64,000 bases of DNA from the IMG/VR virus record IMGVR_UViG_2718218139_000001. One strand, given 5' to 3'. This document shows, piece by piece, positions 1 to 64,000 of this stretch. The position numbers were made by a program, and so were the translations under genes. The notes beneath the pieces were generated by a model. The model saw nothing but the letters and a program-made list of their open reading frames with translations. It was not told where the DNA came from and did no database searches. Source of the stretch: a virus. Its lineage: Duplodnaviria; Heunggongvirae; Uroviricota; Caudoviricetes. Positions within the stretch are counted from its first letter, which is position 1. Every line of letters starts with the position of its first letter.

Positions 1-44
1 CTCTTTGTTTAGTTAAAAATACATCGTTGGTATAGGTAGGGATT

Positions 45-70
45 AAGACTAAAACGTTGGTTTGGGGGAA
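45..70 (+). other. crossover site 1 of tail-fibre cassette array (hix/gix/cix-like 12-2-12 site)
   Basis: AAGACTAAAACG-TT-GGTTTGGGGGAA; AAAC-NN-GGTTT signature; right half-site identical in all eight sites. Confidence 0.5.
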
Positions 71-538
71 GGCTCAGCATTGCCCGTTGGCGTGCCCGTT
101 CCGTGGCCCTTAGAAACACCGCCAACGGGGTGGCTGAAATGTAACGGAGCAGCATTTTCTTCTGAAATGTATCCCAAACTGGCAAAGGCCTACCCCACCA
201 ATAAATTACCGGATTTACGGGGAGAATTTATTCGCGGCTGGGATGATGGGCGCGGGGTGGATGCGGGACGTGCTTTATTGAGCATTCAGACAGGAATGCT
301 GGAAAAGCACCGACATATTGTTGTAGCCAATGATGGTTACGACACAAAAGATGAATGGGAGCTGGCGACAATTTTCAAAAAAACATACACACAAGGACGG
401 GGGCTTGATGCCTCAAATACAGGAGGGAATTTGATTCCATCACCGACACTTCATTCTCGAGGGAGTATTGGTAATACTGGCGGGAGTGAAACCCGTCCAC
501 GAAATATCGCATTTAATTACATCGTAAGGGCGGCATAA
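62..538 (+). CDS. promoterless tail-fibre tip cassette 1 (alternative C-terminus of tail fibre)
   Basis: ORF track; conserved N block GEGSALPVGVPVPWP..LPDLRGEFIRGWDDGRG, variable core, conserved C block ETRPRNIAFNYIVRAA shared with 3' end of gene at 4005-6584. Confidence 0.8.
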   Translation: MGEGSALPVGVPVPWPLETPPTGWLKCNGAAFSSEMYPKLAKAYPTNKLPDLRGEFIRGWDDGRGVDAGRALLSIQTGMLEKHRHIVVANDGYDTKDEWELATIFKKTYTQGRGLDASNTGGNLIPSPTLHSRGSIGNTGGSETRPRNIAFNYIVRAA

Positions 539-557
539 AAACGTTGGTTTGGGGGAA
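532..557 (+). other. crossover site 2 (hix/gix/cix-like)
   Basis: GGCATAAAAACG-TT-GGTTTGGGGGAA; overlaps stop codon of cassette 1. Confidence 0.5.
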
Positions 558-1010
558 GGCTCTGCACTGCCTGTTGGTGTACCTGTTCCGTGGCCCTCAG
601 CCACTCCGCCAACGGGGTGGCTGAAATGTAACGGAGCAGCATTTTCTTCTGAAAAGTACCCAAATCTGGCAAAGGCTTACCCTACTAATAAATTGCCGGA
701 TTTACGCGGTGAATTTATTCGTGGCTGGGATGACGGACGTGGTGTGGATGCCGGGCGACAATTATTATCTTCACAGGGGGATGCAATAAGAAATATTGAG
801 GGGTTCGCCGATGGCGGGATTGGCATGTCTTTTGATGCAATCAGAGGGGCTTTTTATGATGCAGGAACACGATCTGCGAGAATGCCGAATAACACAACTG
901 ATATAGGCAAAACCGATGACCTTGGATTCGACGCCTCTCGTGTCGTGCCAACAGCTAATGAAAACCGTCCTCGTAATATTGCCTTTAATTATATCGTAAG
1001 GGCGGCATAA
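549..1010 (+). CDS. promoterless tail-fibre tip cassette 2
   Basis: ORF track; same conserved flanking blocks, different variable core. Confidence 0.8.
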   Translation: MGEGSALPVGVPVPWPSATPPTGWLKCNGAAFSSEKYPNLAKAYPTNKLPDLRGEFIRGWDDGRGVDAGRQLLSSQGDAIRNIEGFADGGIGMSFDAIRGAFYDAGTRSARMPNNTTDIGKTDDLGFDASRVVPTANENRPRNIAFNYIVRAA

Positions 1011-1029
1011 AAACGTTGGTTTGGGGGAA
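1004..1029 (+). other. crossover site 3 (hix/gix/cix-like)
   Basis: GGCATAAAAACG-TT-GGTTTGGGGGAA. Confidence 0.5.
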
Positions 1030-1488
1030 GGCTCGGCACTGCCCGTTGGTGTACCTGTTCCATGGCCCTCAGCCACACCGCCAACGGGGTGGCTGAAATG
1101 CAATGGTGCAGCATTTTCTTCTGAAAAGTACCCAAATCTGGCAAAGGTTTACCCTACTAATAAATTGCCGGATCTACGGGGCGAATTTATTCGCGGCTGG
1201 GATGACGGGCGGGGGATTGACTCTGGCCGTAATTTATTATCTGCACAGAATGATGCAATTCAGAATATTGTTGGTTCTTTCGGGCGTACTCAGCTTTTTA
1301 GAGATGTACTTAGTTCAGGGCCATTTAGTCAACATGGTCAAGTATTATCTACAGGCCTAAAGGAAACGGAAATTATTGAGGGTTATGGCTCTTATAACTG
1401 GACATTCGACGCCTCTCGCTCAGTTCGTACAGCATCTGAAACCCGCCCCCGTAATATTGCATTTAATTACATCGTAAGGGCGGCATAA
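1021..1488 (+). CDS. promoterless tail-fibre tip cassette 3
   Basis: ORF track; conserved flanking blocks. Confidence 0.8.
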   Translation: MGEGSALPVGVPVPWPSATPPTGWLKCNGAAFSSEKYPNLAKVYPTNKLPDLRGEFIRGWDDGRGIDSGRNLLSAQNDAIQNIVGSFGRTQLFRDVLSSGPFSQHGQVLSTGLKETEIIEGYGSYNWTFDASRSVRTASETRPRNIAFNYIVRAA

Positions 1489-1507
1489 AAACGTTGGTTT
1501 GGGGGAA
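1482..1507 (+). other. crossover site 4 (hix/gix/cix-like)
   Basis: GGCATAAAAACG-TT-GGTTTGGGGGAA. Confidence 0.5.
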
Positions 1508-1927
1508 GGCTCTGCACTGCCTGTTGGTGTGCCCGTTCCGTGGCCCTTAGAAACACCACCAACGGGCTGGCTAAAATGCAATGGTGCAGCATTTTCTTCT
1601 GAAATGTATCCCAAACTGGCAAAAGCCTACCCCACCAATAAATTACCGGATTTACGCGGTGAATTTATCCGTGGCTGGGATGATGGGCGCGGGATTGATG
1701 CGGGACGTACCCTGCTTTCAGGGCAGGATGGTACAAGTTTTTCTCATTACGGAGGTAATTTCGACATTGGGTCTGGTCATTCAATCAATAACTATGACCA
1801 AATTGTTTCTAACCAACCAGGATTTTCCCGTTTTTCATTTGCAGGGCCTTCACGAGGTGATGGGGTTAATTATGTAACCATTCGTCCTCGTAACATTGCG
1901 TTTAATTATATCGTAAGGGCGGCATGA
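1499..1927 (+). CDS. promoterless tail-fibre tip cassette 4
   Basis: ORF track; variable core related to cassette 6 (..NQPGFSRF..). Confidence 0.8.
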   Translation: MGEGSALPVGVPVPWPLETPPTGWLKCNGAAFSSEMYPKLAKAYPTNKLPDLRGEFIRGWDDGRGIDAGRTLLSGQDGTSFSHYGGNFDIGSGHSINNYDQIVSNQPGFSRFSFAGPSRGDGVNYVTIRPRNIAFNYIVRAA

Positions 1928-1946
1928 AAACGTTGGTTTAGGGGAA
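1921..1946 (+). other. crossover site 5 (hix/gix/cix-like)
   Basis: GGCATGAAAACG-TT-GGTTTAGGGGAA. Confidence 0.45.
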
Positions 1947-2441
1947 GGCTCGGCGCTGCCCGTTGGTGTACCTATTCCATGGCCCTCAGCCACACCGCCA
2001 ACGGGGTGGCTGAAATGCAATGGTGCAGCATTTTCTTCTGAAAAGTACCCAAATCTGGCAAAGGTTTACCCAACGTTAAAATTACCTGATTTACGCGGTG
2101 AATTTATCCGTGGCTGGGATGATGGGCGCGGGGTGGATGCTGGCCGCGCTTTGCTTAATTGGCAGCCACACACAATTTTGGACCATGCACACTATATGGA
2201 ATTATGGACAGGGGACGGACTCGCCGCAGGAAGTGCACGGGAAGGCGTAAATCCAGGAATACTAGCTACATACGGTGACGGGGGAATAGTTAAAACGGAC
2301 GAACCCGGTCATAAGGTGCCTTCCTCACTACGAGCTATTAGCTCTCGTAGTGTTAAACGTTATGGTGAAATTAGTGGAAATGTAGGTACAGAAACTCGCC
2401 CTCGCAACGTTGCATTTAATTATATCGTAAGGGCGGCATAA
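1938..2441 (+). CDS. promoterless tail-fibre tip cassette 5 (no start codon; open frame from site to stop)
   Basis: manual translation in frame from the crossover site gives GLGEGSALPVGVPIPWP...ETRPRNVAFNYIVRAA without stops; ORF track only reports 2133-2441 because no start codon precedes. Confidence 0.7.
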   Translation, partial: LGEGSALPVGVPIPWPSATPPTGWLKCNGAAFSSEKYPNLAKVYPTLKLPDLRGEFIRGWDDGRGVDAGRALLNWQPHTILDHAHYMELWTGDGLAAGSAREGVNPGILATYGDGGIVKTDEPGHKVPSSLRAISSRSVKRYGEISGNVGTETRPRNVAFNYIVRAA

Positions 2442-2460
2442 AAACGTTGGTTTAGGGGAA
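2435..2460 (+). other. crossover site 6 (hix/gix/cix-like)
   Basis: GGCATAAAAACG-TT-GGTTTAGGGGAA. Confidence 0.45.
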
Positions 2461-2880
2461 GGCTCGGCGCTGCCCGTTGGTGTACCTGTTCCATGGCCCT
2501 CCGCCACACCACCAACGGGGTGGCTGAAATGTAACGGAGCAGCATTTTCTTCTGAAAAGTACCCAAATCTGGCAAAGGTTTACCCCACTAATAAATTGCC
2601 GGATCTACGGGGCGAATTTATTCGAGGTTGGGATGATGGACGAGGTGTGGACAATGGGCGAGCATTATTAAGCAGCCAAGAGGCTACAAACTTTTCTCAG
2701 CGTGCCGGAAATATAGGCGATGGTGCAGGGCACGCAATTAATTTTCATGATGGCATCGTCGGAAATCAGCCAGGATTTTCACGATTTAATTTCACCAGTA
2801 ACTCTGTAGGTGATGGTATAAATTTTGTTGCTGTCAGGCCGCGAAATATCGCATTTAATTACATCGTAAGGGCGGCATAA
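2452..2880 (+). CDS. promoterless tail-fibre tip cassette 6
   Basis: open frame from site to stop at 2878-2880; ORF track 2596-2880 is its 3' part. Confidence 0.7.
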   Translation, partial: LGEGSALPVGVPVPWPSATPPTGWLKCNGAAFSSEKYPNLAKVYPTNKLPDLRGEFIRGWDDGRGVDNGRALLSSQEATNFSQRAGNIGDGAGHAINFHDGIVGNQPGFSRFNFTSNSVGDGINFVAVRPRNIAFNYIVRAA

Positions 2881-2899
2881 AAACGTTGGTTTAGGGGAA
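2874..2899 (+). other. crossover site 7 (hix/gix/cix-like)
   Basis: GGCATAAAAACG-TT-GGTTTAGGGGAA. Confidence 0.45.
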
Positions 2900-3388
2900 G
2901 GCTCGGCGCTGCCCGTTGGTGTACCTATTCCATGGCCCTCAGCCACACCGCCAACGGGGTGGCTGAAATGCAATGGTGCAGCATTTTCTTCTGAAAAGTA
3001 CCCAAATCTGGCAAAGGTTTACCCAACGTTAAAATTACCTGATTTACGCGGTGAGTTTATCCGTGGCTGGGATGATGGGCGAGGGATTGACTCTGGTCGC
3101 TCTATTTTAAGCGAGCAAGGATATGCAACGGAGGATCATGCTCACGGATTACCGTCAAAATCAACCGTAGCAACTGACCGCTCAATTAATTTCTACTTTG
3201 ACGAGGCATGGGCTACTAGTGGTAATACGGGAGTTATCAGATGGGGGAACACAAGCGATGCAGGATTGCCAGCCCCTAATTATGGAACTTTTAAAACATA
3301 TAAACAGTCCGTAGCTAATTTAGGTACTGCTGGCTTAGAAACCCGCCCTCGTAATATTGCATTTAATTATATTGTGAGGGCGGATTAA
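2891..3388 (+). CDS. promoterless tail-fibre tip cassette 7
   Basis: manual translation in frame: conserved N block ... ETRPRNIAFNYIVRAD then TAA at 3386-3388; no start codon so absent from ORF track. Confidence 0.65.
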   Translation, partial: LGEGSALPVGVPIPWPSATPPTGWLKCNGAAFSSEKYPNLAKVYPTLKLPDLRGEFIRGWDDGRGIDSGRSILSEQGYATEDHAHGLPSKSTVATDRSINFYFDEAWATSGNTGVIRWGNTSDAGLPAPNYGTFKTYKQSVANLGTAGLETRPRNIAFNYIVRAD

Positions 3389-3393
3389 TTATA

Positions 3394-4005
3394 TCAACTG
3401 GCTGTAGAAAGTTGTTTTTCAGGCCAGTTGAGATCTGGTGCCGTGGTTAAATCCATCGCGTTCAGCTCGTCTATATAATCTAGCACGGAGTTAAGCTGCG
3501 TGGTTTCTGCCTGCGTCAACTTCCGTCCAGCCCGTAATTTCAACTGAATCAGACTAATGGAATCCATCGCAGTATCAATCAATGACTGACGTTTTGTTTC
3601 TGCTGCCTCTACAGCTGCACTATGTTGAGCCTCAGTATCAACCACCCATTTCTCTCCATCCCATTTGTCGTATGGTGTTAGCGGGGCGATAGTGGTTGTA
3701 TTTTCCGGATAGTCACCCAACACCGTGATTTCTTCGGGATTCCCAGTGTCAATGCTATAGACAGTTTCGCCACGATGATCTGGCACATACTCCCATGAAC
3801 TTAAATCCTCTGAACGGAGAATCGCATAACCTGCTTTATGTGAGCCTGGAGCATCCAAACAAGAATTTGCCGGAATACCAACGCCAACAGCAAGATATTC
3901 AGTTGATGCAGAAATATATTCCCGATTACCACCATCATAGTTATAAACGATAATGTTTCCTGCCTGTATGGCTATAAGTTCGCTATTTAATATCGCATTA
4001 TCCAT
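3394..4005 (-). CDS. tail fibre assembly chaperone (Tfa / Mu-U-like)
   Basis: 203 aa; N-terminal ..YNYDGG..EY.. and C-terminal Tfa-type motifs; start ATG overlaps stop of fibre gene (TAATG). Confidence 0.8.
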   Translation of the reverse strand: MDNAILNSELIAIQAGNIIVYNYDGGNREYISASTEYLAVGVGIPANSCLDAPGSHKAGYAILRSEDLSSWEYVPDHRGETVYSIDTGNPEEITVLGDYPENTTTIAPLTPYDKWDGEKWVVDTEAQHSAAVEAAETKRQSLIDTAMDSISLIQLKLRAGRKLTQAETTQLNSVLDYIDELNAMDLTTAPDLNWPEKQLSTAS

Positions 4006-6584
4006 TATGCTGCTCTCACAATATAATTGAAGGCAATGTTACGTGGGCGGGTTTCATTCCCCCCAGATAACTCCGTTCTGTATTGACTGGTAAATTTACC
4101 ATTAATCGCTCCTTGCCGGACGGCGTTATCTGTCGACAACAGACTATCCCCCCCTCTGTCATTTGGCACCAATACCGTGTTATCCCACGCGTCCCATGAC
4201 CGAATATTATGATAATGACTTCCTGTTAACCACCCCTGTATGCTTAAGATGACCCTTCCCGCATCCACACCTCGCCCATCATCCCAACCACGGATAAACT
4301 CACCGCGTAAATCCGGTAATTTATTGGTGGGGTAGGCCTTTGCCAGTTTGGGATACATTTCAGAAGAAAATGCTGCACCATTGCATTTTAGCCAGCCCGT
4401 TGGTGGTGTTTCTAAGGGCCACGGAACGGGCACACCAACAGGCAGTGCAGAGCCTTCCCCCAAACCAAGGTAATCAAGAACGCTCTGAATACTGGTCTTA
4501 CCAAGAATGGCGCGTCCAACACTTGTCAATGCAGTTAACGCGGCACGATCAACACCTGTGAAATAAGGGAGTTTATCTGCTGCTGTAGCTAGTGCCGCTA
4601 GAGCAGTGAGCGTAGCGTCTGCCGCTTGCTTTCCATTAGCCAAATCATATGCAGCCTTGACAGCTTTCGGTGTGGCGGCCAGCACTTCAGACGTGCTGTT
4701 AGTGGCACTACTGAGCTGAGTGATGCCTTTCGCTGTCAATGAAGCTGTTGGCACACCAGTGATCTGATTCCAGGGATGTGTATGACTGGATGGTGCCTTT
4801 CCGGCTGCTAGATCGTATGCAGCTTTAACCGCTTTTGGAGTTGCAGCTAATGTTTCAGAAGTGCTGTTGGTGTCGCTACTGAGCTGAACTATCCCTTTTT
4901 GTGTCGTGGTTGCATCCTGGGCTGTATACTTCCCGTTAGCCAAATCATATGCAGCCTTGACAGCTTTCGGTGTGGCGGCCAGCACTTCGGACGTACTGTT
5001 AGTGGCACTACTGAGCTGAGTGATGCCTTTCGCTGTCAATGAAGCTGTTGGCACACCAGTGATCTGATTCCAGGGATGTGTATGACTGGATGGTGCCTTT
5101 CCGGCTGCTAGATCGTATGCAGCTTTAACCGCTTTTGGAGTTGCAGCTAATGTTTCAGAAGTGCTGTTGGTGTCGCTACTGAGCTGAACTATCCCTTTTT
5201 GTGTCGTGGTTGCATCCTGGGCTGTATACTTCCCGTTAGCCAGGTCATATGCAGCCTTGACAGCTTTCGGTGTGGCGGCCAGCACTTCAGACGTGCTGTT
5301 AGTGGCACTACTGAGCTGAGTGATGCCTTTCGCTGTCAATGAAGCTGTTGGCACACCAGTGATCTGATTCCAGGGATGTGTATGACTGGATGGTGCCTTT
5401 CCGGCTGCTAGATCGTATGCAGCTTTAACCGCTTTTGGAGTTGCAGCTAATGTTTCAGAAGTGCTGTTGGTGTCGCTACTGAGCTGAACTATCCCTTTTT
5501 GTGTCGTGGTTGCATCCTGGGCTGTATACTTCCCGTTAGCCAGGTCATATGCAGCCTTGACAGCTTTCGGTGTGGCGGCCAGCACTTCAGACGTGCTGTT
5601 AGTGGCACTACTGAGCTGAGTGATGCCTTTCGCTGTCAATGAAGCTGTTGGCACACCAGTGATCTGATTCCAGGGATGTGTATGACTGGATGGTGCCTTT
5701 CCGGCTGCTAGATCGTATGCAGCTTTAACCGCTTTTGGAGTTGCAGCTAATGTTTCAGAAGTGCTGTTGGTGTCGCTACTGAGCTGAACTATCCCTTTTT
5801 GTGTCGTGGTTGCATCCTGGGCTGTATACTTCCCGTTAGCCAGGTCATATGCAGCCTTGACAGCTTTCGGTGTGGCGGCCAGCACTTCGGACGTACTGTT
5901 AGTGGCACTACTGAGCTGAACTAATCCCTTTTGCGTTGTGCTTGCATCCTGCGCCGTATATTTGCTTTTCGCCAGATCGTAGGCTTTTTTAACTGCCAGC
6001 GAACTCGCAGCAACATCACTTCTGGTACTGGTTACAGAGTCTGAAATATCAATGCCGATCGTGCGGTTGATACGCTCGGATGTATCAATCATCTCTTGAG
6101 TAATGGTAGATACGCCAGCAGGGATATTCACCGTACAAACCAGCAGTTCCCCATCACCTAACTGATATGAATCGGTATAGGTTCTGGCAACAAATTCAGC
6201 TGCATGAATATGTGACGCGGTATTCACCTGATAGGTATCTTCTCCAAGAAGGTATCTTCCCTTCAGCACAATTGCATATTTCTTGCCTGCGTTAAGTGCA
6301 AGAGAGATATCCTTACGATGCTGAATAGTTACCTGGTAGAATTCACCAATATCCACTGACGCCGCGCCAGCGGTTTTATCTCCATCCACTGAGGTGATTA
6401 ACAGGTTCATTCCACCGCCAGGCTTAGGCAAGAAACCAGCATAAAATCCCGGGTCAACAATTCCCCTGAATTTTCGGTTTAGAGCGGCTGACAGATATGG
6501 TTCGTGGTATTGCACATCAGCCACCAGAGCCAACGACTCGGGTGATGGGTAAGTAACCGATGTAACAACTGTAACGTCATTCAT
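4005..6584 (-). CDS. tail fibre protein (P1 S-like): constant part, repeat shaft and currently expressed tip
   Basis: ORF track 4005-6671; start placed at ATG 6584 preceded by AAGGA; C-terminus carries the same conserved blocks as the cassettes. Confidence 0.85.
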   Translation of the reverse strand: MNDVTVVTSVTYPSPESLALVADVQYHEPYLSAALNRKFRGIVDPGFYAGFLPKPGGGMNLLITSVDGDKTAGAASVDIGEFYQVTIQHRKDISLALNAGKKYAIVLKGRYLLGEDTYQVNTASHIHAAEFVARTYTDSYQLGDGELLVCTVNIPAGVSTITQEMIDTSERINRTIGIDISDSVTSTRSDVAASSLAVKKAYDLAKSKYTAQDASTTQKGLVQLSSATNSTSEVLAATPKAVKAAYDLANGKYTAQDATTTQKGIVQLSSDTNSTSETLAATPKAVKAAYDLAAGKAPSSHTHPWNQITGVPTASLTAKGITQLSSATNSTSEVLAATPKAVKAAYDLANGKYTAQDATTTQKGIVQLSSDTNSTSETLAATPKAVKAAYDLAAGKAPSSHTHPWNQITGVPTASLTAKGITQLSSATNSTSEVLAATPKAVKAAYDLANGKYTAQDATTTQKGIVQLSSDTNSTSETLAATPKAVKAAYDLAAGKAPSSHTHPWNQITGVPTASLTAKGITQLSSATNSTSEVLAATPKAVKAAYDLANGKYTAQDATTTQKGIVQLSSDTNSTSETLAATPKAVKAAYDLAAGKAPSSHTHPWNQITGVPTASLTAKGITQLSSATNSTSEVLAATPKAVKAAYDLANGKQAADATLTALAALATAADKLPYFTGVDRAALTALTSVGRAILGKTSIQSVLDYLGLGEGSALPVGVPVPWPLETPPTGWLKCNGAAFSSEMYPKLAKAYPTNKLPDLRGEFIRGWDDGRGVDAGRVILSIQGWLTGSHYHNIRSWDAWDNTVLVPNDRGGDSLLSTDNAVRQGAINGKFTSQYRTELSGGNETRPRNIAFNYIVRAA
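4455..4480 (-). other. crossover site inside expressed tail-fibre gene (inverted relative to cassette sites)
   Basis: TTCCCCCAAACC-AA-GGTAATCAAGAA on + strand; homology with cassettes begins exactly at the core; outer half-site TTCTTGATTACC resembles hixL half-site. Confidence 0.55.
4635..5918. repeat. about 4.3 tandem copies of a near-identical 300-bp coding repeat in the fibre shaft
   Basis: sequence lines 4681-4920, 4981-5220, 5281-5520, 5581-5820 are essentially identical; encodes repeated LAATPKAVKAAYDLA units. Confidence 0.9.
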
Positions 6585-6595
6585 CAAGCATATCC

Positions 6596-7030
6596 TTATG
6601 CTGTAGTCGAGTTTATGGCCATAACTGCGGTATATGTTTTGCCCACATACAGCGAGTCTTCTTGGACACAAATAATGGCGATTGGCTTATTCTCGTTATC
6701 CAGAACAACCAGAGTGTTGAATGGGTAGTTTTTCCCTTCCTGCAACTGACTTTGATCAAGGTCCATTCGGACAGTAATTATCCCGCCTGAGTAGGTTGGG
6801 ACGAGGTTGATGGTGCAAAATTGACTGGTCAGTTCTGCCAGATCGAAAGCCTTTGGCAGTTCTCCAATCTCATAAGTGCCATCTCCTTTCTTAGTAACCA
6901 GTGAACTGGTACCGAAAACGGCCTTGCTGATTAAAAATCGAGAGCCTTTGTTAATGGACGATTCAGCGCGCCGCTGATAGTAATAGTCCAACAACTGACT
7001 CTTATAGAGGTTTGTTGAGACGTCAGACAT
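6596..7030 (-). CDS. tail fibre-associated structural protein (P1 R-like by position)
   Basis: ORF track, 144 aa, directly upstream of fibre gene. Confidence 0.55.
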   Translation of the reverse strand: MSDVSTNLYKSQLLDYYYQRRAESSINKGSRFLISKAVFGTSSLVTKKGDGTYEIGELPKAFDLAELTSQFCTINLVPTYSGGIITVRMDLDQSQLQEGKNYPFNTLVVLDNENKPIAIICVQEDSLYVGKTYTAVMAINSTTA

Positions 7031-7060
7031 GATTTTCCCTAATCAATGTTGTGAAGCCTC

Positions 7061-7081
7061 ATTGTAAGATAAGTAACTTGT
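7061..7081 (-). promoter_or_regulatory. late-promoter-like motif (ACAAGTTACT-N5-TACAAT) upstream of R-S-tfa operon
   Basis: one of four copies of the motif AACAAnTnACT-N5-TAnAAT found 25-35 nt upstream of late operon starts. Confidence 0.4.
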
Positions 7082-7105
7082 CACCCCGCCCTGCGGACGG
7101 GGTGA
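7081..7105 (-). other. GC-rich stem-loop between gene at 7109-7948 and late promoter
   Basis: TCACCCCG-loop-CGGGGTGA, 8-bp stem; no T-run. Confidence 0.4.
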
Positions 7106-7108
7106 TTG

Positions 7109-7948
7109 TCACGCATCGCTATCCAACAGCAAATCATCTGCGCGGGTGCGATCAAACGTAGGCGTTGCTTTCACAATAGTGCCGCCCGGCGTTGCAGTGA
7201 TCGGGGCGTTAATCGACGTAACTTCAGTAAGCGAAGTTGTATCCGAAGTTTCAAACCAGCAGAATGCTTTTTCGGTATCAGAAATCTCATTCAAAGTGAT
7301 CATGTCGGCCTGTTCATTTACAACAACCGACAAATAGAGCGTAAGCCCATCAAACACTATATGCAGTGGCAGTAGAGGCTTTACGAACTGATTAAACTTT
7401 CTGAGAATTTCTTCTGTAATTGCGGACTGATCTATCGTTCCAGTAATACCCATTGTCCGGGCCAAGTCGTTTATGGGAATACTGATCATTCCTCTGGAAG
7501 TCAGAAACATCTCGCCGAATGTGCCGCCGGTGGTTTCCAGTGTGCTTTCTGGAATCAGGACCGTGCCATAGGGATGACGTTCAAAGTCCACCGGAGCATA
7601 TATGGGATCCCATAAAACCGATATACCGTTAAATTCGCGATAAATTGTCTGGTTTATAGGGCGTTCAGTACCCTTAAAATGGATCTCATCAAACCGCTGT
7701 TGTAACAACATCGGAACGGAAGATGAATTCGACGTTCTGATAGTAAAAAACTGGCCAAGTTCATTTGTCCTAGTCTCCAGATCCTCCTTGCTCATGGAGA
7801 AAATAGACTTCCGGTTGGTAATTCGCTCCAACCATGGGTCAACAAAGGTGTCCATCATTGACTGAACCAAATCAGCCAATGATTTATAAAGTAATGACTT
7901 TTGCTTAGCTGATGTAAGCCGGTTATTAAACCAGGAACGCTGCATCAC
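7109..7948 (-). CDS. baseplate/tail structural protein (P1 gene 16 region)
   Basis: ORF track 279 aa in tail operon. Confidence 0.5.
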   Translation of the reverse strand: MMQRSWFNNRLTSAKQKSLLYKSLADLVQSMMDTFVDPWLERITNRKSIFSMSKEDLETRTNELGQFFTIRTSNSSSVPMLLQQRFDEIHFKGTERPINQTIYREFNGISVLWDPIYAPVDFERHPYGTVLIPESTLETTGGTFGEMFLTSRGMISIPINDLARTMGITGTIDQSAITEEILRKFNQFVKPLLPLHIVFDGLTLYLSVVVNEQADMITLNEISDTEKAFCWFETSDTTSLTEVTSINAPITATPGGTIVKATPTFDRTRADDLLLDSDA

Positions 7949-9378
7949 TCCTCCTCATACGAAATATTAAAGGTGGAGTTTTCTGTATCCAGATAAACGA
8001 AATCGTAAAAGCCGTTGGACTCATTCCACTCGACAAATTCCAGATAAAAGTCGCGGAAATAACCCAGCGTTTCGATAAATGCCCAAACGTCTTTTTTCTT
8101 GATTAGGATGTACTTGCCGACACGGTTCGGATCAAAGAAAGTTGAGTCACGCCCAAATTTTGTTTCCAGTGCCGACTTCAGCTCATCAGTCACGTTCTCA
8201 ATGGTCAGGCTTGCCGATATCCGCCCAGTGATGGTGATCTTAAAGGGTAGTTTTCTGACCTCTTTATACGAGAATTTCTTGTTCAACTCATTCGGCACCT
8301 TCTTAAAGGCGGCTAGGATCATTTCTTCAAGCTCTGACTGGCTTTTGTTTGGATGCCATCCTGAAATAAATATCTTATTGATATTCCGAACATTATAAGC
8401 ACCATCTAATTTCTCTTGCTGGCCTTCGCCCCATGCCTTTACCCAGGACAGTCCCGGGATGTTACGCACCAGAAAATACGTATAGTCCCCGCCCCATACG
8501 ACCTGATCATCATAGGCAAGGTAATATTGTGCACGGTTACGTGTGATCTCCGTTGTTTCAGCATCGGTACCTGCGGTTATAGGTGTCGTTGTCTTAACTG
8601 AAATCAAATTAGCTAAATTAGCCGCAGAATCAACAGGAGTCAGGTTTTGGCCAGCAACCAGGGTTATATCGCCGTTGGTGCACCATACCTTAAGCGTAAT
8701 TGTCGAGCCTTCTGGCGGTATTTGCCCAATTAGCCCATCGCCGAATCGGACACCCAACTGTTCGGATGGTTTATAAAACTCAACGTAGACCTGGCTTTTA
8801 CTACCAGCTAACCGGAACATTGTGCTGGAAGACCACTGCGTGGTCTTACCATCGGTCGTCACGAATACTTCCAGCTTATAGCAGACAGCAGTGAGAGCCT
8901 TTGATAACACGACTTCCAGAAATTCTTTGGCAGCCGTAACGGTATATGTCACCTCCTGGATTTCCAACTGTGCCACTTCTACCGTACCGGTGCCGTCAAC
9001 CAACCTGCATACATCCATAGTCATGTAAGGGTACTGGTCGTCAGATATTAAAGGCATGTTTTTGGGAATTACCGCTGGGGCATCTTCACTTGTGGCGGTG
9101 ATCTCAATCATCCCCGATGACGGTGTTGGCTTGGTACCAACGTAACTATTCGTTTCTGCCGCTGCCAGGATAGAGGAACGCCGCGTCGCGGTCGATATAA
9201 AGCCTTCAGCCAGCGCCGCATCGGCATACTGAAAGCACCTGTAGACAATCTGGGTAATAAACAATGTCAGCATCGAGACAAATTGAGAGCCGACAAACTT
9301 CGACCAGAATGAATCTTTCTCGACAAGCTCTTCAAACTCTGCACGAATACTGTCTTTAGTCGGTGTTGTTTTACTCAT
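7945..9378 (-). CDS. baseplate protein (P1 BplA-like by position)
   Basis: ORF track 477 aa, start overlaps upstream gene. Confidence 0.5.
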   Translation of the reverse strand: MSKTTPTKDSIRAEFEELVEKDSFWSKFVGSQFVSMLTLFITQIVYRCFQYADAALAEGFISTATRRSSILAAAETNSYVGTKPTPSSGMIEITATSEDAPAVIPKNMPLISDDQYPYMTMDVCRLVDGTGTVEVAQLEIQEVTYTVTAAKEFLEVVLSKALTAVCYKLEVFVTTDGKTTQWSSSTMFRLAGSKSQVYVEFYKPSEQLGVRFGDGLIGQIPPEGSTITLKVWCTNGDITLVAGQNLTPVDSAANLANLISVKTTTPITAGTDAETTEITRNRAQYYLAYDDQVVWGGDYTYFLVRNIPGLSWVKAWGEGQQEKLDGAYNVRNINKIFISGWHPNKSQSELEEMILAAFKKVPNELNKKFSYKEVRKLPFKITITGRISASLTIENVTDELKSALETKFGRDSTFFDPNRVGKYILIKKKDVWAFIETLGYFRDFYLEFVEWNESNGFYDFVYLDTENSTFNISYEEE

Positions 9379-9734
9379 AGCACCACGTCCTGTGTGATAG
9401 TTATATCCCTGATACGAATGGATATTTTCAACTTATCAAAAGCATCTCCCTCGGCTACTGACAAGCCAGAAATCGGTATGTCAGGTAAATCTACCGTCAG
9501 TTTTTGCAACAGCATTGCCTCAACCGCAATTTGAACATGCGACAAGTTGGTCGGTTCGTGTTTAAACTGCGGTAAAACATTGCCCCATGACGGATCCCCG
9601 TATACCTCACCCTGATAAGTGTTTAGCCACTCATATAAACGAGCGCCCCAGGCCTCCTCCTGGGACTCATACGTTTTTACGCCGGATAACTCCAGCGTCA
9701 GCAAAGGATCAATTTCGTTATTGTTGGCCATCAA
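9375..9734 (-). CDS. small baseplate protein, possibly gp25/W-like
   Basis: ORF track 119 aa, overlapping starts/stops with neighbours. Confidence 0.4.
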   Translation of the reverse strand: MMANNNEIDPLLTLELSGVKTYESQEEAWGARLYEWLNTYQGEVYGDPSWGNVLPQFKHEPTNLSHVQIAVEAMLLQKLTVDLPDIPISGLSVAEGDAFDKLKISIRIRDITITQDVVL

Positions 9735-12700
9735 TCAACTCTCGCGTAGTCATTCATCAACGGATCATCAATTGACAGTGGTACCGTGCGCATAACGCCC
9801 GGCTGAGGCGTGCTGACCTTTACGACAGTTCCCTGGCCTTTCGCCGAGTCTTTGGTGTGCTCTTCAATCCTGGCAAGCAATGAGGTCATCTGCGCAAACA
9901 GCCGCTTCGTTTCACCATCAAGTGAAACGGTATTATCAGCCAACTGCATTGTCGGCTTGGCACCGGAGCCGCCAAGGTCACTAATAACCTGTCCGTCTAT
10001 CTGCATACGACCGGTTGGTTGCTGCAAATCGTTGGCGGCAGTCGTCACCTGGGACGTGGAGGCTGGTTCAAGCGCATTATTTTTCCGCATCCCCGGCGAG
10101 TTGCGGAGTTTATCGAATAGTCCATCAATCCCCATTTGTGCGCCGAGTTGGTCAAAGTAACTTGAGTTGCTGGCCACCGGACGCGCCTCTTCAACTGGCA
10201 TCGGAGTATCAACATACACATTGCCAGCTGCTGTTGCGGTCCCCTTCCCTCGTGCACGTTCTTCGAGCGTTCCCTGAACGACTTCCCGACGCATACCCCG
10301 GCCATTCATGAATTTGTTGACCAGATCGTTAACGCCAACAGCATTGCCGATTTTGTCTACCAGACCGCCTTTCTCAAACGGGCTATCACCAGGGGTAAAC
10401 GCCAGGCCAGTAGACTGATCGATAACGGCGTTATCAGGTATCTTTTCGTAAATTGCTGGTGCGCTATGATCTACCTTAGAGCCATAAACGGCACCATTAT
10501 TGAGCATCTGCTGATACCCTCTGACACGAGTAACATATTCGCCGGTACCTGCGACTACTCTCCCCTTATCAACATGCCCCATACCAGCATGATAGGCAGC
10601 TATTGCACGACCCTGATCACCGTTATAACGGTTCATCAGCATACTTAGGTATCTGGCGGCACCATCAGCTGCTTTTCGTGTATCCATGGCATCAGCATCG
10701 CTGAGTCCAAGATCCTCCCTTGTACCTTTAGTGATCTGAAAAGCCCCAAGGGCAGATGAAAGTTTGTTCCCGTTTTTGTCTACTGGATTTCCAGTTCTCT
10801 GGCCTGCACTAGACTCTGCGGATGCAACTGCTGACAGAATCCCTTTTTCAAGCCCATACTTACGTTCAAGCTCATCAAAATAATCGGCATTGTCAGAAAT
10901 CCATTGGTATCCGGCAGCATTTAATTTTGGCAAAGAAACATCCTTGCCATTGTTAAATCGACGTTTATCTATCTCATATGCACTTAATGCTTCCTCCTTA
11001 CCTGTAGCAGACTGCCCCAAGGCAGCATCAATTGTTTGTGCTGCTTTATTTCCTGTTTCTACGGCATTTGCATTGATAATCTGATTAGCAGTTTCTTTAA
11101 CTGTTTTATTGCTATCTTTCGCCATATCCAGAGCCGCATTTATCACGCGGGCAGCAATATTAGTCTGTTTGGCATCGGATTCAGTTTTAGAATCAGATGT
11201 CCCCTGGTGGCTATTAACCGGAGCTTTTAACTCTGGAGTGATTTCTTTCGCATTAGCCTCGCCGATCGGATTGGGTATTTTTGATACAATCATTGCCGCA
11301 GGGGTATTTTTAACGGCATCAACCGCTGCATCTAATGCTTTACCTGGTAAATTTTTAACCCCATCCCAAATATTACCAGCCGCCTCTTTAATGTGTTTCC
11401 CTGGGTTCTTAATGAAATCAATTGCACTATCAATTGCATCACTGAAAACCTGTTTCAGGTTATCGACAGTAAAGAAGTCTTTGATGGCATCCAGCTTTTC
11501 AAGCAGCTTATTAGATGTATCGCTAAACCATGCTGAAACAGCATCACCAATCTTTGCTGTGTAATCATCGAACTTGGTAGAAATGGTGTCGCCAAGGTTA
11601 GAAATATATGTTTCTAAGTTGGTAATCCCACTATCAATGGCCAGGGCAATACTTTCCGTCGAAAATGATTGCAACATATTGCCGATATCCTCAAATCCAA
11701 GTGATTTGAGAACCTCACCAATGGCGCTGCTAATACCAGATACCAGTCCCCCCATATCAAGAACATTAGCTAACGTATAAGCGGCTTTTTGCTGGAATGA
11801 TGGATCTTGTCCTGATTTAAGCCCAAACGCTCGACGTTGCGCTTCTGTATCATTCCAACCGGTTACCGCATCATAAATACCTCCAGCCACTGTGCCGACT
11901 AGGGGAATTGCGCGTAACGCCCCTTTACCAACTGCCTTTAATCCAAGTTTACCTGCTGCCCGGGCAGCCAAATCTCCGCCTTCATGGGCGAGAGTCTTCT
12001 TGCCACCACCGCGTAGCATTCCTACAAGTTTCTTTGCCCCCAGAGCGCCAAAAGCGAGTGCTCCAGCTTTTTTCAGCATGCCACGCCCCATTAACAACGA
12101 CGCGACGCCACCGGCCCCCTTCCCTAACAGGCTAAATAATTTGGACAGCAAGCCGCCCTTCTTTTTCCCGGTGTTTTTGGCTATCTGATCAAGGGCGCTG
12201 AGAATCTTGTCATTGCCCTCTTTAATTTCGCTGGTCTGATCCTGAAGTTCCTGAACCGTCCGTTTTTGGGTGTTAACCTGAACGACATCGGCACTATTTT
12301 GCGATTTACGCCTAAAAAAACCTTTTCTACGGCTGTTATCGTCATTGCCACGAATCACATCGGCAATAGACTTTCTGGCACCATTAAGCGATCCACCAAC
12401 TTCTTTTGATATCCCGCCAAGCTCCTTCCCTGCGGCCCACAATGGACCAGCAACGGCATAACCTAACGCATCGACGGCACGAGTCTCTGAAGGGTTACCT
12501 ATGCCTTCAGCTACTTTTGACAGTTTTTTTAATAAACCTGATTCAGCATTTAGACGCTCATCATCCTCTTTTCGCCTGGCCTTTTCTGCTCGTTCAGCAC
12601 GGGCATCTTCCGCTGCGGCCTTACTCCCTGACTTTCCAATAAAACGACCACGCGCATCGCGTTGGTTTTGGCTTTTTTGCGCACCGCCTTTTTGACCGAA

Positions 12701-13105
12701 CATTTCGCGAGCGTGTTCGGCTGCTTCGGTCCGTTGCGCCTTTACATCCTCTGGTATAGCCTTCCTGCGTCGTTTTTTACCATTTGGTGTGGTTGATTTG
12801 GCCCGCTGTTCCTGTTGAGCAACATCTTCCTGAACTACACGAGAAACGTCCCCTAAATTAAGCCGTTTCATTGCGTCAACAATAGGGTCTACTGATGGCG
12901 CTTTGGCCACAAAGTCAGGCCGGGAATTTTCGATTGTGTGATTTAATGCCGACACGCTGCGAGAGACAGGATCAACAGTAGCAACTCGCCCACCTTTCAA
13001 ATCTTCAACAGCTTCCCGGATACCAGCAAGCTCTTCCAGCTCTTTTGCGCTGGCGGTTTCAACTGTCCTTATAACATCGTCAATGTTGGCGTTTTTTCTT
13101 TCCAT
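9731..13105 (-). CDS. sit: Sit, tape-measure-like injection protein with soluble lytic transglycosylase domain
   Basis: 1124 aa; SLT motif GAFQITKGT...AAYHAGMGHV; long low-complexity Gly/Ala/Lys-rich N half. Confidence 0.8.
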   Translation of the reverse strand: MERKNANIDDVIRTVETASAKELEELAGIREAVEDLKGGRVATVDPVSRSVSALNHTIENSRPDFVAKAPSVDPIVDAMKRLNLGDVSRVVQEDVAQQEQRAKSTTPNGKKRRRKAIPEDVKAQRTEAAEHAREMFGQKGGAQKSQNQRDARGRFIGKSGSKAAAEDARAERAEKARRKEDDERLNAESGLLKKLSKVAEGIGNPSETRAVDALGYAVAGPLWAAGKELGGISKEVGGSLNGARKSIADVIRGNDDNSRRKGFFRRKSQNSADVVQVNTQKRTVQELQDQTSEIKEGNDKILSALDQIAKNTGKKKGGLLSKLFSLLGKGAGGVASLLMGRGMLKKAGALAFGALGAKKLVGMLRGGGKKTLAHEGGDLAARAAGKLGLKAVGKGALRAIPLVGTVAGGIYDAVTGWNDTEAQRRAFGLKSGQDPSFQQKAAYTLANVLDMGGLVSGISSAIGEVLKSLGFEDIGNMLQSFSTESIALAIDSGITNLETYISNLGDTISTKFDDYTAKIGDAVSAWFSDTSNKLLEKLDAIKDFFTVDNLKQVFSDAIDSAIDFIKNPGKHIKEAAGNIWDGVKNLPGKALDAAVDAVKNTPAAMIVSKIPNPIGEANAKEITPELKAPVNSHQGTSDSKTESDAKQTNIAARVINAALDMAKDSNKTVKETANQIINANAVETGNKAAQTIDAALGQSATGKEEALSAYEIDKRRFNNGKDVSLPKLNAAGYQWISDNADYFDELERKYGLEKGILSAVASAESSAGQRTGNPVDKNGNKLSSALGAFQITKGTREDLGLSDADAMDTRKAADGAARYLSMLMNRYNGDQGRAIAAYHAGMGHVDKGRVVAGTGEYVTRVRGYQQMLNNGAVYGSKVDHSAPAIYEKIPDNAVIDQSTGLAFTPGDSPFEKGGLVDKIGNAVGVNDLVNKFMNGRGMRREVVQGTLEERARGKGTATAAGNVYVDTPMPVEEARPVASNSSYFDQLGAQMGIDGLFDKLRNSPGMRKNNALEPASTSQVTTAANDLQQPTGRMQIDGQVISDLGGSGAKPTMQLADNTVSLDGETKRLFAQMTSLLARIEEHTKDSAKGQGTVVKVSTPQPGVMRTVPLSIDDPLMNDYARVD

Positions 13106-13186
13106 GATCTTATCGCCTACCGTTTCGGTTTAAGTTTTTCTTCCAGTTTCTCCAACAGGAAAAACGCATAGGATTCAGTGAGCCTT

Positions 13187-14068
13187 TCAGCGTCCTGAAT
13201 CGGTATACCCCCATACAAAACCAGGTTGGACACTAAGGTCTGATAGCTTTTCAATCCCCACCTGTGGAATGAAGTCGGTAGCCCGAAAGGGCACCCACAG
13301 ACGGGTATACGCACCCTCTGTGGACTCCTTTTTATCCTGGTTTGGGCATTTATGCGGCGGGAGACGAAGACGCATTTCACCTTTATCGATGTAGCACGGT
13401 AAACCATGTTCGAGCTTTTCATGAGCCAGTCGGATGTGTGCCGCCAGCTTCATAAATTCAGTATCAATGGCCATCCGTTTAATCGTTTCATAACGACGCT
13501 CAGCCTGATCTTCACGAGTACCGCTAACATCGTTATAAAGCTCACACTGATAAGCGAATTCCCAAAAACGCAAATCAACGATCGCTTCTTTGAATTCCGC
13601 GTCGTCTTCAGGTGGCAATGCTGCACGGCGCATCTCCAGCATTTCCATTGCCCAACCATCAAGCGGCACGATACGCCATTGATAAGGCACTCCCTCTACA
13701 GACACCTCAATATCGTCAATGAAAGGTTCCACTTCCAGGACCTGGATATCTTCAGCCAGAGCATTCATATCGCAATCGTAATAATGCTCTTTACCGCAAT
13801 GTTTACAGGTGTAGGTGAATGTCTCGACCGGTGTTTCACGGGAGCCGGTAAATATCCACCATAACGCGGTAATCCGGTCCTGCGCCGTCCATGTCAGGGG
13901 ATCATGTTTCGCGGGTTCAGCCAGCAAGGCTTTTAAATATGCCGTTGTCTGTTGTTCTTGTTCCTCCGGTGTTATCGAGTTGAAACGCATCGCATCAGCA
14001 ATATTTGGCTGACGGAACTGGATCAATTCAGTTGGCCGCGATGGTAGCGGGAAAAGGGGTAAAAGCAT
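13187..14068 (-). CDS. tail morphogenesis protein (possible tail assembly chaperone, P1 PmgB position)
   Basis: ORF track 293 aa between tube-like gene and sit. Confidence 0.4.
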   Translation of the reverse strand: MLLPLFPLPSRPTELIQFRQPNIADAMRFNSITPEEQEQQTTAYLKALLAEPAKHDPLTWTAQDRITALWWIFTGSRETPVETFTYTCKHCGKEHYYDCDMNALAEDIQVLEVEPFIDDIEVSVEGVPYQWRIVPLDGWAMEMLEMRRAALPPEDDAEFKEAIVDLRFWEFAYQCELYNDVSGTREDQAERRYETIKRMAIDTEFMKLAAHIRLAHEKLEHGLPCYIDKGEMRLRLPPHKCPNQDKKESTEGAYTRLWVPFRATDFIPQVGIEKLSDLSVQPGFVWGYTDSGR

Positions 14069-14082
14069 CCTTGCTCCTTAAT

Positions 14083-14694
14083 TCAAAGAGAAAAACTAAA
14101 GCCCAGAAGGGAAGCCAAAGAACTTGAGGATTGGTTAAACGTGCTGTGCAATGCGAAGGTCATTGGGAATGACTTAAATTCCGTGACCTGATCCCGCGCA
14201 TAGGTGACATCGCCGGTAGTAACCGGGAATACCGTCATCTCATTTTCCAGTTTGGTTAAACCGGAAGACAGCAACCGATAAATACGCACATTGAGCAAAT
14301 ATTTAGACGGTATGTTCACGGTGCCGTCAGGATTGATCACCCGACTTTTTGCCGTCTTAAACCAGTCCAAAACGAGGCCATCACCGGTATCCCTGACCAT
14401 CATTGTTATCTGCCCAGGCGAACGCTCCGTTGGCTGAAGGATATTCCCTCCGCCGATTTTAATCGTTTCATATTCGATGCTGTAATCGTGGTAGGTAATG
14501 TCTTTGGCAAAGAAGTCTGCCCCCTCCAGCCCATCAACTTCGACAGAGAACTGCCATCCTTGCGCGAACAGCATTTTGTTCATGATGATTGACGTCAGCT
14601 TACCAACTTCCCGCTCACCAACGCCGGAGCCAAATAATGTCGTCGTTAATGCCGAAGATATATAAGACTTTACTGATGCAACATTAAGTCCCAT
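14083..14694 (-). CDS. tail tube-type structural protein (P1 Tub position)
   Basis: ORF track 203 aa, about 22 kDa. Confidence 0.45.
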   Translation of the reverse strand: MGLNVASVKSYISSALTTTLFGSGVGEREVGKLTSIIMNKMLFAQGWQFSVEVDGLEGADFFAKDITYHDYSIEYETIKIGGGNILQPTERSPGQITMMVRDTGDGLVLDWFKTAKSRVINPDGTVNIPSKYLLNVRIYRLLSSGLTKLENEMTVFPVTTGDVTYARDQVTEFKSFPMTFALHSTFNQSSSSLASLLGFSFSL

Positions 14695-14704
14695 ATCAAC
14701 GACC

Positions 14705-15295
<591 letters not shown>

Positions 15296-15302
15296 TTAAC
15301 CG

Positions 15303-15324
15303 ATTCTACGAGTTGTCATTTGTT
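15303..15324 (-). promoter_or_regulatory. late-promoter-like motif (AACAAATGAC-N6-TAGAAT)
   Basis: same motif as 7061, 27333, 46850; flanked by 11-bp inverted repeat CTCGTAGAATC / GATTCTACGAG. Confidence 0.4.
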
Positions 15325-15425
15325 ACCGGTCAGTCTACACATTTCAGATACTACGTTAAAACAACTCAAGTGCTTCAAGTAGCACATCGTCATCAACACC
15401 CAATCCGAAGATGCGGAGATAAAAT

Positions 15426-16610
15426 TCAAGCCTTAAGAGGCTTTGTGTATGTTCGTGTAATCCAACCAGTAATAAACTCATCCCCTGATTTAACCTGCAC
15501 GTAAAGCCATTGACGATCTTTCTTATCTAAAATAGCAACAATTGTGTTTTTGCCAATGCATTCAATCACTTCACTATTTAAAGAAGGACTGACATGTAAT
15601 CTTACGTTATCACCAGTTATAAACCTAAAACCATTGAGATCTTCCCACTTAATTTCTGTGTTTTCTTTAATTAATTTTTGTTTTGATATTGGTGCATCCT
15701 CATATAGGGATACAGAATATGATTCTGTCTTGTGTATTTGCGATAAGATTTGTTCTTTTGCATAATCAGCAATAGCGCCAAGCACCACTTCTGTTAAAAG
15801 CCACATAATAATAAACTGAAGCGGGTGAGGGAGCGACTTAAATGAATCAATGAACGTCGAACTGGATTTATTTAATCCTTTGTCTTGAACATCACTTTCG
15901 TTGTGAGATGTTTCAATAGCACCTTCGACATAAGCCTGTGCAATTGATGAAAGACTTTGCTCCATTATTTGATGTAATGAAGCCTTTTGCGCTAGGGTAT
16001 ATTGTTTTAATGATTCTTTTATTTCATTGTTTAAATCTATCTTATGACTTACATTTTGTCGCAATTCATTAAGTATTGCTTGCATGTTATTTAAACCAGC
16101 TTGCTTATTAAGCATCTCGAACTGGTTTCGTAACGGCATAGCAATTTCTGCCTGCTTCCTTAGCATTTGAATGTATTTATTTGCATCATGCGGGGGATAA
16201 ACCTTGGCCTGTTTCTGTAGAATTTCAAGAAATTCACGATGCTTGCTATTTATTCTTCTCAAGCTCGTCATGTTCGCAAGCTGTTTTTTAACAGAATCAC
16301 TAAGTAACGATTGCAAATTCAATCTTGCTATTTGTTCTTGAGCTAGCCGCCCTATTCTTAACTGTTCTTGCAAGTTTGCCATATGTTCTCTATACGATGG
16401 AATGATTGCGTTTTTTTGCAGTTCTGCCAACTGTCTAACCAAATTATTAGAAGCATATTCTGATTTTAATAAATCACTTGCCGATGTATATCCTGGCATT
16501 TTGATTTTACTTAAATTATCACGCCAGGTAATATTTGAATCTCTATTATAGAGATCGCTTACTGAGCCAAGTGCAAGTTTTTTAATATCCTTCACTTTAT
16601 TCACCGTCAT
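15426..16610 (-). CDS. membrane-anchored coiled-coil protein with C-terminal SH3-like domain
   Basis: 394 aa; Q/L-rich heptad N half, hydrophobic helix FIIMWLLTEVVLGAIADYA, C-terminal SH3b-like block; DNA markedly AT-rich. Confidence 0.6.
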   Translation of the reverse strand: MTVNKVKDIKKLALGSVSDLYNRDSNITWRDNLSKIKMPGYTSASDLLKSEYASNNLVRQLAELQKNAIIPSYREHMANLQEQLRIGRLAQEQIARLNLQSLLSDSVKKQLANMTSLRRINSKHREFLEILQKQAKVYPPHDANKYIQMLRKQAEIAMPLRNQFEMLNKQAGLNNMQAILNELRQNVSHKIDLNNEIKESLKQYTLAQKASLHQIMEQSLSSIAQAYVEGAIETSHNESDVQDKGLNKSSSTFIDSFKSLPHPLQFIIMWLLTEVVLGAIADYAKEQILSQIHKTESYSVSLYEDAPISKQKLIKENTEIKWEDLNGFRFITGDNVRLHVSPSLNSEVIECIGKNTIVAILDKKDRQWLYVQVKSGDEFITGWITRTYTKPLKA

Positions 16611-17103
16611 CTTGCTTTAAACATCCATCATTTTTAGCTTCCTTGTAAATACTTGAAATTCCATCAAGAGAGAATGATGTAATTCGACGCGATCCGATAT
16701 ATACATCCATGTTTTTTTCTTTTGTGGCTGACGCTGACTTCCAAAAAGAATACCATTCCCTACGATTTGGAGCAGTGTTTTGCGTACCAATATTAAAGCT
16801 ATCCGAACCAACAATTAAGGTAATTACATCAGCTTTACGAGAAATTGTGTCGCGTGTAGAAAAATCAGCATTCTCTTTCCCTCCACTTACATACAAATTT
16901 CTTCCAGCTATATGATCTTCGGAACCTTCCCTTGCTCCAGCATCACAAGAAAAGTTAATTGTATAACCATCGTCATTGGTTGCAGAGATTTCTCTCCACC
17001 CTTGCTCACCTCCTACCGTCCAAACGGTAGAACCTGCCATTGCTGATAATGGCAGAAAAGAGGACATTAATAAAAAGCTATACAATGACTTATATAATTT
17101 CAT
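16597..17103 (-). CDS. secreted/periplasmic protein
   Basis: 168 aa; signal peptide MKLYKSLYSFLLMSSFLPLSAMA; AAGGA before ATG; overlaps downstream gene. Confidence 0.6.
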   Translation of the reverse strand: MKLYKSLYSFLLMSSFLPLSAMAGSTVWTVGGEQGWREISATNDDGYTINFSCDAGAREGSEDHIAGRNLYVSGGKENADFSTRDTISRKADVITLIVGSDSFNIGTQNTAPNRREWYSFWKSASATKEKNMDVYIGSRRITSFSLDGISSIYKEAKNDGCLKQDDGE

Positions 17104-17191
17104 ATTTTTATCCTTTTTGTTTTAGATATTATAGGCATAGTCCATATTGTTAGATCCACTATGCCCAGAGAATTTAATATTATTCATTAAA

Positions 17192-17683
17192 TTATGGAGC
17201 TACACCCGGCCCCCTGGCTCGTTCTTCAAGCGTACCCTGCACGTTTTGATGGCGCATTCCTGGGGCATTTCTGATTGAGTCAATGCCATTTCTTCCAACA
17301 TCTTCTTTATTAACGGCATTGCTCGCCACCAGCACACCCCAGCTAGGGATAGCAAAATCAGGAGCTGTTTCGCATGCCTTTACCATATAATCGAAAGTGC
17401 TTCGATTGATCTCATTTGCATCGGGGTTTAATAGGCGAGAATATTGGTATTTAGCATTTGCGTTGGTTGAGACTTTATACAGTTCCTGCTGCACCATCGC
17501 TTCAGAAAGTTTAAGGCGCTTCATATCTGACAGTAACTTCTTGCGCATGGATTCGTCTTCACTGACAGCAAATCCGTAAACGTGCCCAAGGTATTTCGTA
17601 TAATCGGTACAAATCTCCTTTACGCTTGATGCTGCATTAACAGTCCCAGCCATAAATAATAACGGTAGTAATAGTTTTCTCAT
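17192..17683 (-). CDS. secreted protein with Sit-derived C-terminal segment (sim-locus position)
   Basis: start at ATG 17683 after GGTGAGG; signal peptide MRKLLLPLLFMAGTVNA; last 25 aa NAPGMRHQNVQGTLEERARGPG match Sit GRGMRREVVQGTLEERARGKG. Confidence 0.6.
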   Translation of the reverse strand: MRKLLLPLLFMAGTVNAASSVKEICTDYTKYLGHVYGFAVSEDESMRKKLLSDMKRLKLSEAMVQQELYKVSTNANAKYQYSRLLNPDANEINRSTFDYMVKACETAPDFAIPSWGVLVASNAVNKEDVGRNGIDSIRNAPGMRHQNVQGTLEERARGPGVAP

Positions 17684-17779
17684 TATAACCTCACCTGCCT
17701 TATAACTCATTTAGGGTACATATTTTCGCCTTTAAAAAAAAGAGGTTATTAGATCCAATTGTGCATTTATTAAACAAAC

Positions 17780-17796
17780 AATGCTCTAATAAATTT
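17780..17796 (+). promoter_or_regulatory. C1 repressor operator (16/17 match to ATTGCTCTAATAAATTT)
   Basis: AATGCTCTAATAAATTT upstream of icd-ant region. Confidence 0.6.
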
Positions 17797-17989
17797 GTAT
17801 TTTTAAGTCACGAATGCTATCTTTTCGCATCATATTGACCTTTTAATCGTTCAGGCTTATAGTTCCGCCGTCGTAGCAAATTCTGCGACCAGGTTTGACA
17901 GCCTGAATGATTGTGCGGACAACCGCAGATTTCCGATATTGCGGTATTTTTGTGTCCGTTAAACCGCGTTACGCCCAAATTATGGTGGG

Positions 17990-18100
17990 GCGTGATGGGG
18001 AGGCTTCGGCCTGCTGGTTTCACAATCGCCAGTCTGTCAACCCTGTCACGTCCTGCCACCTGTTTGACAGCGGGTAGCAGGTTGTTAAACCTGATTGTGA
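17990..18100 (+). ncRNA. c4-like antisense regulatory RNA region (approximate)
   Basis: structured region between operator and icd with repeated GTTTGACAGC/TGTCAACC elements and long-range pairing TCACAATC/GATTGTGA; position as in P1 immI; boundaries not determined. Confidence 0.25.
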
Positions 18101-18110
18101 GGCCGTAACT

Positions 18111-18332
18111 ATGGTTAATGCCAATCCTTGCGCACGCCAAGAATTCATCTGGCGTTTCTATTCCTGTAAAAAACACCACTATCACTTCGTTATCGCAGCA
18201 ACAGAAGACGAAGCACGCTCTCAATTGCCTGACGGCCCCTGCATTTTTACTGCCCGTTTTTCAACTAACTCGCGCAATCCACTTAGTTACTGGAGCCTCC
18301 CCTTCTCTGCCGACGTTCAGGGGGGTTTATGA
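18111..18332 (+). CDS. icd: Icd-like small protein overlapping ant start
   Basis: 73 aa ORF whose stop overlaps ant ATG (ATGA). Confidence 0.5.
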   Translation: MVNANPCARQEFIWRFYSCKKHHYHFVIAATEDEARSQLPDGPCIFTARFSTNSRNPLSYWSLPFSADVQGGL

Positions 18333-19372
18333 AAAAACCTCTCGTCACCCGTAATGACATAGCCGAAGCGATCGCCCTGCATACTGCCTGTATGCCGACA
18401 CGGGAGATCCCCGGCGCAATTGCCAACTATTTCATGATAACCAGACGTTTTTATACCCGAACAGATAAGGCTGTGATCAACAAGCTACTGATAGCCGAGA
18501 TCAGGGATTATTTGATTGAACAAGGACGTCTACGTTACGCAACAGTGGCAGCAGAAATGAGAAAGGAGGCACATAGAATGACCGGTAATAATTTGAATGT
18601 TGAAAAAACAGCACCTGTTACGTCAGCTACGCCAGCACCAGCCGTGAATATCATCCCCAACACCGGAGACACAATCGACAGCCTGACACTGTTAAAGATG
18701 GTCAATGAAGCGCGTAAGTTATGTGGGGAACCAGAGGTTCGGAACAACAAATTCATCGAAAAAATACTCGACGAATTAGAAGGTGAGGACGGTTACACAA
18801 AAAGTGCAACCGTGCCGCCAGGTGGCGGTACGCCTATGGTTGTCATAACCATGACCTACAAACAAGCCCTGCGAGTCGCCGCACGCGAATCAAAAGCCGT
18901 CCGCCGTTCGCTGATCGACAAACTGGAAGAATTGCAGCAGGCAAACTCCCCTACCCCATCGATCCCCCAAACATTACCAGAAGCTCTACGCCTGGCTGCC
19001 GAGTTAGCAGAACAGAAAATGCAGCTGGAACAACAGCTGGTGGCCGCTGCCCCTAAAGTCGATTTTGCCGACCGGGTATCAGTGGCTAATGGAATCCTGA
19101 TCGGGAACTTTGCAAAGGTCGTTGGACTTAAGCAAAACGCCCTTTTCTCATGGTTGCGCCAGAATGGCATTCTCATGGCTTTTGGAGCGCGCAAAAACGT
19201 ACCGCGCCAACAGTACATCAACGCCGGGTATTTCACGGTGAAAGAAGTGGTGCTGGATGATGAAAATGGCTACCAGATACGGCTGACGCCCCAATTAACG
19301 GGTAAAGGCCAGCAGTGGTTAACTCGCAAGCTACTTGATGCTGGTTTGTTAAAACCAGTAGCAATAGGTTAA
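18329..19372 (+). CDS. ant: antirepressor (KilAC C-terminal domain)
   Basis: 347 aa; C-terminal ..LPEALRLAAELAEQK..FSWLRQNGIL..GKGQQWL.. shared with next gene. Confidence 0.65.
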   Translation: MKKPLVTRNDIAEAIALHTACMPTREIPGAIANYFMITRRFYTRTDKAVINKLLIAEIRDYLIEQGRLRYATVAAEMRKEAHRMTGNNLNVEKTAPVTSATPAPAVNIIPNTGDTIDSLTLLKMVNEARKLCGEPEVRNNKFIEKILDELEGEDGYTKSATVPPGGGTPMVVITMTYKQALRVAARESKAVRRSLIDKLEELQQANSPTPSIPQTLPEALRLAAELAEQKMQLEQQLVAAAPKVDFADRVSVANGILIGNFAKVVGLKQNALFSWLRQNGILMAFGARKNVPRQQYINAGYFTVKEVVLDDENGYQIRLTPQLTGKGQQWLTRKLLDAGLLKPVAIG

Positions 19373-19385
19373 CAAAAGAAAAAAA

Positions 19386-19410
19386 CCTGCCAGCAAACTG
19401 GCAGGTTTCT
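19386..19410 (+). terminator. rho-independent terminator after ant
   Basis: CCTGCCAG-CAAA-CTGGCAGG followed by TTTCT. Confidence 0.65.
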
Positions 19411-19450
19411 GAGCAGATCGTCCAACCCGATCTGGATCGAGTTAGAAAAA

Positions 19451-19467
19451 TTTGCTCTAATAAATTT
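19451..19467 (+). promoter_or_regulatory. C1 repressor operator (16/17)
   Basis: TTTGCTCTAATAAATTT upstream of kilA. Confidence 0.6.
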
Positions 19468-19536
19468 CGTTTTCTAAGTGCAAAGAATCACCATTTCGAG
19501 CTGGTGATTGAAGGTTGATGCAAATTTGGAGAAAAA

Positions 19537-20337
19537 ATGCAACAAACATTCAATGCGGATATGAATATATCAAACCTTCATCAAAATGTCGATCCTTCAA
19601 CCACTCTGCCTGTTATTTGTGGTGTTGAAATTACGACCGACCGCGCTGGCCGTTACAACCTTAATGCTCTACACAGAGCGAGCGGACTCGGTGCCCATAA
19701 AGCGCCAGCTCAATGGCTAAGAACGCTGTCAGCCAAACAGCTCATCGAAGAGCTTGAAAAAGAAACTATGCAGAATTGCATAGTTTCGTTCGAAGGCCGT
19801 GGCGGCGGCACTTTTGCCCATGAATTGCTCGCAGTGGAGTACGCAGGCTGGATTTCTCCCGCGTTTCGGCTGAAGGTAAACCAGACATTTATCGACTATC
19901 GAGCCGGAAGATTACAACCTGCTATTCCGAAGAGCCTCCCAGAAGCTCTCCGTTTGGCTGCTGACCTGGCAGAGCAAAAGCAACGGCTGGAGCAAAAAAT
20001 GCTGATGGATGCACCTAAAGTCGAATTCGCCGAACGCGTTGCTACCGCCAGCGGGGTTCTAATCGGCAACTATGCCAAAGTGCTCGGCCTGGGCCAAAAC
20101 TATCTCTTCACCTGGTTGCGTGATAACGGAATTCTGATCGCAACCGGTGAACGCAGGAACGTCCCCAAACAAGAATACATATCCCGTGGGTATTTCACCC
20201 TTAAAGAAACCGTGATCGATACAAGCAATGGAAGCAGGATTTCTTTCACGACTCGTATAACCGGCAAAGGTCAGCAGTGGCTGATGAAGCGATTGCTTGA
20301 TGCTGGTGTGCTGGTACCTGTCGCGGCAACGCGCTAA
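19537..20337 (+). CDS. kilA: KilA (KilA-N plus KilAC domains)
   Basis: 266 aa; N-terminal KilA-N-like block, C-terminal KilAC block paralogous to ant. Confidence 0.6.
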   Translation: MQQTFNADMNISNLHQNVDPSTTLPVICGVEITTDRAGRYNLNALHRASGLGAHKAPAQWLRTLSAKQLIEELEKETMQNCIVSFEGRGGGTFAHELLAVEYAGWISPAFRLKVNQTFIDYRAGRLQPAIPKSLPEALRLAADLAEQKQRLEQKMLMDAPKVEFAERVATASGVLIGNYAKVLGLGQNYLFTWLRDNGILIATGERRNVPKQEYISRGYFTLKETVIDTSNGSRISFTTRITGKGQQWLMKRLLDAGVLVPVAATR

Positions 20338-20366
20338 CAGACGTAGTAAGAACCACCAGCATTGTA

Positions 20367-21212
20367 ATGCTGGCTAAAGTCACTTTCCTGAGCTGTATAA
20401 CGATGAGCGATTTTACTTTTTCTGGCTATGAATTGGCCTGCTTTGTAACACACTCCGGTCTATCCCGTAGCGCCGGGCATATCCTGTCGCAATGTGCAAA
20501 TCTCGCGGCAACAACCAGTGAATACTTCATTCACAAGCCTCACCGCCTGATCGCGGCAGAAACTGGTTATAGCCAATCAACCGTCGTTCGTGCATTCCGT
20601 GAAGCTGTAAACAAAGGAATTCTGTCTGTAGAGATTGTTATCGGCGATCACCGTGAACGTCGCGCTAACCTGTACCGGTTTACACCATCCTTTTTGGCCT
20701 TCGCACAACAAGCCAAAAATGCGCTGATTGAAAGCAAATTAAAGATCTCTTCAGCGGCAACCAAGGTTAAAGCTGTTCTCGCTAAGACATTGGCTTTATT
20801 TAATTTTTTATCCACACCCCCATGTCAAAATGATACCCCCTCCCCCTGTCAGGATGACGTGGCAATAAAGAATAAGAAGTCACAAGTTAAAAAAACAAAA
20901 AGATCAGTTTCCGGCGGTGCCGGAACGACCAGACTCAAAAAATTGACTTCATGGATCGCTGAGGCAAAAGCAAAGGCTGACAATCTGCGGTTATCCAAAA
21001 AACGCGCTCAAAAACATGAGTTCAAGCAGAAGGTAGAGGCGGCAGCGCGGAAATATGCTTACCTGAAGAACAAGCGTTCTCCTGATATTGGCGGGGTATC
21101 AAACTTCGATAATCTGCCGCATTGCATGACGGTAAACGAAGCTCTTAATGCGGTTTTAGCCAAAAATAAAGATAACGAACAATGGGGTATACCGGCAGGA
21201 TTCAGAGGGTGA
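20367..21212 (+). CDS. repL: lytic replication initiator RepL-like
   Basis: 281 aa immediately after kilA as in P1 lytic replicon; HTH-like segment. Confidence 0.5.
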   Translation: MLAKVTFLSCITMSDFTFSGYELACFVTHSGLSRSAGHILSQCANLAATTSEYFIHKPHRLIAAETGYSQSTVVRAFREAVNKGILSVEIVIGDHRERRANLYRFTPSFLAFAQQAKNALIESKLKISSAATKVKAVLAKTLALFNFLSTPPCQNDTPSPCQDDVAIKNKKSQVKKTKRSVSGGAGTTRLKKLTSWIAEAKAKADNLRLSKKRAQKHEFKQKVEAAARKYAYLKNKRSPDIGGVSNFDNLPHCMTVNEALNAVLAKNKDNEQWGIPAGFRG

Positions 21213-21262
21213 TAGATTGCTCTAATCTGGAGTCACCTGGCGTTTTCAGTTTGAGGTCGGAG

Positions 21263-21508
21263 ATGCAATCTGATTTTTTACAGTTAGCGATCGCTTTTGC
21301 AGGATATGTTTGTATTGGCTTCTGTATATACATGTTCAGCCGAAAAATGCTTGTCGATATCGACCGCAAAGAACAAGCAGAGGAGATCTTAGTATGGATT
21401 TTCTTTGGCGCGGTCTGGCCATTAGGGATCATGTTTGCTGCAACATTTCTTCTGATGTGGATATTCACCCTTCCAGGTGATTTCTATAGAAAAAAAGCCA
21501 GACATTGA
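21263..21508 (+). CDS. small membrane protein
   Basis: ORF track 21182-21508, start placed at ATG 21263 after GAGGTCGGAG; two hydrophobic helices. Confidence 0.4.
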   Translation: MQSDFLQLAIAFAGYVCIGFCIYMFSRKMLVDIDRKEQAEEILVWIFFGAVWPLGIMFAATFLLMWIFTLPGDFYRKKARH

Positions 21509-21631
21509 TACAATCGTTGCGGGTGCTTGAGGCTATCTGCTTCAGGCATTACCCGAAAAGCAGATAGAAGAAAGCCCCAGATAACATTACGCGTCCTGCA
21601 AGACGCTTAACATTAATCTGAGGCCATATCT

Positions 21632-21838
21632 ATGCTTAGCATACGTAGATTAGCCTCTTACCGACCAAAAGGTCAAGGAGAAGCAGGCTATGAAGCAGCA
21701 AAAAGCGATGTTAATCGCTCTGATCGTCATCTGTTTAACCGTCATTGTGACGGCACTGGTAACGAGGAAAGACCTCTGCGAGGTACGAATCCGAACCGGC
21801 CAGACGGAGGTCACTGTCTTCACAGCCTACGAATCTGA
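21632..21838 (+). CDS. mok-like overlapping reading frame of hok locus
   Basis: 68-aa ORF in another frame covering the hok-like ORF, as in hok/mok arrangement. Confidence 0.35.
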   Translation: MLSIRRLASYRPKGQGEAGYEAAKSDVNRSDRHLFNRHCDGTGNEERPLRGTNPNRPDGGHCLHSLRI

Positions 21839-21845
21839 AAGGTAA
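21690..21845 (+). CDS. hok: Hok/Gef-family type I toxin
   Basis: 51 aa MKQQKAMLIALIVICLTVIVTALVTRKDLCEVRIRTGQTEVTVFTAYESER; matches Hok core LTRKSLCEIR..AAFMAYES; below ORF-track size cutoff. Confidence 0.8.
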   Translation: MKQQKAMLIALIVICLTVIVTALVTRKDLCEVRIRTGQTEVTVFTAYESER

Positions 21846-21919
21846 GAGACCTGGTGTGGAGAGATCCCCGCCACTCTTAGTGTGTCAGGTATCCTCAATG
21901 CACCCTTTCATCTCCAAAT

Positions 21920-21945
21920 AAAAAAGCTCCCGAAGGAGCTTTAAA
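21920..21945. terminator. bidirectional rho-independent terminator
   Basis: AAAAAGCTCC-CGAA-GGAGCTTTAAAA between convergent genes. Confidence 0.7.
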
Positions 21946-21961
21946 ATACAAGGGATGACTC

Positions 21962-22471
21962 TTAATCCCACTCAATCCAGTTGTAGACGATACGAAGTGA
22001 CGGGCGCACAGCGGCAGTCACATCTTCGGTACTAAAGTCGATTGCATCACTGTAGATTTTGCAGTCCAACATTTCAATTGTTGTAGCAGCTTTTGTCACA
22101 GCGTTAACCCCGGAAGATTTGGATTCAGGGGTAGCAGCCATCGTGATATCAACATAGTCCTTCGCCGCAATGCGATCCTTGATGAACTGAAGAATATCGC
22201 CTTCGATAGTCTCCACGCACTGGACCTGGATTTCCCCAGAGTTTCGAATTGGTCCGTGCTGGTTGAACTTCACACCATTCGGACCATAGTCCTCCACATC
22301 CTCGCGGGTCATTTCAGGAATTTGCGACGTGCGAACCAGTACGCTGATATCTTCATGGCCTGCAAAAGTGAGCTGGAATTCAGAAGATACCAGTCGTTCG
22401 CCTTTGGCCGCGTTGGCAGTATAGCGGCCCTTAATAAATTTACGGTTTCCCTTAGTGTTATTGTGCCCCAT
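21962..22471 (-). CDS. late structural protein, tail tube-like
   Basis: ORF track 169 aa, last gene of late operon. Confidence 0.4.
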   Translation of the reverse strand: MGHNNTKGNRKFIKGRYTANAAKGERLVSSEFQLTFAGHEDISVLVRTSQIPEMTREDVEDYGPNGVKFNQHGPIRNSGEIQVQCVETIEGDILQFIKDRIAAKDYVDITMAATPESKSSGVNAVTKAATTIEMLDCKIYSDAIDFSTEDVTAAVRPSLRIVYNWIEWD

Positions 22472-22482
22472 ATAAAATCCTT

Positions 22483-23064
22483 TTACTGGAACGCCCGAAC
22501 AATATCGGAGCTGTTATATATCGAAGAACCGGTCAACTGGAGGTTGACGGTGTTTTTCAGGAAATGCCCATTGCTGTCCCTGGGCGCATCGAGATCGAAA
22601 CTTATGTCCTGGATAGCGACATCAATGATGTTGATCCGGCGACCAATGTTTAGCGTCACGCGCTCCGGGATTCGACCACCAATACTGGCATCTTTAAGTT
22701 CCGGGCTAATCATCGCTGACAATGCGGCGATAGCTCCTGAAACCTCCGTGAATGGGTCAAACAAAGCGATGAAAGTTACTGGCAGCGTGAAAGTCGGCGG
22801 TGTTCCCCCTTCCCAAACCATTAAGCTGTTCCAACGGGCAACCGACGTTGTTTCAGTACCAACCTGCGCAAAACCACTGAAGGCACCAGCAACAGATCCC
22901 ATGGACATACCGGTAAACGGCGCTTCCCAATTCTGGGCCATGTTCATTGCCGCCCCCTGGCTGATATATCCGGTAACCTGGTACTGAGAGTTCGTTAAAG
23001 TAACTTTCAGAAATGGCGATACACCGTCAGCCTGGCTGTAAACCCCATAAGGAATAGGTGCCAT
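22483..23064 (-). CDS. late structural/morphogenesis protein
   Basis: ORF track 193 aa. Confidence 0.45.
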   Translation of the reverse strand: MAPIPYGVYSQADGVSPFLKVTLTNSQYQVTGYISQGAAMNMAQNWEAPFTGMSMGSVAGAFSGFAQVGTETTSVARWNSLMVWEGGTPPTFTLPVTFIALFDPFTEVSGAIAALSAMISPELKDASIGGRIPERVTLNIGRRINIIDVAIQDISFDLDAPRDSNGHFLKNTVNLQLTGSSIYNSSDIVRAFQ

Positions 23065-23099
23065 TCAAGTTAAAGGCCGGAGTTCTCCGGCCTCCTCCT

Positions 23100-23915
23100 T
23101 TAGCCAAGGCGCTTACGGCGCAGTTTCATTGACTTTTTGCGGGCAAGTTTTGCCGCGCCGGTCTGGGCTTTTCGACGCGCTTTTTTCAGCGCCGATTTTT
23201 GAGCCGCAGTCAGACGTTTTTTACGCAGGCGTTTACGGATGAGTTTGATCTCACCGTTACGAACAACCTTCTTAAATGCTTCAGTCAGCATTTCATCAGA
23301 AGTGCCAGCAACAACAAACGCCGCTTCCAGTTCGTCGCGGTCGTCGCTATCTAAACCAGCGATAGAGGCACCAACATCAGCAGCTGCGTCGTCGTCTTCA
23401 TCGTCAGCCAGTGCTTCGATCAGGTCATCATCTACACCGCATGCTGCGAGGAAGTCAGCAACATTTGCCCATGCTTCGTTATAGGCATCGTCCTGTTCTT
23501 CTGTAACTTCGGAGTCGTCGTCATCAGAGATACCAGCGATAGCCTGAACGAAACCATCAAGGGAGTCGAAAGTCAGATCACCGCTATCAGCCCAGGCGAA
23601 AACGGCGTCGGCCGCATCACTCAACGCATTCTGCATAGCACTTCGATTTGCAGCTTCCAGAATCATCTGGTGCGCCTGTTCGACGGTCCATTCTTTACCG
23701 TCTTTCCCTTCCAGGATTTGCTCAGGAGCCGGGGCAGATGGAATGTTATCGTTAGTCTGTGCCGCCGGTTCCGGATTATTATTAATAACCGGATCTGTTG
23801 GCGGTTCGGCGCTTGCTCGGGCAGACTCCATCAGCTGCACAGGATCAGAGTTCAAAGCGAAACGAGACAGTCCATTCCCCAAAAATGCCCCGGATTGAAA
23901 AAAGTTTTTGCTCAT
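23100..23915 (-). CDS. acidic late protein with basic C-terminal tail (scaffold-like)
   Basis: ORF track 271 aa; D/E-rich core, K/R-rich last 45 aa. Confidence 0.45.
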   Translation of the reverse strand: MSKNFFQSGAFLGNGLSRFALNSDPVQLMESARASAEPPTDPVINNNPEPAAQTNDNIPSAPAPEQILEGKDGKEWTVEQAHQMILEAANRSAMQNALSDAADAVFAWADSGDLTFDSLDGFVQAIAGISDDDDSEVTEEQDDAYNEAWANVADFLAACGVDDDLIEALADDEDDDAAADVGASIAGLDSDDRDELEAAFVVAGTSDEMLTEAFKKVVRNGEIKLIRKRLRKKRLTAAQKSALKKARRKAQTGAAKLARKKSMKLRRKRLG

Positions 23916-23924
23916 TGTATTCCC

Positions 23925-25514
23925 TTACTTAATAAGCAGCGGTACGCCCTGGATACGACGGGCTACGCCAGTCGGGCAGCAGGCCCAGACTACTTCCCAT
24001 TTATCGAATTCCGCCTGCGTAACTTTCAGCACATACGGTTCTGTACCGTCAGCATCAGGATCACGAGGAGCCACCAGAGCGCCGGAGGCGACAAAGCGAT
24101 CTAAAAGTTTGGTCATCCCTTTAGTCAGGCCAGCCGCAGTAATACCGTCCGGGCTATGCTTCATCTGTCGGGCTAACTGGACAAAGAAACGGCTGATTGC
24201 ATTCATCAGGGATGGGACGTGCTGGAAGTGCAGATAGTTATCCTGCGTGCAGCAAGTTAAAGCATCGTCAATGATCATCTGGCCAGAGGTGCCAACAGAT
24301 ACTTTATTGAGACGGCCCTTGACCATTGCTTCTTCGTCCGGGGTATCTTCCGGATACAGCGGTTGAATTGACGCACGAGCAATGACGGCACGTTCTTCAC
24401 CAGCCGGTGAGTAATGCCAACCGCCGACATCAGAGTTTTTCTTGACGCCACGAGCTTTCGCCGCATACGCCACGCCAGACAGACCAAAGACCACACGGGA
24501 TTGGGTCCATTTGTCTTTGCAGGAGAACGGGTAGTGATAGACAGAACAGCTTACATAATCGGTACCAAGTAAACCGGTATCCTCAACAGCTGGTAGTGCT
24601 TCTGCGTACGTTAATGTCGGTTTGACATCAAAGAAGCCATCAATCAGGCGATCTGCACAGATTTTACCTAATGCGGTGATAGCCGCATTGTCATAGCAGC
24701 CCAGGCCAAGAACAGCGGTGTACATGTACGGCGCATTGTTCAGCACTTTCACCGCACGCAGGTACGCAGCGGTTGAGATTTTCGACTGATCACCGTTGGT
24801 ACCACCAGTGAACGCCAACGATTTTTTATTTGTTACTTTCGCCGTCGAAATCAGCTCTTCATTAACAACTGCGCGCAGATATTTAGAACGGGCTTCCAGA
24901 GCCGTAGGCAGATAACACAAGCGGCCCATGTCATCTTTCGCTTCTTCCGCCAAAGACACAGTGTGTGTCTCCAGGGTCGTTACCACGCCGAGCGAAGTCG
25001 TCTGGGTCAGTTTTAAGAGGAAGCGTTCATTACCCGCGCTGTCCGCTGTTGCCGTTTCGATGGTTAACTCACGGGTAGGTGAAATACACGGATCACCATC
25101 ATCAACGTAGATAGCAAAGGCTTCGCCGCTATCAAGTTCAATTTCAGAACCGTATGGCAACGCACTGTAAGCCGGTTCGCCTGATTCATCGAACATAATA
25201 ATCGGGAACTTCGCATCATCCGGAACAGCACGGACAACATAACCAGACGTTTGCTGAATAGCTTCGTATACATGGCGAATTGGTTCGAACTGTGAGCCGG
25301 AAGACGGCTTCAGCGGTTCGCCGAGAACATCTTCGTAATTGGACTCAGTAACCGCAAGAACAGTAAACGGCTTGCCACGCGCAAATACGCCAATACCAGC
25401 CCACAAGCTGCTATTTAATGCAACACCGGTAGATAACGTCGCATCGGCATTGATCGGGCTAACCGCGACGCCGGATGCATTACCTAATGACTGTTGAATT
25501 GAATATTGAGACAT
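23925..25514 (-). CDS. major late structural protein (possible tail sheath, P1 gp22 position)
   Basis: ORF track 529 aa; follows capsid-like gene. Confidence 0.4.
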   Translation of the reverse strand: MSQYSIQQSLGNASGVAVSPINADATLSTGVALNSSLWAGIGVFARGKPFTVLAVTESNYEDVLGEPLKPSSGSQFEPIRHVYEAIQQTSGYVVRAVPDDAKFPIIMFDESGEPAYSALPYGSEIELDSGEAFAIYVDDGDPCISPTRELTIETATADSAGNERFLLKLTQTTSLGVVTTLETHTVSLAEEAKDDMGRLCYLPTALEARSKYLRAVVNEELISTAKVTNKKSLAFTGGTNGDQSKISTAAYLRAVKVLNNAPYMYTAVLGLGCYDNAAITALGKICADRLIDGFFDVKPTLTYAEALPAVEDTGLLGTDYVSCSVYHYPFSCKDKWTQSRVVFGLSGVAYAAKARGVKKNSDVGGWHYSPAGEERAVIARASIQPLYPEDTPDEEAMVKGRLNKVSVGTSGQMIIDDALTCCTQDNYLHFQHVPSLMNAISRFFVQLARQMKHSPDGITAAGLTKGMTKLLDRFVASGALVAPRDPDADGTEPYVLKVTQAEFDKWEVVWACCPTGVARRIQGVPLLIK

Positions 25515-25529
25515 AACTTTCCCTGTTAT

Positions 25530-25548
25530 GCGCCCCGCACGGGGGCGC
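25530..25548 (-). other. GC stem-loop between major head-like gene and next gene
   Basis: GCGCCCC-GCAC-GGGGGCGC; no T-run, likely mRNA stabiliser/attenuator. Confidence 0.4.
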
Positions 25549-25574
25549 TATGTTAAACGGAGAACTTCCCCTGA

Positions 25575-27281
25575 TTACTCAGAGTCACCGGCATCAATCG
25601 TGTCGCCGCTTATGAAGTTAAGCCCGCCTTTTTTGGCCATTGTCAGCGTTACACGAGTGAAGTAATCAGCGCCGTTGCGTGGGTGCATATCGTTGATAGC
25701 CGAACCCCACAGCGTGGTACGGTTGACCAGCGCCGGAGTGGTCGGATGCTGGAACGGGATGGCCGGGACAGCATCACCAGTCACGAAGCCTGCTTTACCT
25801 GGATTTTCATCACGGACGTAGCACAGCACATCCATCGAGCTGAACTGAATGTTCTCTGTCGTTAAGTTCTTACAAATACCAGCAGGTACTTCGTACACTT
25901 TCACGTTACCGAACAGGGTACCGATGTAGTGAACATACGGAGTCTGGATATAGTCTTCGGCTGGCTGGAAGAAATCCTTCGGCAACTGTTTGAAGAAAGA
26001 TGCTGCATCAGCACCAGCAAACATCCCCATCGCACCAGAAGATTTAACGCGCTCAATAATGTCGCGATATACAGTCTGGAATTTGCCACGAATGATGGTT
26101 GCCCATACATCAAAGGACTGGTTAACCGGCAGAGCGATGTCAAAGGTGTCGGTCGCAAGAGTACGCCAGATCATGATGCGAAGACGCAGCATATCCTGTT
26201 CATGAGACAGGTATTCCTTCAGGGTGCGGAACTGTAGGGAACCCAGGTCCAGACCAAATTCACGCTGTGCTTCATACGCCGCCTGTACCGTGTGCTCAGC
26301 CGCGATAACGAACTGGCTTGGGAACAGGGTGTATTTCTTCATTTCGTGGTTGATCAGCGGGATCAGCTCAGGAGCGGCTTCAATATTGATTTCCGTCTCA
26401 ATTGCGATCTCAGTGCCTTTATCCGGCGCTTTGGAGAACGACAGGGCAATCTGACCAATGTTGTAGTTCAGAGAGCAGGTAACAGTGATTTGCTCACCAG
26501 CAGCATTAGTAAACGAGTGAAGTAGGCTGCCGGAACCGTTATCAACAACAGACTTAATACGGTTAACGTAGATGTTAGTACGACCTTTTCGGATTGGTAC
26601 ATTCTGGCCTTCGAAGTCTTCCATCTTGAAGGTTGCGGTTTTGCTGGTGCCATCGGAGCTTGCCACCAGCACATAGCGGCGGCGTAACTGGCTGTACACC
26701 CCGACGGATTGCATGTCCAGAACATCACCGGCAGCATAAGAACCAAAAGAGGAACCTGCCACGTTAAAGACTTCATAGATGTCTGACTGGTCACGCGTAA
26801 CCGGAATGAAGGTACACGCATCAGCGGTAGCGGCCCCCAACTGAACAGGCAGGATCATCGCGAGGAATAAAGGCAGACGCATAACACCGTCAGAAACGCT
26901 CATCATCTCTGCTGCGACGGATTCCAGCATCGCTTTATTAGTGGCATCCATGCTATTGCGGGTGGACTCAATCAGGCAGTTTTCCAGCGTCTGGTGGCAG
27001 GAGGCCAGAATTTCCGGACGCGGCATAGATTTATGTGCTGCGGCGTAGTCAGCCAGTGCACTTGCCCACGCTGTAGCGATTTGAGCGGTGGCATTATCAG
27101 AGATACCCGCAAAAACCGGGTCTTTACGTGCAGCTTCAAGGATAGATGCGGCACGCGCGGCATCATCTTTAATGAATTGGTTATCAGTACCGAACTGCGC
27201 AGTGCTTGCCCAGCCAAGCACAGCTTTAGAGCGTTTTGCGATATCTGCAATACGATTCTGGTATTCGCGTAAGTTACTCAA
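25575..27281 (-). CDS. major head protein precursor (P1 gp23 position)
   Basis: ORF track 25575-27302; start placed at TTG 27281 after AGGAAG; about 62 kDa. Confidence 0.5.
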   Translation of the reverse strand: MSNLREYQNRIADIAKRSKAVLGWASTAQFGTDNQFIKDDAARAASILEAARKDPVFAGISDNATAQIATAWASALADYAAAHKSMPRPEILASCHQTLENCLIESTRNSMDATNKAMLESVAAEMMSVSDGVMRLPLFLAMILPVQLGAATADACTFIPVTRDQSDIYEVFNVAGSSFGSYAAGDVLDMQSVGVYSQLRRRYVLVASSDGTSKTATFKMEDFEGQNVPIRKGRTNIYVNRIKSVVDNGSGSLLHSFTNAAGEQITVTCSLNYNIGQIALSFSKAPDKGTEIAIETEINIEAAPELIPLINHEMKKYTLFPSQFVIAAEHTVQAAYEAQREFGLDLGSLQFRTLKEYLSHEQDMLRLRIMIWRTLATDTFDIALPVNQSFDVWATIIRGKFQTVYRDIIERVKSSGAMGMFAGADAASFFKQLPKDFFQPAEDYIQTPYVHYIGTLFGNVKVYEVPAGICKNLTTENIQFSSMDVLCYVRDENPGKAGFVTGDAVPAIPFQHPTTPALVNRTTLWGSAINDMHPRNGADYFTRVTLTMAKKGGLNFISGDTIDAGDSE

Positions 27282-27332
27282 TTTACTCTTCCTTAAACAC
27301 AAGGCACTTGTGTGAATCCCTTTTCGGAAGAG

Positions 27333-27354
27333 ATTTTATTGAAAGTCACTTGTT
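27333..27354 (-). promoter_or_regulatory. late-promoter-like motif (AACAAGTGACT-N5-TAAAAT)
   Basis: motif copy upstream of head gene. Confidence 0.4.
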
Positions 27355-27418
27355 GACTTTCTCGTGACAAGCAATTTTTTTATTTTTTTCGGGAGTAGGG
27401 GAGGAAGGTAAAATCCAA

Positions 27419-27503
27419 GGTGAAATCGTGGCGATTTCACCTTGAAATTTTAGATGGATTTACTTTAAAAACAGTTGGTTAATAGTGAAATTTGAATGGC
27501 GAA
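27419..27503. other. parS partition site
   Basis: heptamer GTGAAAT/ATTTCAC and hexamer TGGCGA boxes flanking an AT-rich bend site, directly downstream of parB. Confidence 0.7.
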
Positions 27504-27506
27504 AGT

Positions 27507-37944: not shown

Positions 37945-38087
37945 GATGAAGTGCAGCTCTTTGAAGCAACCAGAAGATAAGCATCTGGCTTCACAACATA
38001 AACCGCAGGAACGACCAATAAACGGTAGTCCGTATGGAGAACACCCCGTTGAGGAAGAGGCCTGGCCGGAACCGTAACCGGCACTAC

Positions 38088-38176
38088 AACGTTGAGAACA
38101 CTGGCGTAACGGGGTCATATCCCAATCTACGAATAAATGTTGCGTTGCAGCGTGACAACCAGTGTTCTCAACATTG
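38088..38176 (+). other. long hairpin presenting conserved loop motif TAACGGGGTCATATCCCAATCTAC
   Basis: 17-bp stem AACGTTGAGAACACTGG / CCAGTGTTCTCAACATTG; motif repeated at 38386. Confidence 0.4.
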
Positions 38177-38370
38177 TGGTGAATGCACAGGCTGATGTGC
38201 CGCAACTACAGTAGTGCGCGCTTTGCGGGGCTTGCTACAACCCTGTGTCGGAGTTCAGCACCGACCATCACAGTTTGATTCTCTGGCATGAGCATAACGC
38301 TGAAATAAGTCCAGTCTGGTGCGGCCCGATCACCCGCCGTTAGCTCCACGAAACGGAGCACGTAACAGGT

Positions 38371-38430
38371 AAGAGCATTCTCCTGTAACGGGTTCATATC
38401 CCAATCTACAGGTCCACCAGGAATGCTCTT
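38371..38430 (+). other. second hairpin presenting the same loop motif
   Basis: stem AAGAGCATTCTCCTG / CAGGAATGCTCTT around TAACGGGTTCATATCCCAATCTAC. Confidence 0.4.
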
Positions 38431-38588
38431 TCCGTTGCGGTGAATGCGGCTAAGCGCACGCGGAACAGTTAAAACAATCCTCCTTAATGGTTAAACATTC
38501 CGGCGTTAATTGTTAACTGGTTAACGTCACCGGGAGGCACTCGGCACCGCAATCTAATAAATATGTCACTTTTATTGAGGGATAACCA

Positions 38589-39023
38589 ATGTTCGGTAAA
38601 TTGTTCGGCAAGAAAGTCGCTTCTGCAAAAGTAGAGCTGAAAAAAGTTGAGAATCGCGATCTGATGGAGGCCATCATCGGTGGCTGTTTGTTGGTGTCTG
38701 CCGCTGATGGTGAAATCGAAAAAGAAGAAACAGCGAAACTTGATCAGCTTGTCCGCTCTAATCCGCGTCTTAGTCATTTTGGTAACGAAATTACTGCAAC
38801 AATTACCCGCTTTACCGAGCAACTGGAAGCTGGCTTCCGTGTTGGTCGCATGAATATCCTTCGCGAAATTGAAGATATCAAAAACGATCCAAAAGAAGCG
38901 GAAGAAGTATTCGTTAACATGCTGACAATTGCAGAAGCGGACGGTGAAATCGAGCCAGCAGAACACAAAGTACTGGAAGAAGTAGGCCGTCGTTTAGGTC
39001 TTCGTGTGGAAGATTATCTGTAA
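38589..39023 (+). CDS. tciA: TerB-like tellurite-resistance protein
   Basis: 144 aa; two TerB-type repeats ..AADGEIEKEE.. and ..EADGEIEPAE.. Confidence 0.7.
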   Translation: MFGKLFGKKVASAKVELKKVENRDLMEAIIGGCLLVSAADGEIEKEETAKLDQLVRSNPRLSHFGNEITATITRFTEQLEAGFRVGRMNILREIEDIKNDPKEAEEVFVNMLTIAEADGEIEPAEHKVLEEVGRRLGLRVEDYL

Positions 39024-39187
39024 TGGCAAGCAAGGCACGTATCGCAATCGCCATTGGTTTTCTCTTGCTGTCCGTGCTGGTGGATTTCACCAGCACAATC
39101 CTGTCAGTTTTATCGGACGGGGCGTTGGTGGCAGTAGCTGTAACATTGGTATGGCCGATATTAAAAACAGCTTCTAAGGATCAGTGA
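39023..39187 (+). CDS. small membrane protein (tciB position)
   Basis: 54-aa ORF, start overlaps tciA stop (TAATG); hydrophobic. Confidence 0.4.
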   Translation: MASKARIAIAIGFLLLSVLVDFTSTILSVLSDGALVAVAVTLVWPILKTASKDQ

Positions 39188-39294
39188 TGGGCTTCTGGGA
39201 TTTTGCTGACAAGCATCCAATTGTTCTCGTTGTCATTGCTGGCATAGTTGTAGGCGGTATTGCTGGCGTCATAGAAGCACTCAGGAAACAGTAA
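39187..39294 (+). CDS. small membrane protein (tciC position)
   Basis: 35-aa ORF, ATGA overlap with previous ORF; single hydrophobic helix. Confidence 0.35.
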   Translation: MGFWDFADKHPIVLVVIAGIVVGGIAGVIEALRKQ

Positions 39295-39297
39295 TCC

Positions 39298-39373
39298 GGC
39301 CCTTTAGCTCAGTGGTTAGAGCTGGCGACTCATAATCGCACGGTCACCGGTTCAAGTCCGGTAGGGGCCACCA
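39298..39373 (+). tRNA. tRNA-Ile2 (CAT anticodon, lysidine type)
   Basis: near-identity of anticodon arm GGCGACTCATAATCGC and overall sequence to E. coli ileX as recalled; CCA encoded. Confidence 0.75.
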
Positions 39374-39615
39374 TATTTGGTTGTAACACGGCGTCTGGCA
39401 CATGCGTCGTTAGCGGTCTGGTGACGTTAAAAGGGGGGAACCTTGCCCCTAGCTCAGGCAACGAACCAGGTAGCCGGAATGTGCAAGCCACCGTTTGTTG
39501 TTTCTCGGGTAAAGGGATTCACCATCCTGGCGATTCGGTGTGACAGCCGGGAAGAGTCCGGCGCATTAATCCTGATTTTCTGGTGATGACTCATATCGTT
39601 AGGAGTGATTTGAGT

Positions 39616-39660
39616 ATGCCGATTATATCTGACATTCAGCACGCCTGGGTGGAGTGCTAA
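39616..39660 (+). CDS. 14-codon leader ORF translationally coupled to ban
   Basis: AGGAG 10 nt upstream; stop TAA overlaps ban ATG (TAATG). Confidence 0.3.
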   Translation: MPIISDIQHAWVEC

Positions 39661-41024
39661 TGTCTGCATCCCCTCTTGAATCCATGCCAAATTCCCTTAG
39701 TGCAGAACAAGCTGTACTTGGTGGCTTAATGCTTGATAACTGCCGCTGGGATGAAGTTGCAGATCGTATAGTTGCTGATGATTTTTATACCAGTGCTCAT
39801 CGTGAAATTTTCAGTGAGATGGAGAGGTTATTAAGTCATGGCAAACCGATTGATTTGATAACACTTGCTGAAGCACTTGAACAGAACGGTAAATTAGAAC
39901 GCGCCGGTGGTTTTGCGTACCTTGCGGAGATGTCAAAGAACACGCCCAGCGCGGCAAATATTTGTGCTTATGCGGATATCGTTCGTGAACGCGCGGTTGT
40001 TCGTGAAATGATTTCCGTCGCAAATGAAATAGCCGAAGCTGGATATGCGCAGGATGGCAGGGGCAGCAATGAATTGCTGGATATGGCCGAGCGCCGCGTT
40101 TTTGAAATAGCTGAAAAACGACAAAAGAGCGGTAGTGGTCCAAAAGATATCGCCAGCATTCTCGATGCAACGGTATCTCGCATAGAAGAGTTGTTTCAGC
40201 GACCACATGATGGTGTAACGGGGCTTGATACGGGATTTACCGATCTCAATAAGAAGACGGCAGGGCTTCAGCCGTCCGATCTCATCATTGTCGCCGCCCG
40301 CCCATCTATGGGGAAGACCACGTTTGCGATGAATCTCGTCGAAAATGCCGCAGTCCGTAACTATAAGCCCGTATTGGTTTTTAGCCTTGAGATGCCGAGC
40401 CACCAGCTGATGATGCGCTCACTGGCTTCTCTTGCACGCGTTGATCAGACTCGTATTCGAACAGGGCAACTTAACGACGAGGATTGGGCGCGGGTTTCTG
40501 GCGCAATGGGGATTCTGTTGGACAAGCAAAATATTTTTATTGATGACTCAAGCGCCCTGACACCTACAGAGCTTCGTTCCCGCGCTCGTCGTGTTTATAA
40601 AGAAAATGGTGGTTTGAGCATGATTATGATCGACTACCTGCAACTTATGCGCGTCCCCGAGCTGCAAGATAACCGAACGCTGGAAATTGCCGAGATTTCT
40701 CGCTCACTGAAGGCTTTGGCGAAGGAATTACAAGTACCGGTGGTGGCATTGTCACAACTTAATCGTTCACTTGAACAGCGTGCGGACAAACGACCGGTAA
40801 ATTCAGATTTACGTGAATCAGGAGCAATTGAGCAGGACGCAGACCTGATTATGTTTCTGTATCGCGACGAAGTTTATCACCCGGATAGCGAAATGAAGGG
40901 CATTGCCGAGGTAATTATCGGAAAGCAACGAAATGGCCCAATTGGCACGGTGAGATTGGCTTTTAACGGCCAATACTCACGGTTTGATAACTATGCCGGT
41001 GCTGACTGGAAAGAGGATTATTAA
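39660..41024 (+). CDS. ban: DnaB-family replicative helicase Ban
   Basis: ORF track 39654-41024; DnaB N-terminal and RecA-like Walker motifs (ARPSMGKT). Confidence 0.85.
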   Translation: MSASPLESMPNSLSAEQAVLGGLMLDNCRWDEVADRIVADDFYTSAHREIFSEMERLLSHGKPIDLITLAEALEQNGKLERAGGFAYLAEMSKNTPSAANICAYADIVRERAVVREMISVANEIAEAGYAQDGRGSNELLDMAERRVFEIAEKRQKSGSGPKDIASILDATVSRIEELFQRPHDGVTGLDTGFTDLNKKTAGLQPSDLIIVAARPSMGKTTFAMNLVENAAVRNYKPVLVFSLEMPSHQLMMRSLASLARVDQTRIRTGQLNDEDWARVSGAMGILLDKQNIFIDDSSALTPTELRSRARRVYKENGGLSMIMIDYLQLMRVPELQDNRTLEIAEISRSLKALAKELQVPVVALSQLNRSLEQRADKRPVNSDLRESGAIEQDADLIMFLYRDEVYHPDSEMKGIAEVIIGKQRNGPIGTVRLAFNGQYSRFDNYAGADWKEDY

Positions 41025-41047
41025 TGCAATGGAATGAGGAAAAGCCG

Positions 41048-42022
41048 ATGAACATCCTGATCATTGGGCGAAAATTTGCAGCCATCAGTGATGTGAAAAC
41101 ATATACGGAAATGTGGTCTTATAACCTGGCCTGCGCCTTTAGTGAGGCAGGGGTAACATTGCAATACCATCGTCCATATTCCCCTGGCGTCGAAAGCCCC
41201 GAGGATTATGTTGAAGCTGTGTTGACTGCTGCGACAGCATGTTCTGCGAAGGCCATTTTGGCACCAGGATTGAGGTATTTTACTACGGTACCCAGGGAAA
41301 TAGGCATGCAACTGTGTCGCCGATTCTCTGGATGGGTAGCCCAGGTATATGACGGTTCTATGCTGGATTCGGCACCAGTCGATATTACTTTTACTGTCCG
41401 CGATGATACCTGGCGGTACCTGGATAATCCCGGTCGGTTAGAACGTCATAATCGCTTTAACAAACATGTTGGATGGGCAGCGAATCAGGAGCTGTTCCAT
41501 CTGGAAACCAAAACGGACGATGTTCTGCGTATTTTTGTAGACCACGCTGCATTTGATGTTAGTGGTTTTGATCACTCCTTAAGTATCCTTATGAACCTTC
41601 AGCGTCTGACCGTTCCGTATGAGGCCAGAACGTTGACTGATGACGGATTGGTTACCATTGATCCGGGGAATATTTCGGTAACTCCATACAGGCGGACGCC
41701 GGTGCCAGCAACCGAATTTGCAGCTGAATTGCGTAAGAGTGACGTTTTTATCGTTACGCATCCCGAAAGCCTTGGATTAACTGTACTTGAGGCGGCAATG
41801 TGCGGGGCGTTGGTATTAACGCCTCCCGATTGCCTTCCGCCAGATCGCCTGGCTTTGGTGAACCATATGGTTATCAAGTCGCGGATTGATTGGGATGAGG
41901 TTATTGCTCGCGTTGATCGCGTGAAAAATGCTGAAAAGGTCCAGTGTCACACCTGGTCGGCAATTGCGGAAAAGATGCTTGAGACGTTTATCACGCAGAA
42001 ACCGTCGTGCGGTAACGGATAA
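41048..42022 (+). CDS. GT-B-like glycosyltransferase family protein (P1 Dbn position)
   Basis: ORF track 41024-42022; start at ATG 41048 after GAGGA; C-terminal DVFIVTHPESLGLTVLEAAMCGALVLTP resembles GT1 motif. Confidence 0.5.
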   Translation: MNILIIGRKFAAISDVKTYTEMWSYNLACAFSEAGVTLQYHRPYSPGVESPEDYVEAVLTAATACSAKAILAPGLRYFTTVPREIGMQLCRRFSGWVAQVYDGSMLDSAPVDITFTVRDDTWRYLDNPGRLERHNRFNKHVGWAANQELFHLETKTDDVLRIFVDHAAFDVSGFDHSLSILMNLQRLTVPYEARTLTDDGLVTIDPGNISVTPYRRTPVPATEFAAELRKSDVFIVTHPESLGLTVLEAAMCGALVLTPPDCLPPDRLALVNHMVIKSRIDWDEVIARVDRVKNAEKVQCHTWSAIAEKMLETFITQKPSCGNG

Positions 42023-42045
42023 AAAATTGAACCCGTCATAACAGA

Positions 42046-42068
42046 AAAGCCCGAACGCCGGGCTTTTC

Positions 42069-42070
<2 letters not shown>
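42046..42070. terminator. bidirectional rho-independent terminator
   Basis: AGCCCG-AACGC-CGGGCT followed by TTTCTT, between convergent operons. Confidence 0.6.
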
Positions 42071-45215
<3,145 letters not shown>

Positions 45216-46433
45216 TTATCCTTTCCGTTTACGGGCTTCGTTAATTTGTGTCTCAAGAATGCTTCGCGCCTGCGCAGTGGCAGCGGCCTTGTCCATTCCC
45301 TGACTCATGAAAAACTTTATGAGGTTGTTCGCCTGCGTTTGCAGGGCTTTTTTGAGAGCGTCGGCTTCAGCGCGAGCCTGGGCTTCCCTCACCCGCGATG
45401 CTTTTAGTTCGGCATTCTTCCTGTTTGCCGTGGTGCGAGCTTTTTTTAACAACCGGCGAACGTTGTCCGTGGCGCTATCTTTTGCGCGTAGTTTTTTGCC
45501 TAATGCATCCTGAGATTTCAGATACAGCTCATACTCACGCGCAGCTTTAGCCTGATCCGTCGTTGTTGTCCGGTTGCGCGCGAGCGATTTAGCCAGTTCG
45601 CCTTTGAAATAGGTTGTTGTCTTCCGCTTGTCATCGCCGAAGGCTACCTGTTCAGCTGCTTTTTCCAGGGCAATAATGATGGCCTTGTGCCATGTGGGAG
45701 ACTGAAAACGCGTCATAGCGTGCAACACATGTTTGCAGGCCACACCAGTCAGATCAGGGTTGCGGATCTTGGGGAATGCATACTCTTTTGGCGGCGCGAC
45801 AGCATAGTTACCAGCCGTGGCCATATAACGATACCAGTATTGATGGCGTCCACAATCACAGTCGAAAGATACCCGGCCCTTGCAGAGATCGGCAGCGATT
45901 CGGGCTTTTTTCGCACCGTCTTCAGCAATTTCCTCAACGGCTTTATCCCATTCCTCAAATCGAATTCTGACACGGTGATGCTGGTGGACCGACTCATCCG
46001 AGGCATTAACAGATATCAATGCAAGGTTGTGTTTTAGCCCGAGGAATGTCGCGGCTTTGATCCCTGTGCCATCAGAAACTTTGTTGTTAGCGCGTTTTAT
46101 ATCAATGCTGGTGGACTGCGCCACCAGCTGAGCATAGGTAATGCCGGGTACCGTGCTCTTGAATTTGGTTTTATGAGCCTGCCTTGAGGTGTTGAAACTG
46201 CGTATATCTTCGGGCGTAAAGTAGGTGCCATCTTTCTTTTTCCCAAGGCTGAGGAATGCCTCAAGTTCGCGGTTACGCATCCCCATAATCCTTGGGGTGA
46301 GTGTACGTCGCGCGTTTCGCCGATTCTGACGCTGCTGTTTACGGATAAGATCGAAGACCTTGTTAAAGTCTTTTGCACTTAATCCATCAGTCTGATAGCG
46401 ACCAAGGTTGTCGCGAGCATATTCAGTTGGCAT
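45216..46433 (-). CDS. late protein with SWIM-type zinc finger and basic C-terminus
   Basis: ORF track 405 aa; CDCGRH..CKHVLH. Confidence 0.45.
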   Translation of the reverse strand: MPTEYARDNLGRYQTDGLSAKDFNKVFDLIRKQQRQNRRNARRTLTPRIMGMRNRELEAFLSLGKKKDGTYFTPEDIRSFNTSRQAHKTKFKSTVPGITYAQLVAQSTSIDIKRANNKVSDGTGIKAATFLGLKHNLALISVNASDESVHQHHRVRIRFEEWDKAVEEIAEDGAKKARIAADLCKGRVSFDCDCGRHQYWYRYMATAGNYAVAPPKEYAFPKIRNPDLTGVACKHVLHAMTRFQSPTWHKAIIIALEKAAEQVAFGDDKRKTTTYFKGELAKSLARNRTTTTDQAKAAREYELYLKSQDALGKKLRAKDSATDNVRRLLKKARTTANRKNAELKASRVREAQARAEADALKKALQTQANNLIKFFMSQGMDKAAATAQARSILETQINEARKRKG

Positions 46434-46442
46434 TCATTTCCC

Positions 46443-46820
46443 TTACGCAATGGATAATGTCCCTATTACCTGGCCGTCGTATTGGAAATGGCGAATCATT
46501 TCGCGGATCCAGGTGGCAGGTGGGAGTTTTAATTTTTTGCCAACAGTCATACCCTGAGACTCATCCTCAAGCCCGGCGGCGAGCGTCACAACCCAGCGTA
46601 GCTCTGCTATGCCCCACATACGGTAAGCCAGCAAATCCGGGCGATATTGCTCATCGGGAAGAACGTAATAAATCGTCAGATTCTTGTCGTTCGATTCACA
46701 CATAAGCATCACCTCTTTGCGTAGCTCTGCCCTGAGTATTGGATCGGCTATGTTGCGGTCGTCATACCGCGTCAGAGGATATTGCCGGGTGCTTTGGGTT
46801 GTAGTGATTGATGTAGCCAT
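46443..46820 (-). CDS. first gene of baseplate-type late operon
   Basis: ORF track 125 aa preceded by late-promoter motif. Confidence 0.45.
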   Translation of the reverse strand: MATSITTTQSTRQYPLTRYDDRNIADPILRAELRKEVMLMCESNDKNLTIYYVLPDEQYRPDLLAYRMWGIAELRWVVTLAAGLEDESQGMTVGKKLKLPPATWIREMIRHFQYDGQVIGTLSIA

Positions 46821-46849
46821 AGTCAGCCTGCCAGAAATAGATGATGGTG

Positions 46850-46871
46850 ATTCTACCGCTAGTCATTTGTT
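46850..46871 (-). promoter_or_regulatory. late-promoter-like motif (AACAAATGACT-N5-TAGAAT)
   Basis: motif copy about 30 nt upstream of ATG at 46820. Confidence 0.4.
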
Positions 46872-46892
46872 GATTATTTAACTCAATAAAAG

Positions 46893-46909
46893 AAAATTAT
46901 TAGTGCAAT
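46893..46909 (-). promoter_or_regulatory. C1 repressor operator (15/17, inverted)
   Basis: AAAATTATTAGTGCAAT upstream of early operon starting 46967. Confidence 0.5.
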
Positions 46910-46966
46910 TTTGATTGTGAAATGTATCATTCTGCCCTTAAGTAGGTTCTTCACGAGGAAACAAAA

Positions 46967-47212
46967 TTGGCAGAACGTGTTGATGATGCAGAGCTGAGCA
47001 TGAATCAGTTAGAAGCTCTCAAAGACATGGCCATCGATAACATCAGAAAGCAGGCACAGGTCGTGAGCCAGGTATTTACAGGGAAGTGTCGTTACTGCAA
47101 TGAATCGATTGAATCAGGCATTTATTGTGACGCTGAATGTGCGCAATGGCACAGGGAAGAGCAGGCTGCAAAACAGCGTAAATATGGCATGCGACCGGCA
47201 GGATTTGACTGA
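46967..47212 (+). CDS. small C4 zinc-finger protein (TraR/DksA-like)
   Basis: ORF track 81 aa; CRYCNE..YCDAEC. Confidence 0.5.
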   Translation: MAERVDDAELSMNQLEALKDMAIDNIRKQAQVVSQVFTGKCRYCNESIESGIYCDAECAQWHREEQAAKQRKYGMRPAGFD

Positions 47213-47214
47213 TT

Positions 47215-47793
47215 ATGTTGCGCTTTACTGAGGAAGAGTTTCAGGCTTTTAGTGAGCGTCGAAATAAGGGGCGGTCCAGGCCAAAAACCAAAAAGGATCC
47301 ATTCTTATCGCTTGCGCCGGTAAAAGAAGTTTCTCCACATGCGAAGGCACTTGCAGCACTGGCAAAGAACCCCGACCTGCGCGACGGAAATTGCGAGCAC
47401 TTCGAGCAGGTTTTCATTTTTGATTACTTCGAACGCAAGCACCCTGACATCTATGAGCTGTTGCATGCAACGCCTAACGGAGGGAAACGTTCAAAAGCAA
47501 CCGCCGGGAAAATGAAGGCTGAAGGGCAGAAAAAAGGTTATCCGGACATGAGTCTCGATAAAGCATGCGGTATTTATCACGGCATGCGAATTGAGCTTAA
47601 AGAACCAAATGGTAAAGCCCCGACGAAAGAGCAGATCGCCTGGATGCGCAGGCTTAGAGAGGAAGGTTACTACGTCGTTCTTGCGTATGGTGCAGAACAA
47701 GCGATAACCGCCATCCTGGAATACATGAGCCTTAAAAAGGGTGAGGCTATTGAGCATGTATTGAACGGTGACAAGTGGTTGTTCGCTACGTGA
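47215..47793 (+). CDS. VRR-NUC domain nuclease
   Basis: ORF track 192 aa; ..GYPDMSL..GMRIELK..AWMRRL..GYYVVLAYG. Confidence 0.55.
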   Translation: MLRFTEEEFQAFSERRNKGRSRPKTKKDPFLSLAPVKEVSPHAKALAALAKNPDLRDGNCEHFEQVFIFDYFERKHPDIYELLHATPNGGKRSKATAGKMKAEGQKKGYPDMSLDKACGIYHGMRIELKEPNGKAPTKEQIAWMRRLREEGYYVVLAYGAEQAITAILEYMSLKKGEAIEHVLNGDKWLFAT

Positions 47794-47859
47794 AATAATA
47801 AATTAATTAGTGCATATGTGTTCTTTGATACAGCGCACATTAACATCGGGAGAATAATC

Positions 47860-48015
47860 GTGTCATCCAAGGCTAATTATGAATCGCTGGCATCGATCAT
47901 GCCGCGTAATGAACAGGAAGCAGATGCTGTAGTGGACCCGGTAATCGCTGAAATGAATGCTCGCCTGGAGGCTGAATTTGCAGCTGAGAATGAACATACC
48001 ACCCAGGGCGACTAG
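47860..48015 (+). CDS. small hypothetical protein
   Basis: ORF track 47818-48015; alternative GTG 47860 after GGGAGA. Confidence 0.3.
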   Translation: MSSKANYESLASIMPRNEQEADAVVDPVIAEMNARLEAEFAAENEHTTQGD

Positions 48016-48619
48016 GACTGTTTTTTGTGTCGGTAGCGGTCCGTCACTCACTCGTGAGGACTGTGCTGCTATAGAAAAAACTGGCTGTTCAATCATCGCG
48101 GTTAACAATTCCTGGCAGATGTTCGATGACATTTATGCCTTATACGCCGGTGATTTGTCATGGTGGAAGCAATACGGATCCACCATACCGGGAGGGAAAT
48201 TCCGCAAAGTGACAGCCAACCTGGCGGCGGCGAAATCATTTTCGTTGGAGTACAGGCGATATTGTGGACCGGCGGAAGGGGTAAATAGCGGCGCGCAGGC
48301 TATCAGTCTGGCTGCTGAATCAGGGGCTGAAGTAGTTGTATTAGTCGGCTATGACTGTTCTCTGCAAAACGGCCTTCATTGGCATGGCGCGCACCCTCAA
48401 GCCCTACGGAATCCAACGCAGGTGTCTATTTCAAAATGGCAACAGCAGTTCCTGGATACCCGCAAAAAACACGCAGATTTACATATTTTGAATGCAAGTA
48501 GGAGCAGTGCAATTCAATGTTTCCCAAGAATAAATTTAGAGGCAGTGATCGCGTTATTATCGTCGGCAGTGGCCCAAGCGCCGCAAACTTTGTTGCGCCG
48601 CGCGGAGTGCCGATTATAG
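47990..48619 (+). CDS. CstII/DUF115-like putative glycosyltransferase, paralogue A
   Basis: ORF track 47957-48619; motifs VGSGPSL, IIAVNN, NSGAQAISLA..VVLVGYDCS. Confidence 0.5.
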   Translation: MNIPPRATRTVFCVGSGPSLTREDCAAIEKTGCSIIAVNNSWQMFDDIYALYAGDLSWWKQYGSTIPGGKFRKVTANLAAAKSFSLEYRRYCGPAEGVNSGAQAISLAAESGAEVVVLVGYDCSLQNGLHWHGAHPQALRNPTQVSISKWQQQFLDTRKKHADLHILNASRSSAIQCFPRINLEAVIALLSSAVAQAPQTLLRRAECRL

Positions 48620-49143
48620 CGGTCAATGGGGCCATCGACTGGCTGAACCGCGCTTCTTATTTTTTCACACTTGATCCATCGCCAGACAATATGCGGCGCG
48701 TTGGTCGTGGCCGCCGTCGCCGTGGTGTTTGTTATTGCATGGCACTACCCGATGTTAAAGAACGTGAAGTCAGAGACGGCGTTCTGTGCTTCCGTCGTGT
48801 GGCTGATCGTGGCATGGAGCCAAAAAATATGAATTCTCCCGAGTGGTGGGCGTGGCGCTGGTCCGCACATTTCGGACTTTGCGAAGATGAGAATGAAATT
48901 GCCAGCGGCAATAGTGCATATGGCGCTCTGAACCTGGCTTTCCATATCGGATTCAAACATGTCGCCCTGGTGGGCGTTGACGCTACACAAGAACCACGCG
49001 TTCACTCCGGCGGCACGCCAAAAAATCTAAGTCACCTGCCTTTGTTATTCCAGTCTGCGCGTGAACAGATTGACGTTGTTTCATGCGGGAAAATGGGAGG
49101 TATTCCGCAGATGACTCTTAAAGAATGGCTGAAGAATACATGA
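48517..49143 (+). CDS. CstII/DUF115-like putative glycosyltransferase, paralogue B
   Basis: ORF track 208 aa; motifs [33 protein letters not shown]. Confidence 0.5.
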
Positions 49144-49817
49144 TGGCACCCACAATTTATCACCGTATCGACGGTACCAAATACAGGAATGTCTGGGTTG
49201 TTGGTGATCTGCATGGTTGCTACACCAGACTGATGTCCGAACTCCATCGTGTGGATTTTGACCCGGCGCAGGATTTACTGATATCGGTCGGCGACCTTAT
49301 CGATCGCGGTACTGAAAATGTCGAATGTCTGGAACTATTGCAGATGCCCTGGTTCAGGGCAGTGATGGGGAACCATGAGCGGCTGATGATTGATGCGTTA
49401 AGTCCAGATGGCAACGTGAATAACTGGCTAATGAATGGCGGACAATGGTTCTTCATGCTGGACACTGATCAGGAAATATTAGCCTGGGCGCTGGTGGAGC
49501 TGGTAAAGCGTCTGCCCTATATCATTGAGTTGAACACCGGGCAAGAAACTATCGTTATAGCCCATGCCGACTATCCGGATAATGAATACCAATTCGGTAA
49601 GGAGGTGCCGCTTTTCAACGTTGTCTGGGCGCGCGAGCGTATCAGTGATTCGATGGATGATATTGGTGGCGAAATTTCGGGCGCAGATCGTTTTATCTTT
49701 GGTCACACTCCGGTGAAAAGCCCGAAGACATTCTGGAATCAGCAGTATATCGACACTGGTGCCGTATTTTGCGGAAACCTGACATTGATGAAAGTGAAAG
49801 GTGATGGTGCAGCATGA
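49125..49817 (+). CDS. ppp: Ser/Thr protein phosphatase (lambda-phosphatase family)
   Basis: ORF track 230 aa; GDLHG, GDLIDRG, GNHE motifs. Confidence 0.75.
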
Positions 49818-50515
49818 AGATTGCTTTAGTTTTTCGCTCTGGTGGTGACTATAACGCTTCCGATGTGCAGTGGCTGGTTAATCAACTGCCAAAAGGCTAT
49901 GAAATTATTTGCCTGACAGACCTGAAGCGTTTACATGTACCTGGCGTCAAAGTTGTCCCATTGATCAACCAGTGGCAAAAGTGCCGTGGCTGGTGGGCGA
50001 AAATCGAGTTGTTCCGACCGGATATAACAGATGATCTGTTCTATCTGGATTTGGACACAGTTATTGCCGGTGATATACGCCCAATCCTTGAGAATCCACC
50101 AACCAGCTTCACCATGCTTAGGGATTTTTACCATCCACAATATCGTGGTAGCGGTGCCCTGTGGATACCAAATAGTGTAAAAGCGCATATCTGGAGTTCA
50201 TTCTGGCAAGATCCGGAAGGTTGGATTTCTCGTTGTGTCACTACTGAGTGCTGGGGTGATCAGGGGTTCTTACGGAAGGTTATGGGCGATGATACACCAG
50301 CATTTCAGGATCTGTATCCAGGATGGTTTGTAAGTTACAAGGCCGATGTTGTGGAACCTGGTTCAAAATATGCGAGCGCGCGTTACTCCAGGGGGAATGG
50401 GGCATTACCAAAGGACTGCCGAATAATCTTTTTCCACGGCAAACCGCGACCTCGCGAAGTGTCAGAGGATTGGCTTCCCCTTATTAGCTCGTTTTTTGAG
50501 CGAGAATCAGAATAA
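49814..50515 (+). CDS. putative GT-A type glycosyltransferase (DxD motif)
   Basis: ORF track 233 aa; YLDLDTVI. Confidence 0.4.
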
Positions 50516-50516
50516 T

Positions 50517-50533
50517 ATTGCTCTAATAATTCC
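50517..50533 (+). promoter_or_regulatory. C1 operator (14/17), left arm of operator-terminator-operator unit
   Basis: ATTGCTCTAATAATTCC starting 2 bp after stop codon. Confidence 0.5.
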
Positions 50534-50541
50534 ATATTTTT

Positions 50542-50572
50542 AAAACGTGATGTACACTCATCACGTTTTTTA
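50542..50572. terminator. palindromic rho-independent terminator
   Basis: AACGTGATG-TACACT-CATCACGTT flanked by A-run and T-run. Confidence 0.65.
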
Positions 50573-50582
50573 TTAGAGCAAT
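50566..50582 (-). promoter_or_regulatory. C1 operator (14/17, inverted), right arm
   Basis: reverse complement ATTGCTCTAATAAAAAA. Confidence 0.45.
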
Positions 50583-50596
50583 CTACAAGGTGCACT

Positions 50597-50815
50597 ATGT
50601 GGCCATTCCGACGGAAATATCACTACTGGCTGATCGCCTTTGTTACGCCGACCGGCGGTATCAGGCATGTCATCACCAGGTATCGCAACAAGAGACTCAC
50701 CTTAGCCAGAATTTTACAGGCTGCCATAGGTGAGGGACTGGATACAAATTGCGTAGTCCTTCCTCCTTCATACTTAGGAAAAATGACCGAAGCACAAGCT
50801 AATACGGAACTTTGA
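50597..50815 (+). CDS. small hypothetical protein
   Basis: ORF track 72 aa. Confidence 0.45.
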   Translation: MWPFRRKYHYWLIAFVTPTGGIRHVITRYRNKRLTLARILQAAIGEGLDTNCVVLPPSYLGKMTEAQANTEL

Positions 50816-50816
50816 A

Positions 50817-52079
50817 ATGAGCACTTCAGCACAAAACCAATCAATCGAAAATGTATCTATCCCTGATGTCCTGAATGCCGGTATCCCGGCCATTATCCAG
50901 AACATCCGGGCCGCGCAACGCCGCGTTAGTTGTGATGACCTCACAGCACGTTTTTTTGATAATGCGGTTCAGTCAGCGGAGATGCTTCACGCACAGCTTA
51001 TTGATGTTTATAACGCAGAAGCTGATAGCCATAACTCCCTGGTAGATGCAGCTGAAAATATGCAGTTGGATCTCGGTCTGAAGGGTAAAGAAATTGAAGA
51101 GCTTCAGCTGCAAATTGAACATTTGAAACGCCAGCAACAGGACGCGATCGACGATGCGACGCATGACGCCAACCAGCGTGCTGATAATGCCGAACGTATA
51201 AGCATTGAGCTGGAAACAAAACTCAATGAAATGACCGCGATGGTTGAACTGCGGAACTCACAGATTTCAACGCTAAAATCTCAATATAAAGAGATCATGA
51301 AACTTGATCCTTTTAACCTTGAGAAACGCTATAACAAAGCTAAAAGCGAGCGACAGGAACTGCGTAAGCAGGTCGCTGACCTTAACCAACAGCTCAAAAA
51401 AACTATTAAAGATGCAAGCGAAGCGCGCGTGGCATTTGCTAATAAAAAAGCAGAGGTTACCGCGCTGGTTAATGAGAATGCCAAATTTGCGACGCTCAAG
51501 AAGGAAATGTATGGCATTACTGAGCGCCGTTTCCCTGCAAGCAAACTTCATCCGACGTTAGGGCAAATCTCCTTCTTCCCGCGCCTCCTGGCTTATGGGA
51601 TCTCATCGCCTAAAGAGTTCAATAACGAGCGTCCTTATATCGTTTCTAAGCTGGACTTTGCTTATCAGTTCTGCTGCGACATGGGCTATGCCATTGATAT
51701 CCGAATCAACGAATGGTTGATGCCAAACTTCCAGCCGTTGGCAATTTTCCGCGAGTTCCAGCCGGAAGGTTGGGTAGAGTTCTTCCATGAATTGATCTGT
51801 AAAGAGATGGAAAGCCGCCGCCCGGAATTGGTCCGTCGAGTTGAGTGGGCGCAAGAGGTTATGTTGGCAGATGCAGAGCTGCCGTTCGAACCGGAATTCA
51901 TTGATGATCTGGCAACTAAAGGGCTGCATACCCTGTTTGATGTGGTTACCCGCCGTCATGAGCAGTTGGTTGTCGAATTGGGTTTAGAGGAAACTGCGGC
52001 AAGAAGACTTCTCGATGTTTGCTATGCACGTAGCGATGCATGGGAAAAAGAGAACGGCGGCACTATTTACGTTCGCTGA
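50817..52079 (+). CDS. coiled-coil protein
   Basis: ORF track 420 aa; heptad-rich central region. Confidence 0.55.
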   Translation: MSTSAQNQSIENVSIPDVLNAGIPAIIQNIRAAQRRVSCDDLTARFFDNAVQSAEMLHAQLIDVYNAEADSHNSLVDAAENMQLDLGLKGKEIEELQLQIEHLKRQQQDAIDDATHDANQRADNAERISIELETKLNEMTAMVELRNSQISTLKSQYKEIMKLDPFNLEKRYNKAKSERQELRKQVADLNQQLKKTIKDASEARVAFANKKAEVTALVNENAKFATLKKEMYGITERRFPASKLHPTLGQISFFPRLLAYGISSPKEFNNERPYIVSKLDFAYQFCCDMGYAIDIRINEWLMPNFQPLAIFREFQPEGWVEFFHELICKEMESRRPELVRRVEWAQEVMLADAELPFEPEFIDDLATKGLHTLFDVVTRRHEQLVVELGLEETAARRLLDVCYARSDAWEKENGGTIYVR

Positions 52080-52098
52080 TAGTTACAGTGTCACTTTT

Positions 52099-52133
52099 AA
52101 TGCTGGTGGAGTGCTCCCACCAGCATTTTTTTC
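52099..52133 (+). terminator. rho-independent terminator containing Chi on both strands
   Basis: AATGCTGGTGG-loop-CCACCAGCATT then TTTTTTT; GCTGGTGG at 52102. Confidence 0.65.
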
Positions 52134-52151
52134 GTCCAATGAGGAGGGCAT

Positions 52152-52658
52152 TTGAGTATTTTCAATAAACACGCACACCAGGAACGTCCGTACATCGTCA
52201 TAGTAGATATTGATGGGACGATATCAGAGGCAACGGAAGACAGGCTGCATTTACTTCCACCACCTGGCAAAGGTGCATTAACAGAGCACTGGAACGAGTT
52301 TAACCTTGCCTGTGACACTGATGCTCCCATCACTTCAGTTATTGATATGGTGCGCCAGTTGTCCGGCATTTACACCCTCTGGTTTGTAACCGGGCGCTGT
52401 GAGATAGCCAGGGATAAAACACGAGCCTGGTTGCGTAAGCACGTAACAAATGGGACTGAGCCTTTGCTATCTATGCGTCCTGCCACCGATGACAGAAATG
52501 ACGGTCCAGCAAAGATTGATCTCCTGAAGAAAATTGGTCTAAGTAAAATTGCGTTCGCGCTGGAAGATAAGATTGACGTGGCGCGTGTTTTCAGGAGTCA
52601 CGGCGTACTTACGTTAATGGTCAGGGAGTATGAAAACGCGCTTCTCCATCAACAATAA
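52152..52658 (+). CDS. HAD-superfamily phosphatase
   Basis: ORF track 168 aa; motif I VIVDIDGTI, motif II WFVTGR. Confidence 0.55.
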   Translation: MSIFNKHAHQERPYIVIVDIDGTISEATEDRLHLLPPPGKGALTEHWNEFNLACDTDAPITSVIDMVRQLSGIYTLWFVTGRCEIARDKTRAWLRKHVTNGTEPLLSMRPATDDRNDGPAKIDLLKKIGLSKIAFALEDKIDVARVFRSHGVLTLMVREYENALLHQQ

Positions 52659-52674
52659 TTGCTCTAATAAATCT
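52658..52674 (+). promoter_or_regulatory. C1 operator (16/17) overlapping stop codon
   Basis: ATTGCTCTAATAAATCT. Confidence 0.55.
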
Positions 52675-52756
52675 TGATTTTTAAAACAGAGAAAGTGAAA
52701 ATAAAAACATGCCGCAAGGCGCGGCATGTATCCAATCAATCACAGGAGCTGAAAAT

Positions 52757-52843
52757 ATGAACACGGCATTCAAAATCATTATGGCCGCGATCTATTTCTG
52801 GCTGTTCTCTATCACTTTTGGCGGCATCGTCGCGCATGGGTAA
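52757..52843 (+). CDS. 28-aa hydrophobic peptide
   Basis: AGGAG before ATG; MNTAFKIIMAAIYFWLFSITFGGIVAHG; below ORF-track cutoff. Confidence 0.35.
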   Translation: MNTAFKIIMAAIYFWLFSITFGGIVAHG

Positions 52844-52852
52844 GGGGGATGC

Positions 52853-53581
52853 ATGAAAGGCGAAGTGAAAGAGCGCGGCATGATTTTCAACGATGAGATG
52901 GTCCGAGCCATCCTCGAAGGAAGGAAAACGCAGACGCGGCGGATAATGAAAAATCAGCCTGCGGAAGTTGGTCCAGAAGCACCAGTGATGGTTAGGGAAA
53001 TTGGTGCAGGTTTTCAGTGGTACGGGGCTGATGGTGTAAGCAGTGTTTTCAATTGCCCCTTTGGTATCGTCGGCGATCGAATTTGGGTTCGTGAAACATG
53101 GACGATATTAGGCAATGAAGATGGTTGCAGTGTGGACTGGAACGACAACCTTTGTCGTGGCGATGAGAAGAACGCAGCAAGGATTTATCGGGCCAGTTGT
53201 GAGCAAAAACCTGGTGATTACGGCTTATGGTCGATACCCGATGATGCCGACTGGAAACCTCACACTGTGAATGAAAAGTTTGATGGTGGGTGGCGTCCAT
53301 CAATTCACATGCCGCGATGGGCATCACGCATTCTGTTGGAAATTACCAACGTGCGCGTTGAACGGTTGAACGATATCAGCGAATGCGATGCAAGGGCTGA
53401 GGGCGTTCCGCCTGCTGGAAGTTTGCTTCCTGATCACCCGGGAACATTCCTTACTCCCAAGAGGGATTTCGCAATGGCCAAGGTTGCGTTCCAGCGCCTG
53501 TGGGAATCCATCTATGGTGAAGAAAGCTGGAACGCTAATCCCTGGGTGTGGGTAATCGAGTTTAAGCGCATTCAGGAATAA
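52853..53581 (+). CDS. ASCH/PUA-like domain protein
   Basis: ORF track 242 aa; N-terminus MIFNDEMVRAILEGRKTQTRR. Confidence 0.5.
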   Translation: MKGEVKERGMIFNDEMVRAILEGRKTQTRRIMKNQPAEVGPEAPVMVREIGAGFQWYGADGVSSVFNCPFGIVGDRIWVRETWTILGNEDGCSVDWNDNLCRGDEKNAARIYRASCEQKPGDYGLWSIPDDADWKPHTVNEKFDGGWRPSIHMPRWASRILLEITNVRVERLNDISECDARAEGVPPAGSLLPDHPGTFLTPKRDFAMAKVAFQRLWESIYGEESWNANPWVWVIEFKRIQE

Positions 53582-53590
53582 ACCGTGAGT

Positions 53591-53668
53591 ATGCATCAAA
53601 TCGTCAGTTTTTCAGGTGGACGAGCATCGGCCTGTCTCGTTCATCTGTTCGAAGAGGTAGTGGCATGA
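53591..53668 (+). pseudogene. truncated remnant of PAPS-reductase-like gene (PP-loop N-terminus only)
   Basis: 25 codons MHQIVSFSGGRASACLVHLFEEVVA then stop; SFSGG(K/R).S is the N-terminal PP-loop of PAPS reductase family. Confidence 0.35.
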
Positions 53669-53868
53669 CAATCGTAAAAACCCATACCGGCACCGTGATC
53701 ACCAAAGACGGGCCGCAGGTAAAAAAACTGCACCAAACAGAGCGGATGTGGGTCGTCGGCAAAAATGAGTTTTACCACAAAGATACCGGACGCCGCCACT
53801 TTGCAGAAAATACGCGCCGTCGACTGCTGTTAGACACCATCAAGCCTATCGAGGTGAAGCATGTTTAA
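53665..53868 (+). CDS. small hypothetical protein
   Basis: ORF track 67 aa. Confidence 0.45.
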   Translation: MTIVKTHTGTVITKDGPQVKKLHQTERMWVVGKNEFYHKDTGRRHFAENTRRRLLLDTIKPIEVKHV

Positions 53869-54100
53869 ACAGAACGAAAAAGCTATCGCTCAAATTGCTG
53901 ATTATATCCCGCGTGCGTGCCGGGGTATGCAGTTGCAGGAAGCCAAAGCGCGCCTGGAGAAAAAAATTGCGCTCTATATTGATGACGGCTGTGATGCTGC
54001 CGTTCTTAACGCGGCGTTCGCACCAGCTCTTAACAGTCATACTCGGGAGTCTTTTTTTTCGTGCATCGAAGCGCAACTCCGCAAAGGAGGCAGCCAGTGA
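53861..54100 (+). CDS. small hypothetical protein ending ..LRKGGSQ
   Basis: ORF track 79 aa; C-terminal junction CGCAAAGGAGGCAGCCAGTGA shared with two other genes. Confidence 0.45.
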   Translation: MFKQNEKAIAQIADYIPRACRGMQLQEAKARLEKKIALYIDDGCDAAVLNAAFAPALNSHTRESFFSCIEAQLRKGGSQ

Positions 54101-54798
54101 GCGAAATTAATTACCGGGCACTGCGTGAGATAGCAAAACAGGCAACACAGGGCGAATGGGTCGCATTTATTTCGCCGGGTACTGGTACGTATGCGGTGCA
54201 TACGCCCGGTGATAAACGATGTGAAGACGTTATCAAATGGACCGGCTTTGATGGACTGAAAAACGCAGAGAACAACGCTCGTTATATTGCCGCATTCAAC
54301 CCAAAGGTTGCACTGGAGCTACTTGGTGAAATTAAGCGCCTGGAGGACACAAATATTGATGCTATGTGCCGAATAGCACCGCTTGAGACTAAGCTCGCGG
54401 CTCTGGTGGCAGAGAACGCTGGGCTGAAACACGCAATGGCTGTAACTCTTGATCATGTGTCGGTCACGGATGCAGGGCAGGCCGGAGTTGCTGCAATGAT
54501 TATCAACGATGCCCTACACCACAGCGAAACTCCAGCTACCGATGCTTTTCTGGCTGAAATTCGTGCGGAAGCACGCAACGAGGGGATTAACTATACCGCC
54601 AGCCGTCTTGCTGCTGCGTTCAATCACGGATTTATCAATAAGTCTTTGCGTGAAGTTTTCGACGTTACACGCATGATTTTGTCAGCGAAAGAAGAGTTGG
54701 CTAATGAAGCGCATCCGATTGATGGCCTGTCTGGTGAATATGCGGAGAAATCCCTTGAAGAATGGGCGGAACAGATTCGCAAAGGAAGCAGCCAGTGA
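54097..54798 (+). CDS. Ea22-like family protein, paralogue 1
   Basis: ORF track 54061-54798; GTG 54097 after AAAGGAGG; N-terminal SEINYRALRE, shared ATDAFLAEIRA block. Confidence 0.5.
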   Translation: MSEINYRALREIAKQATQGEWVAFISPGTGTYAVHTPGDKRCEDVIKWTGFDGLKNAENNARYIAAFNPKVALELLGEIKRLEDTNIDAMCRIAPLETKLAALVAENAGLKHAMAVTLDHVSVTDAGQAGVAAMIINDALHHSETPATDAFLAEIRAEARNEGINYTASRLAAAFNHGFINKSLREVFDVTRMILSAKEELANEAHPIDGLSGEYAEKSLEEWAEQIRKGSSQ

Positions 54799-55085
54799 AT
54801 ATCGACACGACAATAACGATCGATACGCTCCTAAATACCGGTCTGGCACTTCTCGGTTGGCTTTACATCATGTCCCGCACATGGCGATGGCTGGGTTCCA
54901 TTTTCCTAAAACAGTGGAAAAAACGGCGCAAACAGGAACTACGCCAGAAGGCATTAGAAGCGTTCTATGACGCATTTGAGCTTAGCCGCATTGAACCAGG
55001 TACAACAGCCAGGATAGCGACAAAAGGCGACCTGATGATAGTGATGTTCCGACAGGAGAGAGCAGAGAAAGGGGAATCAGCATGA
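54795..55085 (+). CDS. small membrane protein
   Basis: ORF track 54762-55085; GTG 54795 overlapping previous stop. Confidence 0.4.
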   Translation: MNIDTTITIDTLLNTGLALLGWLYIMSRTWRWLGSIFLKQWKKRRKQELRQKALEAFYDAFELSRIEPGTTARIATKGDLMIVMFRQERAEKGESA

Positions 55086-55816
55086 AAATTTCCAAATTTT
55101 CTGAGTTGGTGAATCGTATTTTGTCCAACAACCACAGCCATCGTCGCGATATGGATGTAACAATCGTTGTTCATTCGCCTGGCAGCATTGGTTCAACACC
55201 TTCAGTTGAGGTTCAGTCAATTCACGCTGGTTTTGATTGGGATTCCGGGAAAGTGCTTATTTTCCCATCACAGCCACTGACCACGCTAACACCAGAACAG
55301 ATTACTGATATCACTGATAGTGTGCGCAAAGGTCAGTCTTGGCACGCATATCAGGAATACAAGAAGCATCAAGAGCAGTTGGAAAAATTGTCGATTGAAC
55401 TGGATGCCGCAAAACAGCGCATTGCAGAGCTGGAGGGTAATCGCACGGCGCTGGCAGTGGAGAATGAGCTGGCTCGTAAGGCATTTCAGGCATTCTGCGA
55501 TGTTGTTGGCGACAACACCGAGGTTATCGCTGAGGTGGTTGGGCGAGATGGCGTTCTGGTTATTTTGAAGGCCATGAAGGCAACAGGAAATATGTCAGCC
55601 ACCGACGCTTTCTTGGCTGAAGTCCGGGCGCAGGGGGTGGATGCTGCTATAGAAGCTGCAAAAAATCTGGTGGCCCAAGAATATGAGTATAAGGATTTCA
55701 AAGCGGCGCAGAGTGATTGCTGTATGCACCCTGGTTCAGACCTGGTAGGGAAGGTTGAAATGACTGAGTGGTTAGTTGACTTTGCTGCCCAGCTTCGCAA
55801 AGGAGGCAACCAGTGA
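55082..55816 (+). CDS. Ea22-like family protein, paralogue 2
   Basis: ORF track 244 aa; shares ATDAFLAEVRA block and ..LRKGGNQ end. Confidence 0.5.
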   Translation: MKISKFSELVNRILSNNHSHRRDMDVTIVVHSPGSIGSTPSVEVQSIHAGFDWDSGKVLIFPSQPLTTLTPEQITDITDSVRKGQSWHAYQEYKKHQEQLEKLSIELDAAKQRIAELEGNRTALAVENELARKAFQAFCDVVGDNTEVIAEVVGRDGVLVILKAMKATGNMSATDAFLAEVRAQGVDAAIEAAKNLVAQEYEYKDFKAAQSDCCMHPGSDLVGKVEMTEWLVDFAAQLRKGGNQ

Positions 55817-56112
55817 CTGTATGTCTTATTGATAAACGTCGACGTGGGCAACAAATACCATCTGTTGAAATGCCGAATCACACATGGTTTTGCGTACTTG
55901 ATATCGATGGTATGGATACGTTGGTTGACACTCGTCATTACTGCGATACCGCAACAGCTACTCCGGCGAAAGCAAAGAAAATGGCTGCTCTGATAGAAAA
56001 CTGGACTCCACCTGATGGTTGGTGCAATGGGAATGATCGAGATTGGCACGAAAAAATGAAGGGCTATATCTGCGATTTTTTACGTAAATGCAACGGCTTC
56101 AGGGTGATGTGA
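55813..56112 (+). CDS. small hypothetical protein
   Basis: ORF track 99 aa. Confidence 0.45.
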   Translation: MTVCLIDKRRRGQQIPSVEMPNHTWFCVLDIDGMDTLVDTRHYCDTATATPAKAKKMAALIENWTPPDGWCNGNDRDWHEKMKGYICDFLRKCNGFRVM

Positions 56113-56113
56113 T

Positions 56114-56599
56114 ATGACCAAAATTAACTATCAGGCACTGCGTGAGGCGGCAGAACGTGCAATTCCGGCAATGGAACGCCTGTTAATGTTGCCAGTTGAT
56201 GATGATCTGATAAGCGAACAGGAACTTAAAGATTACGGTGTGGATATTGATGCGCTCAACGCCTTCAAATTTCTGGCCGGACCAGAAACCGTGCTGGCAC
56301 TACTGGATGAACGGGAAAGAAACCAGCAATACATCAAATCCCGCGACCAGGAGAACGAGGATATTGCGCTAACGGTAGGGAAGTTGCGCGTTGAGCTTGA
56401 GGCAGAAAAACAGCGGGCAAAGGATCTGTTTATGGAAAATGCTCGGCTTAAGTCAGGTATAGCCGGTCTGATACACCTCGGTATTCGATATGCAGATGTT
56501 GATGTCATGAAAATTGCTGGAGATGCCCAGCTTTCTACCCCATGCACTGACAGCATCATAAACAGCATTGCAACAGGCATTCGCATCAAAGGAGAGTGA
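56114..56599 (+). CDS. Ea22-like family protein, paralogue 3
   Basis: ORF track 161 aa; N-terminal KINYQALREAAE. Confidence 0.5.
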   Translation: MTKINYQALREAAERAIPAMERLLMLPVDDDLISEQELKDYGVDIDALNAFKFLAGPETVLALLDERERNQQYIKSRDQENEDIALTVGKLRVELEAEKQRAKDLFMENARLKSGIAGLIHLGIRYADVDVMKIAGDAQLSTPCTDSIINSIATGIRIKGE

Positions 56600-56600
56600 T

Positions 56601-56810
56601 ATGGCTATCGCTGCAAGTTACACCATGCATCTCTATTGTGACTGCCGCCAGTGTACGGAAGGTGTATATCCAGTGCCAGACTTCGGTGAGTATATCGGTA
56701 CGTCATGGTCTGGTTGTGCAAAAGAGGCCCGTAAAGACGGGTGGCGAATAAGTAAAGACAAAACACGTGCTTTTGCGCCCGGGCATAAAGTTTTGAGGAT
56801 TAACAAATGA
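56601..56810 (+). CDS. small Cys-rich protein
   Basis: ORF track 56568-56810; ATG 56601 after AAAGGAGAGTGAT; CDCRQC. Confidence 0.4.
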   Translation: MAIAASYTMHLYCDCRQCTEGVYPVPDFGEYIGTSWSGCAKEARKDGWRISKDKTRAFAPGHKVLRINK

Positions 56811-57169
56811 CCACTATTACCAAAGAACGTATCGAATTATTCATTAAAAATCCGCTTGATAACGGGCTTACCCGTGGCGAACAAATGGAACTGGCACGAA
56901 TTGCGCTGGCATCACTGGAAGCCGAACCGGTTGCAGTAAACGACGACATGGCTTACGCATTCCATCACGCATTGTCAGATTCATCGCTAGGCGCTGATGA
57001 AGTAGAGGAAATTAAGGCCGGTTTGCGTGCTGCCTTTGCCAACGTCACTATCCAACCAGAGCCGGTAGTGCCGGATGAAATCGAGCCAGACGATAGCAAT
57101 ACGTTTGATTATGTTGATGGCTGGAACGCCTGCCGCGCTGCCATGCTTCAGGGTAAGGGAGATGAGTAA
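56807..57169 (+). CDS. hypothetical protein, N-terminal paralogue of 58044-58613
   Basis: ORF track 120 aa; shared MTTITKER..ELARIALASLEAEPV. Confidence 0.5.
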   Translation: MTTITKERIELFIKNPLDNGLTRGEQMELARIALASLEAEPVAVNDDMAYAFHHALSDSSLGADEVEEIKAGLRAAFANVTIQPEPVVPDEIEPDDSNTFDYVDGWNACRAAMLQGKGDE

Positions 57170-57345
57170 TGCGTGTGGCATTTTTCGGCTTGTTACCGTA
57201 CCCGACTCGTTTTTGGGCTTCTGCGCTAATTGCAAAGCCACATGTCCTGATGGCTGACAACATCATCCCGGCACCAAAGCGCCGCCATACCGGTATTGCA
57301 GCGGCACGACGAGCAGCAAAGAGACGCAGGAGAGCAAAGCGATGA
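57169..57345 (+). CDS. small basic protein
   Basis: 58-codon ORF, ATG overlaps previous stop, Arg/Lys-rich C-terminus; below ORF-track cutoff. Confidence 0.3.
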   Translation: MRVAFFGLLPYPTRFWASALIAKPHVLMADNIIPAPKRRHTGIAAARRAAKRRRRAKR

Positions 57346-57530
57346 AAAACCGTAAAGCAAAGATTCTGTTAGTTCGTAGAAACGCTCCTGGCGTCTGGCA
57401 GTGGGTGAGACTCAGCAACCGACGGATGGGGTTGATGAAATATTACGGGATGATGGATTGTGGTTTTTGCAAAAAGCCCAGCGCGGCGCAAAACCGCTGG
57501 AAAAACCACTTGCGCACTAAAGGAGAGTGA
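57342..57530 (+). CDS. small hypothetical protein
   Basis: ORF track 62 aa; ATGA overlap with previous ORF. Confidence 0.3.
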   Translation: MKNRKAKILLVRRNAPGVWQWVRLSNRRMGLMKYYGMMDCGFCKKPSAAQNRWKNHLRTKGE

Positions 57531-57531
57531 T

Positions 57532-58047
57532 ATGGCGTTAACACACCGCGAACTCTGTCAGATTGCGTATAAGTTCCTTAAGCGCAACGGGTTCAAGGTT
57601 TGTTTTCATGACCGCTTTATAGCTGTAACCAGTACCGGAGAACAGCCAGATGCTATGGGATTCAGAAATTCAGCATCATGCCTGATAGAGGCGAAGTGTT
57701 CTCGTGCTGACTTGTTGGCAGATAGAAAAAAGCGTTTTCGTAAAAATCCATCTCTTGGAATGGGCGACTGGCGATTCTTTATTAGTGAGCCGGGAATTAT
57801 TTCAGTTGAGGATTTACCACCTGGCTGGGGATTACTTCACGTTGTTAACGGAAGAGTACGGAAAGTACATGGGTGGCCCAAGGGTAATTGCTGTTGGGGT
57901 AATCCTGACGATAAGCCATTTACTGGAAATAAGCAGGTTGAATGCGATTACATGTTATCTGCATTAAGGCGCATGGAGTTGAGAGGGCACCTTAATGAAA
58001 TATATGACGGTGTAATTGTTAATAAGAAAGAAGGAAACGCGGCATGA
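57532..58047 (+). CDS. MmcB-like PD-(D/E)xK nuclease family protein
   Basis: ORF track 57460-58047; ATG 57532 after AAAGGAGAGTGAT; ..PDAMGF..CLIEAKCSRADL. Confidence 0.5.
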   Translation: MALTHRELCQIAYKFLKRNGFKVCFHDRFIAVTSTGEQPDAMGFRNSASCLIEAKCSRADLLADRKKRFRKNPSLGMGDWRFFISEPGIISVEDLPPGWGLLHVVNGRVRKVHGWPKGNCCWGNPDDKPFTGNKQVECDYMLSALRRMELRGHLNEIYDGVIVNKKEGNAA

Positions 58048-58613
58048 TCACTATTACCAAAGAGCGACTGCTGACAATCAAGCAGTGGCGCGAAACATAC
58101 GGACCGGGTAGCAACGTTGTACTGCCAGCAGAAGAAGCGGAAGAACTGGCACGAATTGCTCTGGCATCGCTGGAAGCAGAGCCTGTAAACCAAACTTACA
58201 ACTTACCAGAATTAATCGAAGGCATGGAAGTTTCCATTGATGTAAGCACTTGTGATGCTGATTTAGGTAATCGCTATTTCGGCACCGTCACCGAGGCGTT
58301 AGAACTTGATACAGCCAAGAATGGTTACATCCTCCTGGTTCAGGACGCAGAGCCAAACTTCGATGTAAATGGCAACTCTCCGGTAACTCCGGATGGCTGG
58401 ATAAGCTGTAGTGAGCGAATGCCGGATACCAAAACAGCCGTTCTTGTTGCCAGGGAGTTTGACAGGAAAGGTGACTGGCGAATGAAATGGGCGACTTACA
58501 TCCCGGGGCATCCTGACGCTAATGATGGGTGGGTAATACCTGGTGCGTCGTGGATACCATCACACTGGATGCCGCTACCAGAACCGCCGCAGGAGGCGAA
58601 AAGATGGATGTAA
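58044..58613 (+). CDS. DUF551-like phage protein
   Basis: ORF track 189 aa; C-terminal DGWISCSERMPD..W..W. Confidence 0.5.
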   Translation: MITITKERLLTIKQWRETYGPGSNVVLPAEEAEELARIALASLEAEPVNQTYNLPELIEGMEVSIDVSTCDADLGNRYFGTVTEALELDTAKNGYILLVQDAEPNFDVNGNSPVTPDGWISCSERMPDTKTAVLVAREFDRKGDWRMKWATYIPGHPDANDGWVIPGASWIPSHWMPLPEPPQEAKRWM

Positions 58614-58861
58614 AAGAGAAGGTTTTGCAGGTGATGCGTTACCGGGCTGCCCTGCAAGATAAAGCTCTCGGCGGGGAATATCCATTCAGGATGGCAACCT
58701 GGAATCTGCGGTTGGCAATGGAGAAGGAATTTCCTGATGAAGAATGGCGTTCGGCAGATTTGCGCAAAATTCTTATGGAGCTGGCTAAAGACGGAACAGT
58801 ATCCAAAGATACCCATGCCAGCCGGATTGGTCAGGCGGTATGGAGACTGGAGGTGAGGTAA
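58604..58861 (+). CDS. small hypothetical protein
   Basis: ORF track 58529-58861; ATG 58604 after AGGAGG. Confidence 0.45.
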   Translation: MDVKEKVLQVMRYRAALQDKALGGEYPFRMATWNLRLAMEKEFPDEEWRSADLRKILMELAKDGTVSKDTHASRIGQAVWRLEVR

Positions 58862-59142
58862 TGGCTAACCTGCAACTTGCCGTTAAAGGTGAATACTTCG
58901 ATGCCATGATTCGCGGGGAGAAAACGGAAGAGTATCGCCTGTGTAATGACTACTGGAATAAGCGCCTCGTTAACCGTAAGTATTACCGCCTGATTATCAC
59001 AAAGGGATATCCGAAGCGCGAAGACTTCAGTCGCAGAATTGACGTCCCGTATAACGGATATGAAATAAAAACAATCACACATCCACACTTCGGTGATAAA
59101 CCGGTAAAGGTGTTCGCGATAAAAGTGAAGATTAATAGCTAA
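58861..59142 (+). CDS. ASCH-like small protein
   Basis: ORF track 58840-59142; ATG 58861 after GGAGGTGAGG; LAVKGEYFDAMIRGEKTEEYR. Confidence 0.45.
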   Translation: MANLQLAVKGEYFDAMIRGEKTEEYRLCNDYWNKRLVNRKYYRLIITKGYPKREDFSRRIDVPYNGYEIKTITHPHFGDKPVKVFAIKVKINS

Positions 59143-59165
59143 ATTTCAATTAACACGGAGTAATT

Positions 59166-59459
59166 ATGTGGCGCGGTAATAATCATGGCGGAAGTCAGAT
59201 GATACTTACCGAATATACGTTCGACCACAAAACCAATAAATCACGTTCAGTATATTTGCTTCGGCACAATAGCCGCGTAAGAAATACCGTTCTGGAGCAA
59301 AATCTGACCGTTGAAATGGATAATTTGGGAAACTTCAAGCCAACAATATCGCTTGATGATTTTCCGTGTGGTTTAAGCGAAAGAGAAGCAATGCTGAAAT
59401 TAGCAGAATGGCTACAAAGATTAAGCATTGCTATTGAAGATAACTGGTCTGAACCTTAA
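59166..59459 (+). CDS. small hypothetical protein
   Basis: ORF track 97 aa. Confidence 0.45.
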   Translation: MWRGNNHGGSQMILTEYTFDHKTNKSRSVYLLRHNSRVRNTVLEQNLTVEMDNLGNFKPTISLDDFPCGLSEREAMLKLAEWLQRLSIAIEDNWSEP

Positions 59460-59465
59460 ATTAAT

Positions 59466-59840
59466 ATGATGACACTAAAACATTTTCTTGACCGCCCATT
59501 ATGGGCGGCAGCCGCAGGCTATGACTTTAATTATATGGATTGCATGTCTTATACTGCCAATGCATACGACCATTCGTTCAGCCTGCTGTTTAATTCTTTA
59601 AGAATATTGCCGGAAACAGAAGTTGGAGAGCTTCATTTATGGATATTGGGCTTTATCGCGGCTGGAGTTGGTATTGCCGTATGGCCTTTTATTTTCTGGC
59701 TGGTGGCTGTTGTAGTGTGGTTTAAGTGCAAGACGTACCGGAAAAAGTATTTCTTAGGTGATGGAATGACTGATATTGCCAAAATGAACATTGAAAAATG
59801 GACTAAGGAATGTGAAAAGAAATGGCGCAAAAAGAAATGA
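59466..59840 (+). CDS. small membrane protein
   Basis: ORF track 124 aa; hydrophobic helix LWILGFIAAGVGIAVWPFIFWLVAVVVWF. Confidence 0.45.
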   Translation: MMTLKHFLDRPLWAAAAGYDFNYMDCMSYTANAYDHSFSLLFNSLRILPETEVGELHLWILGFIAAGVGIAVWPFIFWLVAVVVWFKCKTYRKKYFLGDGMTDIAKMNIEKWTKECEKKWRKKK

Positions 59841-60496
59841 CTACTCTAACGACAGCATACTTACAGCAATTGGTATTTTTTGCAGGCGAGGCTACTTGTC
59901 ATCCTGACGCAAACTATTTATTGGAATTTGAGAGGTTAGCGTCACCCGGTATCGTTCTGGAACTGGCCCAACAGGTGCTGGCCTTGAGACAAAAAGAGCA
60001 ACATAAAAGTAATACGTGTAGATTGAATTTTGAGCAGTGGCTGGAACAGCAACGCGGAAAAATCGATGTGGACTGTGGTTGTGTGTCCACTGAAACATTC
60101 ATGCACTGGCTGCGGGTAGCTTACGAGGCTGGCAACTATCCGGATATTCCGGATAGTTCGGTGCCAGCGCCAGGAAAGGGCGTCACCGGTGAACGTATCC
60201 GCATTAAGCCGCATGTTTATCGCGAACTGGTTAACCGTCTCCACGATACAGCGATCAAGTGTGCTGGCACCCAGCAATTACGAGAAAGAATTAGCCGTGT
60301 TTTGGGCGACGTTATTACGCCATATCATCATAAACAAGCCGAGAAAAGCGGTCTGGAAAGGTGTCATCTTGAGGCAGCATTAAACATTAAGCCGGGGCAT
60401 ACGCTTGGCATTATTGATGCACTGTTGGTTCATAAGATGGCCAGGGCTTTATTGTCGTTGGTGGACGCTGGTGATACAAGCGAGGGTGAAGTATGA
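59822..60496 (+). CDS. hypothetical protein
   Basis: ORF track 224 aa. Confidence 0.5.
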   Translation: MAQKEMTTLTTAYLQQLVFFAGEATCHPDANYLLEFERLASPGIVLELAQQVLALRQKEQHKSNTCRLNFEQWLEQQRGKIDVDCGCVSTETFMHWLRVAYEAGNYPDIPDSSVPAPGKGVTGERIRIKPHVYRELVNRLHDTAIKCAGTQQLRERISRVLGDVITPYHHKQAEKSGLERCHLEAALNIKPGHTLGIIDALLVHKMARALLSLVDAGDTSEGEV

Positions 60497-60855
60497 GAGT
60501 TGCAGATCACATCAAACACCTTGAAAGAATTATCGAAAACGGTGAACTCTTAAGAGATCAGATGAGACGCACGGCAGAAGCCAGGGAGGCGATAATCCAC
60601 AGTCAGGCTGGTAAATTAAAGCAATTGTCAGAGATTAACACGCTATACAAGAACAGACGTAACCGGGCGGTGATGCGGCTTCAGAAAGCACGTAATGAAA
60701 TTAAATTGGTGGAGGCAAAACTGAAAAAACAGATCCAGCGTTACGATCAGCAAGATGCTTTTTATGCCGCCATCAAGGCGGCTGCTAATGAAATAGGCAT
60801 CTGGAAGTTGCTGGTGGAGAAAGCAAAGACGAAGTTAAATGCCAACGAAAGCTGA
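60493..60855 (+). CDS. hypothetical coiled-coil protein
   Basis: ORF track 120 aa, last gene of operon. Confidence 0.5.
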   Translation: MRVADHIKHLERIIENGELLRDQMRRTAEAREAIIHSQAGKLKQLSEINTLYKNRRNRAVMRLQKARNEIKLVEAKLKKQIQRYDQQDAFYAAIKAAANEIGIWKLLVEKAKTKLNANES

Positions 60856-60930
60856 ACTACAGGTGCCCACCAGCACATACAGAAAATGATTGTTTCCACA
60901 TCAAGGAGATTTTAATGTTTCACTGAAACA

Positions 60931-61068
60931 TTAAGTAAGCCAGTGCATAATTCCATTTTTTACTGACCTTAAAAGCAAAATCAAAACGATGATGAGGATA
61001 ATAGCCAGAATCTGGCTAATAATAGGCGCATCTAAAAATGCACTCAGGAACTGAAAAAAAGCGTTCAT
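60931..61068 (-). CDS. 45-aa hydrophobic peptide
   Basis: MNAFFQFLSAFLDAPIISQILAIILIIVLILLLRSVKNGIMHWLT; single TM helix; in otherwise non-coding AT-rich region. Confidence 0.3.
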   Translation of the reverse strand: MNAFFQFLSAFLDAPIISQILAIILIIVLILLLRSVKNGIMHWLT

Positions 61069-61930
61069 TCAGGTGGTTCCTTGTCAAATGTAAAGGTGCA
61101 CTTGCTCACGTTGACGTAGAAACCCAACCCCTATATAGTTGGATTCGGTGAATGAAAGTCGTTAACGTGAGCTTACGGCACATGTTTTCGGAAAAACATC
61201 AGGGAACGGCTAATTCCTTGATGCGGGTGGGGTCTGTAATGCAGACCCTATCTATTAACGTCATGATTGCATCTCAAATTTTCTCCTTATCTTCAATTAA
61301 TCTACATTCATTTCATCTGTTAGCCACCACAATATGTAGAAAATGGCCCTCTTGCAAGTGCATAACTTTGTGGATAACTCAGGAAGGAAAAAGTGGCTTT
61401 CGCGCACCTTCGGTCAGACAAGGTGTCCGGGAAAGTCAACGCAAAGAAAAAAATTGTTAAAAATAACGTTTGTTGGAATTGTATATTTTTATCCCCTTCA
61501 ATGGTTAGCATTCTATTAACATCTTTTTTTAGAGACAGAAAAACATATCGTAACAACATATATACAGTATTAAGAGGCGAGTATTATCCTGCGGTGGGAA
61601 TTCTGGGCGCTGTTAGATTCGACTTTCTCAGCAGGATTACATCGTCAACTTGCGACGTTGCCGTATGACTTTCGTGTAATAGGTGACAATGATGCGGCTA
61701 GTGAGTTACTTGTGAAGTTTTTCGGAAAAGGTTTTGTGGCCTCGGATCTTGATGAGCTACAGCAACATGAAGTGTCTAATTTGATTTTTAGCCATAGCCA
61801 ATAAGCCTCCCTCCTCCATCAAGGCCACAATTTGTGACCTTAAACAATTTGTTTTCTGCTTTTTCTTATTTGAGAAAATAACGTTGTTGACAGCTAATAG
61901 GCTCGTTGTTGTTATACATGCCTGTATAGA

Positions 61931-62287
61931 TTATGACCGTAAATTATTAGCGGATTTTAAGCCATATTCACCGTTGTAGAAATTACTCATGTTCCATTCA
62001 TTGGGAAGCTCTTTTCTGTCCAATGTATAGTGGCGCACGATATAACGATCTTCATCTTCTTCGATGGACAGGCGGACATAGCCAATGTGAATCACCGATA
62101 CGGGCGGTGTTCGTATTGCATAGATGTCGCGGAGATATACCGGTAGCTCGACAAATGCATCAGGTGCATCTGTGACGCTCGTTTTTTCACAGTATTCATA
62201 TAACGCATCGTTGATATCGTTAAGAGATTCATGATCGTATATTTCCAGGTAATTACCGCGATCGCGATGGTACTCGATTTTAGCCAT
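61931..62287 (-). CDS. hypothetical protein
   Basis: ORF track 118 aa. Confidence 0.45.
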   Translation of the reverse strand: MAKIEYHRDRGNYLEIYDHESLNDINDALYEYCEKTSVTDAPDAFVELPVYLRDIYAIRTPPVSVIHIGYVRLSIEEDEDRYIVRHYTLDRKELPNEWNMSNFYNGEYGLKSANNLRS

Positions 62288-62872
62288 TCAAAATCCCCTG
62301 TTATCGTTTTGCATTTCTCTAATCCGGTTCAGAACTACTTCATGCTGGGCTTGGATAGCGGCTTTTTCGTTTTCAAGCCGGGCGATAGACATCTCCAATT
62401 CTTTGCTGTACCAGGCGAGCTGGGCCAGGTTCATCCGGTTGTGGTCGAGAGTTGGAGACACTTCGACGCGATCCCTTTCTTCCTGCTTTAATGAGAAGAG
62501 ATTCATCTCATCCCTTGAGGAAAATTCAGCAACAATTTCTTGTTGATGATCCGGTCGCTGCGGCATCCTCGCCAGTATAAATGGCGGTTCTTTTGAAAAC
62601 ATGAATGTCGGTTCAGACCGTGTTTTTACCCAGCTTGCCTGCTGTCTTTCGGCAAGTTCACAGGCTTCATCATAGTTATCTGCCAAACAAAGCACGGATG
62701 GACGGTCCCACGCCCCACCATTCAGACAATAAACTACAATTTTCCCGTCAGGTTGTGTAACCCCATATGGATGGTCCCACCAGGCGTCCAGCTGAGCTTT
62801 AGAGCGTTTCTCGTTAGGAGTGCAGTCAAAATTTTTGGGCAATACAGGATCGAGAGGAATGCGATTAGGCAT
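62288..62872 (-). CDS. hypothetical protein divergent from humD (possibly LexA-regulated)
   Basis: ORF track 194 aa. Confidence 0.5.
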   Translation of the reverse strand: MPNRIPLDPVLPKNFDCTPNEKRSKAQLDAWWDHPYGVTQPDGKIVVYCLNGGAWDRPSVLCLADNYDEACELAERQQASWVKTRSEPTFMFSKEPPFILARMPQRPDHQQEIVAEFSSRDEMNLFSLKQEERDRVEVSPTLDHNRMNLAQLAWYSKELEMSIARLENEKAAIQAQHEVVLNRIREMQNDNRGF

Positions 62873-63008
62873 AGCTAATTCCTTATTAACTGATTGGCAA
62901 CGAGGTTACGCTGATCCCGCGGTGATGAATAGTAGCAAAGCGCACAAAAATCATCAGCGGTGGTTGATGTACATAACGCGTTTGCACCAAAGGTGCTTCT
63001 TTAATGTA

Positions 63009-63028
63009 TACTGTACAGATAAACAGTA
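63009..63028. promoter_or_regulatory. LexA operator (SOS box)
   Basis: TACTGTACAGATAAACAGTA, CTGT-N8-ACAG, 19 bp upstream of humD ATG. Confidence 0.75.
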
Positions 63029-63046
63029 TTTTTGAGGTAAAACGCT

Positions 63047-63436
63047 ATGGGTTTCCCTTCTCCTGCGGCGGATTATGTTGAAAGCCGAATTTCTCTTGAT
63101 CAGCAGATAATTAGACATCCATCAGCAACCTACTTCATGCGGGCAGCTGATAGCCATCACCGTGAGGGAATATTGCAGGGTGCTTTGCTGGTGGTTGATT
63201 CTTCGCTTACTCCAGTTGATGGTTCGCTGCTTGTGTGCGCTATGGAGGGTGAATATCGCATAAAGAGATACAGGAAGTATCCGCGCCAGCACCTGGAGGA
63301 TTTAAGCACCGGGAAGAAAGAGGCGTTACCAGTAGATGACGATGGATGCACGGGCAGTAATGCTGTTTTTGGTGTGATCACTCATGTCATCAATGATGCC
63401 CGAAGTGGGGAGTTTGATGATTGTCCGGTTATTTAA
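63047..63436 (+). CDS. humD: UmuD'-like SOS mutagenesis protein HumD
   Basis: 129 aa; LexA/UmuD peptidase fold motifs, lacks N-terminal cleavage arm. Confidence 0.8.
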   Translation: MGFPSPAADYVESRISLDQQIIRHPSATYFMRAADSHHREGILQGALLVVDSSLTPVDGSLLVCAMEGEYRIKRYRKYPRQHLEDLSTGKKEALPVDDDGCTGSNAVFGVITHVINDARSGEFDDCPVI

Positions 63437-63508
63437 GCTGCAAAGGGCTGGTGCTTTATGCCTGTGAGGTTTATAATTGTGTACACATAACGAGTACACG
63501 AGGTATTT

Positions 63509-63730
63509 ATGCAATCCATTAACTTCCGTACCGCGCGCGGCAACCTTTCTGAAGTGCTCAACAATGTTGAAGCCGGGGAAGAGGTTGAAATCACCCGCAG
63601 AGGCCGTGAGCCAGCAGTAATTGTCAGCAAGGCTACTTTCGAAGCCTACAAAAAAGCGGCGCTGGATGCTGAATTTGCATCCCTGTTTGACACCCTGGAC
63701 TCCACCAACAAGGAACTGGTTAACCGATAA
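63509..63730 (+). CDS. phd: antitoxin Phd
   Basis: 73 aa [39 protein letters not shown].. as recalled for P1 Phd. Confidence 0.9.
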
Positions 63731-64000
63731 TGAGGCATATATCACCGGAAGAACTTATTGCGCTTCATGATGCGAATATAAGCCGCTACGGCGGCCTGCC
63801 TGGCATGTCAGATCCGGGCAGGGCAGAGGCCATTATCGGGAGAGTTCAGGCCAGAGTTGCCTACGAAGAGATCACCGACCTTTTCGAAGTCTCCGCCACC
63901 TACCTGGTGGCTACAGCGAGAGGGCATATATTCAATGATGCCAATAAGCGTACCGCGCTAAACAGCGCGCTGCTATTTCTACGCCGTAACGGGGTGCAGG
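63730..64000 (+). CDS. doc: toxin Doc (Fic-fold kinase), 3' end truncated by window edge
   Basis: [30 protein letters not shown]..; ATG overlaps phd stop; runs off window. Confidence 0.9.

Follow-up and report, generated by a model that had tools for sequence, protein, structure and literature searches.

A probable Min-type multiple-inversion array offering eight tail-fibre tips in a P1-like plasmid prophage of Escherichia coli

The analysed window, a stretch of 64,000 nucleotides, carries at its left end a tail-fibre operon on the minus strand and, facing it, a series of silent tip cassettes on the plus strand, with all features collected in Table 1. LPs is the sole perfect late-promoter match within the window. 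Gene R and the 5' end of the constant part Sc of the tail-fibre gene S are 97% identical to the DNA of P1 and P7, and the shaft encoded by Sc contains 4.3 tandem 300-bp repeats (4629-5919). The length of 859 aa that the initial annotation had assigned to S holds for translation from the ATG at position 6584; the longest ORF comprises 888 aa and has a TTG start. S is followed by the assembly gene tfa, whose start overlaps the stop of tip H and whose product is identical in sequence to Swiss-Prot TFAB_ECOLX. The operon is succeeded by Gp16, a baseplate protein and an SLT protein, in the same order as in P1. By synteny and identity, the tail-fibre operon and the adjoining morphogenesis genes belong to a P1-like plasmid prophage of the Punavirus type; 579 plasmid records match, the majority being ~90-100-kb non-mobilizable E. 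coli plasmids.

Table 1. Features of the tail-fibre locus, with positions and strands as in the window
Feature	Position	Strand	Properties
mix site 1, outermost, adjoins invertase gene	45..70	+	AAGACTAAAACG-TT-GGTTTGGGGGAA; other strand TTCCCCCAAACC AA CGTTTTAGTCTT; 26/26 to published p15B mixM1''L'
Silent tip cassette A	59..538	+	159 aa from GLGEG; Pfam Collar E 6e-15
mix site 2	532..557	+	GGCATAAAAACG-TT-GGTTTGGGGGAA; cassette A stop codon inside left half; 25/26 to published mixMr''N'
Silent tip cassette B	546..1010	+	154 aa; Collar E 3e-15
mix site 3	1004..1029	+	Core motif match
Silent tip cassette C	1018..1488	+	156 aa; Collar
mix site 4	1482..1507	+	Core motif match
Silent tip cassette D	1496..1927	+	143 aa; Collar
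mix site 5	1921..1946	+	GGCATGAAAACG-TT-GGTTTAGGGGAA
Silent tip cassette E	1935..2441	+	168 aa; Collar
mix site 6	2435..2460	+	Reverse strand TTCCCCTAAACC AA CGTTTTTATGCC; 26/26 to published mixMr''N', mixO''P', mixP''Q'
Silent tip cassette F	2449..2880	+	143 aa, related to D; Collar
mix site 7	2874..2899	+	26/26 to published mixMr''N'
Silent tip cassette G	2888..3388	+	166 aa, ends RAD; Collar; convergent with tfa
Tail-fibre assembly gene tfa	3394..4005	-	203 aa; Pfam Caudo_TAP E 3e-30
Tip H, expressed as 3' end of S now	4005..4466	-	153 aa
Expression-site mix site	4455..4480	-	TTCCCCCAAACC AA GGTAATCAAGAA on +; 26/26 to published mixQ''R'
Constant part Sc of S	4467..6584	-	10 Phage_fiber_2 repeats, E 7e-186
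Gene R, first of tail-fibre operon	6596..7030	-	144 aa; Pfam Phage_P1_tail_fiber_R recorded for source contig
Late promoter LPs, P1-type, drives R-S	7061..7079	-	AAGTTACTT-N4-TACAAT; identical to annotated P1 LPs

At the DNA level, the cassettes appear as a 221-nt block present in seven direct copies, which share 82-92% identity at a spacing of 439-514 nt and each of which forms an inverted repeat of 202-236 nt (81-96%) with 4236-4476. Translated from the right half-site, all seven begin with GLGEGSALPVG... and possess an intact ORF without frameshifts that terminates at a stop codon, in the same frame in which ...LDYL is followed by GLGEGS... in S. The seven silent plus-strand cassettes of the initial annotation are thereby confirmed over 59-3388 as tail-collar tips of 143-168 aa. 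In an alignment of the tips, 66/77 columns at the N-terminal end are invariant and the last 13 aa (RPRNIAFNYIVRA[A/D]) almost constant, with an unalignable middle of 50-78 aa. A common ending of 16 aa, which had been ascribed to all copies, is confined to A, C and H; ETR is missing from D and F, ENR is seen in B and RNV in E, and the ending of G is again a different one (Table 1). Cassette G has no mix site after its end, and G, tfa and H together constitute a fixed core in every relative carrying this tfa type.

The core motif of the recombination sites was matched exactly eight times in the whole 64 kb, seven times in one orientation and once inverted, and the pattern TTCNNNNAAACCAANGT, which combines the family half-site with the core, likewise gave eight matches against 0.01 expected from shuffles. 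Read from the outer half to the cassette half, the core is TT in all eight sites. Four sites are identical in 26/26 positions to published p15B mix sites (Table 1), and 1-2 nt separate the other four from such sites; judged by their letters, the sites are the published p15B mix sites, beyond a likeness to those of the hix, gix and cix types. Every family consensus position is matched by the cassette-side half, TTCCCC[C/T]AAACC; the half-sites at the cassette ends fit the family consensus poorly (CGTTTTTATGCC versus -GTTT---GAA). According to the published table, the cassette-side half-site TTCCCCCAAACC agrees with pix in 11/12, with gix in 9/12 and with the left half of hixL in 8/12 positions, and the Sc-side half-site TTCTTGATTACC with hixL in 10/12; the two scores given in the initial annotation, for hixL and gix, were correct. 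The Sc-side half is constant in 40/42 loci, and the invertase-side outer half AAGACTAAAACG is constant at this boundary in all relatives, with a variable neighbouring cassette. A site precedes each of the seven cassettes, as had been described, but identical they are not: only three read exactly GGCATAAAAACG-TT-GGTTTGGGGGAA, the remainder being 1-2 nt off and the first having the different outer half AAGACTAAAACG. The inverted counterpart with the matching 2-bp core was found at the expected place in S, opposite in orientation to the other seven, with its core (4467-4468) within a Leu codon.

Inside the window, no invertase homologue was found (best tblastn E = 0.26), in agreement with the initial annotation, which had placed the gene just left of position 1. 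Indeed, in the source record CP012491.1 an invertase start codon is located 8-10 nt left of this position on the minus strand. The reading of this gene covers codons 1-129, with the remaining 61 codons running across the record origin; the codons read are identical to those of a 190-aa, Gin-like protein of relatives and include the RVSTNDQ catalytic-serine motif. The 190-aa protein contains Resolvase (E 2e-51) and HTH_7 (E 3e-15) domains, matches the Mu Gin structures 4m6f and 3uj3 with E = 4e-92 over 185 residues, and is identical in sequence to UniProt Q05517_ECOLX, 'DNA-invertase'. Over 459 nt with the 5' part of the gene, the source is identical in 458 positions to a relative possessing the complete gene, and we infer that the gene of CP012491.1 is intact as well. 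Nucleotides 19-90 of the relatives' gene, from which the source differs by 1 nt in 459, are identical in 58/72 positions to the annotated enhancer of P1 cin; from its family, inversion here would be expected to depend on Fis and the enhancer.

For natural inversion isomers, arrays were compared across public plasmid and phage-contig records, not within one population, and at least 11 complete arrays differing in order and orientation were found. In relatives, the same cassette types are located on either strand and on either side of tfa, with the outer halves AAGACTAAAACG and TTCTTGATTACC unmoved. In relatives, annotation includes complete genes of the fused form. Each of the seven silent cassettes has an in-frame fusion to Sc in at least one public record: A in locus L002, B in L042 (NZ_CP135714) and C in L043 (NZ_CP157116), each with a 100% identical variable core, D in L021 (99%) and L041 (98%), E in L024 and L025 (97%), F in L040 (99%), and G in L005 and L032 (100%), the latter two with a flipped G-tfa-H core. 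Over 520 nt, the fused H of the window is 100% identical to the silent H of L007 and L008, and the flank mismatch nearest to the core is at -3, placing the break in homology within 3 bp that include the 2-bp core. The configuration of the window, in which H is fused and followed immediately by tfa, is seen more often than any other, in 6/23 loci with this tfa type. The isomers predicted by the initial annotation thus exist among public records, with junctions at the core, and its proposal of a Gin/Cin/Hin-type serine invertase is supported by them together with the identity of the sites and the adjacent invertase gene. Since the cassette types show mosaics of the conserved 5' blocks, the array has been shaped by homologous exchange as well.

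The region very probably represents Min, the multiple DNA-inversion system also called 'Min shufflon', as carried by a P1-like plasmid prophage of the p15B type in E. coli; the comparison with p15B that the initial annotation had drawn is one of identity rather than of mere resemblance. The Min system of p15B, from E. coli 15T-, was reportedly described by Sandmeier, Iida, Arber and co-workers in 1990-92, with the sequence under X62121. The system is already known and frequent on E. coli plasmids. The implied novelty of an eight-state switch fails accordingly; this is not a new type of switch, and eight sites are mid-range for the Min family, in which arrays of relatives have 3-17. Min is a serine-invertase shufflon acting on tail fibres (PMC6109161), and a P7-like plasmid has been reported in which one region shares 99% identity with p15B min (PMC5786510).

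In sequence, the array is well-formed, such that any one of eight alternative receptor-binding tips could be joined to the tail-fibre gene; the eight that had been proposed, seven cassettes and H, are all intact and in frame with Sc. In the proposed mechanism, LPs would drive R and S, with S consisting of the shaft Sc up to the 26-bp mix site and then one collar-type receptor-binding tip; seven further tips would lie downstream, promoterless, each led by a mix site whose orientation is the reverse of that in S. The Min serine invertase, whose gene adjoins the left edge of the window and reads outward, would pair two inverted mix sites, cut both at the central 2-bp core (TT/AA), and rotate and religate the halves, whereby the DNA between them would be inverted and another tip brought in frame behind Sc. 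As the asymmetric core is common to all sites, religation after a 180-degree rotation would succeed only for inverted pairs. The strand-exchange chemistry is thereby assumed to be that of the family, and the isomers in other strains suggest activity in this particular replicon. With the window configuration as the starting point, a single inversion would suffice to reach any of the seven silent tips. In an inversion model permitting inverted-site pairs only, eight sites lead to 10,080 arrangements and only eight proteins; for six sites, the model yields 240 isomers, the number reportedly published for p15B. Being located inside the invertible DNA, the single tfa flips with it, and every switch that takes one inversion out of the window configuration leaves tfa pointing against the operon. 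A search for the late-promoter motif in 1-4500 found none, and fibre assembly may therefore be poor in some of the predicted states.

Several other explanations were weighed. Switching could proceed by general (RecA-dependent) homologous recombination in the conserved 5' blocks of ~210 bp instead of at the 26-bp sites; in its favour, the inverted repeats are long (202-236 nt) and similar (81-96%). Past exchange in the blocks is apparent from two H alleles, which have 25 of their 28 differing positions within the first 152 nt, and from right half-site variants not strictly tied to the type of variable core. The junctions of such a process would, however, be scattered along the block, whereas a given cassette allele is the same from the core on whether fused or silent, its flanks changing just outside TT, and both H alleles are intact in fused and silent positions. 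With sites that are published Min crossover sites and an invertase gene adjacent to them, we consider this route very unlikely. An arrangement in which promoterless silent copies face a single expression site is also used in pilin-type antigenic variation, and the mosaic blocks show that some conversion happened here; nevertheless, it is hardly credible that the expression locus receives its tips from the cassettes by non-reciprocal gene conversion, without reciprocal inversion. In relatives, the displaced tip returns as a silent cassette in opposite orientation and the intervening order is reversed, for example in L005 (H+ tfa+ Sc:G-), which is the signature of reciprocal inversion.

Inversion at mix sites, our preferred reading, might yet have ceased in this replicon, leaving a frozen relic of intact sites and cassettes with a defective or silent invertase. 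This is unlikely; in its favour, the invertase part read ends at codon 129 with the last 61 codons beyond, truncated invertase genes are reported for some P1-like plasmids (PMC6906374), and the window shows the commonest arrangement. Against it stand the integrity of 8/8 sites and 8/8 tips without frameshifts, the near-perfect match, including the 5' part of the gene, to a relative with a complete invertase gene, and the many different arrangements in close relatives. That the cassettes are independent small genes, expressed alone as a 'phage tail protein' of 136-168 aa, is how NCBI PGAP presents them in relatives, as separate CDSs, and an in-frame TTG does open four of them. This TTG, however, belongs to the mix half-site, and cassettes E, F and G have TTA instead, by which the longest ORF is cut to 102 aa in E and 94 aa in F and G drops out of the ORF list. 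There is no enrichment of promoter-like sites (7 versus 10.4 expected), in-frame fusions to Sc are on record for every cassette type, and the cassettes are without the fibre shaft needed to attach a tip to the virion; an independent role is thus extremely improbable.

Among known systems, Min of p15B shares with this locus the 26-bp mix sites (four identical in 26/26), a tfa identical to TFAB_ECOLX, an invertase identical over the codons read to Q05517_ECOLX, the layout of invertase, cassettes, single tfa, Sc, R and P1 late promoter, and the in-frame fusion at the core. It differs in having six sites and tips (240 arrangements by the model) in place of eight (10,080), and in a shorter S, the 859 aa here being owed to extra 300-bp shaft repeats. 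With the Cin system and C segment of P1, and with P7, the locus has in common the P1 backbone, with R, the Sc 5' end and LPs 97-100% identical; a homologous serine invertase with an enhancer segment in its 5' coding region, here by sequence likeness; and, in cix, a 26-bp site with an AA core. P1 has, in contrast, two cix sites, two states and an own assembly gene for each variable part (Sv-U, Sv'-U'), its Sv comprises ~530 aa (1.6 kb) compared to collar-type cassettes of about 150 aa, and its cin faces the invertible segment and overlaps cixL, whereas the invertase here points away from the array. The invertase matches the solved Gin structures of Mu, but Mu Gin with its G segment, e14 Pin and Salmonella Hin are two-site, two-state switches, and in Hin a promoter is flipped rather than a coding end swapped. 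The R64 shufflon (Rci) and the Bifidobacterium prophage system Rin likewise bring several C-terminal segments onto one constant gene by multiple inversions, but employ tyrosine recombinases and short asymmetric sites. In R64, the site is the 19-bp sfx, and the inversions act on pilV, which specifies a conjugative-pilus adhesin and no phage fibre. Rin performs such swapping for a phage receptor-binding protein, at the 11-bp site rix (PMC6109161).

The first 4.5 kb of the window hold seven units arranged head-to-tail on the + strand. Repeat finding returned a 221-nt block present seven times (82-92% identical, spacing 439-514 nt), and an inverted repeat of 202-236 nt between each block copy and 4236-4476. 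The silent units (tips A-G, 143-168 aa) all open with GLGEGSALPVG... from the right half-site of a 26-bp crossover site and continue to a stop codon, and translation of the tail-fibre gene S (- strand) through its own site gives ...SVLDYL|GLGEGSALPVG...; since silent units and S share this frame at the site, exchange at the central dinucleotide keeps the reading frame. Among the eight tips, with H denoting the one fused to the constant part of S (Sc), the first 77 residues are largely invariant (66 of 77 columns) and the last 13 near-invariant, and the core of 50-78 residues between these ends is not alignable. The initial annotation had assigned the same last 16 aa to every cassette, which does not apply to G (ending in RAD), B (ENR), E (RNV), or to D and F, whose C-terminal block lacks ETR. 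The Pfam tail Collar domain was detected in 8/8 tips (E about 1e-15). The tip fold was assigned by sequence matches to the solved short tail fibre 9cuy, with homology over the full length (E 4e-18), and to the collar domains of T4 gp37 and gp12, which the N-terminal block matches; an AlphaFold2 model computed on the 8-row tip alignment was of no use (mean pLDDT 37).

S encodes 859 aa from the ATG at 6584, as proposed initially, and its longest ORF, from an upstream TTG, 888 aa. It contains ten Phage_fiber_2 repeats, and in its shaft-coding part (4629-5919) a 300-bp unit is tandemly repeated (4.3 copies, 98% identical). S ranges from 559 to 974 aa among relatives; given this variation and the tandem units, fibre length varies with repeat number, independent of the tip switch. 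Between the cassettes and S lies a tail-fibre assembly gene of the Caudo_TAP family (tfa), with a product identical to Swiss-Prot TFAB_ECOLX, which we take to be the tail-fibre assembly homologue of p15B.

A motif search found exactly eight crossover sites in the whole 64 kb (Table). The family half-site plus core, TTCNNNNAAACCAANGT, occurs eight times against 0.01 expected from dinucleotide shuffles. The sequence initially given for all cassette sites, GGCATAAAAACG-TT-GGTTTGGGGGAA, is exact for three of them and fails for the others; GGTTTAGGGGAA occurs in three sites and GGCATG in one, and the first site differs in its outer half, AAGACTAAAACG. The sites were compared, on the other strand, with the Din-family target sites in Table 3 of PMC3241671, which include six mix sites of the Min multiple DNA-inversion system of plasmid p15B (X62121). 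Read on that strand, 45-70 is TTCCCCCAAACC AA CGTTTTAGTCTT, identical to mixM1''L', and both 2435-2460 and 2874-2899 are TTCCCCTAAACC AA CGTTTTTATGCC, identical to mixMr''N', mixO''P' and mixP''Q'; 4455-4480 is TTCCCCCAAACC AA GGTAATCAAGAA, identical to mixQ''R'. The other four window sites are one or two bases off a published mix site, and the variant CACATAAAAACG... seen in relatives is mixN''O'. Half-site matches of 10/12 to hixL and 9/12 to gix, as quoted initially, agree with the same table; the nearest non-mix site is pix (11/12).

No serine recombinase homologue was found in the window (best tblastn E = 0.26); the ORF at 29794-30366, equal in length to the invertase (190 aa), encodes no recombinase and was rejected. 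Relatives encode a 190-aa 'recombinase family protein' with Resolvase and HTH_7 domains; its gene sits to the left of the first cassette, at a distance of about 70 bp, and is transcribed away from it. The protein matches Mu Gin crystal structures over residues 1-185 (E = 4e-92) and is identical in sequence to UniProt Q05517_ECOLX, 'DNA-invertase'. Window positions 1-70 are identical (70/70) to one such relative (L001; L001-L044 denote loci in relatives). Searching for exact copies of the 859-aa S protein returned a single contig, CP012491.1 (95,721 bp), and the window spans 399-64,398 of this source record. It contains 398 nt left of the window, with the invertase start codon 8-10 nt from the window edge; codons 1-129 of 190 are all identical to the relatives' protein, and the gene then continues over the record origin, beyond which the last 61 codons would lie. 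Nucleotides 19-90 of the invertase gene are identical at 58/72 positions to the annotated recombinational enhancer in P1 cin. The initial placement of invertase and enhancer just left of position 1 is therefore borne out for the gene by its start codon and 129 codons, and for the putative enhancer at the level of sequence similarity. The start codon lies about 55 nt from the outermost mix site (window 1-61; L044 16524-16597). With the start this close and the gene pointing away from the array, its promoter must lie at or beyond the outermost mix site, possibly inside invertible DNA; a sigma-70-like scan of this promoter region gave no match near that site.

For analysis of natural isomers, cassettes were typed by variable core (A-H in the window; I, J and K in relatives), and arrays were read in 10 annotated plasmids and 32 IMG/VR contigs carrying the Sc-side junction. 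For every silent window cassette (7/7), at least one record has it joined in frame to Sc (Table). Chimeric Sc::B and Sc::C queries gave multi-piece matches, and these two fusions were settled by classifying the matched loci.

Crossover sites in the window, and records in which its silent cassettes are fused to Sc
Feature	Window position or locus	Basis
mix sites, one orientation	45-70, 532-557, 1004-1029, 1482-1507, 1921-1946, 2435-2460, 2874-2899	motif search
mix site, inverted orientation	4455-4480	motif search
cassette A fused to Sc	L002 (NZ_CP135665)	variable-core identity 100%
cassette B fused to Sc	L042 (NZ_CP135714)	variable-core identity 100%
cassette C fused to Sc	L043 (NZ_CP157116)	variable-core identity 100%
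cassette D fused to Sc	L021, L041	variable-core identity 98-99%
cassette E fused to Sc	L024, L025	variable-core identity 97%
cassette F fused to Sc	L040	variable-core identity 99%
cassette G fused to Sc	L005, L032	variable-core identity 100%
four clustered tRNA genes, + strand (Asn-GTT, Tyr-GTA, Thr-TGT, Met-CAT)	37611-39373	

In the arrays read, the outer half-site AAGACTAAAACG always adjoins the invertase and TTCTTGATTACC stays at the Sc end (fixed in 40/42 loci); between these outer half-sites, cassettes occur in varying order, on either strand and either side of tfa. G, tfa and H travel together in every relative with the window tfa type, and in L005 and L032 this core is flipped whole, as H+ tfa+ Sc:G-. 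Over 520 nt, silent H in L007 and L008 shows no difference from the H fused in the window, and the flanks of the copies diverge from position -3, directly outside the TT core. Intact copies of a second H allele likewise occur in both states, fused in L003 and silent in L001, L002, L004 and L005. Drawn between strains and not from one culture, these sequence comparisons demonstrate repeated past recombination at the sites within this lineage.

Complete arrays in relatives carry 3, 4, 6, 7, 7, 7, 8, 9, 10 and 17 sites; by this range, eight is ordinary. The largest, L002 (699-9685), has 17 mix sites with A four times, K three times, and B, J and I twice each, on both strands; set against the 3 or 4 sites of other relatives, this shows that arrays expand and contract. 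Ten IMG/VR contigs with the exact Sc-side junction (L011, L013, L017, L019, L026, L028, L029, L035, L038, L039) carry tips outside A-K, followed in several of them by a more distant tfa (56-79% identical), and the tip pool therefore exceeds the 11 named types. The resulting list of tips built on one common scaffold, at least 11 named types and further unclassified ones, could be of use for predicting or engineering host range in P1-like transducing elements. In NZ_CP035313, mcr-1.1 with ISApl1 lies inside the stretch matching the cassette and tail-fibre region, and L004 (pR15_MCR-1) has unannotated gaps within its array, where its mcr-1 may lie.

Late in infection, S and R, the first gene of the tail-fibre operon, would be transcribed from LPs, the P1-type late promoter upstream of R. 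Min would bind mix sites in pairs, of which, by analogy with other Din invertases, only inverted ones would react, via synapsis with a Fis-bound enhancer. As expected from the family, both sites would be cut at the 2-bp core, and the halves would rotate and religate; the DNA between the sites would thereby invert, and the outer half-site of Sc would join the inner half-site of another cassette. With the expression site facing the opposite way to 7/7 silent sites, a single step would reach any of the silent tips. Modelled breadth-first, with inversion only between oppositely oriented sites, six sites yield 240 arrangements, reportedly the figure published for p15B, and eight sites 10,080, despite which the protein output comprises only eight variants.

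Homologous recombination between the conserved 5' blocks clearly occurred over evolutionary time. Of the 28 positions that distinguish the two H alleles, 25 are in the first 152 nt (window 4236-4466 vs L001 7602-8060 and others), and right half-site variants are not strictly tied to variable-core type, which together indicate exchange among conserved blocks. Strict linkage between half-site variant and cassette type had been expected; as it was not found, the notion that the conserved block never recombines was dropped. The block of the window H allele is 96% identical to that of cassette D. As the route of tip switching, however, homologous recombination is very improbable, since it explains neither why junctions are always at the core nor the identity with published sites. 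Non-reciprocal conversion from silent cassettes is contradicted by reciprocal products such as L005, and we consider it scarcely credible.

PGAP lists each cassette as a gene of its own ('phage tail protein') with a TTG in the mix half-site as start codon (annotations in L001-L008). That the cassettes are independent genes is unlikely, as the supposed start belongs to the half-site, with TTA in its place in E, F and G, and promoter-like sites are not enriched. Because of this TTA, the ORFs of E, F and G (1935-3388) are truncated or called 'incomplete'. The separate calls look like an annotation artefact hiding the switch, and such labels conceal a host-range switch in hundreds of E. coli phage-plasmids, some with mcr-1. 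An array surviving as a frozen relic is improbable too, if less so than the recombination-based alternatives, and we retain site-specific inversion as by far the most probable explanation.

Inversion would also affect tfa. The sole tfa of the array lies inside invertible DNA (3394-4005), its start overlapping the tip H stop, and any one-step switch from the window state leaves it opposed to the late operon. A P1 late-promoter motif search found no match in 1-4500, the only match being LPs, and a sigma-70-like scan for a promoter of the flipped tfa found 7 matches vs 10.4 expected, below chance. Among related loci with the same tfa type, which are non-independent samples, tfa and Sc are co-oriented in 17 and opposed in 6; loci cited for tfa orientation besides the window are L005, L023, L032, L033, L034 and L037. 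This imbalance gives a weak indication that co-orientation has a bearing on the production of infectious particles. We offer as a tentative, rather doubtful suggestion that either most collar-type tips fold without co-transcribed Tfa, which would serve H alone, or tfa orientation is a second, hidden layer picking those isomers that yield infectious virions; the 17:6 excess hints weakly at the latter. The question may already have been addressed in the original p15B papers.

The region matches 579 plasmid records, most of them non-mobilizable E. coli plasmids of about 90-100 kb. For R and the 5' end of Sc, identity to P1 and P7 is about 97%, and the LPs sequence upstream of R agrees with that of P1 at every base. 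Given the matches to published mix sites and a tfa product equal to TFAB_ECOLX, the window array is the Min system itself, of p15B type. The initial annotation, sound in observation and interpretation, had called it reminiscent of Min; the likeness is real, and the mix-site identity makes that wording too weak for what is the same system. The switch is already known, the p15B system, its sites and its logic having been worked out three decades ago, and Min-type regions have been noted in P1/P7-like resistance plasmids. A 5-kb region of a P7-like mcr-1 plasmid was reported to share 99% identity with p15B min, and about seven cassette-sized ORFs annotated in the gene table of that plasmid suggest an array of comparable size (PMC5786510); a 'coliphage Min shufflon' is named in PMC6109161. 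Compared with p15B, which has six sites, the window has eight, and its shaft is longer. Among relatives, P1 Cin, Mu Gin, e14 Pin and Salmonella Hin work with two sites each; the R64 and Rin shufflons are functional analogues with tyrosine recombinases.

Follow-up and report, generated by a model that had tools for sequence, protein, structure and literature searches.

The region from 45 to 4480 of the window (the whole stretch of 64,000 nucleotides analysed here, which is that of a P1-like phage-plasmid) is a DNA inversion switch of the p15B Min type. It contains eight 26-bp mix crossover sites, seven silent tip cassettes on the + strand (C1 to C7), one tip (E) fused to the tail fibre gene S on the − strand, and one tfa gene. 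Taken as a whole, our explanation of this region, in which a Min-type host-range switch offers four tips with a single axial metal site and four tips without a six-histidine site, is highly probable. The switch would be driven by a serine invertase of the Din family: recombination between the single inverted mix site in S and any of the seven mix sites that front the putatively promoterless cassettes would place a different C-terminal tip on the fibre.

Seven of the mix sites are found on the + strand and one on the − strand, with none expected by chance, and all of them carry at most one mismatch to the published p15B mix sites (Table 3 of PMC3241671). Both outer sites are exact. The reverse complement of the outer site on the invertase side (45–70, +), TTCCCCCAAACC AA CGTTTTAGTCTT, is that of p15B mixMI''L', and the top strand of the sole oppositely oriented site (4455–4480, −), which is located within gene S, is TTCCCCCAAACC AA GGTAATCAAGAA, the sequence of p15B mixQ''R'. 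The inner site at 532–557 (+) shares bases with the C1 stop codon and with the beginning of C2; five further inner sites, also on the + strand, are positioned at 1004–1029, 1482–1507, 1921–1946, 2435–2460 and 2874–2899. Each inner site displays zero or one mismatch to p15B mixMr''N', mixO''P' or mixP''Q'. The array thus has what characterizes a Din-family switch, namely inverted mix-type crossover sites of 26 bp built around an AA/TT core.

Gene S (4005–6584, −), a homologue of P1 gpS, likely starts with MNDVTVV at 6584, and its shaft contains four perfect repeats of 100 amino acids, each with the peptide SSHTHPW. The gene of the tail fibre assembly chaperone, tfa (3394–4005, −; Caudo_TAP, PF02413, E=3e-30), is located inside the invertible DNA directly 3′ of the currently expressed tip. 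The first 60 nucleotides of the window are identical to positions 3073–3132 of the related locus L001, 11 nucleotides from the start of an annotated Hin coding sequence; placed from the relatives, the start of the invertase gene is therefore about 11 nucleotides to the left of the first base of the window, i.e. outside it. A gene with Resolvase and HTH_7 domains adjoins the array in all related P1-like loci. In the public assemblies of the relatives, the same cassettes are found in different orders and orientations, as alternative isomers, and S is fused to tips of the E, C5 or C7 type. The set of cassettes varies as well, with 1 to 10 tip units present in addition to the tfa-adjacent one in the loci looked at. 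A scan of positions 1–4700 for sigma-70 promoters returned sites no more numerous than in shuffled sequence.

All eight tips share one architecture: a constant Collar domain (PF07484), a variable insert of 52–77 amino acids, and a constant end, RPRN(I/V)AFNYIVRA. The Collar match scores 54.9–56.3 bits in every tip (E of about 5e-15, cut-off 24 bits) and stretches over tip residues 10–57 and the full profile (1–57). The last strand (E-T/N-R-P-x-N-I-x-x-N-Y-I) aligns to the C-termini of phage T4 gp37 (NIAFNYIVRL) and gp12 (ETRPWNISLNYII). Each cassette encodes a complete receptor-binding tip, which begins with the Collar, continues with the variable insert leaving the collar and ends with the constant last strand that returns to it.

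The cassettes and the histidine-containing peptides quoted in the initial annotation are all present in the sequence. Its claim that a short motif rich in histidine recurs at a comparable place in every tip holds for four of the eight, in which a true His-x-His (HxH) motif occupies one and the same alignment column (residues 83/85, 7–9 residues past the invariant Gln76). These are C1 (62–538, +, 158 aa; EKHRHIV, H-R-H codons at 308–316), C5 (1938–2441, +, 167 aa; DHAHYME, H-A-H codons at 2184–2192), C7 (2891–3388, +, 165 aa with a VRAD end; EDHAHGL, H-A-H codons at 3137–3145) and the expressed tip E (4005–4463, −, the last 152 amino acids of S plus the stop codon; GSHYHNIR, H-Y-H codons at 4209–4217). 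C7 is not followed by a mix site and is convergent with tfa. The claim fails for the other four tips: C4 and C6 have a single histidine 11 residues downstream, which is not part of an HxH, and C2 and C3, absent from the earlier list of peptides, have no histidine motif.

The column-exact recurrence of the HxH is far beyond chance. When the eight variable parts were shuffled 200,000 times, no shuffle placed an HxH at that offset in more than two tips, and at least four tips with an HxH anywhere were obtained in only 29 of the shuffles, so a chance origin of the motif was rejected. Apart from the HxH, the variable residues of the tips are unrelated (11–25% identity). Furthermore, each of the 120 database sequences closest to the expressed tip keeps the motif, with variation in its middle residue (Y, C, R, H, N, S, Q, D, A or T) and in the flanks. 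Such invariance amid unrelated residues fits a structural core and does not fit a determinant of specificity. The reading in which the histidines are receptor-contact, pH-sensing or chance residues with no structural metal role draws on their position within the segment labelled variable, but it has to contend with the column-exact recurrence, with the invariance of both histidines across otherwise unrelated tips and the relatives of the expressed tip, and with their alignment to proven buried metal ligands (see below); we find it barely credible.

A profile of the HxH-class tips matched gp37 (2XGF) with E=5e-31 and gp12 (1OCY) with E=2e-08. In gp37, the HxH of the tips aligns to chain residues 99/101, which are His883/His885, where needle domain D11 begins (the numbering offset was validated by H929/H931 of PMC6957217), and in gp12 the same profile places it on the HKH at chain residues 116/118, i.e. 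His445/His447. Because the profile was made from HxH-class tips, it favours the pairing of His with His in both alignments; independent support comes from the spacing, as the gp37 alignment is ungapped from the conserved GR-x-(V/I/L)-LS-x-(Q/E) motif to the HxH. In gp12, these residues of the three chains, six histidines in all, coordinate Zn octahedrally at the threefold axis (PMC3004832), with the reservation that this Zn may be an artefact of purification (PMC6116203), and the HxH motifs of gp37 bind seven Fe ions (PMC6957217, PMC12609058, PMC6116203). An HxH aligned to these solved ligands, in the proximity of the collar, is found in E, C1, C5 and C7, but not in C2, C3, C4 or C6.

Considering this alignment to the gp12 and gp37 ligands, E, C1, C5 and C7 most likely accommodate a single buried metal ion per trimer, located on the axis at the junction of the collar and the head. 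In these four tips, the insert would begin with Q-x6-H-x-H, and the six histidines of the trimer would most probably provide the octahedral coordination of a single buried Fe(II) or Zn(II) ion on the threefold axis; the clustering of the histidines on this axis is predicted purely from homology. The ion would then be a point of reference for registration and folding and would give the intertwined trimer a rigid core, and the variable residues past the HxH would make the receptor contacts. The motif is not required for the fold, since half of the tips described here and about half of the family lack it. Among about 150 representatives of the family (clustered at 50% identity), 64 have an HxH at this position and about 13 more have it with an E/K anchor, DAIxNIxG is present in about a quarter, and the remainder have neither.

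The initial annotation had likened the tips to the metal-coordinating tips of gp37-type fibres. The part of this claim that stands is the metal site, as the HxH of the four tips is homologous to a proven site of T4; the needle does not stand, and half of the tips are without the motif. If all tips were metal-loaded needles of the gp37 type, each with a His motif along a needle-shaped tip, one would expect the homology that is indeed seen between the Collar and last strand of the tips and gp37 residues 811–881 and 1010–1026, as well as the alignment of the first HxH of gp37 with that of the four tips. However, no tip has more than one HxH compared to seven in gp37, the insert of 52–77 amino acids is much shorter than the 128 amino acids of gp37 D11, a His motif is missing from C2 and C3, and the one histidine of C4 and C6 is elsewhere. 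The sole Pfam match beyond the Collar, weak as it is, is to the gp12 head family (S_tail_recep_bd, PF14928): it occurs in the expressed tip only, is limited to its last 33 residues and reaches 19 bits (E=0.0018), which is below the gathering cut-off of 23.8. The needle reading is thus already contradicted by the sequence (one HxH or none and a short insert), and we give it hardly any credence. What is predicted is a site for folding and registration rather than a multi-metal needle of the gp37 type. An AlphaFold2 monomer of the expressed tip, derived from an 18-sequence alignment, had a mean pLDDT of 60 and was unreliable across the variable part (below 50 at residues 56–79 and 99–124), and a Foldseek search with this model returned 2xgf_A and 1ocy as the best matches, with only the collar recovered.

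The four remaining tips fall into two classes. At the position of the HxH, C2 (549–1010, +, 153 aa) carries GDAIRNIEG, with the DAIRNIEG motif at 780–803, and C3 (1021–1488, +, 155 aa) carries NDAIQNIVG, with DAIQNIVG at 1252–1275; the common pattern is DAI(R/Q)NIxG. The variable part of C2 has no histidine and that of C3 has one, which is unrelated. In both tips, the Ile and Gly of N-I-x-G stand in place of the two histidines and would probably form a small hydrophobic plug. A search of the PDB for a solved tip of the DAIRNI class gave the short fibre of phage phiTE (9cuy/9mjn) as the best match; as only residues 3–92 of that fibre were built (PMC11972413), it provides no experimental view of this class.

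C4 (1499–1927, +) and C6 (2452–2880, +), of 142 amino acids each, belong to the GxGH class. Their peptides GSGHSIN and GAGHAIN contain one semi-conserved histidine (residue 94, encoded at 1778–1780 in C4 and at 2731–2733 in C6), which is 11 residues past the HxH column. In that column C4 has H-Y-G and C6 has Q-R-A; the C4 histidine there is not conserved, relatives having Q, Y or E instead. This class combines variable residues at the HxH position with one mostly conserved histidine 11 residues later. A metal ion could nevertheless be bound in C4 and C6 by a site of three histidines, in which His94 of each chain is complemented by water or carboxylates, and six of the eight tips would then be metal-dependent. 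In favour of such a site, His94 is kept in relatives from E. coli, Shigella, Citrobacter and Xenorhabdus whose variable parts are 54–64% identical. On the other hand, a Cronobacter relative (P0333, GSGNAIRD) has Asn at this position, no solved homologue has a site of this kind, the histidine is single and not part of an HxH, and the other histidine of C4, in the HxH column, is Q, Y or E in relatives. We consider a three-histidine site unlikely, and retain the reading in which C4 and C6, like C2 and C3, have no six-histidine site.

C4 and C6 had also been described as close variants of each other that diversified recently inside the array. Neither statement withstands comparison: protein identity between the two variable parts is 54% and DNA identity 60%, even their ‘constant’ 5′ parts are only 76% identical, and both lineages are found separately, nearly unchanged, in other genomes. 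A recent duplication was rejected on the basis of this low identity and separate occurrence; judging from these sequences, the two are old paralogues and not recent variants. A homologue search with the C4 variable part alone retrieved six proteins, and the full-length C6 query did better.

An HxH in half of the tips is nothing unusual for such fibres and is already understood, and the current understanding of fibre structure and of inversion switches is unchanged by it. One could suppose that a single array mixing six-histidine metal tips with tips (of the DAIxNIxG, GxGH and other classes) that occupy that position without metal changes, upon flipping, the dependence of folding on Fe or Zn along with receptor specificity, in which case the switching of metal dependence would be a phage hedge against metal-limited hosts in the gut or in infection; this supposition strikes us as quite improbable. 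The analysis is of practical use for annotation and engineering. Constant scaffold and specificity insert can be divided six residues past Gln76, and the classes of tip core (HxH, DAIxNIxG, GxGH and others) can be recognized. Where tips are expressed or swapped, as in host-range engineering of P1-like phages or tailocins, those of the HxH class should be expected to need Fe or Zn for folding.

Compared to known systems, the switch is most like that of p15B Min, a member of the Din family (Hin, Gin, Cin, Pin, Min). The mix sites, both outer ones included, are identical or nearly so, and p15B and the window share a P1-related IncY phage-plasmid backbone and alternative 3′ ends of a fibre gene, with an invertase gene predicted to adjoin the array here as in p15B; six sites were reported for p15B, whereas the window has eight sites and eight tips. 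Among fibre structures, gp37 (2XGF) is the best PDB sequence match, with similarity in the collar (D10), the last strand and the first HxH at the collar/needle junction. It differs from the tips in that it forms a 128-amino acid needle plus a head, contains seven HxH–Fe sites and needs gp38 and gp57A, whereas the tips have one HxH or none, a short insert and a Tfa of the lambda gpK/Mu U type. The similarity to gp12 (1OCY, 1H6W, 5LYE) comprises the Collar, the insertion of a compact head, the return of the C-terminal strand to the collar (ETRPxNIxxNYI) and the presence of just one HxH, which in gp12 is found 6 residues past a conserved Gln and coordinates a single metal ion, with octahedral geometry, on the threefold axis. 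The two differ in that the loop leading from the collar to the HxH is longer in gp12, the head sequences are unrelated, and only four of the eight tips here have the HxH. In R-type pyocin fibres and in the spikes of P2 (gpV) and phi92, three HxH motifs create a six-histidine octahedral iron site, which has been proposed to be a reference point for folding (PMC6116203); these sites belong to unrelated folds (a shaft and a spike apex) and are not beside a Collar, so the relation is one of motif only. Overall, the tips resemble the compact head of gp12 more closely than the needle of gp37.

All eight tips, that is, the seven silent cassettes C1 to C7 and the tip at the expressed 3′ end of the tail fibre gene S (E), follow a common three-part plan: 76 nearly constant residues that hold the full Collar domain (PF07484, 55-56 bits, cut-off 24), a variable segment of 52-77 residues, and the constant end RPRN(I/V)AFNYIVRA. 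The pairwise identity among the variable parts is 11-29%, with the exception of C4 and C6. T4 gp37 (2XGF) and T4 gp12 (1OCY, 1PDI, 5IV5), whose structures are solved, match the tips in the collar and the last strand. The gp37 collar D10 is made of residues 811-881 and 1010-1026, with residues 882-1009 inserted into it (PMC6957217), and the variable segment of the cassettes occupies the same topological place as this insertion.

According to the initial annotation, each variable segment carries a short His-rich motif at a similar position. All six peptides that it quoted are present, but the positional statement is true for only four of the eight tips, because C4 and C6 have a single His elsewhere and C2 and C3 carry DAIxNIxG. 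The four His-x-His (HxH) motifs share one alignment column, residues 83 and 85, 7-9 residues past the invariant Gln76: HYH in E (4209-4217, − strand), HRH in C1 (308-316), and HAH in C5 (2184-2192) and C7 (3137-3145). In 200,000 shuffles of each variable part, HxH never appeared at the same offset in more than two tips, and it was found anywhere in at least four tips in 29. GSGHSIN of C4 and GAGHAIN of C6 place their one His at residue 94, 11 residues beyond the HxH position, which is filled by HYG and QRA, respectively. C2 and C3, both missing from the earlier list, have GDAIRNIEG and NDAIQNIVG at the HxH place, and the variable part of C2 is His-free.

A profile of 18 diverse HxH-class tips (A3) was searched against all PDB sequences. 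In the match to gp37 (E=5e-31), ‘...sGrallsaqadelksHaHt...’ was aligned gap-free, and in the match to gp12 (E=2e-08), the tip His pair fell on ‘EVQKQQMSYHKHAGG’. Residues 99/101 of the 2XGF chain (242 residues) are His883/His885, an offset confirmed by residues 145/147, which become His929/His931, named among the iron ligands of gp37 (PMC6957217). In the 1OCY chain, residues 116/118 correspond to His445/His447, which, contributed by three chains, coordinate Zn octahedrally on the threefold axis of gp12 (PMC3004832). Fe occupies the six-His HxH site of gp37, R-pyocin fibres and P2-type spikes, where this site was suggested to be a folding reference point, and the Zn of gp12 was possibly introduced by purification (PMC6116203). 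Because the profile aligns onto His883/His885 and His445/His447, the HxH of E, C1, C5 and C7 is, at the sequence level, homologous to the metal site that gp12 and gp37 share next to the collar.

A structural role is supported by conservation: the closest 120 relatives of the expressed tip in the database all retain H-x-H, with ten different middle residues and varying flanks. In a set of 150 cluster representatives (50% identity), HxH occurs at Gln+7 in 64 collar units and behind a Glu or Lys anchor in about 13 others; 34 units carry D-A-I-x-N-I-x-G instead, and the rest show other sequences. An AlphaFold2 monomer model built for the expressed tip has a pLDDT of 80-90 for residues 11-50 and <50 for most of the insert, and Foldseek matched it to 2xgf_A and 1ocy via the collar. 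As the confident part of the model is the collar only, the predicted clustering of the six His residues and the metal that they would bind are based on homology.

The annotation had also interpreted the tips as metal-bound fibre needles, and the homology to the gp12/gp37 metal site in four of the eight tips supports the metal-binding part of this interpretation. The gp37 and Bas63 fibres, however, display six or seven HxH along a long six-stranded needle, whereas the tips here carry one HxH or none and have an insert of half that length. This contradicts a gp37-type multi-HxH needle, and the tips are nearer to the compact gp12 head. The only other Pfam signal beyond Collar is a sub-threshold match to PF14928, the gp12 head family, in the expressed tip only. 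The S shaft (window 4629-5828, − strand) comprises four tandem 300-nt repeats, 99% identical, that encode 100-aa units, each with an HxH in SSHTHPW (codons 5676-5684, 5376-5384, 5076-5084 and 4776-4784). These motifs may represent additional axial metal sites, and the near-perfect repeats suggest recent expansion and fibre length variation.

In the DAIxNIxG class, Ile and Gly are aligned to the two His positions (HMMER, 9cuy alignment), and the sequences suggest a small hydrophobic core replacing the metal, which we infer, since the corresponding region is unmodelled in the only PDB entry of this class. An obligatory metal ligand is unlikely in the C4/C6 class because different residues (H, Q, Y or E) fill its first His column and the GxGH His, conserved in E. 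coli, Shigella, Citrobacter and Xenorhabdus relatives, is Asn in one Cronobacter relative. C2-type and C4-type tips are elsewhere joined to fibre proteins of 436-711 aa, which shows that the non-HxH tips are real tips.

C4 and C6 had been considered close variants that diversified recently inside the array. Their variable parts share only 54% protein and 60% DNA identity and their 5′ constant parts only 76% identity, and other genomes contain each type at 96-100% identity. The low mutual identity and the near-identical copies elsewhere rule out such an origin, and C4 and C6 are, judging by sequence, old paralogues of one tip class. The ‘constant’ collar part itself has two flavours (window 62-290, 549-770, 1021-1240, 1499-1710, 1938-2150, 2452-2670, 2891-3110 and 4236-4463): ...WPLETPP...SSEMYPKLAKAYPTN in E, C1 and C4, and ...WPSATPP...SSEKYPNLAK(A/V)YPT(N/L) in C2, C3, C5, C6 and C7. 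Compared to the expressed copy, C4 is 96% identical over 215 nt, and C6 and C7 about 81-82%. Such a mosaic suggests that the cassettes also undergo homologous exchange or gene conversion, besides site-specific inversion.

In a sequence search, the leftmost 8 kb matched P1-family phages and IncY phage-plasmids, with 96-98% identity to P1, P7, SJ46 and RCS47 on the baseplate/R/S side and 225 plasmid records, nearly all from E. coli, matching the cassette region. S (4005 to about 6584, − strand) is overlapped at its stop codon by the tail fibre assembly chaperone gene tfa (3394-4005, − strand; Caudo_TAP PF02413, E=3e-30), and the promoterless C1 to C7 lie head-to-tail on the + strand between 62 and 3388. 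AAACGTTGGTTTRGGGGAAGGCTC precedes each cassette, and one copy in the opposite orientation lies inside S (4450-4473), a total of eight matches compared to none expected by chance. The matches were extended to 26 bp and compared with the mix sites of the p15B Min inversion system tabulated in PMC3241671: the outer site (45-70) is exactly mixMI''L', the site in S (4455-4480) is exactly mixQ''R', and the six inner sites are 0-1 base off mixMr''N'/O''P'/P''Q'. The invertase gene is outside the window; window 1-60 is identical to DNA in phage vB_EcoM-673R5, 11 nt from the start of the annotated Hin gene, and in the related P1-like loci that were examined, the array is adjoined by a Resolvase+HTH_7 gene. 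The order and orientation of these cassettes differ in relatives, where S is joined to different tips. Considering the mix-site identities, the invertase gene beside the array in relatives, and the rearranged cassettes, the array thus belongs to a known type, the Din-family switches that exchange fibre tips by multi-site inversion.

In gene calls and public annotations, the silent cassettes appear as independent ORFs (142-167 aa) under the name ‘phage tail protein’ or, in many records, ‘integrase’. TTG codons are in frame at cassette starts (window 62, 549, 1021 and 1499); these ORF calls result either from such a codon within the mix site or from mis-naming, and no evidence for production of free tips was seen.

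No mix site lies between tfa and the expressed tip (window 3394-4480; loci L003-L012 in related genomes), so tfa inverts together with this tip. The E tip (HYH), tfa and the convergent C7 tip (HAH) form a fixed core block. In the P2-like prophages L005, L008 and L011, as well as in one P1-like element, L004, this block alone constitutes a two-tip switch. S is joined to C7 in two assemblies, L007 and L009, where tfa is directed towards S; in L010, a C5-type tip is joined to S, with tfa likewise on the opposite strand. Depending on the locus, 1 to 10 further tip units accompany the tfa-adjacent one, and related P1-like arrays (L002, L006, L007, L010, L012) contain classes without a counterpart in the window (TATFIR-TAL-QDYYG, EGTIVS-GFD-DNDTG and TDEFKS-HSH after the invariant Gln). 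The tip repertoire of the family thus exceeds the eight of the window.

Taken together, the original observation is partly confirmed and its interpretation partly supported: the feature is a single collar-proximal HxH site of the gp12/gp37 type, and half of the tips that a p15B-Min-type switch carries here possess it. The HxH motif and the inversion switch are each of an already known kind, with eight sites in the window versus six in p15B Min, and the only, modestly new point is the combination in one array of tip cores with a putative metal site and tip cores predicted to be metal-free.

Follow-up and report, generated by a model that had tools for sequence, protein, structure and literature searches.

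The tail-fibre locus at the left of the window, by which we mean the whole 64,000-nucleotide stretch of phage DNA analyzed here, is a p15B Min-type multiple-inversion system belonging to a P1-like phage-plasmid, a kind of system already known and here expanded to eight crossover sites. On balance it is probable that its tips are switched by reciprocal inversion, that they are collar-domain tips throughout, and that one Tfa chaperone serves the entire class and is still supplied, or else dispensable, in those isomers in which its gene is flipped. The locus is one by which a single phage offers many receptor-binding tips with one helper gene.

Organization of the invertible segment

Within the window, the invertible segment spans 4.4 kb and contains eight sites and eight tips. 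The sites, located with a regular expression, are each 26 bp long and have in common a TT core and the right half GGTTT[G/A]GGGGAA. The single fibre-side site (4455..4480; TTCTTGATTACC, TT, GGTTTGGGGGAA) lies on the minus strand and is therefore inverted relative to the seven cassette sites, all of which lie on the plus strand. The recombinase-proximal boundary site, found with the same expression (45..70, plus strand; AAGACTAAAACG, TT, GGTTTGGGGGAA), marks where the invertible region ends on the left. The heads of the tips are also recognizable as 221-nt repeats far above chance expectation, with seven direct copies (82-92% identity) and a fibre-side copy that is inverted with respect to each of them (81-96% identity).

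The invertase gene itself is located outside the window, starting about 13 nt to the left of position 1. The intergenic sequence at the recombinase boundary matches positions 5060-5200 of a related locus, L003, and in near-identical plasmids a 190-aa invertase gene, the product of which contains Pfam Resolvase (E=2e-51) and HTH_7 (E=3e-15) domains, adjoins the same boundary sequence. Since the end of the array directly adjoins this recombinase gene in the near-identical complete plasmids, there is no room for another tfa immediately beyond the edge of the window; the earlier note had named additional cassette-paired copies outside the window as evidence against its reading.

Seven silent tip cassettes occupy the plus strand: cassette 1 (59..538, 159 aa, with a core beginning SIQTGMLEKHRH, a frame intact from site to stop and a match to Pfam Collar PF07484 at E=6e-15), cassette 2 (546..1010, 154 aa), cassette 3 (1018..1488, 156 aa), cassette 4 (1496..1927, 143 aa), cassette 5 (1935..2441, 168 aa), cassette 6 (2449..2880, 143 aa) and cassette 7 (2888..3388, 166 aa, convergent with tfa). 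The frames of all seven are intact from their crossover sites and are separated by spacers of about 10 nt, and, as had been claimed from the sequence beforehand, none of the cassettes brings its own chaperone gene. Related loci carry from 2 to 10 cassettes each, with at least 14 core types overall.

The expressed tip, Sv0 (4005..4466, minus strand, 153 aa), forms one continuous reading frame with the constant part of the tail-fibre gene S (4467..6584, minus strand; Phage_fiber_2 PF03406, E=7e-186). The probable start of S is MNDVTVV at 6584, on the basis of annotated gene starts in relatives, and its shaft region contains 300-bp tandem repeats at 4629-5984. Directly upstream is a constant P1 R-like gene (6596..7030, minus strand), which is preceded by a P1 late-promoter-like element (7056..7079, minus strand; AAGTTACTT-ATCT-TACAAT) with a hairpin before it. 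The same motif is present upstream of lydA in relatives. This element is the only recognizable promoter for R-S-tfa, and it reaches tfa only in the co-oriented state.

The tail-fibre assembly gene tfa (3394..4005, minus strand) is an intact 203-aa ORF of the long "TfaA" subclass, the product of which matches Pfam Caudo_TAP PF02413 (E=3e-30) over residues 78-197; no sequence match was found between Tfa and solved structures. Its ATG and the TAA of the fibre gene have one base in common (TAATG, 4003-4007), so that the overlap with the expressed fibre stop described earlier is correct, as is the placement of tfa between the gene-side site (4455-4480) and cassette 7 (2888-3388). A tblastn search with two Tfa classes detected no second tfa in the entire 64-kb window.

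Tips as split collar domains

All eight tips end in the tail RPRN[I/V]AFNYIVRA, of which 12 alignment columns are invariant. The earlier note had described an identical 16-codon tail in every cassette, but only three tips, those of cassettes 1 and 3 and the expressed one, have the exact sequence ETRPRNIAFNYIVRAA. The variants are EN- in cassette 2 (ENRPRNIAFNYIVRAA), TI- in cassette 4 (TIRPRN...), AV- in cassette 6 (AVRPRN...) and RPRNV in cassette 5 (ETRPRNVAF...), while cassette 7 ends in RAD (IVRAD).

Matches to Pfam Collar PF07484 range from E=6e-14 to 6e-15. Sv0 aligns with the T4 gp37 tip (2XGF), with T4 gp12 and with 9cuy, the latter two having the same head and tail pattern, and both the head and the tail of the tips align to 2XGF, 1PDI and 9cuy. 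The tip head aligns with positions 14-91 of the gp37 fragment, and NIAFNYIVRAA aligns with the final 11 residues of T4 gp37 (1016-1026). In gp37, residues 811-860 and 1016-1026 together form a collar domain (PMC12724248, citing Bartual 2010). These alignments, taken with the published structure, indicate that each tip consists of a collar domain split by a variable insert that binds the receptor. The conserved head of 72 residues and the conserved tail of 11-14 residues would fold together as in T4 gp37, with the insert of 60-90 residues between them. Both cassette ends would then be conserved because they form one domain, and the invariance of the tail would be explained structurally, as that of the last strand of the collar (PMC12724248). 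An AlphaFold2 model of the tip, computed from the eight-sequence window alignment, was unusable (mean pLDDT 37.6).

Isomers and the inversion reaction

As the earlier note had anticipated, simple inversion flips tfa away from the fibre transcript: of 30 related records, 14 have tfa in the same orientation as the fibre gene (co-oriented) and 16 have it flipped. Across these records the cassette orders are permuted and inverted, while the outer half-sites are fixed. The fibre-side left half-site (4455..4480) remains with the constant fibre part in all isomers, the left half-site of 45..70 occupies the recombinase boundary wherever a related record shows it, and neither ever moves, as reciprocal inversion predicts. 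In some co-oriented states, silent cassettes lie between the expressed tip and tfa (L010, L062 and L063). Among cultured phages this tfa is present only in vB_EcoM-673R5, where it is co-oriented; that phage has a fragmented assembly and is no guide to the viability of flipped isomers. The single-tfa layout is found on two unrelated phage backbones, one P1-like and one P2-like.

In the mechanism that these observations show, a small serine invertase recombines reciprocally at the TT core of the eight 26-bp sites, one of them within the fibre gene and each of the other seven at the 5' end of a tip cassette that has no promoter. Each inversion using the fibre-side site joins the constant part to another complete tip. 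The 1.6-kb segment comprising Sv0, tfa and the convergent cassette 7 is indivisible, and tfa flips along with it. When co-oriented, tfa would share the transcript that starts at the late promoter ahead of R and covers R and S, whether it stands directly after Sv0 or beyond intervening silent cassettes. When flipped, as in every isomer expressing cassette 7, it would need another source of transcription. The most likely target of Tfa is the conserved collar together with the C-terminus, by which one copy could serve all tips.

Cassette 7 is the extreme case. It is convergent with tfa, with the two stop codons only 5 nt apart, and there is no crossover site between them; the cassette 7 tip is therefore never co-transcribed with tfa. 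The same linkage is shared by about 33 related loci. Intact convergent cassettes are found in about 33 of 33, and their diverged variants give a pN/pS of 0.15-0.25. Judged from these values, a cassette that can never share a transcript with tfa looks functional, and since cassettes at the convergent position look selected, we infer that flipped isomers either still receive Tfa or can do without it. Cores are movable by homologous exchange, and selection on the convergent cassettes could predate their present position.

Search for a promoter serving flipped tfa

No sigma-70-like or P1 late-like promoter for flipped tfa was found in the segment or at the recombinase boundary. When the entire L003 segment was scanned for sigma-70 promoters, 5 matches were returned, as compared with 12.8 in shuffled sequence, and none was upstream of tfa. 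The P1 late-promoter motif AAGTNACTT-N4-TANNNT, which was derived from the window and then used for scanning, is absent at up to one mismatch from the invertible region and the recombinase boundary. The sole candidate, a two-mismatch late-promoter-like match in Sv0 (4221, minus strand), was set aside as too weak, with about 0.08 such matches expected by chance; as the Sv0 core is about 97% identical between lineages, comparing the lineages has no power on this match. The intergenic region between recombinase and boundary contains a conserved TTGGTATAGGTAGGGAT block, which was rejected as a tfa promoter since its promoter geometry is not kept in an 84% relative; it may be part of the invertase promoter.

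Range and supply of the chaperone

In 89 plasmid records the tfa gene shows an identity of 99% or more. When P1-like and P2-like phages carrying the same single-tfa array are compared, its dN/dS is 0.15-0.20 at a dS of about 0.5, indicating that the gene is under purifying selection. The idea of a decaying relic was rejected on account of this ratio and of an ORF that is intact everywhere and coupled in translation to the fibre gene. Wherever sequence upstream of a TfaA homologue is available, as it is for more than 100 loci, the preceding tip is collar-type; Gp53-like tips carry a different, short Tfa. From this comparison, tfa is best read as a class-wide chaperone for collar-type tips, and T4 gp38 can indeed be replaced on gp37 by lambda Tfa (PMC9659904). 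The universal chaperone suggested in the earlier note is in part borne out, with good comparative support: TfaA always follows collar tips, and near-identical TfaA proteins stand beside unrelated cores. Its independent expression, also suggested there, has indirect support at most, from the convergent cassettes, and the docking on the invariant tail that the note envisaged is a possibility.

The earlier note had also considered a vls/pilS-like gene conversion, in which tips would be exchanged non-reciprocally through the head and tail homology arms while tfa remained stationary. Such copying is in keeping with mosaic heads, with the association of a single core type with up to six different heads, and with a type-5 core bearing the position-specific RAD tail beside tfa in L002 and L058. 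However, the records differ by whole-segment inversions that carry tfa with them, the system possesses a dedicated invertase and 26-bp sites, and core replacement is one event type only among 93 cassettes. Because the half-sites track as in reciprocal site-specific recombination, gene conversion is not the switch, and we attach almost no probability to this account; homologous exchange through the conserved head and tail is rare, on an evolutionary scale, and is seen in reshuffled heads and one core. If Tfa served only Sv0, its partner in cis, in the manner of the Mu and P1 Sv-U pairs, the other seven tips would have to fold without it, perhaps helped by R or host factors, and the expression problem of the flipped isomers would vanish. 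Sv0 is the sole core type directly upstream of tfa in both single-tfa lineages (P1-like and P2-like), and other chaperones serve collar-type fibres such as T4 gp12 (PMC3004832). Furthermore, Tfa N-domains are more alike in loci with the same core (92% vs 82% identity), a weak correlation (Spearman 0.33) that could reflect some co-adaptation and not linkage alone. Yet core types that are chaperone-less here (types 1, 3, 5, 7, 8, 11 and 12) directly precede a TfaA orthologue, about 80% identical, in two-state prophages; TfaA proteins 97-98% identical to one another adjoin cores that are just 23% identical; and Sv0 itself is paired with Tfa variants that are just 83% identical. An Sv0-specific Tfa is thus unlikely.

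It is similarly unlikely that all tips need Tfa and that it is made only when co-oriented, in which case about half of the isomers, and all of those expressing cassette 7, would be defective as the tolerated cost of a frozen layout. The failure to find a promoter for the flipped orientation agrees with such a cost, as does the co-oriented state of the one sequenced phage isolate; the Sv0-tfa-Sv7 block, having no internal site, is not resolvable, and two inversions suffice to place any tip other than that of cassette 7 ahead of a co-oriented tfa, as in the three loci with intervening cassettes. Against it stand the persistence of the layout on both unrelated backbones, the intactness and low pN/pS of the convergent cassettes, and the installation of new cores at the convergent position; moreover, a 50% loss of viable progeny should favour moving tfa out of the segment. 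For the reading preferred here, reciprocal inversion with one class-wide Tfa, a specific form can be offered tentatively, and we do not regard it as probable: the single tfa might be supplied whatever its orientation, for example from a promoter travelling inside the Sv0 core, with Tfa acting on the conserved collar and C-terminus and not on the receptor-binding insert. If true, this would make "one chaperone, many tips" a portable module, able to function with either of two unrelated modes of late transcription, Lpa in P1 and Ogr in P2.

The supply of Tfa when its sole copy opposes the fibre operon bears on the fraction of isomers that yield infectious particles. Resistance genes, mcr-1 among them, are commonly found on P1-like phage-plasmids, whose effective host range is therefore of practical relevance. 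With all tips apparently built on a common split collar in which only the insert varies, host range might be engineered by placing a new insert between a fixed head and tail and reusing the same Tfa.

Comparison with known systems

The earlier note had proposed an architecture different from classical G- and C-segment logic. The region does differ from the paired Sv-U and Sv'-U' organization of Mu G and P1 C, but it is not new, being the p15B Min arrangement. In work by Sandmeier, Iida and Arber in 1990-92, the M segment of p15B, from E. coli 15T-, was reportedly 3.5 kb long with six sites, a length that fits one 1.6-kb Sv-tfa-Sv' block plus four 0.47-kb cassettes; the window, with its eight sites, eight tips and 4.4 kb, is larger. 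Common to both are a P1-related plasmid prophage, an adjoining Pin/Min-type serine invertase, several mix sites, and one constant fibre part joined to alternative 3' ends. For a plasmid whose tfa is 100% identical, 99% identity to the p15B min region, at 92% coverage, is reported (PMC5786510), and the invertase of a related plasmid is 98.5% identical to Min (PMC6906374).

The G segment of Mu (Gin), the C segment of P1 (Cin) and the P segment of e14 (Pin) resemble the window in invertase family, site type, the location of a site inside the fibre gene, and the position of Tfa downstream of the tip. In them, two tips belonging to different classes are each paired with a separate Tfa, the pairs being convergent, whereas in the window all tips are collar-type and one Tfa, inverted in half of the states, is present for eight tips. 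The NZ_CP058881 plasmid has the same backbone and an identical invertase, but the classical two-state form.

T4 gp37/gp38 and lambda Stf-Tfa share with the window the split collar, the C-terminus NIAFNYIVRxA and a variable receptor-binding insert (PMC12724248). Their dependence on a gp38/Tfa-type chaperone that can be swapped between phages (PMC9659904) may, by analogy, extend to the window tips. Unlike the window, they have one fixed tip, a co-transcribed chaperone and no inversion, and the window insert is much shorter than the needle and head of gp37. The R64 shufflon (Rci) likewise chooses one of several C-terminal adhesin ends by multiple inversions, but does so with a tyrosine recombinase at 19-bp sfx sites, for a pilus adhesin and with no chaperone gene in the segment. 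In vls and pilS, silent donors are copied non-reciprocally into a fixed expression site by no site-specific recombinase; in both respects the window is different, and its closest counterpart is the Min system of p15B.

Organization of the tip array

The left end of the window (1-13,100, minus strand) is occupied by a P1-like tail module. Besides a sit-like transglycosylase and baseplate genes, it includes an R-like gene (6596-7030, minus strand) and the gene for the fibre (minus strand, 4005 to 6584 or 6671), in whose product a Collar domain accompanies ten Phage_fiber_2 repeats. The fibre stop codon overlaps the ATG of the adjoining ORF as TAATG, and this ORF, tfa (3394-4005, minus strand), encodes a Caudo_TAP tail-fibre assembly protein (E=3e-30). 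On the plus strand lie seven silent units (59-538, 546-1010, 1018-1488, 1496-1927, 1935-2441, 2449-2880 and 2888-3388), each of which starts at a site reading ...AAAACG/TT/GGTTTGGGGGAA and has an intact frame from site to stop. At 4455-4480 the fibre gene has a site that shares this core and right half-site but points the opposite way to the cassette sites. Furthermore, the 221-nt heads form seven direct repeats, every one of which is an inverted repeat of the fibre-side copy. Cassette 7 (Sv7) and tfa are convergent, their stops being 5 nt apart with no site in between. As the earlier note had observed, tfa thus lies between the fibre-side site and cassette 7, and the cassettes bring no chaperone of their own: tblastn found no second tfa in the 64-kb window.

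In the fibre shaft (4629-5984), a 300-bp unit is repeated in tandem four to five times with almost no change (99% identity). Annotated fibre genes of relatives span about 1.5 to 2.9 kb, suggesting that shafts differ in length through their number of repeats.

The conserved ends of the tips

The earlier note had ascribed an identical 16-residue tail to each cassette; the part common to all eight tips is in fact limited to RPRN[I/V]AFNYIVRA. When the expressed tip is aligned with the T4 gp37 tip (2XGF), its head corresponds to fragment positions 14-91, and its NIAFNYIVRAA to NIAFNYIVRLA, the last 11 residues of the gp37 tip. The expressed tip also aligns with T4 gp12, again in two parts, and with the short tail fibre 9cuy along its whole length. 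According to a passage of PMC12724248 that cites Bartual 2010, gp37 residues 811-860 and 1016-1026 make up a trimeric collar domain, with the receptor-binding part between them. Together, the tip alignment and these collar limits indicate that the conserved head and tail of each cassette are most probably two halves of one domain, and a role in the collar is sufficient to explain the invariance of the tail. An AlphaFold2 model of the tip had a pLDDT of 38, too low to confirm the fold.

Switching and cassette turnover

Cores, tfa, the constant part of the fibre gene and the invertase were mapped in 12 plasmid loci, 43 genome loci plus 79 viral contigs, and one phage isolate. Between records, cassettes are inverted and permuted; in every case, half-site TTCTTGATTACC stays with the constant part and half-site AAGACTAAAACG at the invertase boundary. 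In no record does a site interrupt the block formed by the expressed tip Sv0 (4005-4466, minus strand), tfa and the convergent Sv7. The fixed half-sites and the undivided block fit reciprocal site-specific recombination. Relative to the fibre gene, tfa is co-oriented in 14 of 30 records and flipped in 16, which bears out the expectation that a simple inversion flips tfa. In L004, L011 and L059 the convergent cassette is expressed and tfa is directly antisense; in L010, L062 and L063 tfa is co-oriented, with silent cassettes between it and the expressed tip. The earlier note had also considered gene conversion of the vls/pilS kind, leaving tfa in place. As the switch, this is ruled out, since records are related by inversion, the half-sites are fixed and tfa is flipped in some of them.

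The records CP088785.1 (L005, 2058 bp), NZ_CP142924.1 (2021 bp), NZ_CP148330.1 and NZ_CP148555.1 (PLSDB) hold only the Sv0-tfa-Sv7 block between inverted heads, as do the ~2-kb contigs L013, L020, L036 and L048. These are probably assembly by-products of a repeat-flanked invertible segment and not real replicons.

One core type carries up to six different heads (93 intact cassettes), and in two loci, L002 and L058, a type-5 core adjoins tfa and bears the position-specific RAD tail. Homologous exchange does take place, over a longer time scale than switching. The number of cassettes ranges from 2 to 10 among otherwise near-identical plasmids (L011, pGD27-62, NZ_MN232192.1; L007, CP088422.1), and the lineage as a whole has at least 14 core types, which suggests that cassettes are often gained and lost. 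The minimal form of the array is two tips and one tfa. The P1-like and P2-like lineages share ~97% identity in the head of Sv0 and the first half of its core (about 4060-4250, compared with L063-L075); the tfa beside this region has a dS of ~0.5, and the climb in divergence towards tfa suggests a recombination breakpoint within the Sv0 core. Frameshifted cassettes or fragmented tail genes in L007, L010 (several cassettes) and L135 reflect either sequencing errors or real decay.

One Tfa as a plausible chaperone of many tips

The earlier note had raised a universal chaperone as one of two possibilities. Homologues of the long Tfa, the subclass of the window's product (203 aa), are each directly preceded by a collar-type tip (>100 loci). 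In classical two-state prophages, the long Tfa is convergent with a short Tfa, which serves a Gp53-like tip, and one such case shares the P1-like backbone seen here and has an identical invertase. Core types that are without a chaperone in the window are found elsewhere immediately upstream of a ~80% identical Tfa, and cores just 23% identical adjoin Tfa proteins 97-98% identical to one another. Tfa proteins are described, in a passage of PMC9608196 citing North 2019, as binding the fibre through the N-domain and oligomerising through a conserved C-domain, with assembly starting at the fibre C-terminus. T4 gp38 can be replaced by lambda Tfa on gp37 (PMC9659904), and published work favours Tfa action at the conserved C-terminal region (PMC9608196, PMC9659904). 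In collar-type tips the C-terminus sits within the collar, common to all cassettes. That one Tfa serves many tips is plausible, with comparative support from the tip pairing and from dissimilar cores beside near-identical Tfa proteins. However, the Tfa N-domain correlates modestly with core type (Spearman 0.33), a warning that Tfa may not be fully general.

In Photorhabdus (L022, L024, L025, L027, L034; see also L028-L035), a second ORF, collar-only and with its own start, comes after a collar-type fibre end, and one long Tfa (TfaA) comes next. Din-type sites ~6.7 kb apart flank an invertase gene, and neighbouring arrays have several Gp53-like tips, with a short Tfa behind most of these.

Supply of Tfa in flipped isomers

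P2-like prophages also carry the single-tfa array, with tfa 81-84% identical and homologues of gpR, S, V, W, J and I as neighbours; a distant P1-like backbone has it too. In a comparison of the two main lineages, the dN/dS of tfa is 0.15-0.20 (dS ~0.5), so the gene is functional. In ~33/33 loci the cassette convergent with tfa is intact, and the pN/pS of its diverged variants (0.15-0.25) suggests that tips are in use while tfa is antisense. Flipped isomers may still make Tfa, may do without it, or may be defective. Late-promoter motif and sigma-70 scans of the invertible segment found no promoter for flipped tfa, the sigma-70 scan (L003) yielding nothing upstream of the gene. A late-promoter-like motif lies upstream of R and lydA and is absent from the invertible segment; one two-mismatch match within Sv0 is near chance level.

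The late-promoter consensus was derived in this analysis, not from a paper. In the motif, AAGTNACTT-N4-TANNNT, a -10 box comes after a 9-bp inverted repeat. The motif stands upstream of R, lydA and further operons that look late (window 7079(-), 27351(-), 27271(+) and 45163(-); L003 3781(-)), and it matches what has been published on Lpa-dependent P1 late promoters. In the P2-like lineage, the array of L069 (5637-9167, IMG/VR UViG_2541047915_000010) has a pair of Sv-tfa modules that face opposite ways, together with additional collar cassettes; such a variant would at all times keep one tfa co-oriented.

Relation to the Min system of p15B

The region is matched by about 600 enterobacterial plasmids, 89 of which have tfa at ≥99% identity. 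In complete relatives the array terminates in an invertase gene (190 aa, Resolvase and HTH_7), which starts ~13 nt beyond window position 1. The tfa of pMCR_SCKP-LL83 is 100% identical to that of the window, and Zhou et al. reported a 5-kb segment of this plasmid to be 99% identical to the p15B min region at 92% coverage (PMC5786510); the invertase of a related plasmid is 98.5% identical to Min (PMC6906374). On these reported identities, the locus is the Min multiple-inversion system of p15B.

In p15B, six sites lie within 3.5 kb. This length fits one Sv-tfa-Sv' block of 1.6 kb and four cassettes of 0.47 kb, so the lone tfa inside the segment belongs to the classical system. The earlier observation was correct and careful; the architecture, proposed there as different from the classical one, is the layout of p15B Min, an already known system.

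Follow-up and report, generated by a model that had tools for sequence, protein, structure and literature searches.

Phage-plasmids of the P1/p15B type are frequent in E. coli, and resistance genes are often found on them. The constant segment of the P1 tail-fibre gene S (Sc; record M81956) contains internal repeats, annotated as 'repeated elements a0, a1, b1, b2', of which a1 is 132 nt and b1 and b2 are 222 nt each. Plasmid p15B, the Min inversion region of which was reportedly described by Sandmeier and co-workers in 1992, encodes an S protein of 747 aa (Sc/SvM1; UniProt Q47428; Min inversion region) in which the modules follow one another as a-b-c-a'-b-c-a', with a period of 432 nt and two HxH modules. 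Repeated elements in the Sc of P1 and p15B were thus already annotated, fibre genes are known to undergo tandem duplication, and the array considered here is a well-documented instance and not a discovery.

Comparable repeats occur in other fibres. The T4 gp37 fibre reportedly undergoes 'His-box' duplications, as set out by Tetart and co-workers in 1996. The gp37 tip (PDB 2xgf) has HxH iron sites. In the trimeric shaft of the adenovirus fibre, length is set by the number of pseudo-repeats, which varies among related viruses. Enterococcus phage EfV12-phi1 acquired in-frame tandem duplications in its tail-fibre gene during coevolution with its host, and their copy number varied between molecules and was counted on long reads (PMC6365445).

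Gene S and Its Neighbourhood

Here, we focus on a tandem array in a p15B-type gene S found in the window, by which we mean the whole stretch of 64,000 nt analysed from a virus of the Caudoviricetes (IMG/VR record IMGVR_UViG_2718218139_000001). The gene (4005..6584, minus strand; ORF and translation) encodes 859 aa, in which an Sc constant part is fused to a tip of the SvM1 type, and the exact protein is present in NCBI as P0022. Upstream lies a homologue of P1 gene R (6596..7030, minus strand; BLAST to P1/P7 R), the same R-type protein carrying PF26881 (Phage_P1_tail_fiber_R) in relative L020, and downstream follows a tail-fibre assembly (chaperone) gene (3394..4005, minus strand; PF02413, E 3e-30). 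With a Baseplate_J gene nearby (7945-9378), the order R, S, assembly gene beside baseplate genes is that known for the S of P1 and p15B. Seven silent alternative tip cassettes occupy 57..3387 on the plus strand, each with a crossover site at its head, so that the system has eight tips, in contrast to the two-state C segment of P1.

The protein is laid out as an N-terminal P1-type domain, a module a, four copies of b + c, a linker, a crossover site and an exchangeable collar-domain tip. Pfam assigns ten stretches to PF03406 (Phage_fiber_2; 602.7 bits against a gathering cut-off of 22) and one domain to PF07484 (Collar). The N-terminal domain (5961..6584, minus strand; aa 1-208), which is homologous to the S of P1, P7 and p15B and ends in a first, degenerate fibre repeat, is presumed to attach the fibre to the baseplate. 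The 5' 776 nt of the gene are 95-96% identical to S of P1 and P7, which in P1 is the same gene in the same position. Beyond the array, a unique linker (QAADATLTALAALATAADKLPYFTG...; 4469..4628, minus strand), conserved in relatives, joins it to the core of the invertase crossover site (TTGGTTTGGGGGAAGGCTC; 4450..4468, minus strand). At this core the constant part of S gives way to the variable part, and the homology of relatives breaks at query positions 450-465. The expressed tip (4005..4449, minus strand; PF07484) is of the SvM1 type and identical to that of p15B; in a PDB sequence search it matched the T4 gp37 tip (2xgf) and a short tail fibre (9cuy).

A Tandem Array of 300-nt Units in the Shaft

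From the sequence alone, it had been proposed that four or more perfect 300-bp repeats lie at 4635-5918 in the shaft of the fibre. Tandem Repeats Finder places the array at 4629..5919, with a period of 300, 4.3 copies, 98% matches, 0% indels and a score of 2512, and a repeat search of the window returned four full copies at 99% identity and a partial fifth (5829-5984). The repeat and its extent therefore hold, as does its place in the shaft, since the PF03406 repeats follow the P1-type N-terminal domain of S and precede its collar-domain tip; the copies are not strictly perfect. Their length and identity go far beyond chance, and a chance or low-complexity origin is ruled out by the score together with the zero indels.

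The array is coded on the minus strand within S, and in gene order unit 1 (5529..5828; aa 253-352) consists of a module b of 44 aa and a module c of 56 aa, the latter with the HTHPW motif. Unit 2 (5229..5528; aa 353-452) equals unit 1 with 0 mismatches over 300 nt, while units 3 and 4 each show 4 mismatches to units 1 and 2. Unit 3 (4929..5228; aa 453-552) is a mosaic in which a-module variants at columns 234 and 240 and the terminal-type TT at 285 and 286 are mixed with internal-type variants, and the terminal unit 4 (4629..4928; aa 553-652) has T,T,T,A at columns 285, 286, 294 and 297 as its 3' signature. All differences between units in the window are synonymous and the four 100-aa peptides are identical, each with two PF03406 'phage tail fibre repeats', one HxH motif and a single occurrence of SSATNSTSEVLAATPKAVKAAYDLA and of HTHPWNQITGV. 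The '0.3' copy is module a (5829..5960, minus strand), of 44 aa and one PF03406 repeat. Its last ~90 nt match the tail of every 300-nt unit at 88 of 90 positions, and it corresponds to the 132-nt repeated element a1 of the P1 record; the b elements of P1, in two copies of 222 nt, differ from the 300-nt b + c unit of the window.

The S proteins of p15B and the window agree at every residue of aa 1-322 and again across the ~210 aa at the C-terminus, a stretch that takes in the linker, the crossover site and the tip, and are thus the same outside the repeats. Both contain the a, b and c modules, and they differ in how these are arranged, the window having a-(b-c)x4 at a period of 300 nt where p15B has the 432-nt arrangement given above.

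The HTHPW motif occurs once per c module, and homologues retain H-x-H-P with a varying middle residue (HIH); the motif may bind metal, as HxH does in gp37. The T4 and window fibres both have HxH-containing modules that can be duplicated in tandem. The T4 duplication, however, falls in the receptor-binding tip and alters specificity, whereas that of the window falls in the constant shaft, and the c module has no sequence homology to the gp37 needle and no match in the PDB sequence search. For the unit as a whole, the sole structural homologue from that search was one PF03406 repeat of Mu gpS (5yvq, 9ki1, 8ju3), the 5yvq match covering S aa 191-255; other PDB matches to the unit were chance matches to antibodies. 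The literature searched on PF03406 and on the fibre structures of P1 and lambda Stf yielded nothing on the fold or on variation in repeat number. The EfV12-phi1 gene resembles that of the window in being a long tail-fibre gene whose in-frame tandem copies precede the part that binds the receptor, although its unit is 1.8 kb, has no Pfam domain and was generated de novo under laboratory selection (PMC6365445), whereas the 300-nt unit of the window is a standing polymorphism of natural plasmids. The adenovirus shaft belongs to an unrelated fold and virus, and its 15-residue repeats are fixed in number per serotype and not near-identical in DNA.

Unit Number Varies Between Near-Identical Plasmids

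The number of units was compared in 18 fetched relatives, the sampled DNA records all being complete-level plasmids. Spans of BLAST hits count units correctly up to 4 and under-report longer arrays (e.g. L016), and they were replaced by unit-level blastn on the fetched loci together with a flank-only query anchored in the linker. A single unit is present in L003, L009, L011 and L017, two in L008 and L010, three at six loci, four at five loci and five in L016. Among 79 complete P1-type S proteins from the top hits, HxHP motifs number 2 (9 proteins), 3 (30), 4 (29), 5 (4), 6 (5) or 7 (2), and the flank-only search of complete E. coli genomes returned gaps equivalent to 1, 3, 4, 5 and 6 units as well as other module mixes.

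These differences are found between backbones that are otherwise nearly the same. Over 3842 nt of flank, there are 0 mismatches between L005 (3 units) and L011 (1 unit) and between L008 (2 units) and L015 (4 units), and 2 mismatches between L002 (4 units) and L010 (2 units). The count differs in ~78% of pairs of relatives, in every bin of flank divergence. Copy-number polymorphism is thus real at the population level, and the sequence-only reading, which held the shaft length to be unstable through unequal recombination, is supported at that level by counts of 1-5 in the 18 relatives and of up to 7 in related proteins; the uniform number that it took to speak against active length variation was clearly not seen. 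Several unit numbers may coexist within a single culture too. The array is nevertheless probably not hypervariable on laboratory timescales, because duplicate or re-sequenced records (UPEC957C, F11, one strain 405 pair, TUM1886 and SHP24) agree in span or count within each pair.

Probable Concerted Evolution of the Units

Across 55 units only 12 columns vary. At three columns that vary between lineages (90, 168 and 240), 11 of 14 multi-unit arrays carry the same variant in every unit, and synonymous SNPs specific to a plasmid are common to most or all units of its array. Units are more alike within an array than the divergence of lineages would predict, which is consistent with concerted evolution through unequal homologous exchange. 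This likeness also agrees with the recent expansion suggested earlier from the near-identity of the copies, since synonymous sites are nearly identical across units. Units at the edge escape homogenisation: the terminal unit has the TTTA 3' signature in all 19 arrays examined, where it is fixed.

Taken as a whole, the array is the repetitive middle ('shaft') of Sc in a p15B-type S gene of a P1-like phage-plasmid, in which whole units are probably gained or lost in frame by homologous exchange or slippage. Misaligned, near-identical units would pair in homologous recombination or replication slippage, with exchange taking place between sister plasmids or within concatemers during lytic growth. 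Gain or loss of whole units would leave the reading frame intact, given the in-frame length of 300 nt and the near-identity of the units. The same exchange would homogenise the units, and the last one, which abuts unique sequence, would retain its own 3' signature. Natural E. coli plasmids would in this way have come to carry S alleles of 1 to 7 units. As to the pathway, either RecA or slippage may be at work.

Other Explanations for the Array

Several other accounts of these counts were weighed. The differences among relatives, and possibly the four units of the window too, could be artefacts of assembly that conceal a uniform true number, which we consider unlikely. It is true that two draft assemblies break within the array, their contig ends falling inside it as the sequence-only reading had led one to expect of short-read data, and this indicates that assemblers struggle here. 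Single-unit arrays moreover have exactly the sequence predicted by collapse; a true deletion would leave the very same letters behind. Some low counts in public records, these in particular, could be the product of collapse; the single-unit records include NZ_CP104791.1, NZ_OY754380.1 and NZ_CP148411.1. However, the range of 1-7 includes values above the mode, which collapse does not yield, and the sampled DNA records are, as noted, complete-level plasmids. The exact 859-aa protein with four units recurs in NCBI (P0022; a UniRef cluster of 8 members), four further 4-unit proteins with 98-99% identity lie on separate contigs, SNPs specific to single units are resolved inside arrays, and the Sanger-era p15B sequence already differed in the arrangement of its modules. 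A different account would have the array old and stable, with purifying selection on the peptide explaining the likeness of its units and no ongoing gain or loss. The same 100-aa peptide in 54 of the 55 units and the purely synonymous differences in the window do indicate that selection acts on the peptide. Yet selection at the protein level cannot hold synonymous sites identical, and units 1 and 2 match at all 300 nt; together with the lineage-specific synonymous SNPs and the plasmids that differ in unit count despite identical flanks, this leaves the account largely refuted and very improbable.

In another account, horizontal replacement of alleles, the counts would stem mainly from whole Sc segments taken over from prophages or plasmids that share the cell and bear the same modules, and not from change in situ; this seems to us very improbable, though it draws on real features of these genes. 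Tail-fibre genes are known mosaics, the b-c units also stand behind two other N-terminal domains, including those of chromosomal prophage fibres, and members of the unit family are found widely, in 2789 representative proteins at E<=1e-3. Against this, the flanks directly beside the array are identical in pairs of differing count, and internal units carry the SNP variants that mark the lineage of the plasmid on which they lie, which local change fits better than import. The two are not mutually exclusive, and both use homologous recombination. Least credible of all is a programmed, site-specific change of copy number, for instance by an invertase of the Min/Cin type with target sites in the repeats. 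The proposal is prompted by the multi-site inversion system that S adjoins, in which the core of the crossover site is matched 8 times in the window, where 0.02 matches would be expected, with 7 on the plus strand (silent cassettes) and 1 on the minus strand (S); the gene for the invertase falls beyond the window and is present in relatives. However, the core occurs only at these 8 expected positions and was absent from 4629-5984 even with 3 mismatches allowed, and no inverted or dyad site was found at the unit boundaries. Serine invertases of this family are, moreover, established to favour inversion and not deletion between direct sites, as is also stated in published work (PMC11850598). A role for the invertase in changing unit number was therefore rejected, as the units lack crossover sites. 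With the array ~160 nt upstream of the crossover site in S and no such site inside it, the earlier suggestion that shaft length varies independently of tip switching is supported.

Fibre Length and Its Consequences

The difference in unit number, from 1 to 7, between almost identical plasmids is genuine, yet it is a kind of tail-fibre variation that was to be expected. By analogy, each added unit would be predicted to lengthen the fibre, so that the alleles presumably give fibres of differing length, independent of the tip chosen by the invertase, and unit number may affect adsorption or host range. A bolder proposal, which we regard as speculative and rather doubtful, is that unit number is not neutral and acts as a rapidly reversible 'length dial' of the fibre alongside the eight-way shufflon of tips. 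Where the thickness of O-antigen or capsule exerts selection, populations of P1-like phage-plasmids would then contain mixtures of alleles with 1-7 units, made by unequal exchange with the assistance of RecA or phage Ref and sorted by dimer resolution. Were this true, the phage-plasmids would have a two-dimensional repertoire of host range, length by tip.

For sequence databases, S is a predictable point of breakage or collapse in short-read assemblies, and the lengths of its alleles need the support of long reads. Alleles of fibre length also matter for the typing and engineering of delivery vectors derived from P1, and the natural series of 1-7 units is a ready allelic set with which fibre length can be set against adsorption through O-antigen or capsule. 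Two independent sources of tail-fibre variation thus exist in natural phage-plasmids of the P1/p15B type, an invertase-driven choice of tip and a probably recombination-driven change in the number of 100-aa shaft modules.

The repeat array and its gene

Gene S, the tail-fibre gene, carries an in-frame array of near-identical 300-nt units whose number is polymorphic among near-identical backbones and whose sequence is homogenised within arrays. In the window, Tandem Repeats Finder detects a single strong array (4629-5919; period 300, 4.3 copies, 98% matches, no indels, score 2512), and a repeat search resolves four full copies at 4629-4928, 4929-5228, 5229-5528 and 5529-5828 (99%), beside an incomplete one at 5829-5984. 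The array is encoded on the minus strand. Counting along the gene, units 1 and 2 match at all 300 nt, and units 3 and 4 each depart from that sequence at four positions; all inter-unit differences are synonymous, and unit 3 is a mosaic of module-a, terminal and internal variants. The array had been noticed in a sequence-only reading, and Tandem Repeats Finder, the repeat search and the unit alignment confirm it; repeat searches and translation found its coordinates, unit length and peptide motifs correct. The description of the repeats as perfect holds as near-identity, strict perfection being a slight overstatement given units 3 and 4.

The biological start of S is the ATG at 6584 (MNDVTVV...), giving a protein of 859 aa (4005-6584, minus strand), identical to one already in NCBI (P0022). 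The 5' 776 nt share 95-96% identity with gene S of phages P1 and P7, gene R lies upstream, and the gene 3' of S (3394-4005) encodes a PF02413 tail-fibre assembly protein. Pfam finds ten stretches of PF03406, the 'phage tail fibre repeat' (E 5e-186), and a C-terminal PF07484 collar domain. A P1-type N-terminal domain (aa 1-208) is followed by module a, a single fibre repeat of 44 aa (aa 209-252), and by the four units (aa 253-652), each of 100 aa and composed of module b (44 aa) and module c (56 aa, holding SSHTHPW). Because the final ~90 nt of module a match the tail of every unit at 88/90 positions, repeat finders report '4.3' copies. A linker of unique sequence begins at aa 653 and leads to the invertase crossover site (core 4450-4468, minus strand), the boundary between constant and variable parts, and to the C-terminal collar-domain tip expressed at present.

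Eight copies of the crossover-site core are present in the window, against 0.02 expected. Besides the minus-strand site within S, seven lie on the plus strand (57, 544, 1016, 1494, 1933, 2447 and 2886), each at the head of a silent collar-tip cassette (cassettes at 62-3387), and window 57-4468 is a multiple-inversion region of the Min/p15B type with eight alternative fibre tips. A search of the window placed no crossover-site core within the repeat units; therefore, the array belongs to the constant part (Sc), with the switch point ~160 nt downstream of it, and is independent of tip switching in its mechanism. The invertase gene is absent from the window, and in relatives it lies immediately left of the first cassette. 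The silent cassettes were also flagged by Tandem Repeats Finder (487-1698; 472-nt, 2.6 copies, 80% identity) and are a diverged tandem duplication series. Only one assembly (chaperone) gene is present for the eight tips (minus strand in the window; plus strand in the related loci L007, 4215-4826, and L010, 5080-5691); it remains joined to one cassette, inverts with the invertible DNA and is directed away from S in some inversion states.

The element carrying the array

By its gene content, the element is a P1/p15B-like phage-plasmid. A plasmid maintenance region of P1 type (28525-31300) comprises parA (28525-29721, minus strand) and a Rep3-family repA (30279-31139, minus strand) with iteron arrays on either side (30088-30168 and 31198-31300), and Pfam also identifies baseplate genes. 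The relatives are ~95-kb non-mobilizable plasmids, typed by MOB-suite as IncY or IncHI1B. Four tRNA genes (Asn-GTT, Tyr-GTA, Thr-TGT and one with a CAT anticodon) lie at 37611-37857 and 39298-39373, a set which we take to be one larger than that of P1, the Tyr gene presumably being the addition. Within the SLT/transglycosylase gene (9731-13105, minus strand), a ~600-nt patch at ~10438-11047 is unaligned by blastn in 14 of 18 relatives, while both sides show mostly 97-99% identity; three relatives align across it and one locus is broken upstream by an IS element. This patch is a mosaic variable segment within a large tail protein gene.

Known relatives of the module family

Sandmeier and colleagues reportedly described in 1992 how sequence amplifications in the P1 and p15B inversion regions gave rise to mosaics of repeated elements. 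Apart from its repeats, the protein matches p15B Sc/SvM1 (Q47428), the latter part being the p15B tip type, without a difference over aa 1-322 and over ~210 aa at the C-terminus that take in the linker, crossover site and tip, whereas the p15B modules run a-b-c-a'-b-c-a' rather than a plus four b-c units. In the P1 GenBank record M81956, Sc already carries the annotation 'repeated elements a0, a1, b1, b2', and in-frame tandem duplications of variable number have been demonstrated experimentally in the tail-fibre gene of an Enterococcus phage (PMC6365445). Repeated elements in Sc and tandem duplication in tail fibres were thus already known, and the present array is a well-characterised further case.

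The family is widespread: a cut-off of E<=1e-3 admits 2789 representative proteins and one of E<=1e-30 admits 82, and as many as 16 matched stretches occur in some proteins. The same b-c units stand behind two other N-terminal domains, chromosomal prophage fibres included: five units with 80-100% aa identity to the window modules occur in the database proteins P0010/P0020 (contigs of 93-249 kb) and P0066/P0099 (chromosomal contigs of 2.4 and 4.9 Mb), joined to two unrelated domains, MGADKTNNIMTLSS... and MGNLNETEKWEE.... Different phage types exchange the shaft array as a module.

Unit number and its variation

Counted by blastn in 18 fetched plasmid loci, the unit is present once in four (two being the same strain), twice in two, three times in six, four times in five and five times in one. 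HxH modules number 2 to 7 per protein among the best 120 matches; 79 complete P1-type proteins, from a list ranked by score and so biased toward long arrays, hold 2 (9), 3 (30), 4 (29), 5 (4), 6 (5) or 7 (2). A flank-only query of complete E. coli genomes, sampled evenly along the ranking, recovered both flanks in 16 records, whose gaps correspond to 1, 3, 4, 5 and 6 units and some other module mixes. Alternative orders in relatives include b-c-c, a trailing a' and that of p15B. In this comparison, which the sequence-only reading had proposed, unit number is not uniform across relatives.

Tempo was judged against 3842 nt beside the array, made up of R, baseplate genes and 600 nt from the 5' end of Sc. 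With no mismatches there, locus L005 has three units and L011 one, and L008 has two and L015 four; pairs with two mismatches are likewise unequal. Unit number differs in ~78% of pairs whatever their divergence, and therefore lacks phylogenetic signal.

Some low public unit numbers may be collapsed assemblies, since the sequence left by a collapse would be no different from that left by a true deletion. Assemblies repeatedly break in the S gene: two draft contigs of near-plasmid length, GCA_040964675.2 (94.5 kb, L020) and GCA_947390085.1 (82.1 kb, L021), end inside the array, which supports the warning about assemblies in the sequence-only reading. However, unit numbers above the mode exist, four-unit proteins identical or 98-99% identical to that of the window recur on separate contigs, arrays show resolved unit-specific SNPs, and the Sanger-era p15B sequence has a different module arrangement. 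Taken together, these points speak for real variation overall. Duplicate records of the same strains agree in span or unit number inside each pair; hence the locus does not behave as hypervariable over laboratory timescales.

Homogenisation within arrays

Alignment of 55 units drawn from 19 arrays shows variation in only 12 columns, and the peptide is the same in 54 of the 55. Variants at the lineage-variable columns 90, 168 and 240 are uniform through all units in 11 of 14 multi-unit arrays. A 3' signature, T,T,T,A, is fixed in the last unit of all 19 arrays; non-terminal units mostly carry C,C,C,G, with mosaic versions in a few. This SNP pattern is the mark of concerted evolution via repeated unequal homologous exchange or gene conversion, in which the unique flank shields the edge unit. 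Identity at synonymous sites is more than purifying selection acting only on the peptide can account for.

Mechanism and meaning

No site-specific recombination sites were found in the units. Gain and loss would proceed by misaligned homologous recombination or slippage between units, with sister plasmids or lytic concatemers as the likely venue of exchange. The sequence-only interpretation of an unstable shaft finds support at the population level, unit number varying on near-identical backbones. The HxH motif occurs once per unit, and diverged homologues keep it as H-x-H-P. HxH forms an axial metal site in the tip of T4 gp37, and by analogy the motif may be a candidate for such a site here; a PDB sequence search gave no match supporting a fold shared by the unit and gp37. 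Each 100-aa unit would lengthen the trimeric shaft, and unit number may perhaps serve, under selection, as a 'length dial' beside the eight-tip switch.

Follow-up and report, generated by a model that had tools for sequence, protein, structure and literature searches.

The window analysed here, i.e. the whole stretch of 64,000 nt, was found to represent a P1-like phage-plasmid, with a hok gene located in the interval between repL and bplB. The landmarks of this region, together with the phd-doc genes at the end of the window, are as follows.

17978-18063: C4 RNA
19537-20337: kilA
20367-21212: repL
21216-21226, plus strand: retained left half of the C1 operator Op55/Orlf, ATTGCTCTAAT, identical to P1, with divergence following it
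21228-21919: cassette of 692 bp, in place of the ~1.8 kb rlfA-rlfB-pmgF segment of P1 and P7
21263-21508, plus strand: companion ORF encoding a small hydrophobic protein of 81 aa, the core of a 108-aa ORF at 21182-21508
21923-21942, minus strand: hairpin of the P1 backbone that serves as the bplB terminator, its T-tract being on the minus strand
21962-22471, minus strand: bplB
63509-63727: phd, complete
63730-64000: doc, of which the first 90 codons are present up to the window end

In the P1 and P7 references, Op55, rlfA, rlfB and pmgF are located between repL and bplB, and the similarity of both records to the window stops after repL and resumes at bplB. The suggestion in the initial annotation that the P1 reference has no hok-type module was borne out for this site by the absence of a megablast match and by the annotated repL-bplB interval, which contains rlfA-rlfB-pmgF instead. 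The left breakpoint of the exchange cuts Op55 (21216-21232), of which the 11 nt ATTGCTCTAAT are kept and the last 6 nt replaced; the right breakpoint is positioned at ~21919/21920, and the extent of the cassette, as well as that of the segment it replaces, follows from these two breakpoints. Nine C1 operator matches were identified in the window, the truncated Op55 being more than three mismatches from the C1 operator consensus, as is P1's own Op55.

The cassette was shown to contain the 81-aa hydrophobic ORF and the hok module, with homology to lambdoid hok loci extending from ~21507 to 21906. The companion ORF corresponds to phrog_3772 (E 4e-53) and yielded no Pfam, NCBIfam or PADLOC match; within the phage collection it is confined to P1-like phages, the homologue in SJ46 being 46% identical, and its 3' end supplies the -35 element of the hok promoter. 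The rlfA-rlfB-pmgF segment has been listed among eight hypervariable regions of P1-like elements (Zhang et al. 2022).

The proposal that this killing locus is located beside phd-doc is correct in that hok is present in addition to phd-doc; as the two are ~42 kb apart, however, hok cannot be described as physically adjacent. The Phd protein encoded in the window is 100% identical to that of P1. Four tRNA genes (Asn-GTT, Tyr-GTA, Thr-TGT and one with a CAT anticodon) were observed at 37611-39373, including an 87-nt tRNA-Tyr between the Asn and Thr genes (Rfam, 41.9 bits). The P1 reference presumably carries three tRNA genes (Asn, Thr and Ile-CAU), so the tRNA-Tyr may be an extra tRNA in the lineage of the window.

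Within the cassette and its right-hand border, the following elements of a hok/mok/sok locus were assigned.

21487-21514, plus strand: hok promoter, with -35 TAGAAA (21487-21492) and extended -10 TGaTACAAT (21506-21514)
21521-21945, plus strand: predicted full-length hok mRNA, with its start at ~21521 and an uncertain 3' end
21521-21695, plus strand: hok leader, matching the full Rfam model RF01794 ('sok'; 1-157)
21521-21532, plus strand: tac element at the mRNA 5' end, GGGUGCUUGAGG, paired with 21893-21905 in the full-length fold
21567-21640, minus strand: predicted Sok antisense RNA of ~74 nt, with its start at ~21640 and its end at ~21567, based on homology to sokW
21632-21838, plus strand: mok ORF of 68 aa, with Shine-Dalgarno GAGG (21620-21623) 8 nt upstream of the ATG at 21632
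21647-21676, minus strand: Sok promoter, with -35 TTGACC (21676-21671), an 18-nt spacer and -10 TAATCT (21652-21647)
21690-21845, plus strand: hok ORF encoding the 51-aa membrane toxin MKQQKAMLIALIVICLTVIVTALVTRKDLCEVRIRTGQTEVTVFTAYESER, with Shine-Dalgarno AAGGAG (21675-21680)
21852-21873, plus strand: 3' hairpin after the hok stop codon, the counterpart of the one at the 3' end of R1 hok mRNA
21893-21905, plus strand: fbi (fold-back inhibition) element, CCUCAAUGCACCC, paired with the mRNA 5' end

The 51-codon ORF at 21690-21845 was recovered with exactly the coordinates and the peptide sequence given in the initial annotation, and its placement in the Hok/Gef family was confirmed by a match to the whole of Pfam model PF01848 HOK_GEF (78.7 bits against a cut-off of 22 bits; E 2.4e-22; model positions 1-42 of 42) and to PHROG 251, 'MokW-like host killing' (110.7 bits). 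The peptide exhibits the characteristics of the Hok family, namely a length of ~50 aa, an N-terminal membrane helix and the TRK-LCE core, and shares 42% identity with R1 Hok in an alignment of 52 aa. Because these protein-level similarities coincide with an independent RF01794 match, the ORF cannot be regarded as a chance ORF. HokW is 92% identical to the Hok peptide of the window (four differences), and many plasmids carry the identical Hok sequence. The NCBIfam Hok models scored below their cut-offs for this peptide (49.5 versus 73 for the Hok subfamily model), and no PADLOC model was matched by it.

The mok ORF likewise proved to be exactly as first described, i.e. a longer ORF (21632-21838) that overlaps hok out of frame. 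It is in the +1 frame relative to hok, with its stop codon 7 nt before that of hok, and the predicted Sok RNA spans its Shine-Dalgarno sequence and ATG, as is characteristic of the mok frame in the hok/sok family. This termination just before the hok stop represents the classical R1-like arrangement. No Pfam match was obtained for Mok. Among the 68 unique loci compared in this study, the mok start is ATG in 66, and the frame is open for ~70 codons irrespective of its configuration. In 54 of the 68, including hokW, mok is in frame with hok, generating an extended Hok of 70-71 aa, which accounts for the many 70-aa 'Hok family toxin' entries in databases; in the remaining 14, i.e. the window, all P1-type copies, Rac and one R1-type locus, mok is out of frame and ends 4-7 nt before the hok stop. 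Within one close clade, this dimorphism was seen to correspond to a single-base indel in the leader, GGTCAAGG versus GG-CAAGG.

Upstream of these frames, the locus was found to reach further left than the initially reported range, with the hok promoter at 21487-21514 and the mRNA start at ~21521. In a promoter scan, the hok promoter scored 9 of 12 matches, with the TG of an extended -10, and its -10 element aligns with TAGAAT of hokW and Rac. The covariance-model search that had been proposed as a check on the locus returned RF01794 at 21521-21695 on the plus strand, with a score of 114.9 bits (E 2e-25) against a gathering score of 59. Although RF01794 is named 'sok antitoxin', the model describes the sense hok leader, its consensus ending at the hok AUG. 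Since the model is written in the sense orientation, the strand of the hit is that of hok and not that of Sok; a plus-strand hit is what is expected of a true locus and is by itself no proof of an antisense transcript.

The predicted fold of 21521-21910 (-147.5 kcal/mol, z = -6.3) is closed by tac-fbi pairing, a defining feature of the family, with 12 pairs and one bulge, whether the MFE or the centroid structure is considered. The tac-fbi duplex is predicted to have an energy of -20.6 kcal/mol, compared with -11.7 +/- 2.1 kcal/mol in shuffles of the 3' region, only 5 of 2000 of which were as good. When the RNA was truncated in silico at 21875, its 5' end (21521-21533) refolded with 21539-21554 into a local hairpin. 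Such 5' refolding has reportedly been described by the Gerdes laboratory for R1 hok mRNA.

Conservation of this structure was assessed by projecting the fold of the window onto the 68 unique loci, which comprise P1-type, lambdoid-prophage and two R1-type outgroup sequences. As the Hok protein search returned only close HokD/HokW-type proteins, the R1-type outgroups were fetched with the R1 Hok sequence, itself confirmed by search at 100%; two of the four outgroups obtained in this way were unusable, one having IS150 upstream and the other yielding no 5' element. With a structure taken from the window itself and sequences that are mostly close relatives, 93.5% of cells were paired, compared with ~40% with slid partners, and changes on both sides were observed in 27 pairs, compared with 5-8 in the slid controls; such values were reached in none of 500 shuffles. 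Across the 68 loci, pairing of the tac-fbi helix amounts to 98.2%, and the R1-type outgroups retain this helix with both sides changed (GGCGC/GCGCC versus GGGUGC/GCACCC), including a UA to CG replacement.

On the opposite strand, the candidate Sok RNA was delineated by aligning the region with sokW of phage 933W, which is annotated with a length of 71 nt. Its sequence is complementary to the ribosome-binding site and the start codon of mok, and is predicted to form a long hairpin (-33.2 kcal/mol, z = -5.7) with GGGGCUUUCUUC after it; five pairs of the Sok hairpin (helix 4 in the 68-locus alignment) were shown to carry compensatory changes. The initial annotation had been unable to place the Sok promoter, and the consensus promoter scan missed it as well, because its -10 element matches the consensus at only three of six positions. 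Alignment with sokW does place it, as TTGACC-18-TAATCT: the TAATCT of the window aligns exactly with the experimentally mutated sokW -10, TAACCT (primers YO-421/422), and its TTGACC is a better -35 element than that of sokW. Replacement of the sokW -10 abolished antitoxin activity and protection (PMC8621323). In view of the scan result, the promoter assignment is based on sokW homology and this mutagenesis. At the sequence level, a cis-antisense Sok gene with a promoter of its own is present in the window.

The stretch opposite the Sok 5' tail (21624-21646; columns ~165-190 of alignment A4) is by far the most variable part of a locus that is highly conserved elsewhere, and three loci (L030, L058 and L069) possess an altogether different Sok hairpin. 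Variability at this position would fit a diversification of Sok-hok specificity that avoids cross-talk among the several copies with which most E. coli genomes are equipped.

The 3' end of the module differs from that of its relatives. In most copies, the hairpin after the hok stop carries the motif GGGG-AGAGAT-CCCC, whereas the window has GTGTGG where GCGGGG is found elsewhere, two substitutions that weaken the stem and remove the GGGG half of the motif. GTGTGG is also present in the 100%-identical plasmids. In sister P1-type copies, this hairpin represents an insertion hot spot of IS186: in two of them (L012 and L021, both at ~1685), an IS4-family, IS421-type element, which we take to be IS186, is located directly after GGAGAGATCC, thereby cutting off fbi. 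The same 10-bp repeat has been reported for IS186B in pSvP1, and IS186 is likewise found downstream of gef/hokC in K-12.

A strong hairpin terminator had been proposed to follow hok. The hairpin at 21923-21942 does exist, but it was called as a terminator on the minus strand only and is identical in the P1 reference, where it is situated between bplB and pmgF. Being identical to the P1 backbone 3' of bplB, it lies outside the imported hok module; with its T-tract on the opposite strand, it was rejected as the terminator of the module and would be a weak terminator for hok at best. Most lambdoid hok copies have a terminator of their own, ACCCGCTTCGGCGGGTTTTT, immediately after fbi, whereas the P1-type copies do not, and this missing native terminator is the main structural difference from their relatives. 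As the native terminator is absent and the backbone hairpin has its T-run on the other strand, the point at which the hok mRNA ends is uncertain, and hence so are the folding kinetics of this mRNA.

To place the locus among known elements, its distribution was analysed in public records. A 481-bp portion is 99.8% identical in MH422554.1 and in MH445380/MH445381, and 98.8% identical over the same 481 bp in phages phi456 and Ro157c2YLVW. A 1,001-bp query that includes both cassette junctions was fully covered in 215 PLSDB plasmids (two of them 100% identical); as full-length repL is present in 506 PLSDB plasmids, the arrangement is found in 215/506 (~42%). Among 5,426 complete E. coli genomes, 198 were found to cover the same query in full, and 4,748 (87%) to contain related hok/sok DNA.

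The P1-type gene is named 'hokD: type I toxin-antitoxin system toxin HokD' by the NCBI pipeline. In MH422554.1, a 156-nt hok CDS (46278-46433; 2711-2866 in the extracted locus L001) is labelled 'MokW', whereas annotations of mok and Sok are missing; the hok locus of MH445380 and MH445381 bears no annotation at all. Apart from the listing of rlfA-rlfB-pmgF as hypervariable, our literature search yielded only the label 'antibacterial toxin' in Venturini et al. (2019), and found no paper naming or testing the locus as hok/sok in a P1-like element. The novelty implied by the initial annotation does not hold, given that the identical locus is hokD in hundreds of P1-like plasmids and 'MokW' in MH422554.1. 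The locus is ordinary and already known, because the same sequence occurs in hundreds of public plasmids, where it is routinely annotated as hokD.

All of the defining sequence-level features tested, i.e. the toxin family, mok, the antisense RNA with its promoter, the tac-fbi pairing and the Rfam leader, are present. Taken together, 21487-21945 constitutes a complete hok/mok/sok locus of the HokD/HokW lineage, i.e. that of lambdoid prophages, which is located at the hypervariable repL-bplB spot and probably functions in plasmid addiction. At the RNA level, the mechanism can be proposed with confidence by homology, and we infer its dynamics from R1 and hokW as paradigms. The hok mRNA, starting at ~21521, would be stable and closed by tac-fbi pairing, a form in which it would escape both translation and binding by Sok. 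Slow trimming from the 3' end would remove fbi, allowing the 5' end to refold locally and exposing the mok ribosome-binding site and the Sok target. The short, unstable Sok RNA would then pair across the mok Shine-Dalgarno sequence and start codon and block mok; coupled translation of hok would thereby be blocked as well, and the duplex would be marked for RNase III. Once the supply of Sok ends, the 51-aa Hok would be made and inserted in the inner membrane, and the cell would be killed or arrested.

Post-segregational killing, as a second addiction system alongside phd-doc, is likely to be the role of the locus, because a working hok/sok system on a unit-copy plasmid would necessarily kill plasmid-free segregants. 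As related hok/sok DNA is so widespread among complete E. coli genomes (4,748/5,426), a resident Sok could neutralise this killing in some hosts.

The same mechanism may instead have been selected for a role in the lytic cycle, in which induction would lead to loss of Sok, and Hok would permeabilise the membrane early and increase phage release. Such a role is compatible with plasmid addiction and is a serious, non-exclusive rival, because the locus is located just 3' of, and co-oriented with, the C1-repressed lytic replicon, hok being directly downstream of the kilA-repL operon; as the selected function we nevertheless regard it as possible rather than probable. The only experiments on this lineage, carried out with hokW-sokW as the closest characterised relative, revealed a role in phage release and not in maintenance: in Sp5, an Stx2 prophage, mitomycin C treatment led to the disappearance of sokW RNA, HokW was made in a RecA-dependent manner ~1 h before endolysin, and phage yield was halved without the locus (PMC8621323). 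Furthermore, phages isolated as particles (phi456 and Ro157c2YLVW) carry the locus. Conversely, the effect in Sp5 is only two-fold, P1 has a holin/endolysin timing system of its own, and the P1 and P7 references do without hok. A more speculative version, to which we assign a low probability, is that the P1-type hok/sok is wired to the lytic switch, instead of or besides plasmid loss. Induced read-through over the leader would occlude the convergent Sok promoter, so that Sok would fall and Hok would aid lysis early; the co-orientation with kilA-repL, the cutting of Op55 by the cassette junction and the missing native hok terminator would all fit such wiring. If true, occlusion by read-through would also offer an explanation of how sokW RNA is lost in induced Sp5.

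A function mainly in abortive infection or exclusion, whereby a lytic phage would stop host transcription, Sok would decay and Hok would kill the cell first, appears unlikely. R1 hok/sok on a high-copy plasmid lowered the plating efficiency and plaque size of T4, according to the account cited in PMC8621323, but this effect was modest and obtained at high copy, whereas the locus of the window resides on a unit-copy plasmid; moreover, PADLOC models were matched neither by Hok nor by the companion ORF. We deem it somewhat more unlikely still that the locus is a passenger, silent or neutralised owing to the missing native terminator, the less stable 3' hairpin and cross-reaction with Sok RNAs from the chromosome. 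The absent native terminator and the two substitutions in the 3' hairpin are in keeping with this explanation, as are the IS186 insertions in that hairpin of sister copies, which resemble the fate of gef/hokC in K-12, and the finding that 87% of complete E. coli genomes contain related hok DNA. In E. coli K-12, the majority of the chromosomal hok loci have no phenotype. Against a passenger status, the coding and regulatory elements are all intact, Hok is identical across many plasmids, and the arrangement is present in ~42% of repL-bearing plasmids; in addition, other loci have a different sequence opposite the Sok 5' tail, making complete cross-protection less likely.

A large share of natural P1-like phage-plasmids (~42% of the repL-bearing PLSDB plasmids) carry a second, RNA-controlled killer module, a finding that corrects the impression given by the P1 reference genome, in which rlfA-rlfB-pmgF occupies the place of this module. 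This has a bearing on the persistence and stability of elements that carry resistance genes, as well as on the dispensability of the P1 'backbone', given that pmgF, rlfA and rlfB are absent here. It also bears on annotation, as the RNA parts of the locus (Sok, mok and fbi) are unannotated in the records.

Among characterised systems, hokW-mokW-sokW of 933W and Sakai prophage 5 exhibits 87.6% DNA identity to the window from the hok promoter -10 to fbi, with the same layout of the leader, the Sok gene, the Sok promoter position and fbi. HokW has been established experimentally as a type I toxin, with sokW as its antitoxin (PMC8621323). In hokW, mok is in frame and yields a 70-aa extended Hok, whereas a 1-nt difference places the 68-aa mok of the window out of frame; the Sok 5'-tail region, the flanks and the 3' end all differ as well, and hokW-sokW is part of an integrated lambdoid prophage rather than a plasmid prophage. 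The best DNA match outside P1-like elements is hok/mok of Rac (MN652886; 91%), grouped here with the hokD/relF-type loci of E. coli prophages, which shares with the window the out-of-frame 68-aa mok, the GGTCAAGG leader variant and the Sok promoter sequence, but differs in the upstream -35 region; Rac-type copies also keep the terminator ACCCGCTTCGGCGGGTTTTT after fbi that P1-type copies do not have.

The R1 hok/sok (parB) locus, for which post-segregational killing is experimentally established, shares the Hok peptide, the out-of-frame mok, the tac-fbi closure and the Rfam leader model with the window, although it is distant in sequence and is encoded by a conjugative IncFII plasmid. The type II system phd-doc is encoded by the same element as the hok/sok locus of the window and has the same presumed outcome, in that segregants without the plasmid die or are arrested. 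It consists of a protein antitoxin and its toxin, is unrelated to hok/sok in sequence or mechanism, and is conserved in all P1-like elements, whereas hok/sok is a feature of a subset of them.

Follow-up and report, generated by a model that had tools for sequence, protein, structure and literature searches.

A three-gene cassette of phage P1 that recurs in phages of Gram-negative bacteria and may glycosylate virion proteins

Introduction

In mycobacteriophages, it is established that transferases encoded by the phage glycosylate the capsid (Freeman et al. 2023, via PMC11256854). As far as the descriptions drawn from that source go, phage transferases, sometimes with a methyltransferase, coat the capsids of phages Che8 and Rita with host sugars as a non-essential accessory function; the genes belong to phages of Actinobacteria and are located near the right end of the genome, apart from the capsid gene, and no Maf/GT42-like member is described among the enzymes, which are set apart from those considered here by descriptions only. 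According to the same descriptions, glycosylation has been demonstrated in that system, whereas for the cassette of phage P1 analyzed here it is a proposal. Few phages are used as much in genetics as P1, yet its genes pmgO, pmgP, and pmgQ are still labelled "putative morphogenetic function".

Several enzyme families resemble the products of these genes. The Maf flagellin nonulosonic-acid O-glycosyltransferases (PF01973; structure 5mu5) are proteins of about 600 aa that include flanking domains for substrate binding, and Maf enzymes are able to attach Kdo, taken from the CMP-Kdo pool of E. coli, to Ser/Thr by O-glycosylation (bioRxiv 10.1101/2020.06.03.131540). CstII and CstI (CAZy GT42) are CMP-Neu5Ac sialyltransferases of Campylobacter. 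The GT8 enzymes include the Skp1 alpha-galactosyltransferase (6mw5), the family-8 enzyme 5gvv, glycogenin, and WaaJ/WaaO. Finally, WaaZ, which transfers KdoIII in the LPS core of E. coli K-12, shows superfamily-level similarity to the P1 proteins in the C-terminal half.

Results

The window, a stretch of 64,000 nt from a tailed phage, contains a region that matches phage RCS47, which is related to P1, at 100% identity and P1 itself at 98.4%. The five genes of the original prediction were found at exactly the coordinates given there and correspond to P1 pmgM, pmgO, pmgP, ppp, and pmgQ; the family assigned to each of the five proteins was upheld, but a sixth ORF, pmgN, lying between pmgM and pmgO, had been overlooked. 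At the gene level this annotation is already public, while the picture of the module that we describe below appears to be new.

These genes had been proposed to form a single early operon under a C1 operator at 46893 that ends at an operator-flanked terminator. The operator is indeed present (Op82/O26, 46893..46909, minus strand), with 2 mismatches to the consensus ATTGCTCTAATAAATTT, and the terminator was found as well, as a hairpin followed by a U-run (50542..50569) between Op86a (50517..50533, plus strand) and Op86b (50566..50582, minus strand), each with 3 mismatches to the consensus. The hairpin (folding energy -13.4 kcal/mol, z = -5.65) was seen by folding and was not picked up by a consensus terminator scan; the P1 annotation places promoter PpmgR at 50517..50582. 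What the single-operon view missed is a further C1 operator, Op83 (Oppp, 47800..47816, minus strand; 4 mismatches to the consensus, a single base different from P1), which together with the predicted promoter PpmgN, annotated in P1 immediately upstream of it, sets pmgM apart from pmgN-pmgQ. All four operators are annotated in P1, 17-bp asymmetric operators overlapping promoters are present as in C1-controlled operons, and C1 operator matches are far more numerous in the window than expected by chance (9 versus 0.36). The term "early" fits the C1-controlled sigma-70 promoters, but an annotated late promoter, LPpmgL (46860..46878, plus strand; carried over from the P1 annotation by coordinates), lies additionally upstream of pmgL. 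Since both promoter types are present, the P1 pmg genes are expressed at both early and late times. Compared with P1, the -10 hexamer of LPpmgL carries one substitution (AATATT to ATTATT, window position 46874).

Downstream of LPpmgL, pmgL (46967..47212, plus strand) encodes a TraR/DksA-like zinc-finger protein (phrog_54, E=1.6e-12). The nuclease assignment of pmgM (47215..47793, plus strand) was borne out by a match to PDB 4qbl "VRR-NUC" (E=8e-17) and by a PD...ELK motif at residues 110-129, so that the protein combines a PD-(D/E)xK core with homology to stand-alone VRR-NUC (PD-ExK) nucleases; its Pfam VRR_NUC score of 21.2 bits falls just under the cut-off of 23.8. pmgN (47860..48015, plus strand), with a GTG start and a GGGAG ribosome-binding site, encodes an acidic 51-aa protein and overlaps pmgO. 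The phosphatase gene ppp (49125..49817, plus strand) was also correctly recognized: its product matches lambda phosphatase 1g5b (E=1.5e-94), contains the GDLHG, GDLIDRG, and GNHE motifs of Ser/Thr phosphatases of the PPP family and scores 59.3 bits against Pfam Metallophos (cut-off 21.5). Ppp was the only protein matched by NCBIfam, which gave no match for PmgO, PmgP, or PmgQ.

The two proteins described in the original prediction as CstII/DUF115-like are encoded by pmgO (47957..48619, plus strand) and pmgP (48517..49143, plus strand). Profile comparison (hhalign, made without the O+P fusion protein P0051) shows PmgO and PmgP to be distantly related paralogues of Maf/CstII/MptE-like fold; of the three cassette proteins, PmgP is the best conserved. 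PmgO probably starts at the ATG at 47990 (Met12), as residues 1-13 have pLDDT <50 and homologues begin near residue 12-20. Profile searches, which had been suggested with the prediction, favour CstII: against the PDB, the joint PmgO/PmgP profile reached CstII sialyltransferases with E=1.3e-4, compared with 0.52 for Maf and 2 for the MptE HPPK, CstII being reached by the joint profile only, as single-family profiles of PmgO or PmgP gave nothing significant. A GxGPS loop, an Asn, (N/T)SG, and GxD are invariant or nearly so in the joint alignment, and these elements (GxGPS, N, NSG, GxD) align with GNGPSL, N31, TSG, and GID of CstII, segments which we take to be CMP-binding. The Rossmann-like fold common to Maf, MptE, and CstI/CstII was recovered for both proteins.

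Closer assignments require caution. Identity to CstII/CstI is about 15%, the joint-profile alignment ends at CstII residue 179, short of the catalytic His188, and the invariant His141 of PmgO aligns with CstII Tyr162; moreover, E. coli K-12 is not known to have CMP-Neu5Ac. Calling the protein "alpha-2,3-sialyltransferase", as RefSeq/PHROG does, therefore claims too much. Compared with Maf, PmgO (220 aa) and PmgP (208 aa) appear as bare catalytic domains of 180-210 aa whose sequence similarity to 5mu5 is marginal, neither flanking domains nor nearby flagellar genes being found. Their scores against PF01973 (23.6 and 21.2 bits) lie below the gathering threshold of 34.6, while homologues pass it (44.1 bits for P0260; precomputed PF01973 marks on many others), and membership of this superfamily is therefore by transitive homology only. 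The residues D66/S111/D133 of PmgO and D53/S133/D155 of PmgP are invariant in the sequence alignment, with the same order and matching Ser-to-Asp spacing, and may be the counterparts of the catalytic acidic residues E324 and D415 and the conserved Ser of 5mu5. Matches in BFVD were solely uncharacterised viral MptE-like proteins. PmgO, PmgP, and PmgQ are all predicted to be soluble, with no membrane segment.

PmgQ (49814..50515, plus strand), originally described as a putative GT-A transferase with a DxD motif, is by profile and motifs a GT8-like DxD glycosyltransferase of the retaining GT-A type. Its family profile matches the GT8 structures 6mw5 (E=1.8e-6), 5gvv (3.4e-3), and glycogenin (0.012), and the motifs DLD (residues 79-81), GDQ (148-150), and HGKPRP (208-213), invariant in the family alignment, correspond to the DxD, GDQ, and C-terminal H-G-x-P-(K/R)-P of GT8 enzymes. 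Unlike these, PmgQ has only about 230 aa, and Pfam Glyco_transf_8 matched 0 of 27 family members, no Pfam model being reached at E<=0.01.

We then compared loci in other elements; the scan of viral contigs was run with a distant family member first, as a P1-led query gave P1 copies only. Judged by gene content, only pmgO, pmgP, and pmgQ travel together. The trio co-occurs in lambdoid, HK97-like, podo-like, large lytic, and jumbo phages, in elements of Enterobacterales, Pseudomonas, Ochrobactrum, Brevundimonas, Zhongshania, Methylophilaceae, Alloalcanivorax, and Sinomicrobium, and all identified hosts are Gram-negative. Isolated phages with the trio are phiNP, IME392, and XacN1; in EP_H11, CM1, RAS14, and Xoo-sp13, where the comparison covered PmgP, a PmgP homologue was found. 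The genes also occur as fusions (O+P, P+Q, Q+P, Q+P with a SAM-methyltransferase, Methyltransf_24 with P, and a TylF sugar O-methyltransferase with Q), and SAM methyltransferases, GT-A "family X", GT2-like, and GT4-like transferases are interleaved with the cassette.

In the phages compared, the cassette usually lies in late operons. In at least 11 loci (L095, L096, L107, L108/109, L115, L116, L119, L124, L127, L129, and L132), it directly follows the major capsid gene, before or among the head-tail connector genes, and in 43 Pseudomonas-type contigs a PmgO-like gene and a methyltransferase are interleaved with connector genes. Elsewhere (L110, L112, L113, L118, L123, and L125) it lies between the Q antiterminator or lysis genes and terminase. 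The cassettes of IME392 and L111 are near replication or nucleotide-metabolism genes and not structural genes, that of L111 being close to ribonucleotide reductase genes and also to ThyX and DNMK-like genes. In XacN1, the trio has ribonucleotide reductase genes on one side and on the other a block of large genes, which it heads and which ends in a tail-sheath completion gene. The capsid proteins of cassette-bearing prophages all have C-terminal tails that finish in short Gly/Ser-rich stretches, a feature that, seen without a control set, carries no discriminating signal.

Discussion

Because it recurs in unrelated Gram-negative phages, often beside the capsid gene, the cassette may well decorate virus particles with sugars. 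Our preferred reading, to which we give close to an even chance, is that the trio is a glycosylation cassette dependent on host nucleotide sugars, with virion structural protein(s) as the most likely acceptor. Folds and motifs, paralogy, the conserved trio, fusions, accessory sugar enzymes, and genomic positions are seen in the sequence data, whereas glycosyltransferase activity of PmgO and PmgP, the donors, and the acceptor are inferred. More specifically, pmgO, pmgP, and pmgQ would form a self-contained three-enzyme system, in which two diverged minimal enzymes of Maf/CstII (GT42)/MptE-like fold, PmgO and PmgP, probably function jointly, perhaps in a heterodimer, since they occur elsewhere as a single fused polypeptide, and PmgQ would be a DxD-dependent, GT8-like retaining hexosyltransferase. 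The cassette holds no sugar-activation enzymes, and host nucleotide sugars would therefore be needed, presumably CMP-Kdo for the Maf/CstII-like pair and UDP-hexose for PmgQ; Gram-negative bacteria are makers of CMP-Kdo. The product would be a short glycan, possibly O-methylated or lengthened by extra transferases in some phages, added to at least one virion structural protein (capsid, or tail/connector) in the cytoplasm during particle assembly.

Consistent with this, virions of XacN1 contain at least two Schiff-stained glycoproteins (PMC5852040), and the late promoter upstream of pmgL in P1 counts in favour of a virion target. Early P1 expression, the positions of the cassette in IME392, L111, and XacN1, and the sub-cut-off Pfam scores were counted against it, and the position after the capsid gene could be merely a tolerated insertion site. 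For P1 itself, no glycan has been reported on the particles, a 2026 cryo-EM paper does not mention glycans, and glycosylation goes unmentioned in the virion proteome paper; knocking out pmg genes one at a time, the five essential ones excepted, and silencing pmgO, pmgP, and pmgQ by CRISPRi caused no plaque or antirestriction defect.

If particles are glycosylated, virion glycosylation would extend from mycobacteriophages to Gram-negative phages, including P1-like phage-plasmids that spread resistance genes, with a bearing on antibody recognition and clearance of therapeutic phages, on particle stability, and on the interpretation of cryo-EM maps; a very small Maf-like protein glycosyltransferase might also be of use in E. 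coli glyco-engineering. A bolder version, which we regard as doubtful, is that in P1 and several hundred related gene families of Gram-negative phages a minimal Maf/CstII-like pair and a GT8 enzyme divert CMP-Kdo from LPS synthesis in the host, and that capsid or tail proteins are thereby O-glycosylated with a glycan that contains Kdo and is methylated in some cases. This would mean that an unrecognised, widespread virion glycan coat exists outside Actinobacteria, on the classic transducing phage P1 too.

The Pfam family name, MptE-like, points to a different reading, that PmgO and PmgP are not glycosyltransferases but phosphotransferases resembling MptE and thiamine pyrophosphokinase, or that the cassette glycosylates a host protein or small molecule for takeover or anti-defence. 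Early expression of the P1 genes, the placement near replication genes in some lytic phages, and the lack of a known virion phenotype are compatible with either form. We nevertheless consider it unlikely, given that the profiles prefer CstII over MptE (E=1.3e-4 vs 2), that the two enzymes have GT8, GT-A, GT2-like, and GT4-like transferases and sugar O-methyltransferases as fusion partners or among the genes interleaved with theirs, and that PADLOC models match 0 of 7 proteins.

Slightly less credence still goes to the idea that during lytic growth the cassette modifies the LPS core of the host or a different envelope glycan, masking or truncating the phage receptor, so that progeny would be spared loss on debris or superinfection would be blocked. 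P1 adsorbs to LPS core glucose, and overexpression of WaaZ truncates the outer core; both facts speak for this idea, as does the restriction to Gram-negative hosts. The O+P fusion protein carries a faint precomputed Pfam mark for WaaZ_KDO_III, K-12 WaaZ gives weak hhalign matches to the profiles of PmgP (E=1e-4) and PmgO (E=3.5e-4), and the GT8 enzyme WaaJ, which transfers glucose to the LPS core, shows a weak match to the PmgQ profile over the DxD and H..G..KPW motifs. However, the hhalign probabilities are only 37-56%, and WaaZ is a chromosomal enzyme whose substrate is lipid A-core. Classical lysogenic conversion is not involved, because the P1 genes are C1-repressed in lysogens and lie in late operons in other prophages; conversion genes are usually located near att/int with their own promoters. 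Placement within head-gene clusters is also hard to explain by an LPS target, and new LPS would probably replace little of the surface per latent period.

Virion glycosylation by the trio also leaves aside the proposal that the nuclease, the two paralogues, the phosphatase, and the transferase make up one coherent modification pathway. In P1 and RCS47 the five genes stand side by side on one strand, their junctions being short or overlapping, and they share C1 control. This proposal is nonetheless contradicted by the comparative data, and we hold it to be very improbable: co-occurrence and fusions link only pmgO, pmgP, and pmgQ, and Op83 and PpmgN split off pmgM. In five divergent P1-like phage-plasmids (L121, L128, L130, L131, and L139), ppp is missing and pmgP abuts pmgQ, whereas in phage D6 ppp stands among unrelated genes, without pmgO, pmgP, or pmgQ nearby. 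Both ppp and pmgM, the latter seen in P1-like elements only, are absent from every non-P1-like locus carrying the cassette; among the loci compared, pmgL is confined to P1-like ones and pmgN to close P1 relatives. By this distribution, ppp is an independent insertion in a variable pmgP-pmgQ slot, and pmgL, pmgM, pmgN, and ppp are mosaic neighbours outside the pathway.

As to the substrate, for which glycan, protein, or DNA had been suggested, a glycan-related pathway is well supported, while glycosylation of phage DNA, a base hypermodification against restriction, is the least probable reading of all: in P1 and in HK97-like prophages the cassette has neither a hydroxymethylase nor a 5mYOX or C5-methyltransferase as a neighbour, antirestriction activity is unchanged in the knockouts, and P1 DNA is, to our knowledge, not hypermodified. 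In its favour are the ribonucleotide reductase genes near the cassettes of L111 and XacN1, with ThyX and DNMK-like genes in L111, and the finding that 5hmC DNA can receive a variety of sugars, Kdo among them, from phage glycosyltransferases, but those enzymes are JGT-like GT-A or T4 BGT-like GT-B proteins, not Maf/GT42-like or GT8-like ones (bioRxiv 10.1101/2023.12.21.572611). A DNA substrate is unlikely, since a hydroxymethyl-base pathway is absent and the cassette usually occupies late or head-gene positions.

Identity and homology of the interval

The window is 100% identical to Escherichia phage RCS47, a P1-like phage-plasmid, and 98.4% identical to P1, and the interval under study corresponds to the annotated P1 genes pmgM (47215-47793), pmgN (47860-48015), pmgO (47957-48619), pmgP (48517-49143), ppp (49125-49817) and pmgQ (49814-50515), with pmgL (46967-47212) immediately upstream. 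The encoded proteins differ from their P1 counterparts by 0-4 residues each; the genes are therefore long known. GenBank gives the P1 genes the placeholder "putative morphogenetic function", and RefSeq/PHROGs label PmgM as VRR-NUC, PmgO as "alpha-2,3-sialyltransferase" and PmgQ as "glycosyltransferase". The genes and these superficial annotations are already public, and our literature search found no published function for them. What appears to be new is the view of PmgO, PmgP and PmgQ as a compact glycosylation cassette, complete with Rosetta-stone fusions and accessory genes for sugar modification, together with its distribution over many phage types of Gram-negative hosts and its usual late or head-gene location; its mechanism we infer. 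P1, a carrier of the cassette, is a major model phage.

The original prediction of a nuclease, two CstII/DUF115-like paralogues, a phosphatase and a DxD transferase held for the individual proteins. PmgM matches a solved stand-alone VRR-NUC nuclease (4qbl, E=8e-17) and carries the PD...ELK motif, and Ppp is closely homologous to lambda phosphatase (1g5b, E=1.5e-94) with all three PPP motifs. By BLASTP, PmgO and PmgP are barely similar (E=0.003); their family profiles, compared by hhalign with a PmgO+PmgP fusion protein left out, align over 161 columns (probability 98.1%, E=1e-13), confirming paralogy. The joint PmgO+PmgP profile matches CstII (E=1.3e-4), aligning exactly the motifs from which the likeness had been proposed, ahead of Maf (E=0.52) and MptE (E=2). 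The PmgQ profile matches GT8 structures (E=1.8e-6), its top PDB matches being protein-glycan GT8 enzymes, and the DLD, GDQ and HGxP(R/K)P motifs are invariant in the family.

Homologues of PmgO begin near residue 12-20 of the protein as annotated from 47957, and residues 1-13 have pLDDT <50, so the annotated start is probably too far upstream and the ATG at 47990 the true one. The annotated pmgO/pmgP overlap is 103 nt; since conservation in PmgO stops near residue 202, the real overlap would be ~46 nt.

Genes that travel together

Relatives of PmgP were gathered from genomes, viral contigs, individual assemblies and isolated phages, and co-travelling P1 neighbours were then scored. Among non-P1-like loci with enough flanking sequence, PmgQ lies within ~2.5 kb of PmgP in essentially all, and PmgO is present in most. 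The carriers are mutually unrelated (a podovirus-like contig, lambdoid prophages, HK97-like siphoviruses, the lytic 116-kb phage IME392 and the jumbo phage XacN1), and their hosts are Gamma-, Beta- and Alphaproteobacteria and one Bacteroidota genome. The XacN1 relatives CM1, RAS14 and Xoo-sp13, compared for PmgP alone, also match.

Only in P1-like elements do pmgL, pmgM, pmgN and ppp stand beside the trio. As ppp is missing from five divergent P1-like phage-plasmids in which pmgP directly adjoins pmgQ, and lies elsewhere in phage D6 (86% protein identity, surrounded by unrelated small genes), it was, judging from gene content, inserted independently at a variable position within the cassette; by the same comparison pmgM is a separate neighbour. 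The proposal of one coherent five-gene pathway was thus not borne out: only pmgO, pmgP and pmgQ are linked across unrelated elements.

Fusions and proposed glycan chemistry

An exhaustive profile search returned just 560 cluster representatives among 1.84 billion, including fusions of PmgO+PmgP, PmgP+PmgQ in either order, PmgQ+PmgP+SAM methyltransferase and Methyltransf_24+PmgP; in XacN1, a TylF-type sugar O-methyltransferase is joined to PmgQ. Elsewhere, SAM methyltransferases, a small GT-A family and a GT2-like or GT4-like enzyme are inserted in the cassette. Two proteins from the search (P0336, P0337) carry, C-terminal to a PmgP-like domain, a second domain with LGS..., NSGSSG and GxPxD motifs, apparently a further (third) and more divergent kind of paralogue with the PmgO/PmgP fold. 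In another (P0260), residues 1-130, N-terminal to the PmgP-like domain, contain a DGRRR motif, have no Pfam match and resemble ParB/Srx-type nucleotide-binding domains.

From the fusions and the inserted sugar enzymes, PmgO, PmgP and PmgQ probably form a single glycan-making pathway. The cassette lacks genes for sugar activation and for a flippase, and its proteins have no membrane segment, so it would act in the cytoplasm with host nucleotide sugars. To our knowledge, the sugar-transferring relatives of the PmgO/PmgP fold (GT29, GT42, Maf, WaaZ) all use CMP-activated ulosonic acids, and among these donors CMP-Kdo alone is shared by every Gram-negative host in the set. In an ordinary E. coli background, Maf enzymes have been shown to attach Kdo to Ser/Thr by O-glycosylation (bioRxiv 10.1101/2020.06.03.131540). 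We infer that the donor is CMP-Kdo.

Genomic position and proposed site of action

Position is the strongest clue to where the cassette acts. In at least 11 loci of several capsid lineages, terminase, portal, protease and major capsid protein genes are followed by the cassette, in the order [PmgO], PmgP, [methyltransferase or GT-A], PmgQ, head-tail connector and head-completion genes. Within the late operon of lambdoid prophages it has Q or lysis genes on one side and terminase on the other; in P1 a late promoter lies upstream, and the baseplate and tail operon runs divergently from the cassette; in XacN1 it stands at the head of a series of very large genes closed by a tail-sheath completion gene.

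In a Pseudomonas-type lineage of HK97-like prophages (43 of 80 contigs sampled; L240 5313-8201 and 42 similar contigs), a solitary PmgO-like gene and the genes for a 275-aa protein without Pfam match and a SAM methyltransferase are interleaved with connector, head-completion and tail-completion genes, gp10-like and gp17-like genes included. The arrangement appears to be a distinct glycosylation cassette based on the same fold.

In Maf, the closest structural relative, the acceptor is a self-assembling structural protein. XacN1 virions contain at least two Schiff-positive proteins, ascribed by their authors to other transferases (PMC5852040). Together with position and the GT8 matches of PmgQ, these points favour glycosylation of virion proteins, a reading that we hold tentatively, at somewhat under an even chance. 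Virion-protein glycosylation is known in mycobacteriophages (Freeman 2023, as described in PMC11256854).

Against it, a recent P1 cryo-EM study never mentions glycans, a virion proteome study did not find PmgO, PmgP or PmgQ in P1 particles, and deletions and knock-downs of pmgO, pmgP and pmgQ are without plaque or antirestriction phenotype. The P1 cassette genes are also expressed early, via C1-controlled promoters; in IME392 and one further locus (L111) the cassette is near replication or nucleotide-metabolism genes, and in XacN1 ribonucleotide reductase genes flank it on the side away from the large-gene block. CRISPRi against pmgN reduces P1 plating down to 1.4e-2, scored essential, and in the deletion data of that table pmgN, like pmgO-pmgQ, is classed as non-essential (PMC10695390); the effect could be polar or off-target, or could genuinely reflect the dosage of PmgN, an acidic protein of 51 aa.

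Because their fold is common to pyrophosphokinases, PmgO and PmgP may do something other than glycosyltransfer, or the target may be of the host. Modification of the host LPS core, biologically sensible for P1 and weakly linked by profiles to WaaZ and WaaJ, is disfavoured, as the genes are repressed in lysogens and the cassette is found in head-gene clusters. Glycosylation of phage DNA is unlikely because the cassette has no partner enzyme for hydroxymethylated bases, its enzymes belong to families other than those of the DNA glycosyltransferases described (bioRxiv 10.1101/2023.12.21.572611), and knockouts have unchanged antirestriction activity.

Regulation and neighbouring genes

The C1 repressor operator claimed at 46893 is real (Op82, 46893-46909). 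At the 3' end, where an operator-flanked terminator had been proposed, Op86a and Op86b (50517-50582) flank a stable, terminator-like hairpin with a U-run. The five consecutive genes proposed as one operon exist as open reading frames, but pmgN had been overlooked, as had, in the gap that separates it from pmgM, Op83 (47800-47816) and promoter PpmgN. The operon, described as early, has C1-controlled promoters and also a late promoter, LPpmgL, which had been missed; the annotated -10 hexamer of LPpmgL has one substitution relative to P1 at 46874 (AATATT to ATTATT). Other C1 operator matches with 0-2 mismatches are at 17780, 19451, 33652 and 36928/36939, the last (36928-36955) an overlapping divergent pair, and a site with 1 mismatch (52658-52674) lies 3' of pap.

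PmgL, a zinc-finger protein of the TraR/DksA-like type (phrog_54, E=1.6e-12), is likely an RNA-polymerase secondary-channel factor, not a morphogenetic protein. Pap (52152-52658) scores 43 bits against Pfam HAD_PNKP, the HAD 3'-phosphatase domain of PNKP type, and matches a PHROG polynucleotide kinase, which suggests nucleic-acid end repair instead of "acid phosphatase". Relative to P1 (L001 10054-11482), RCS47 (L002 10054-11666) has pmgT/pmgU/pmgV 3' of pap replaced by a hypothetical protein and an ead/Ea22-like gene, with the mosaic breakpoint directly after Op88.
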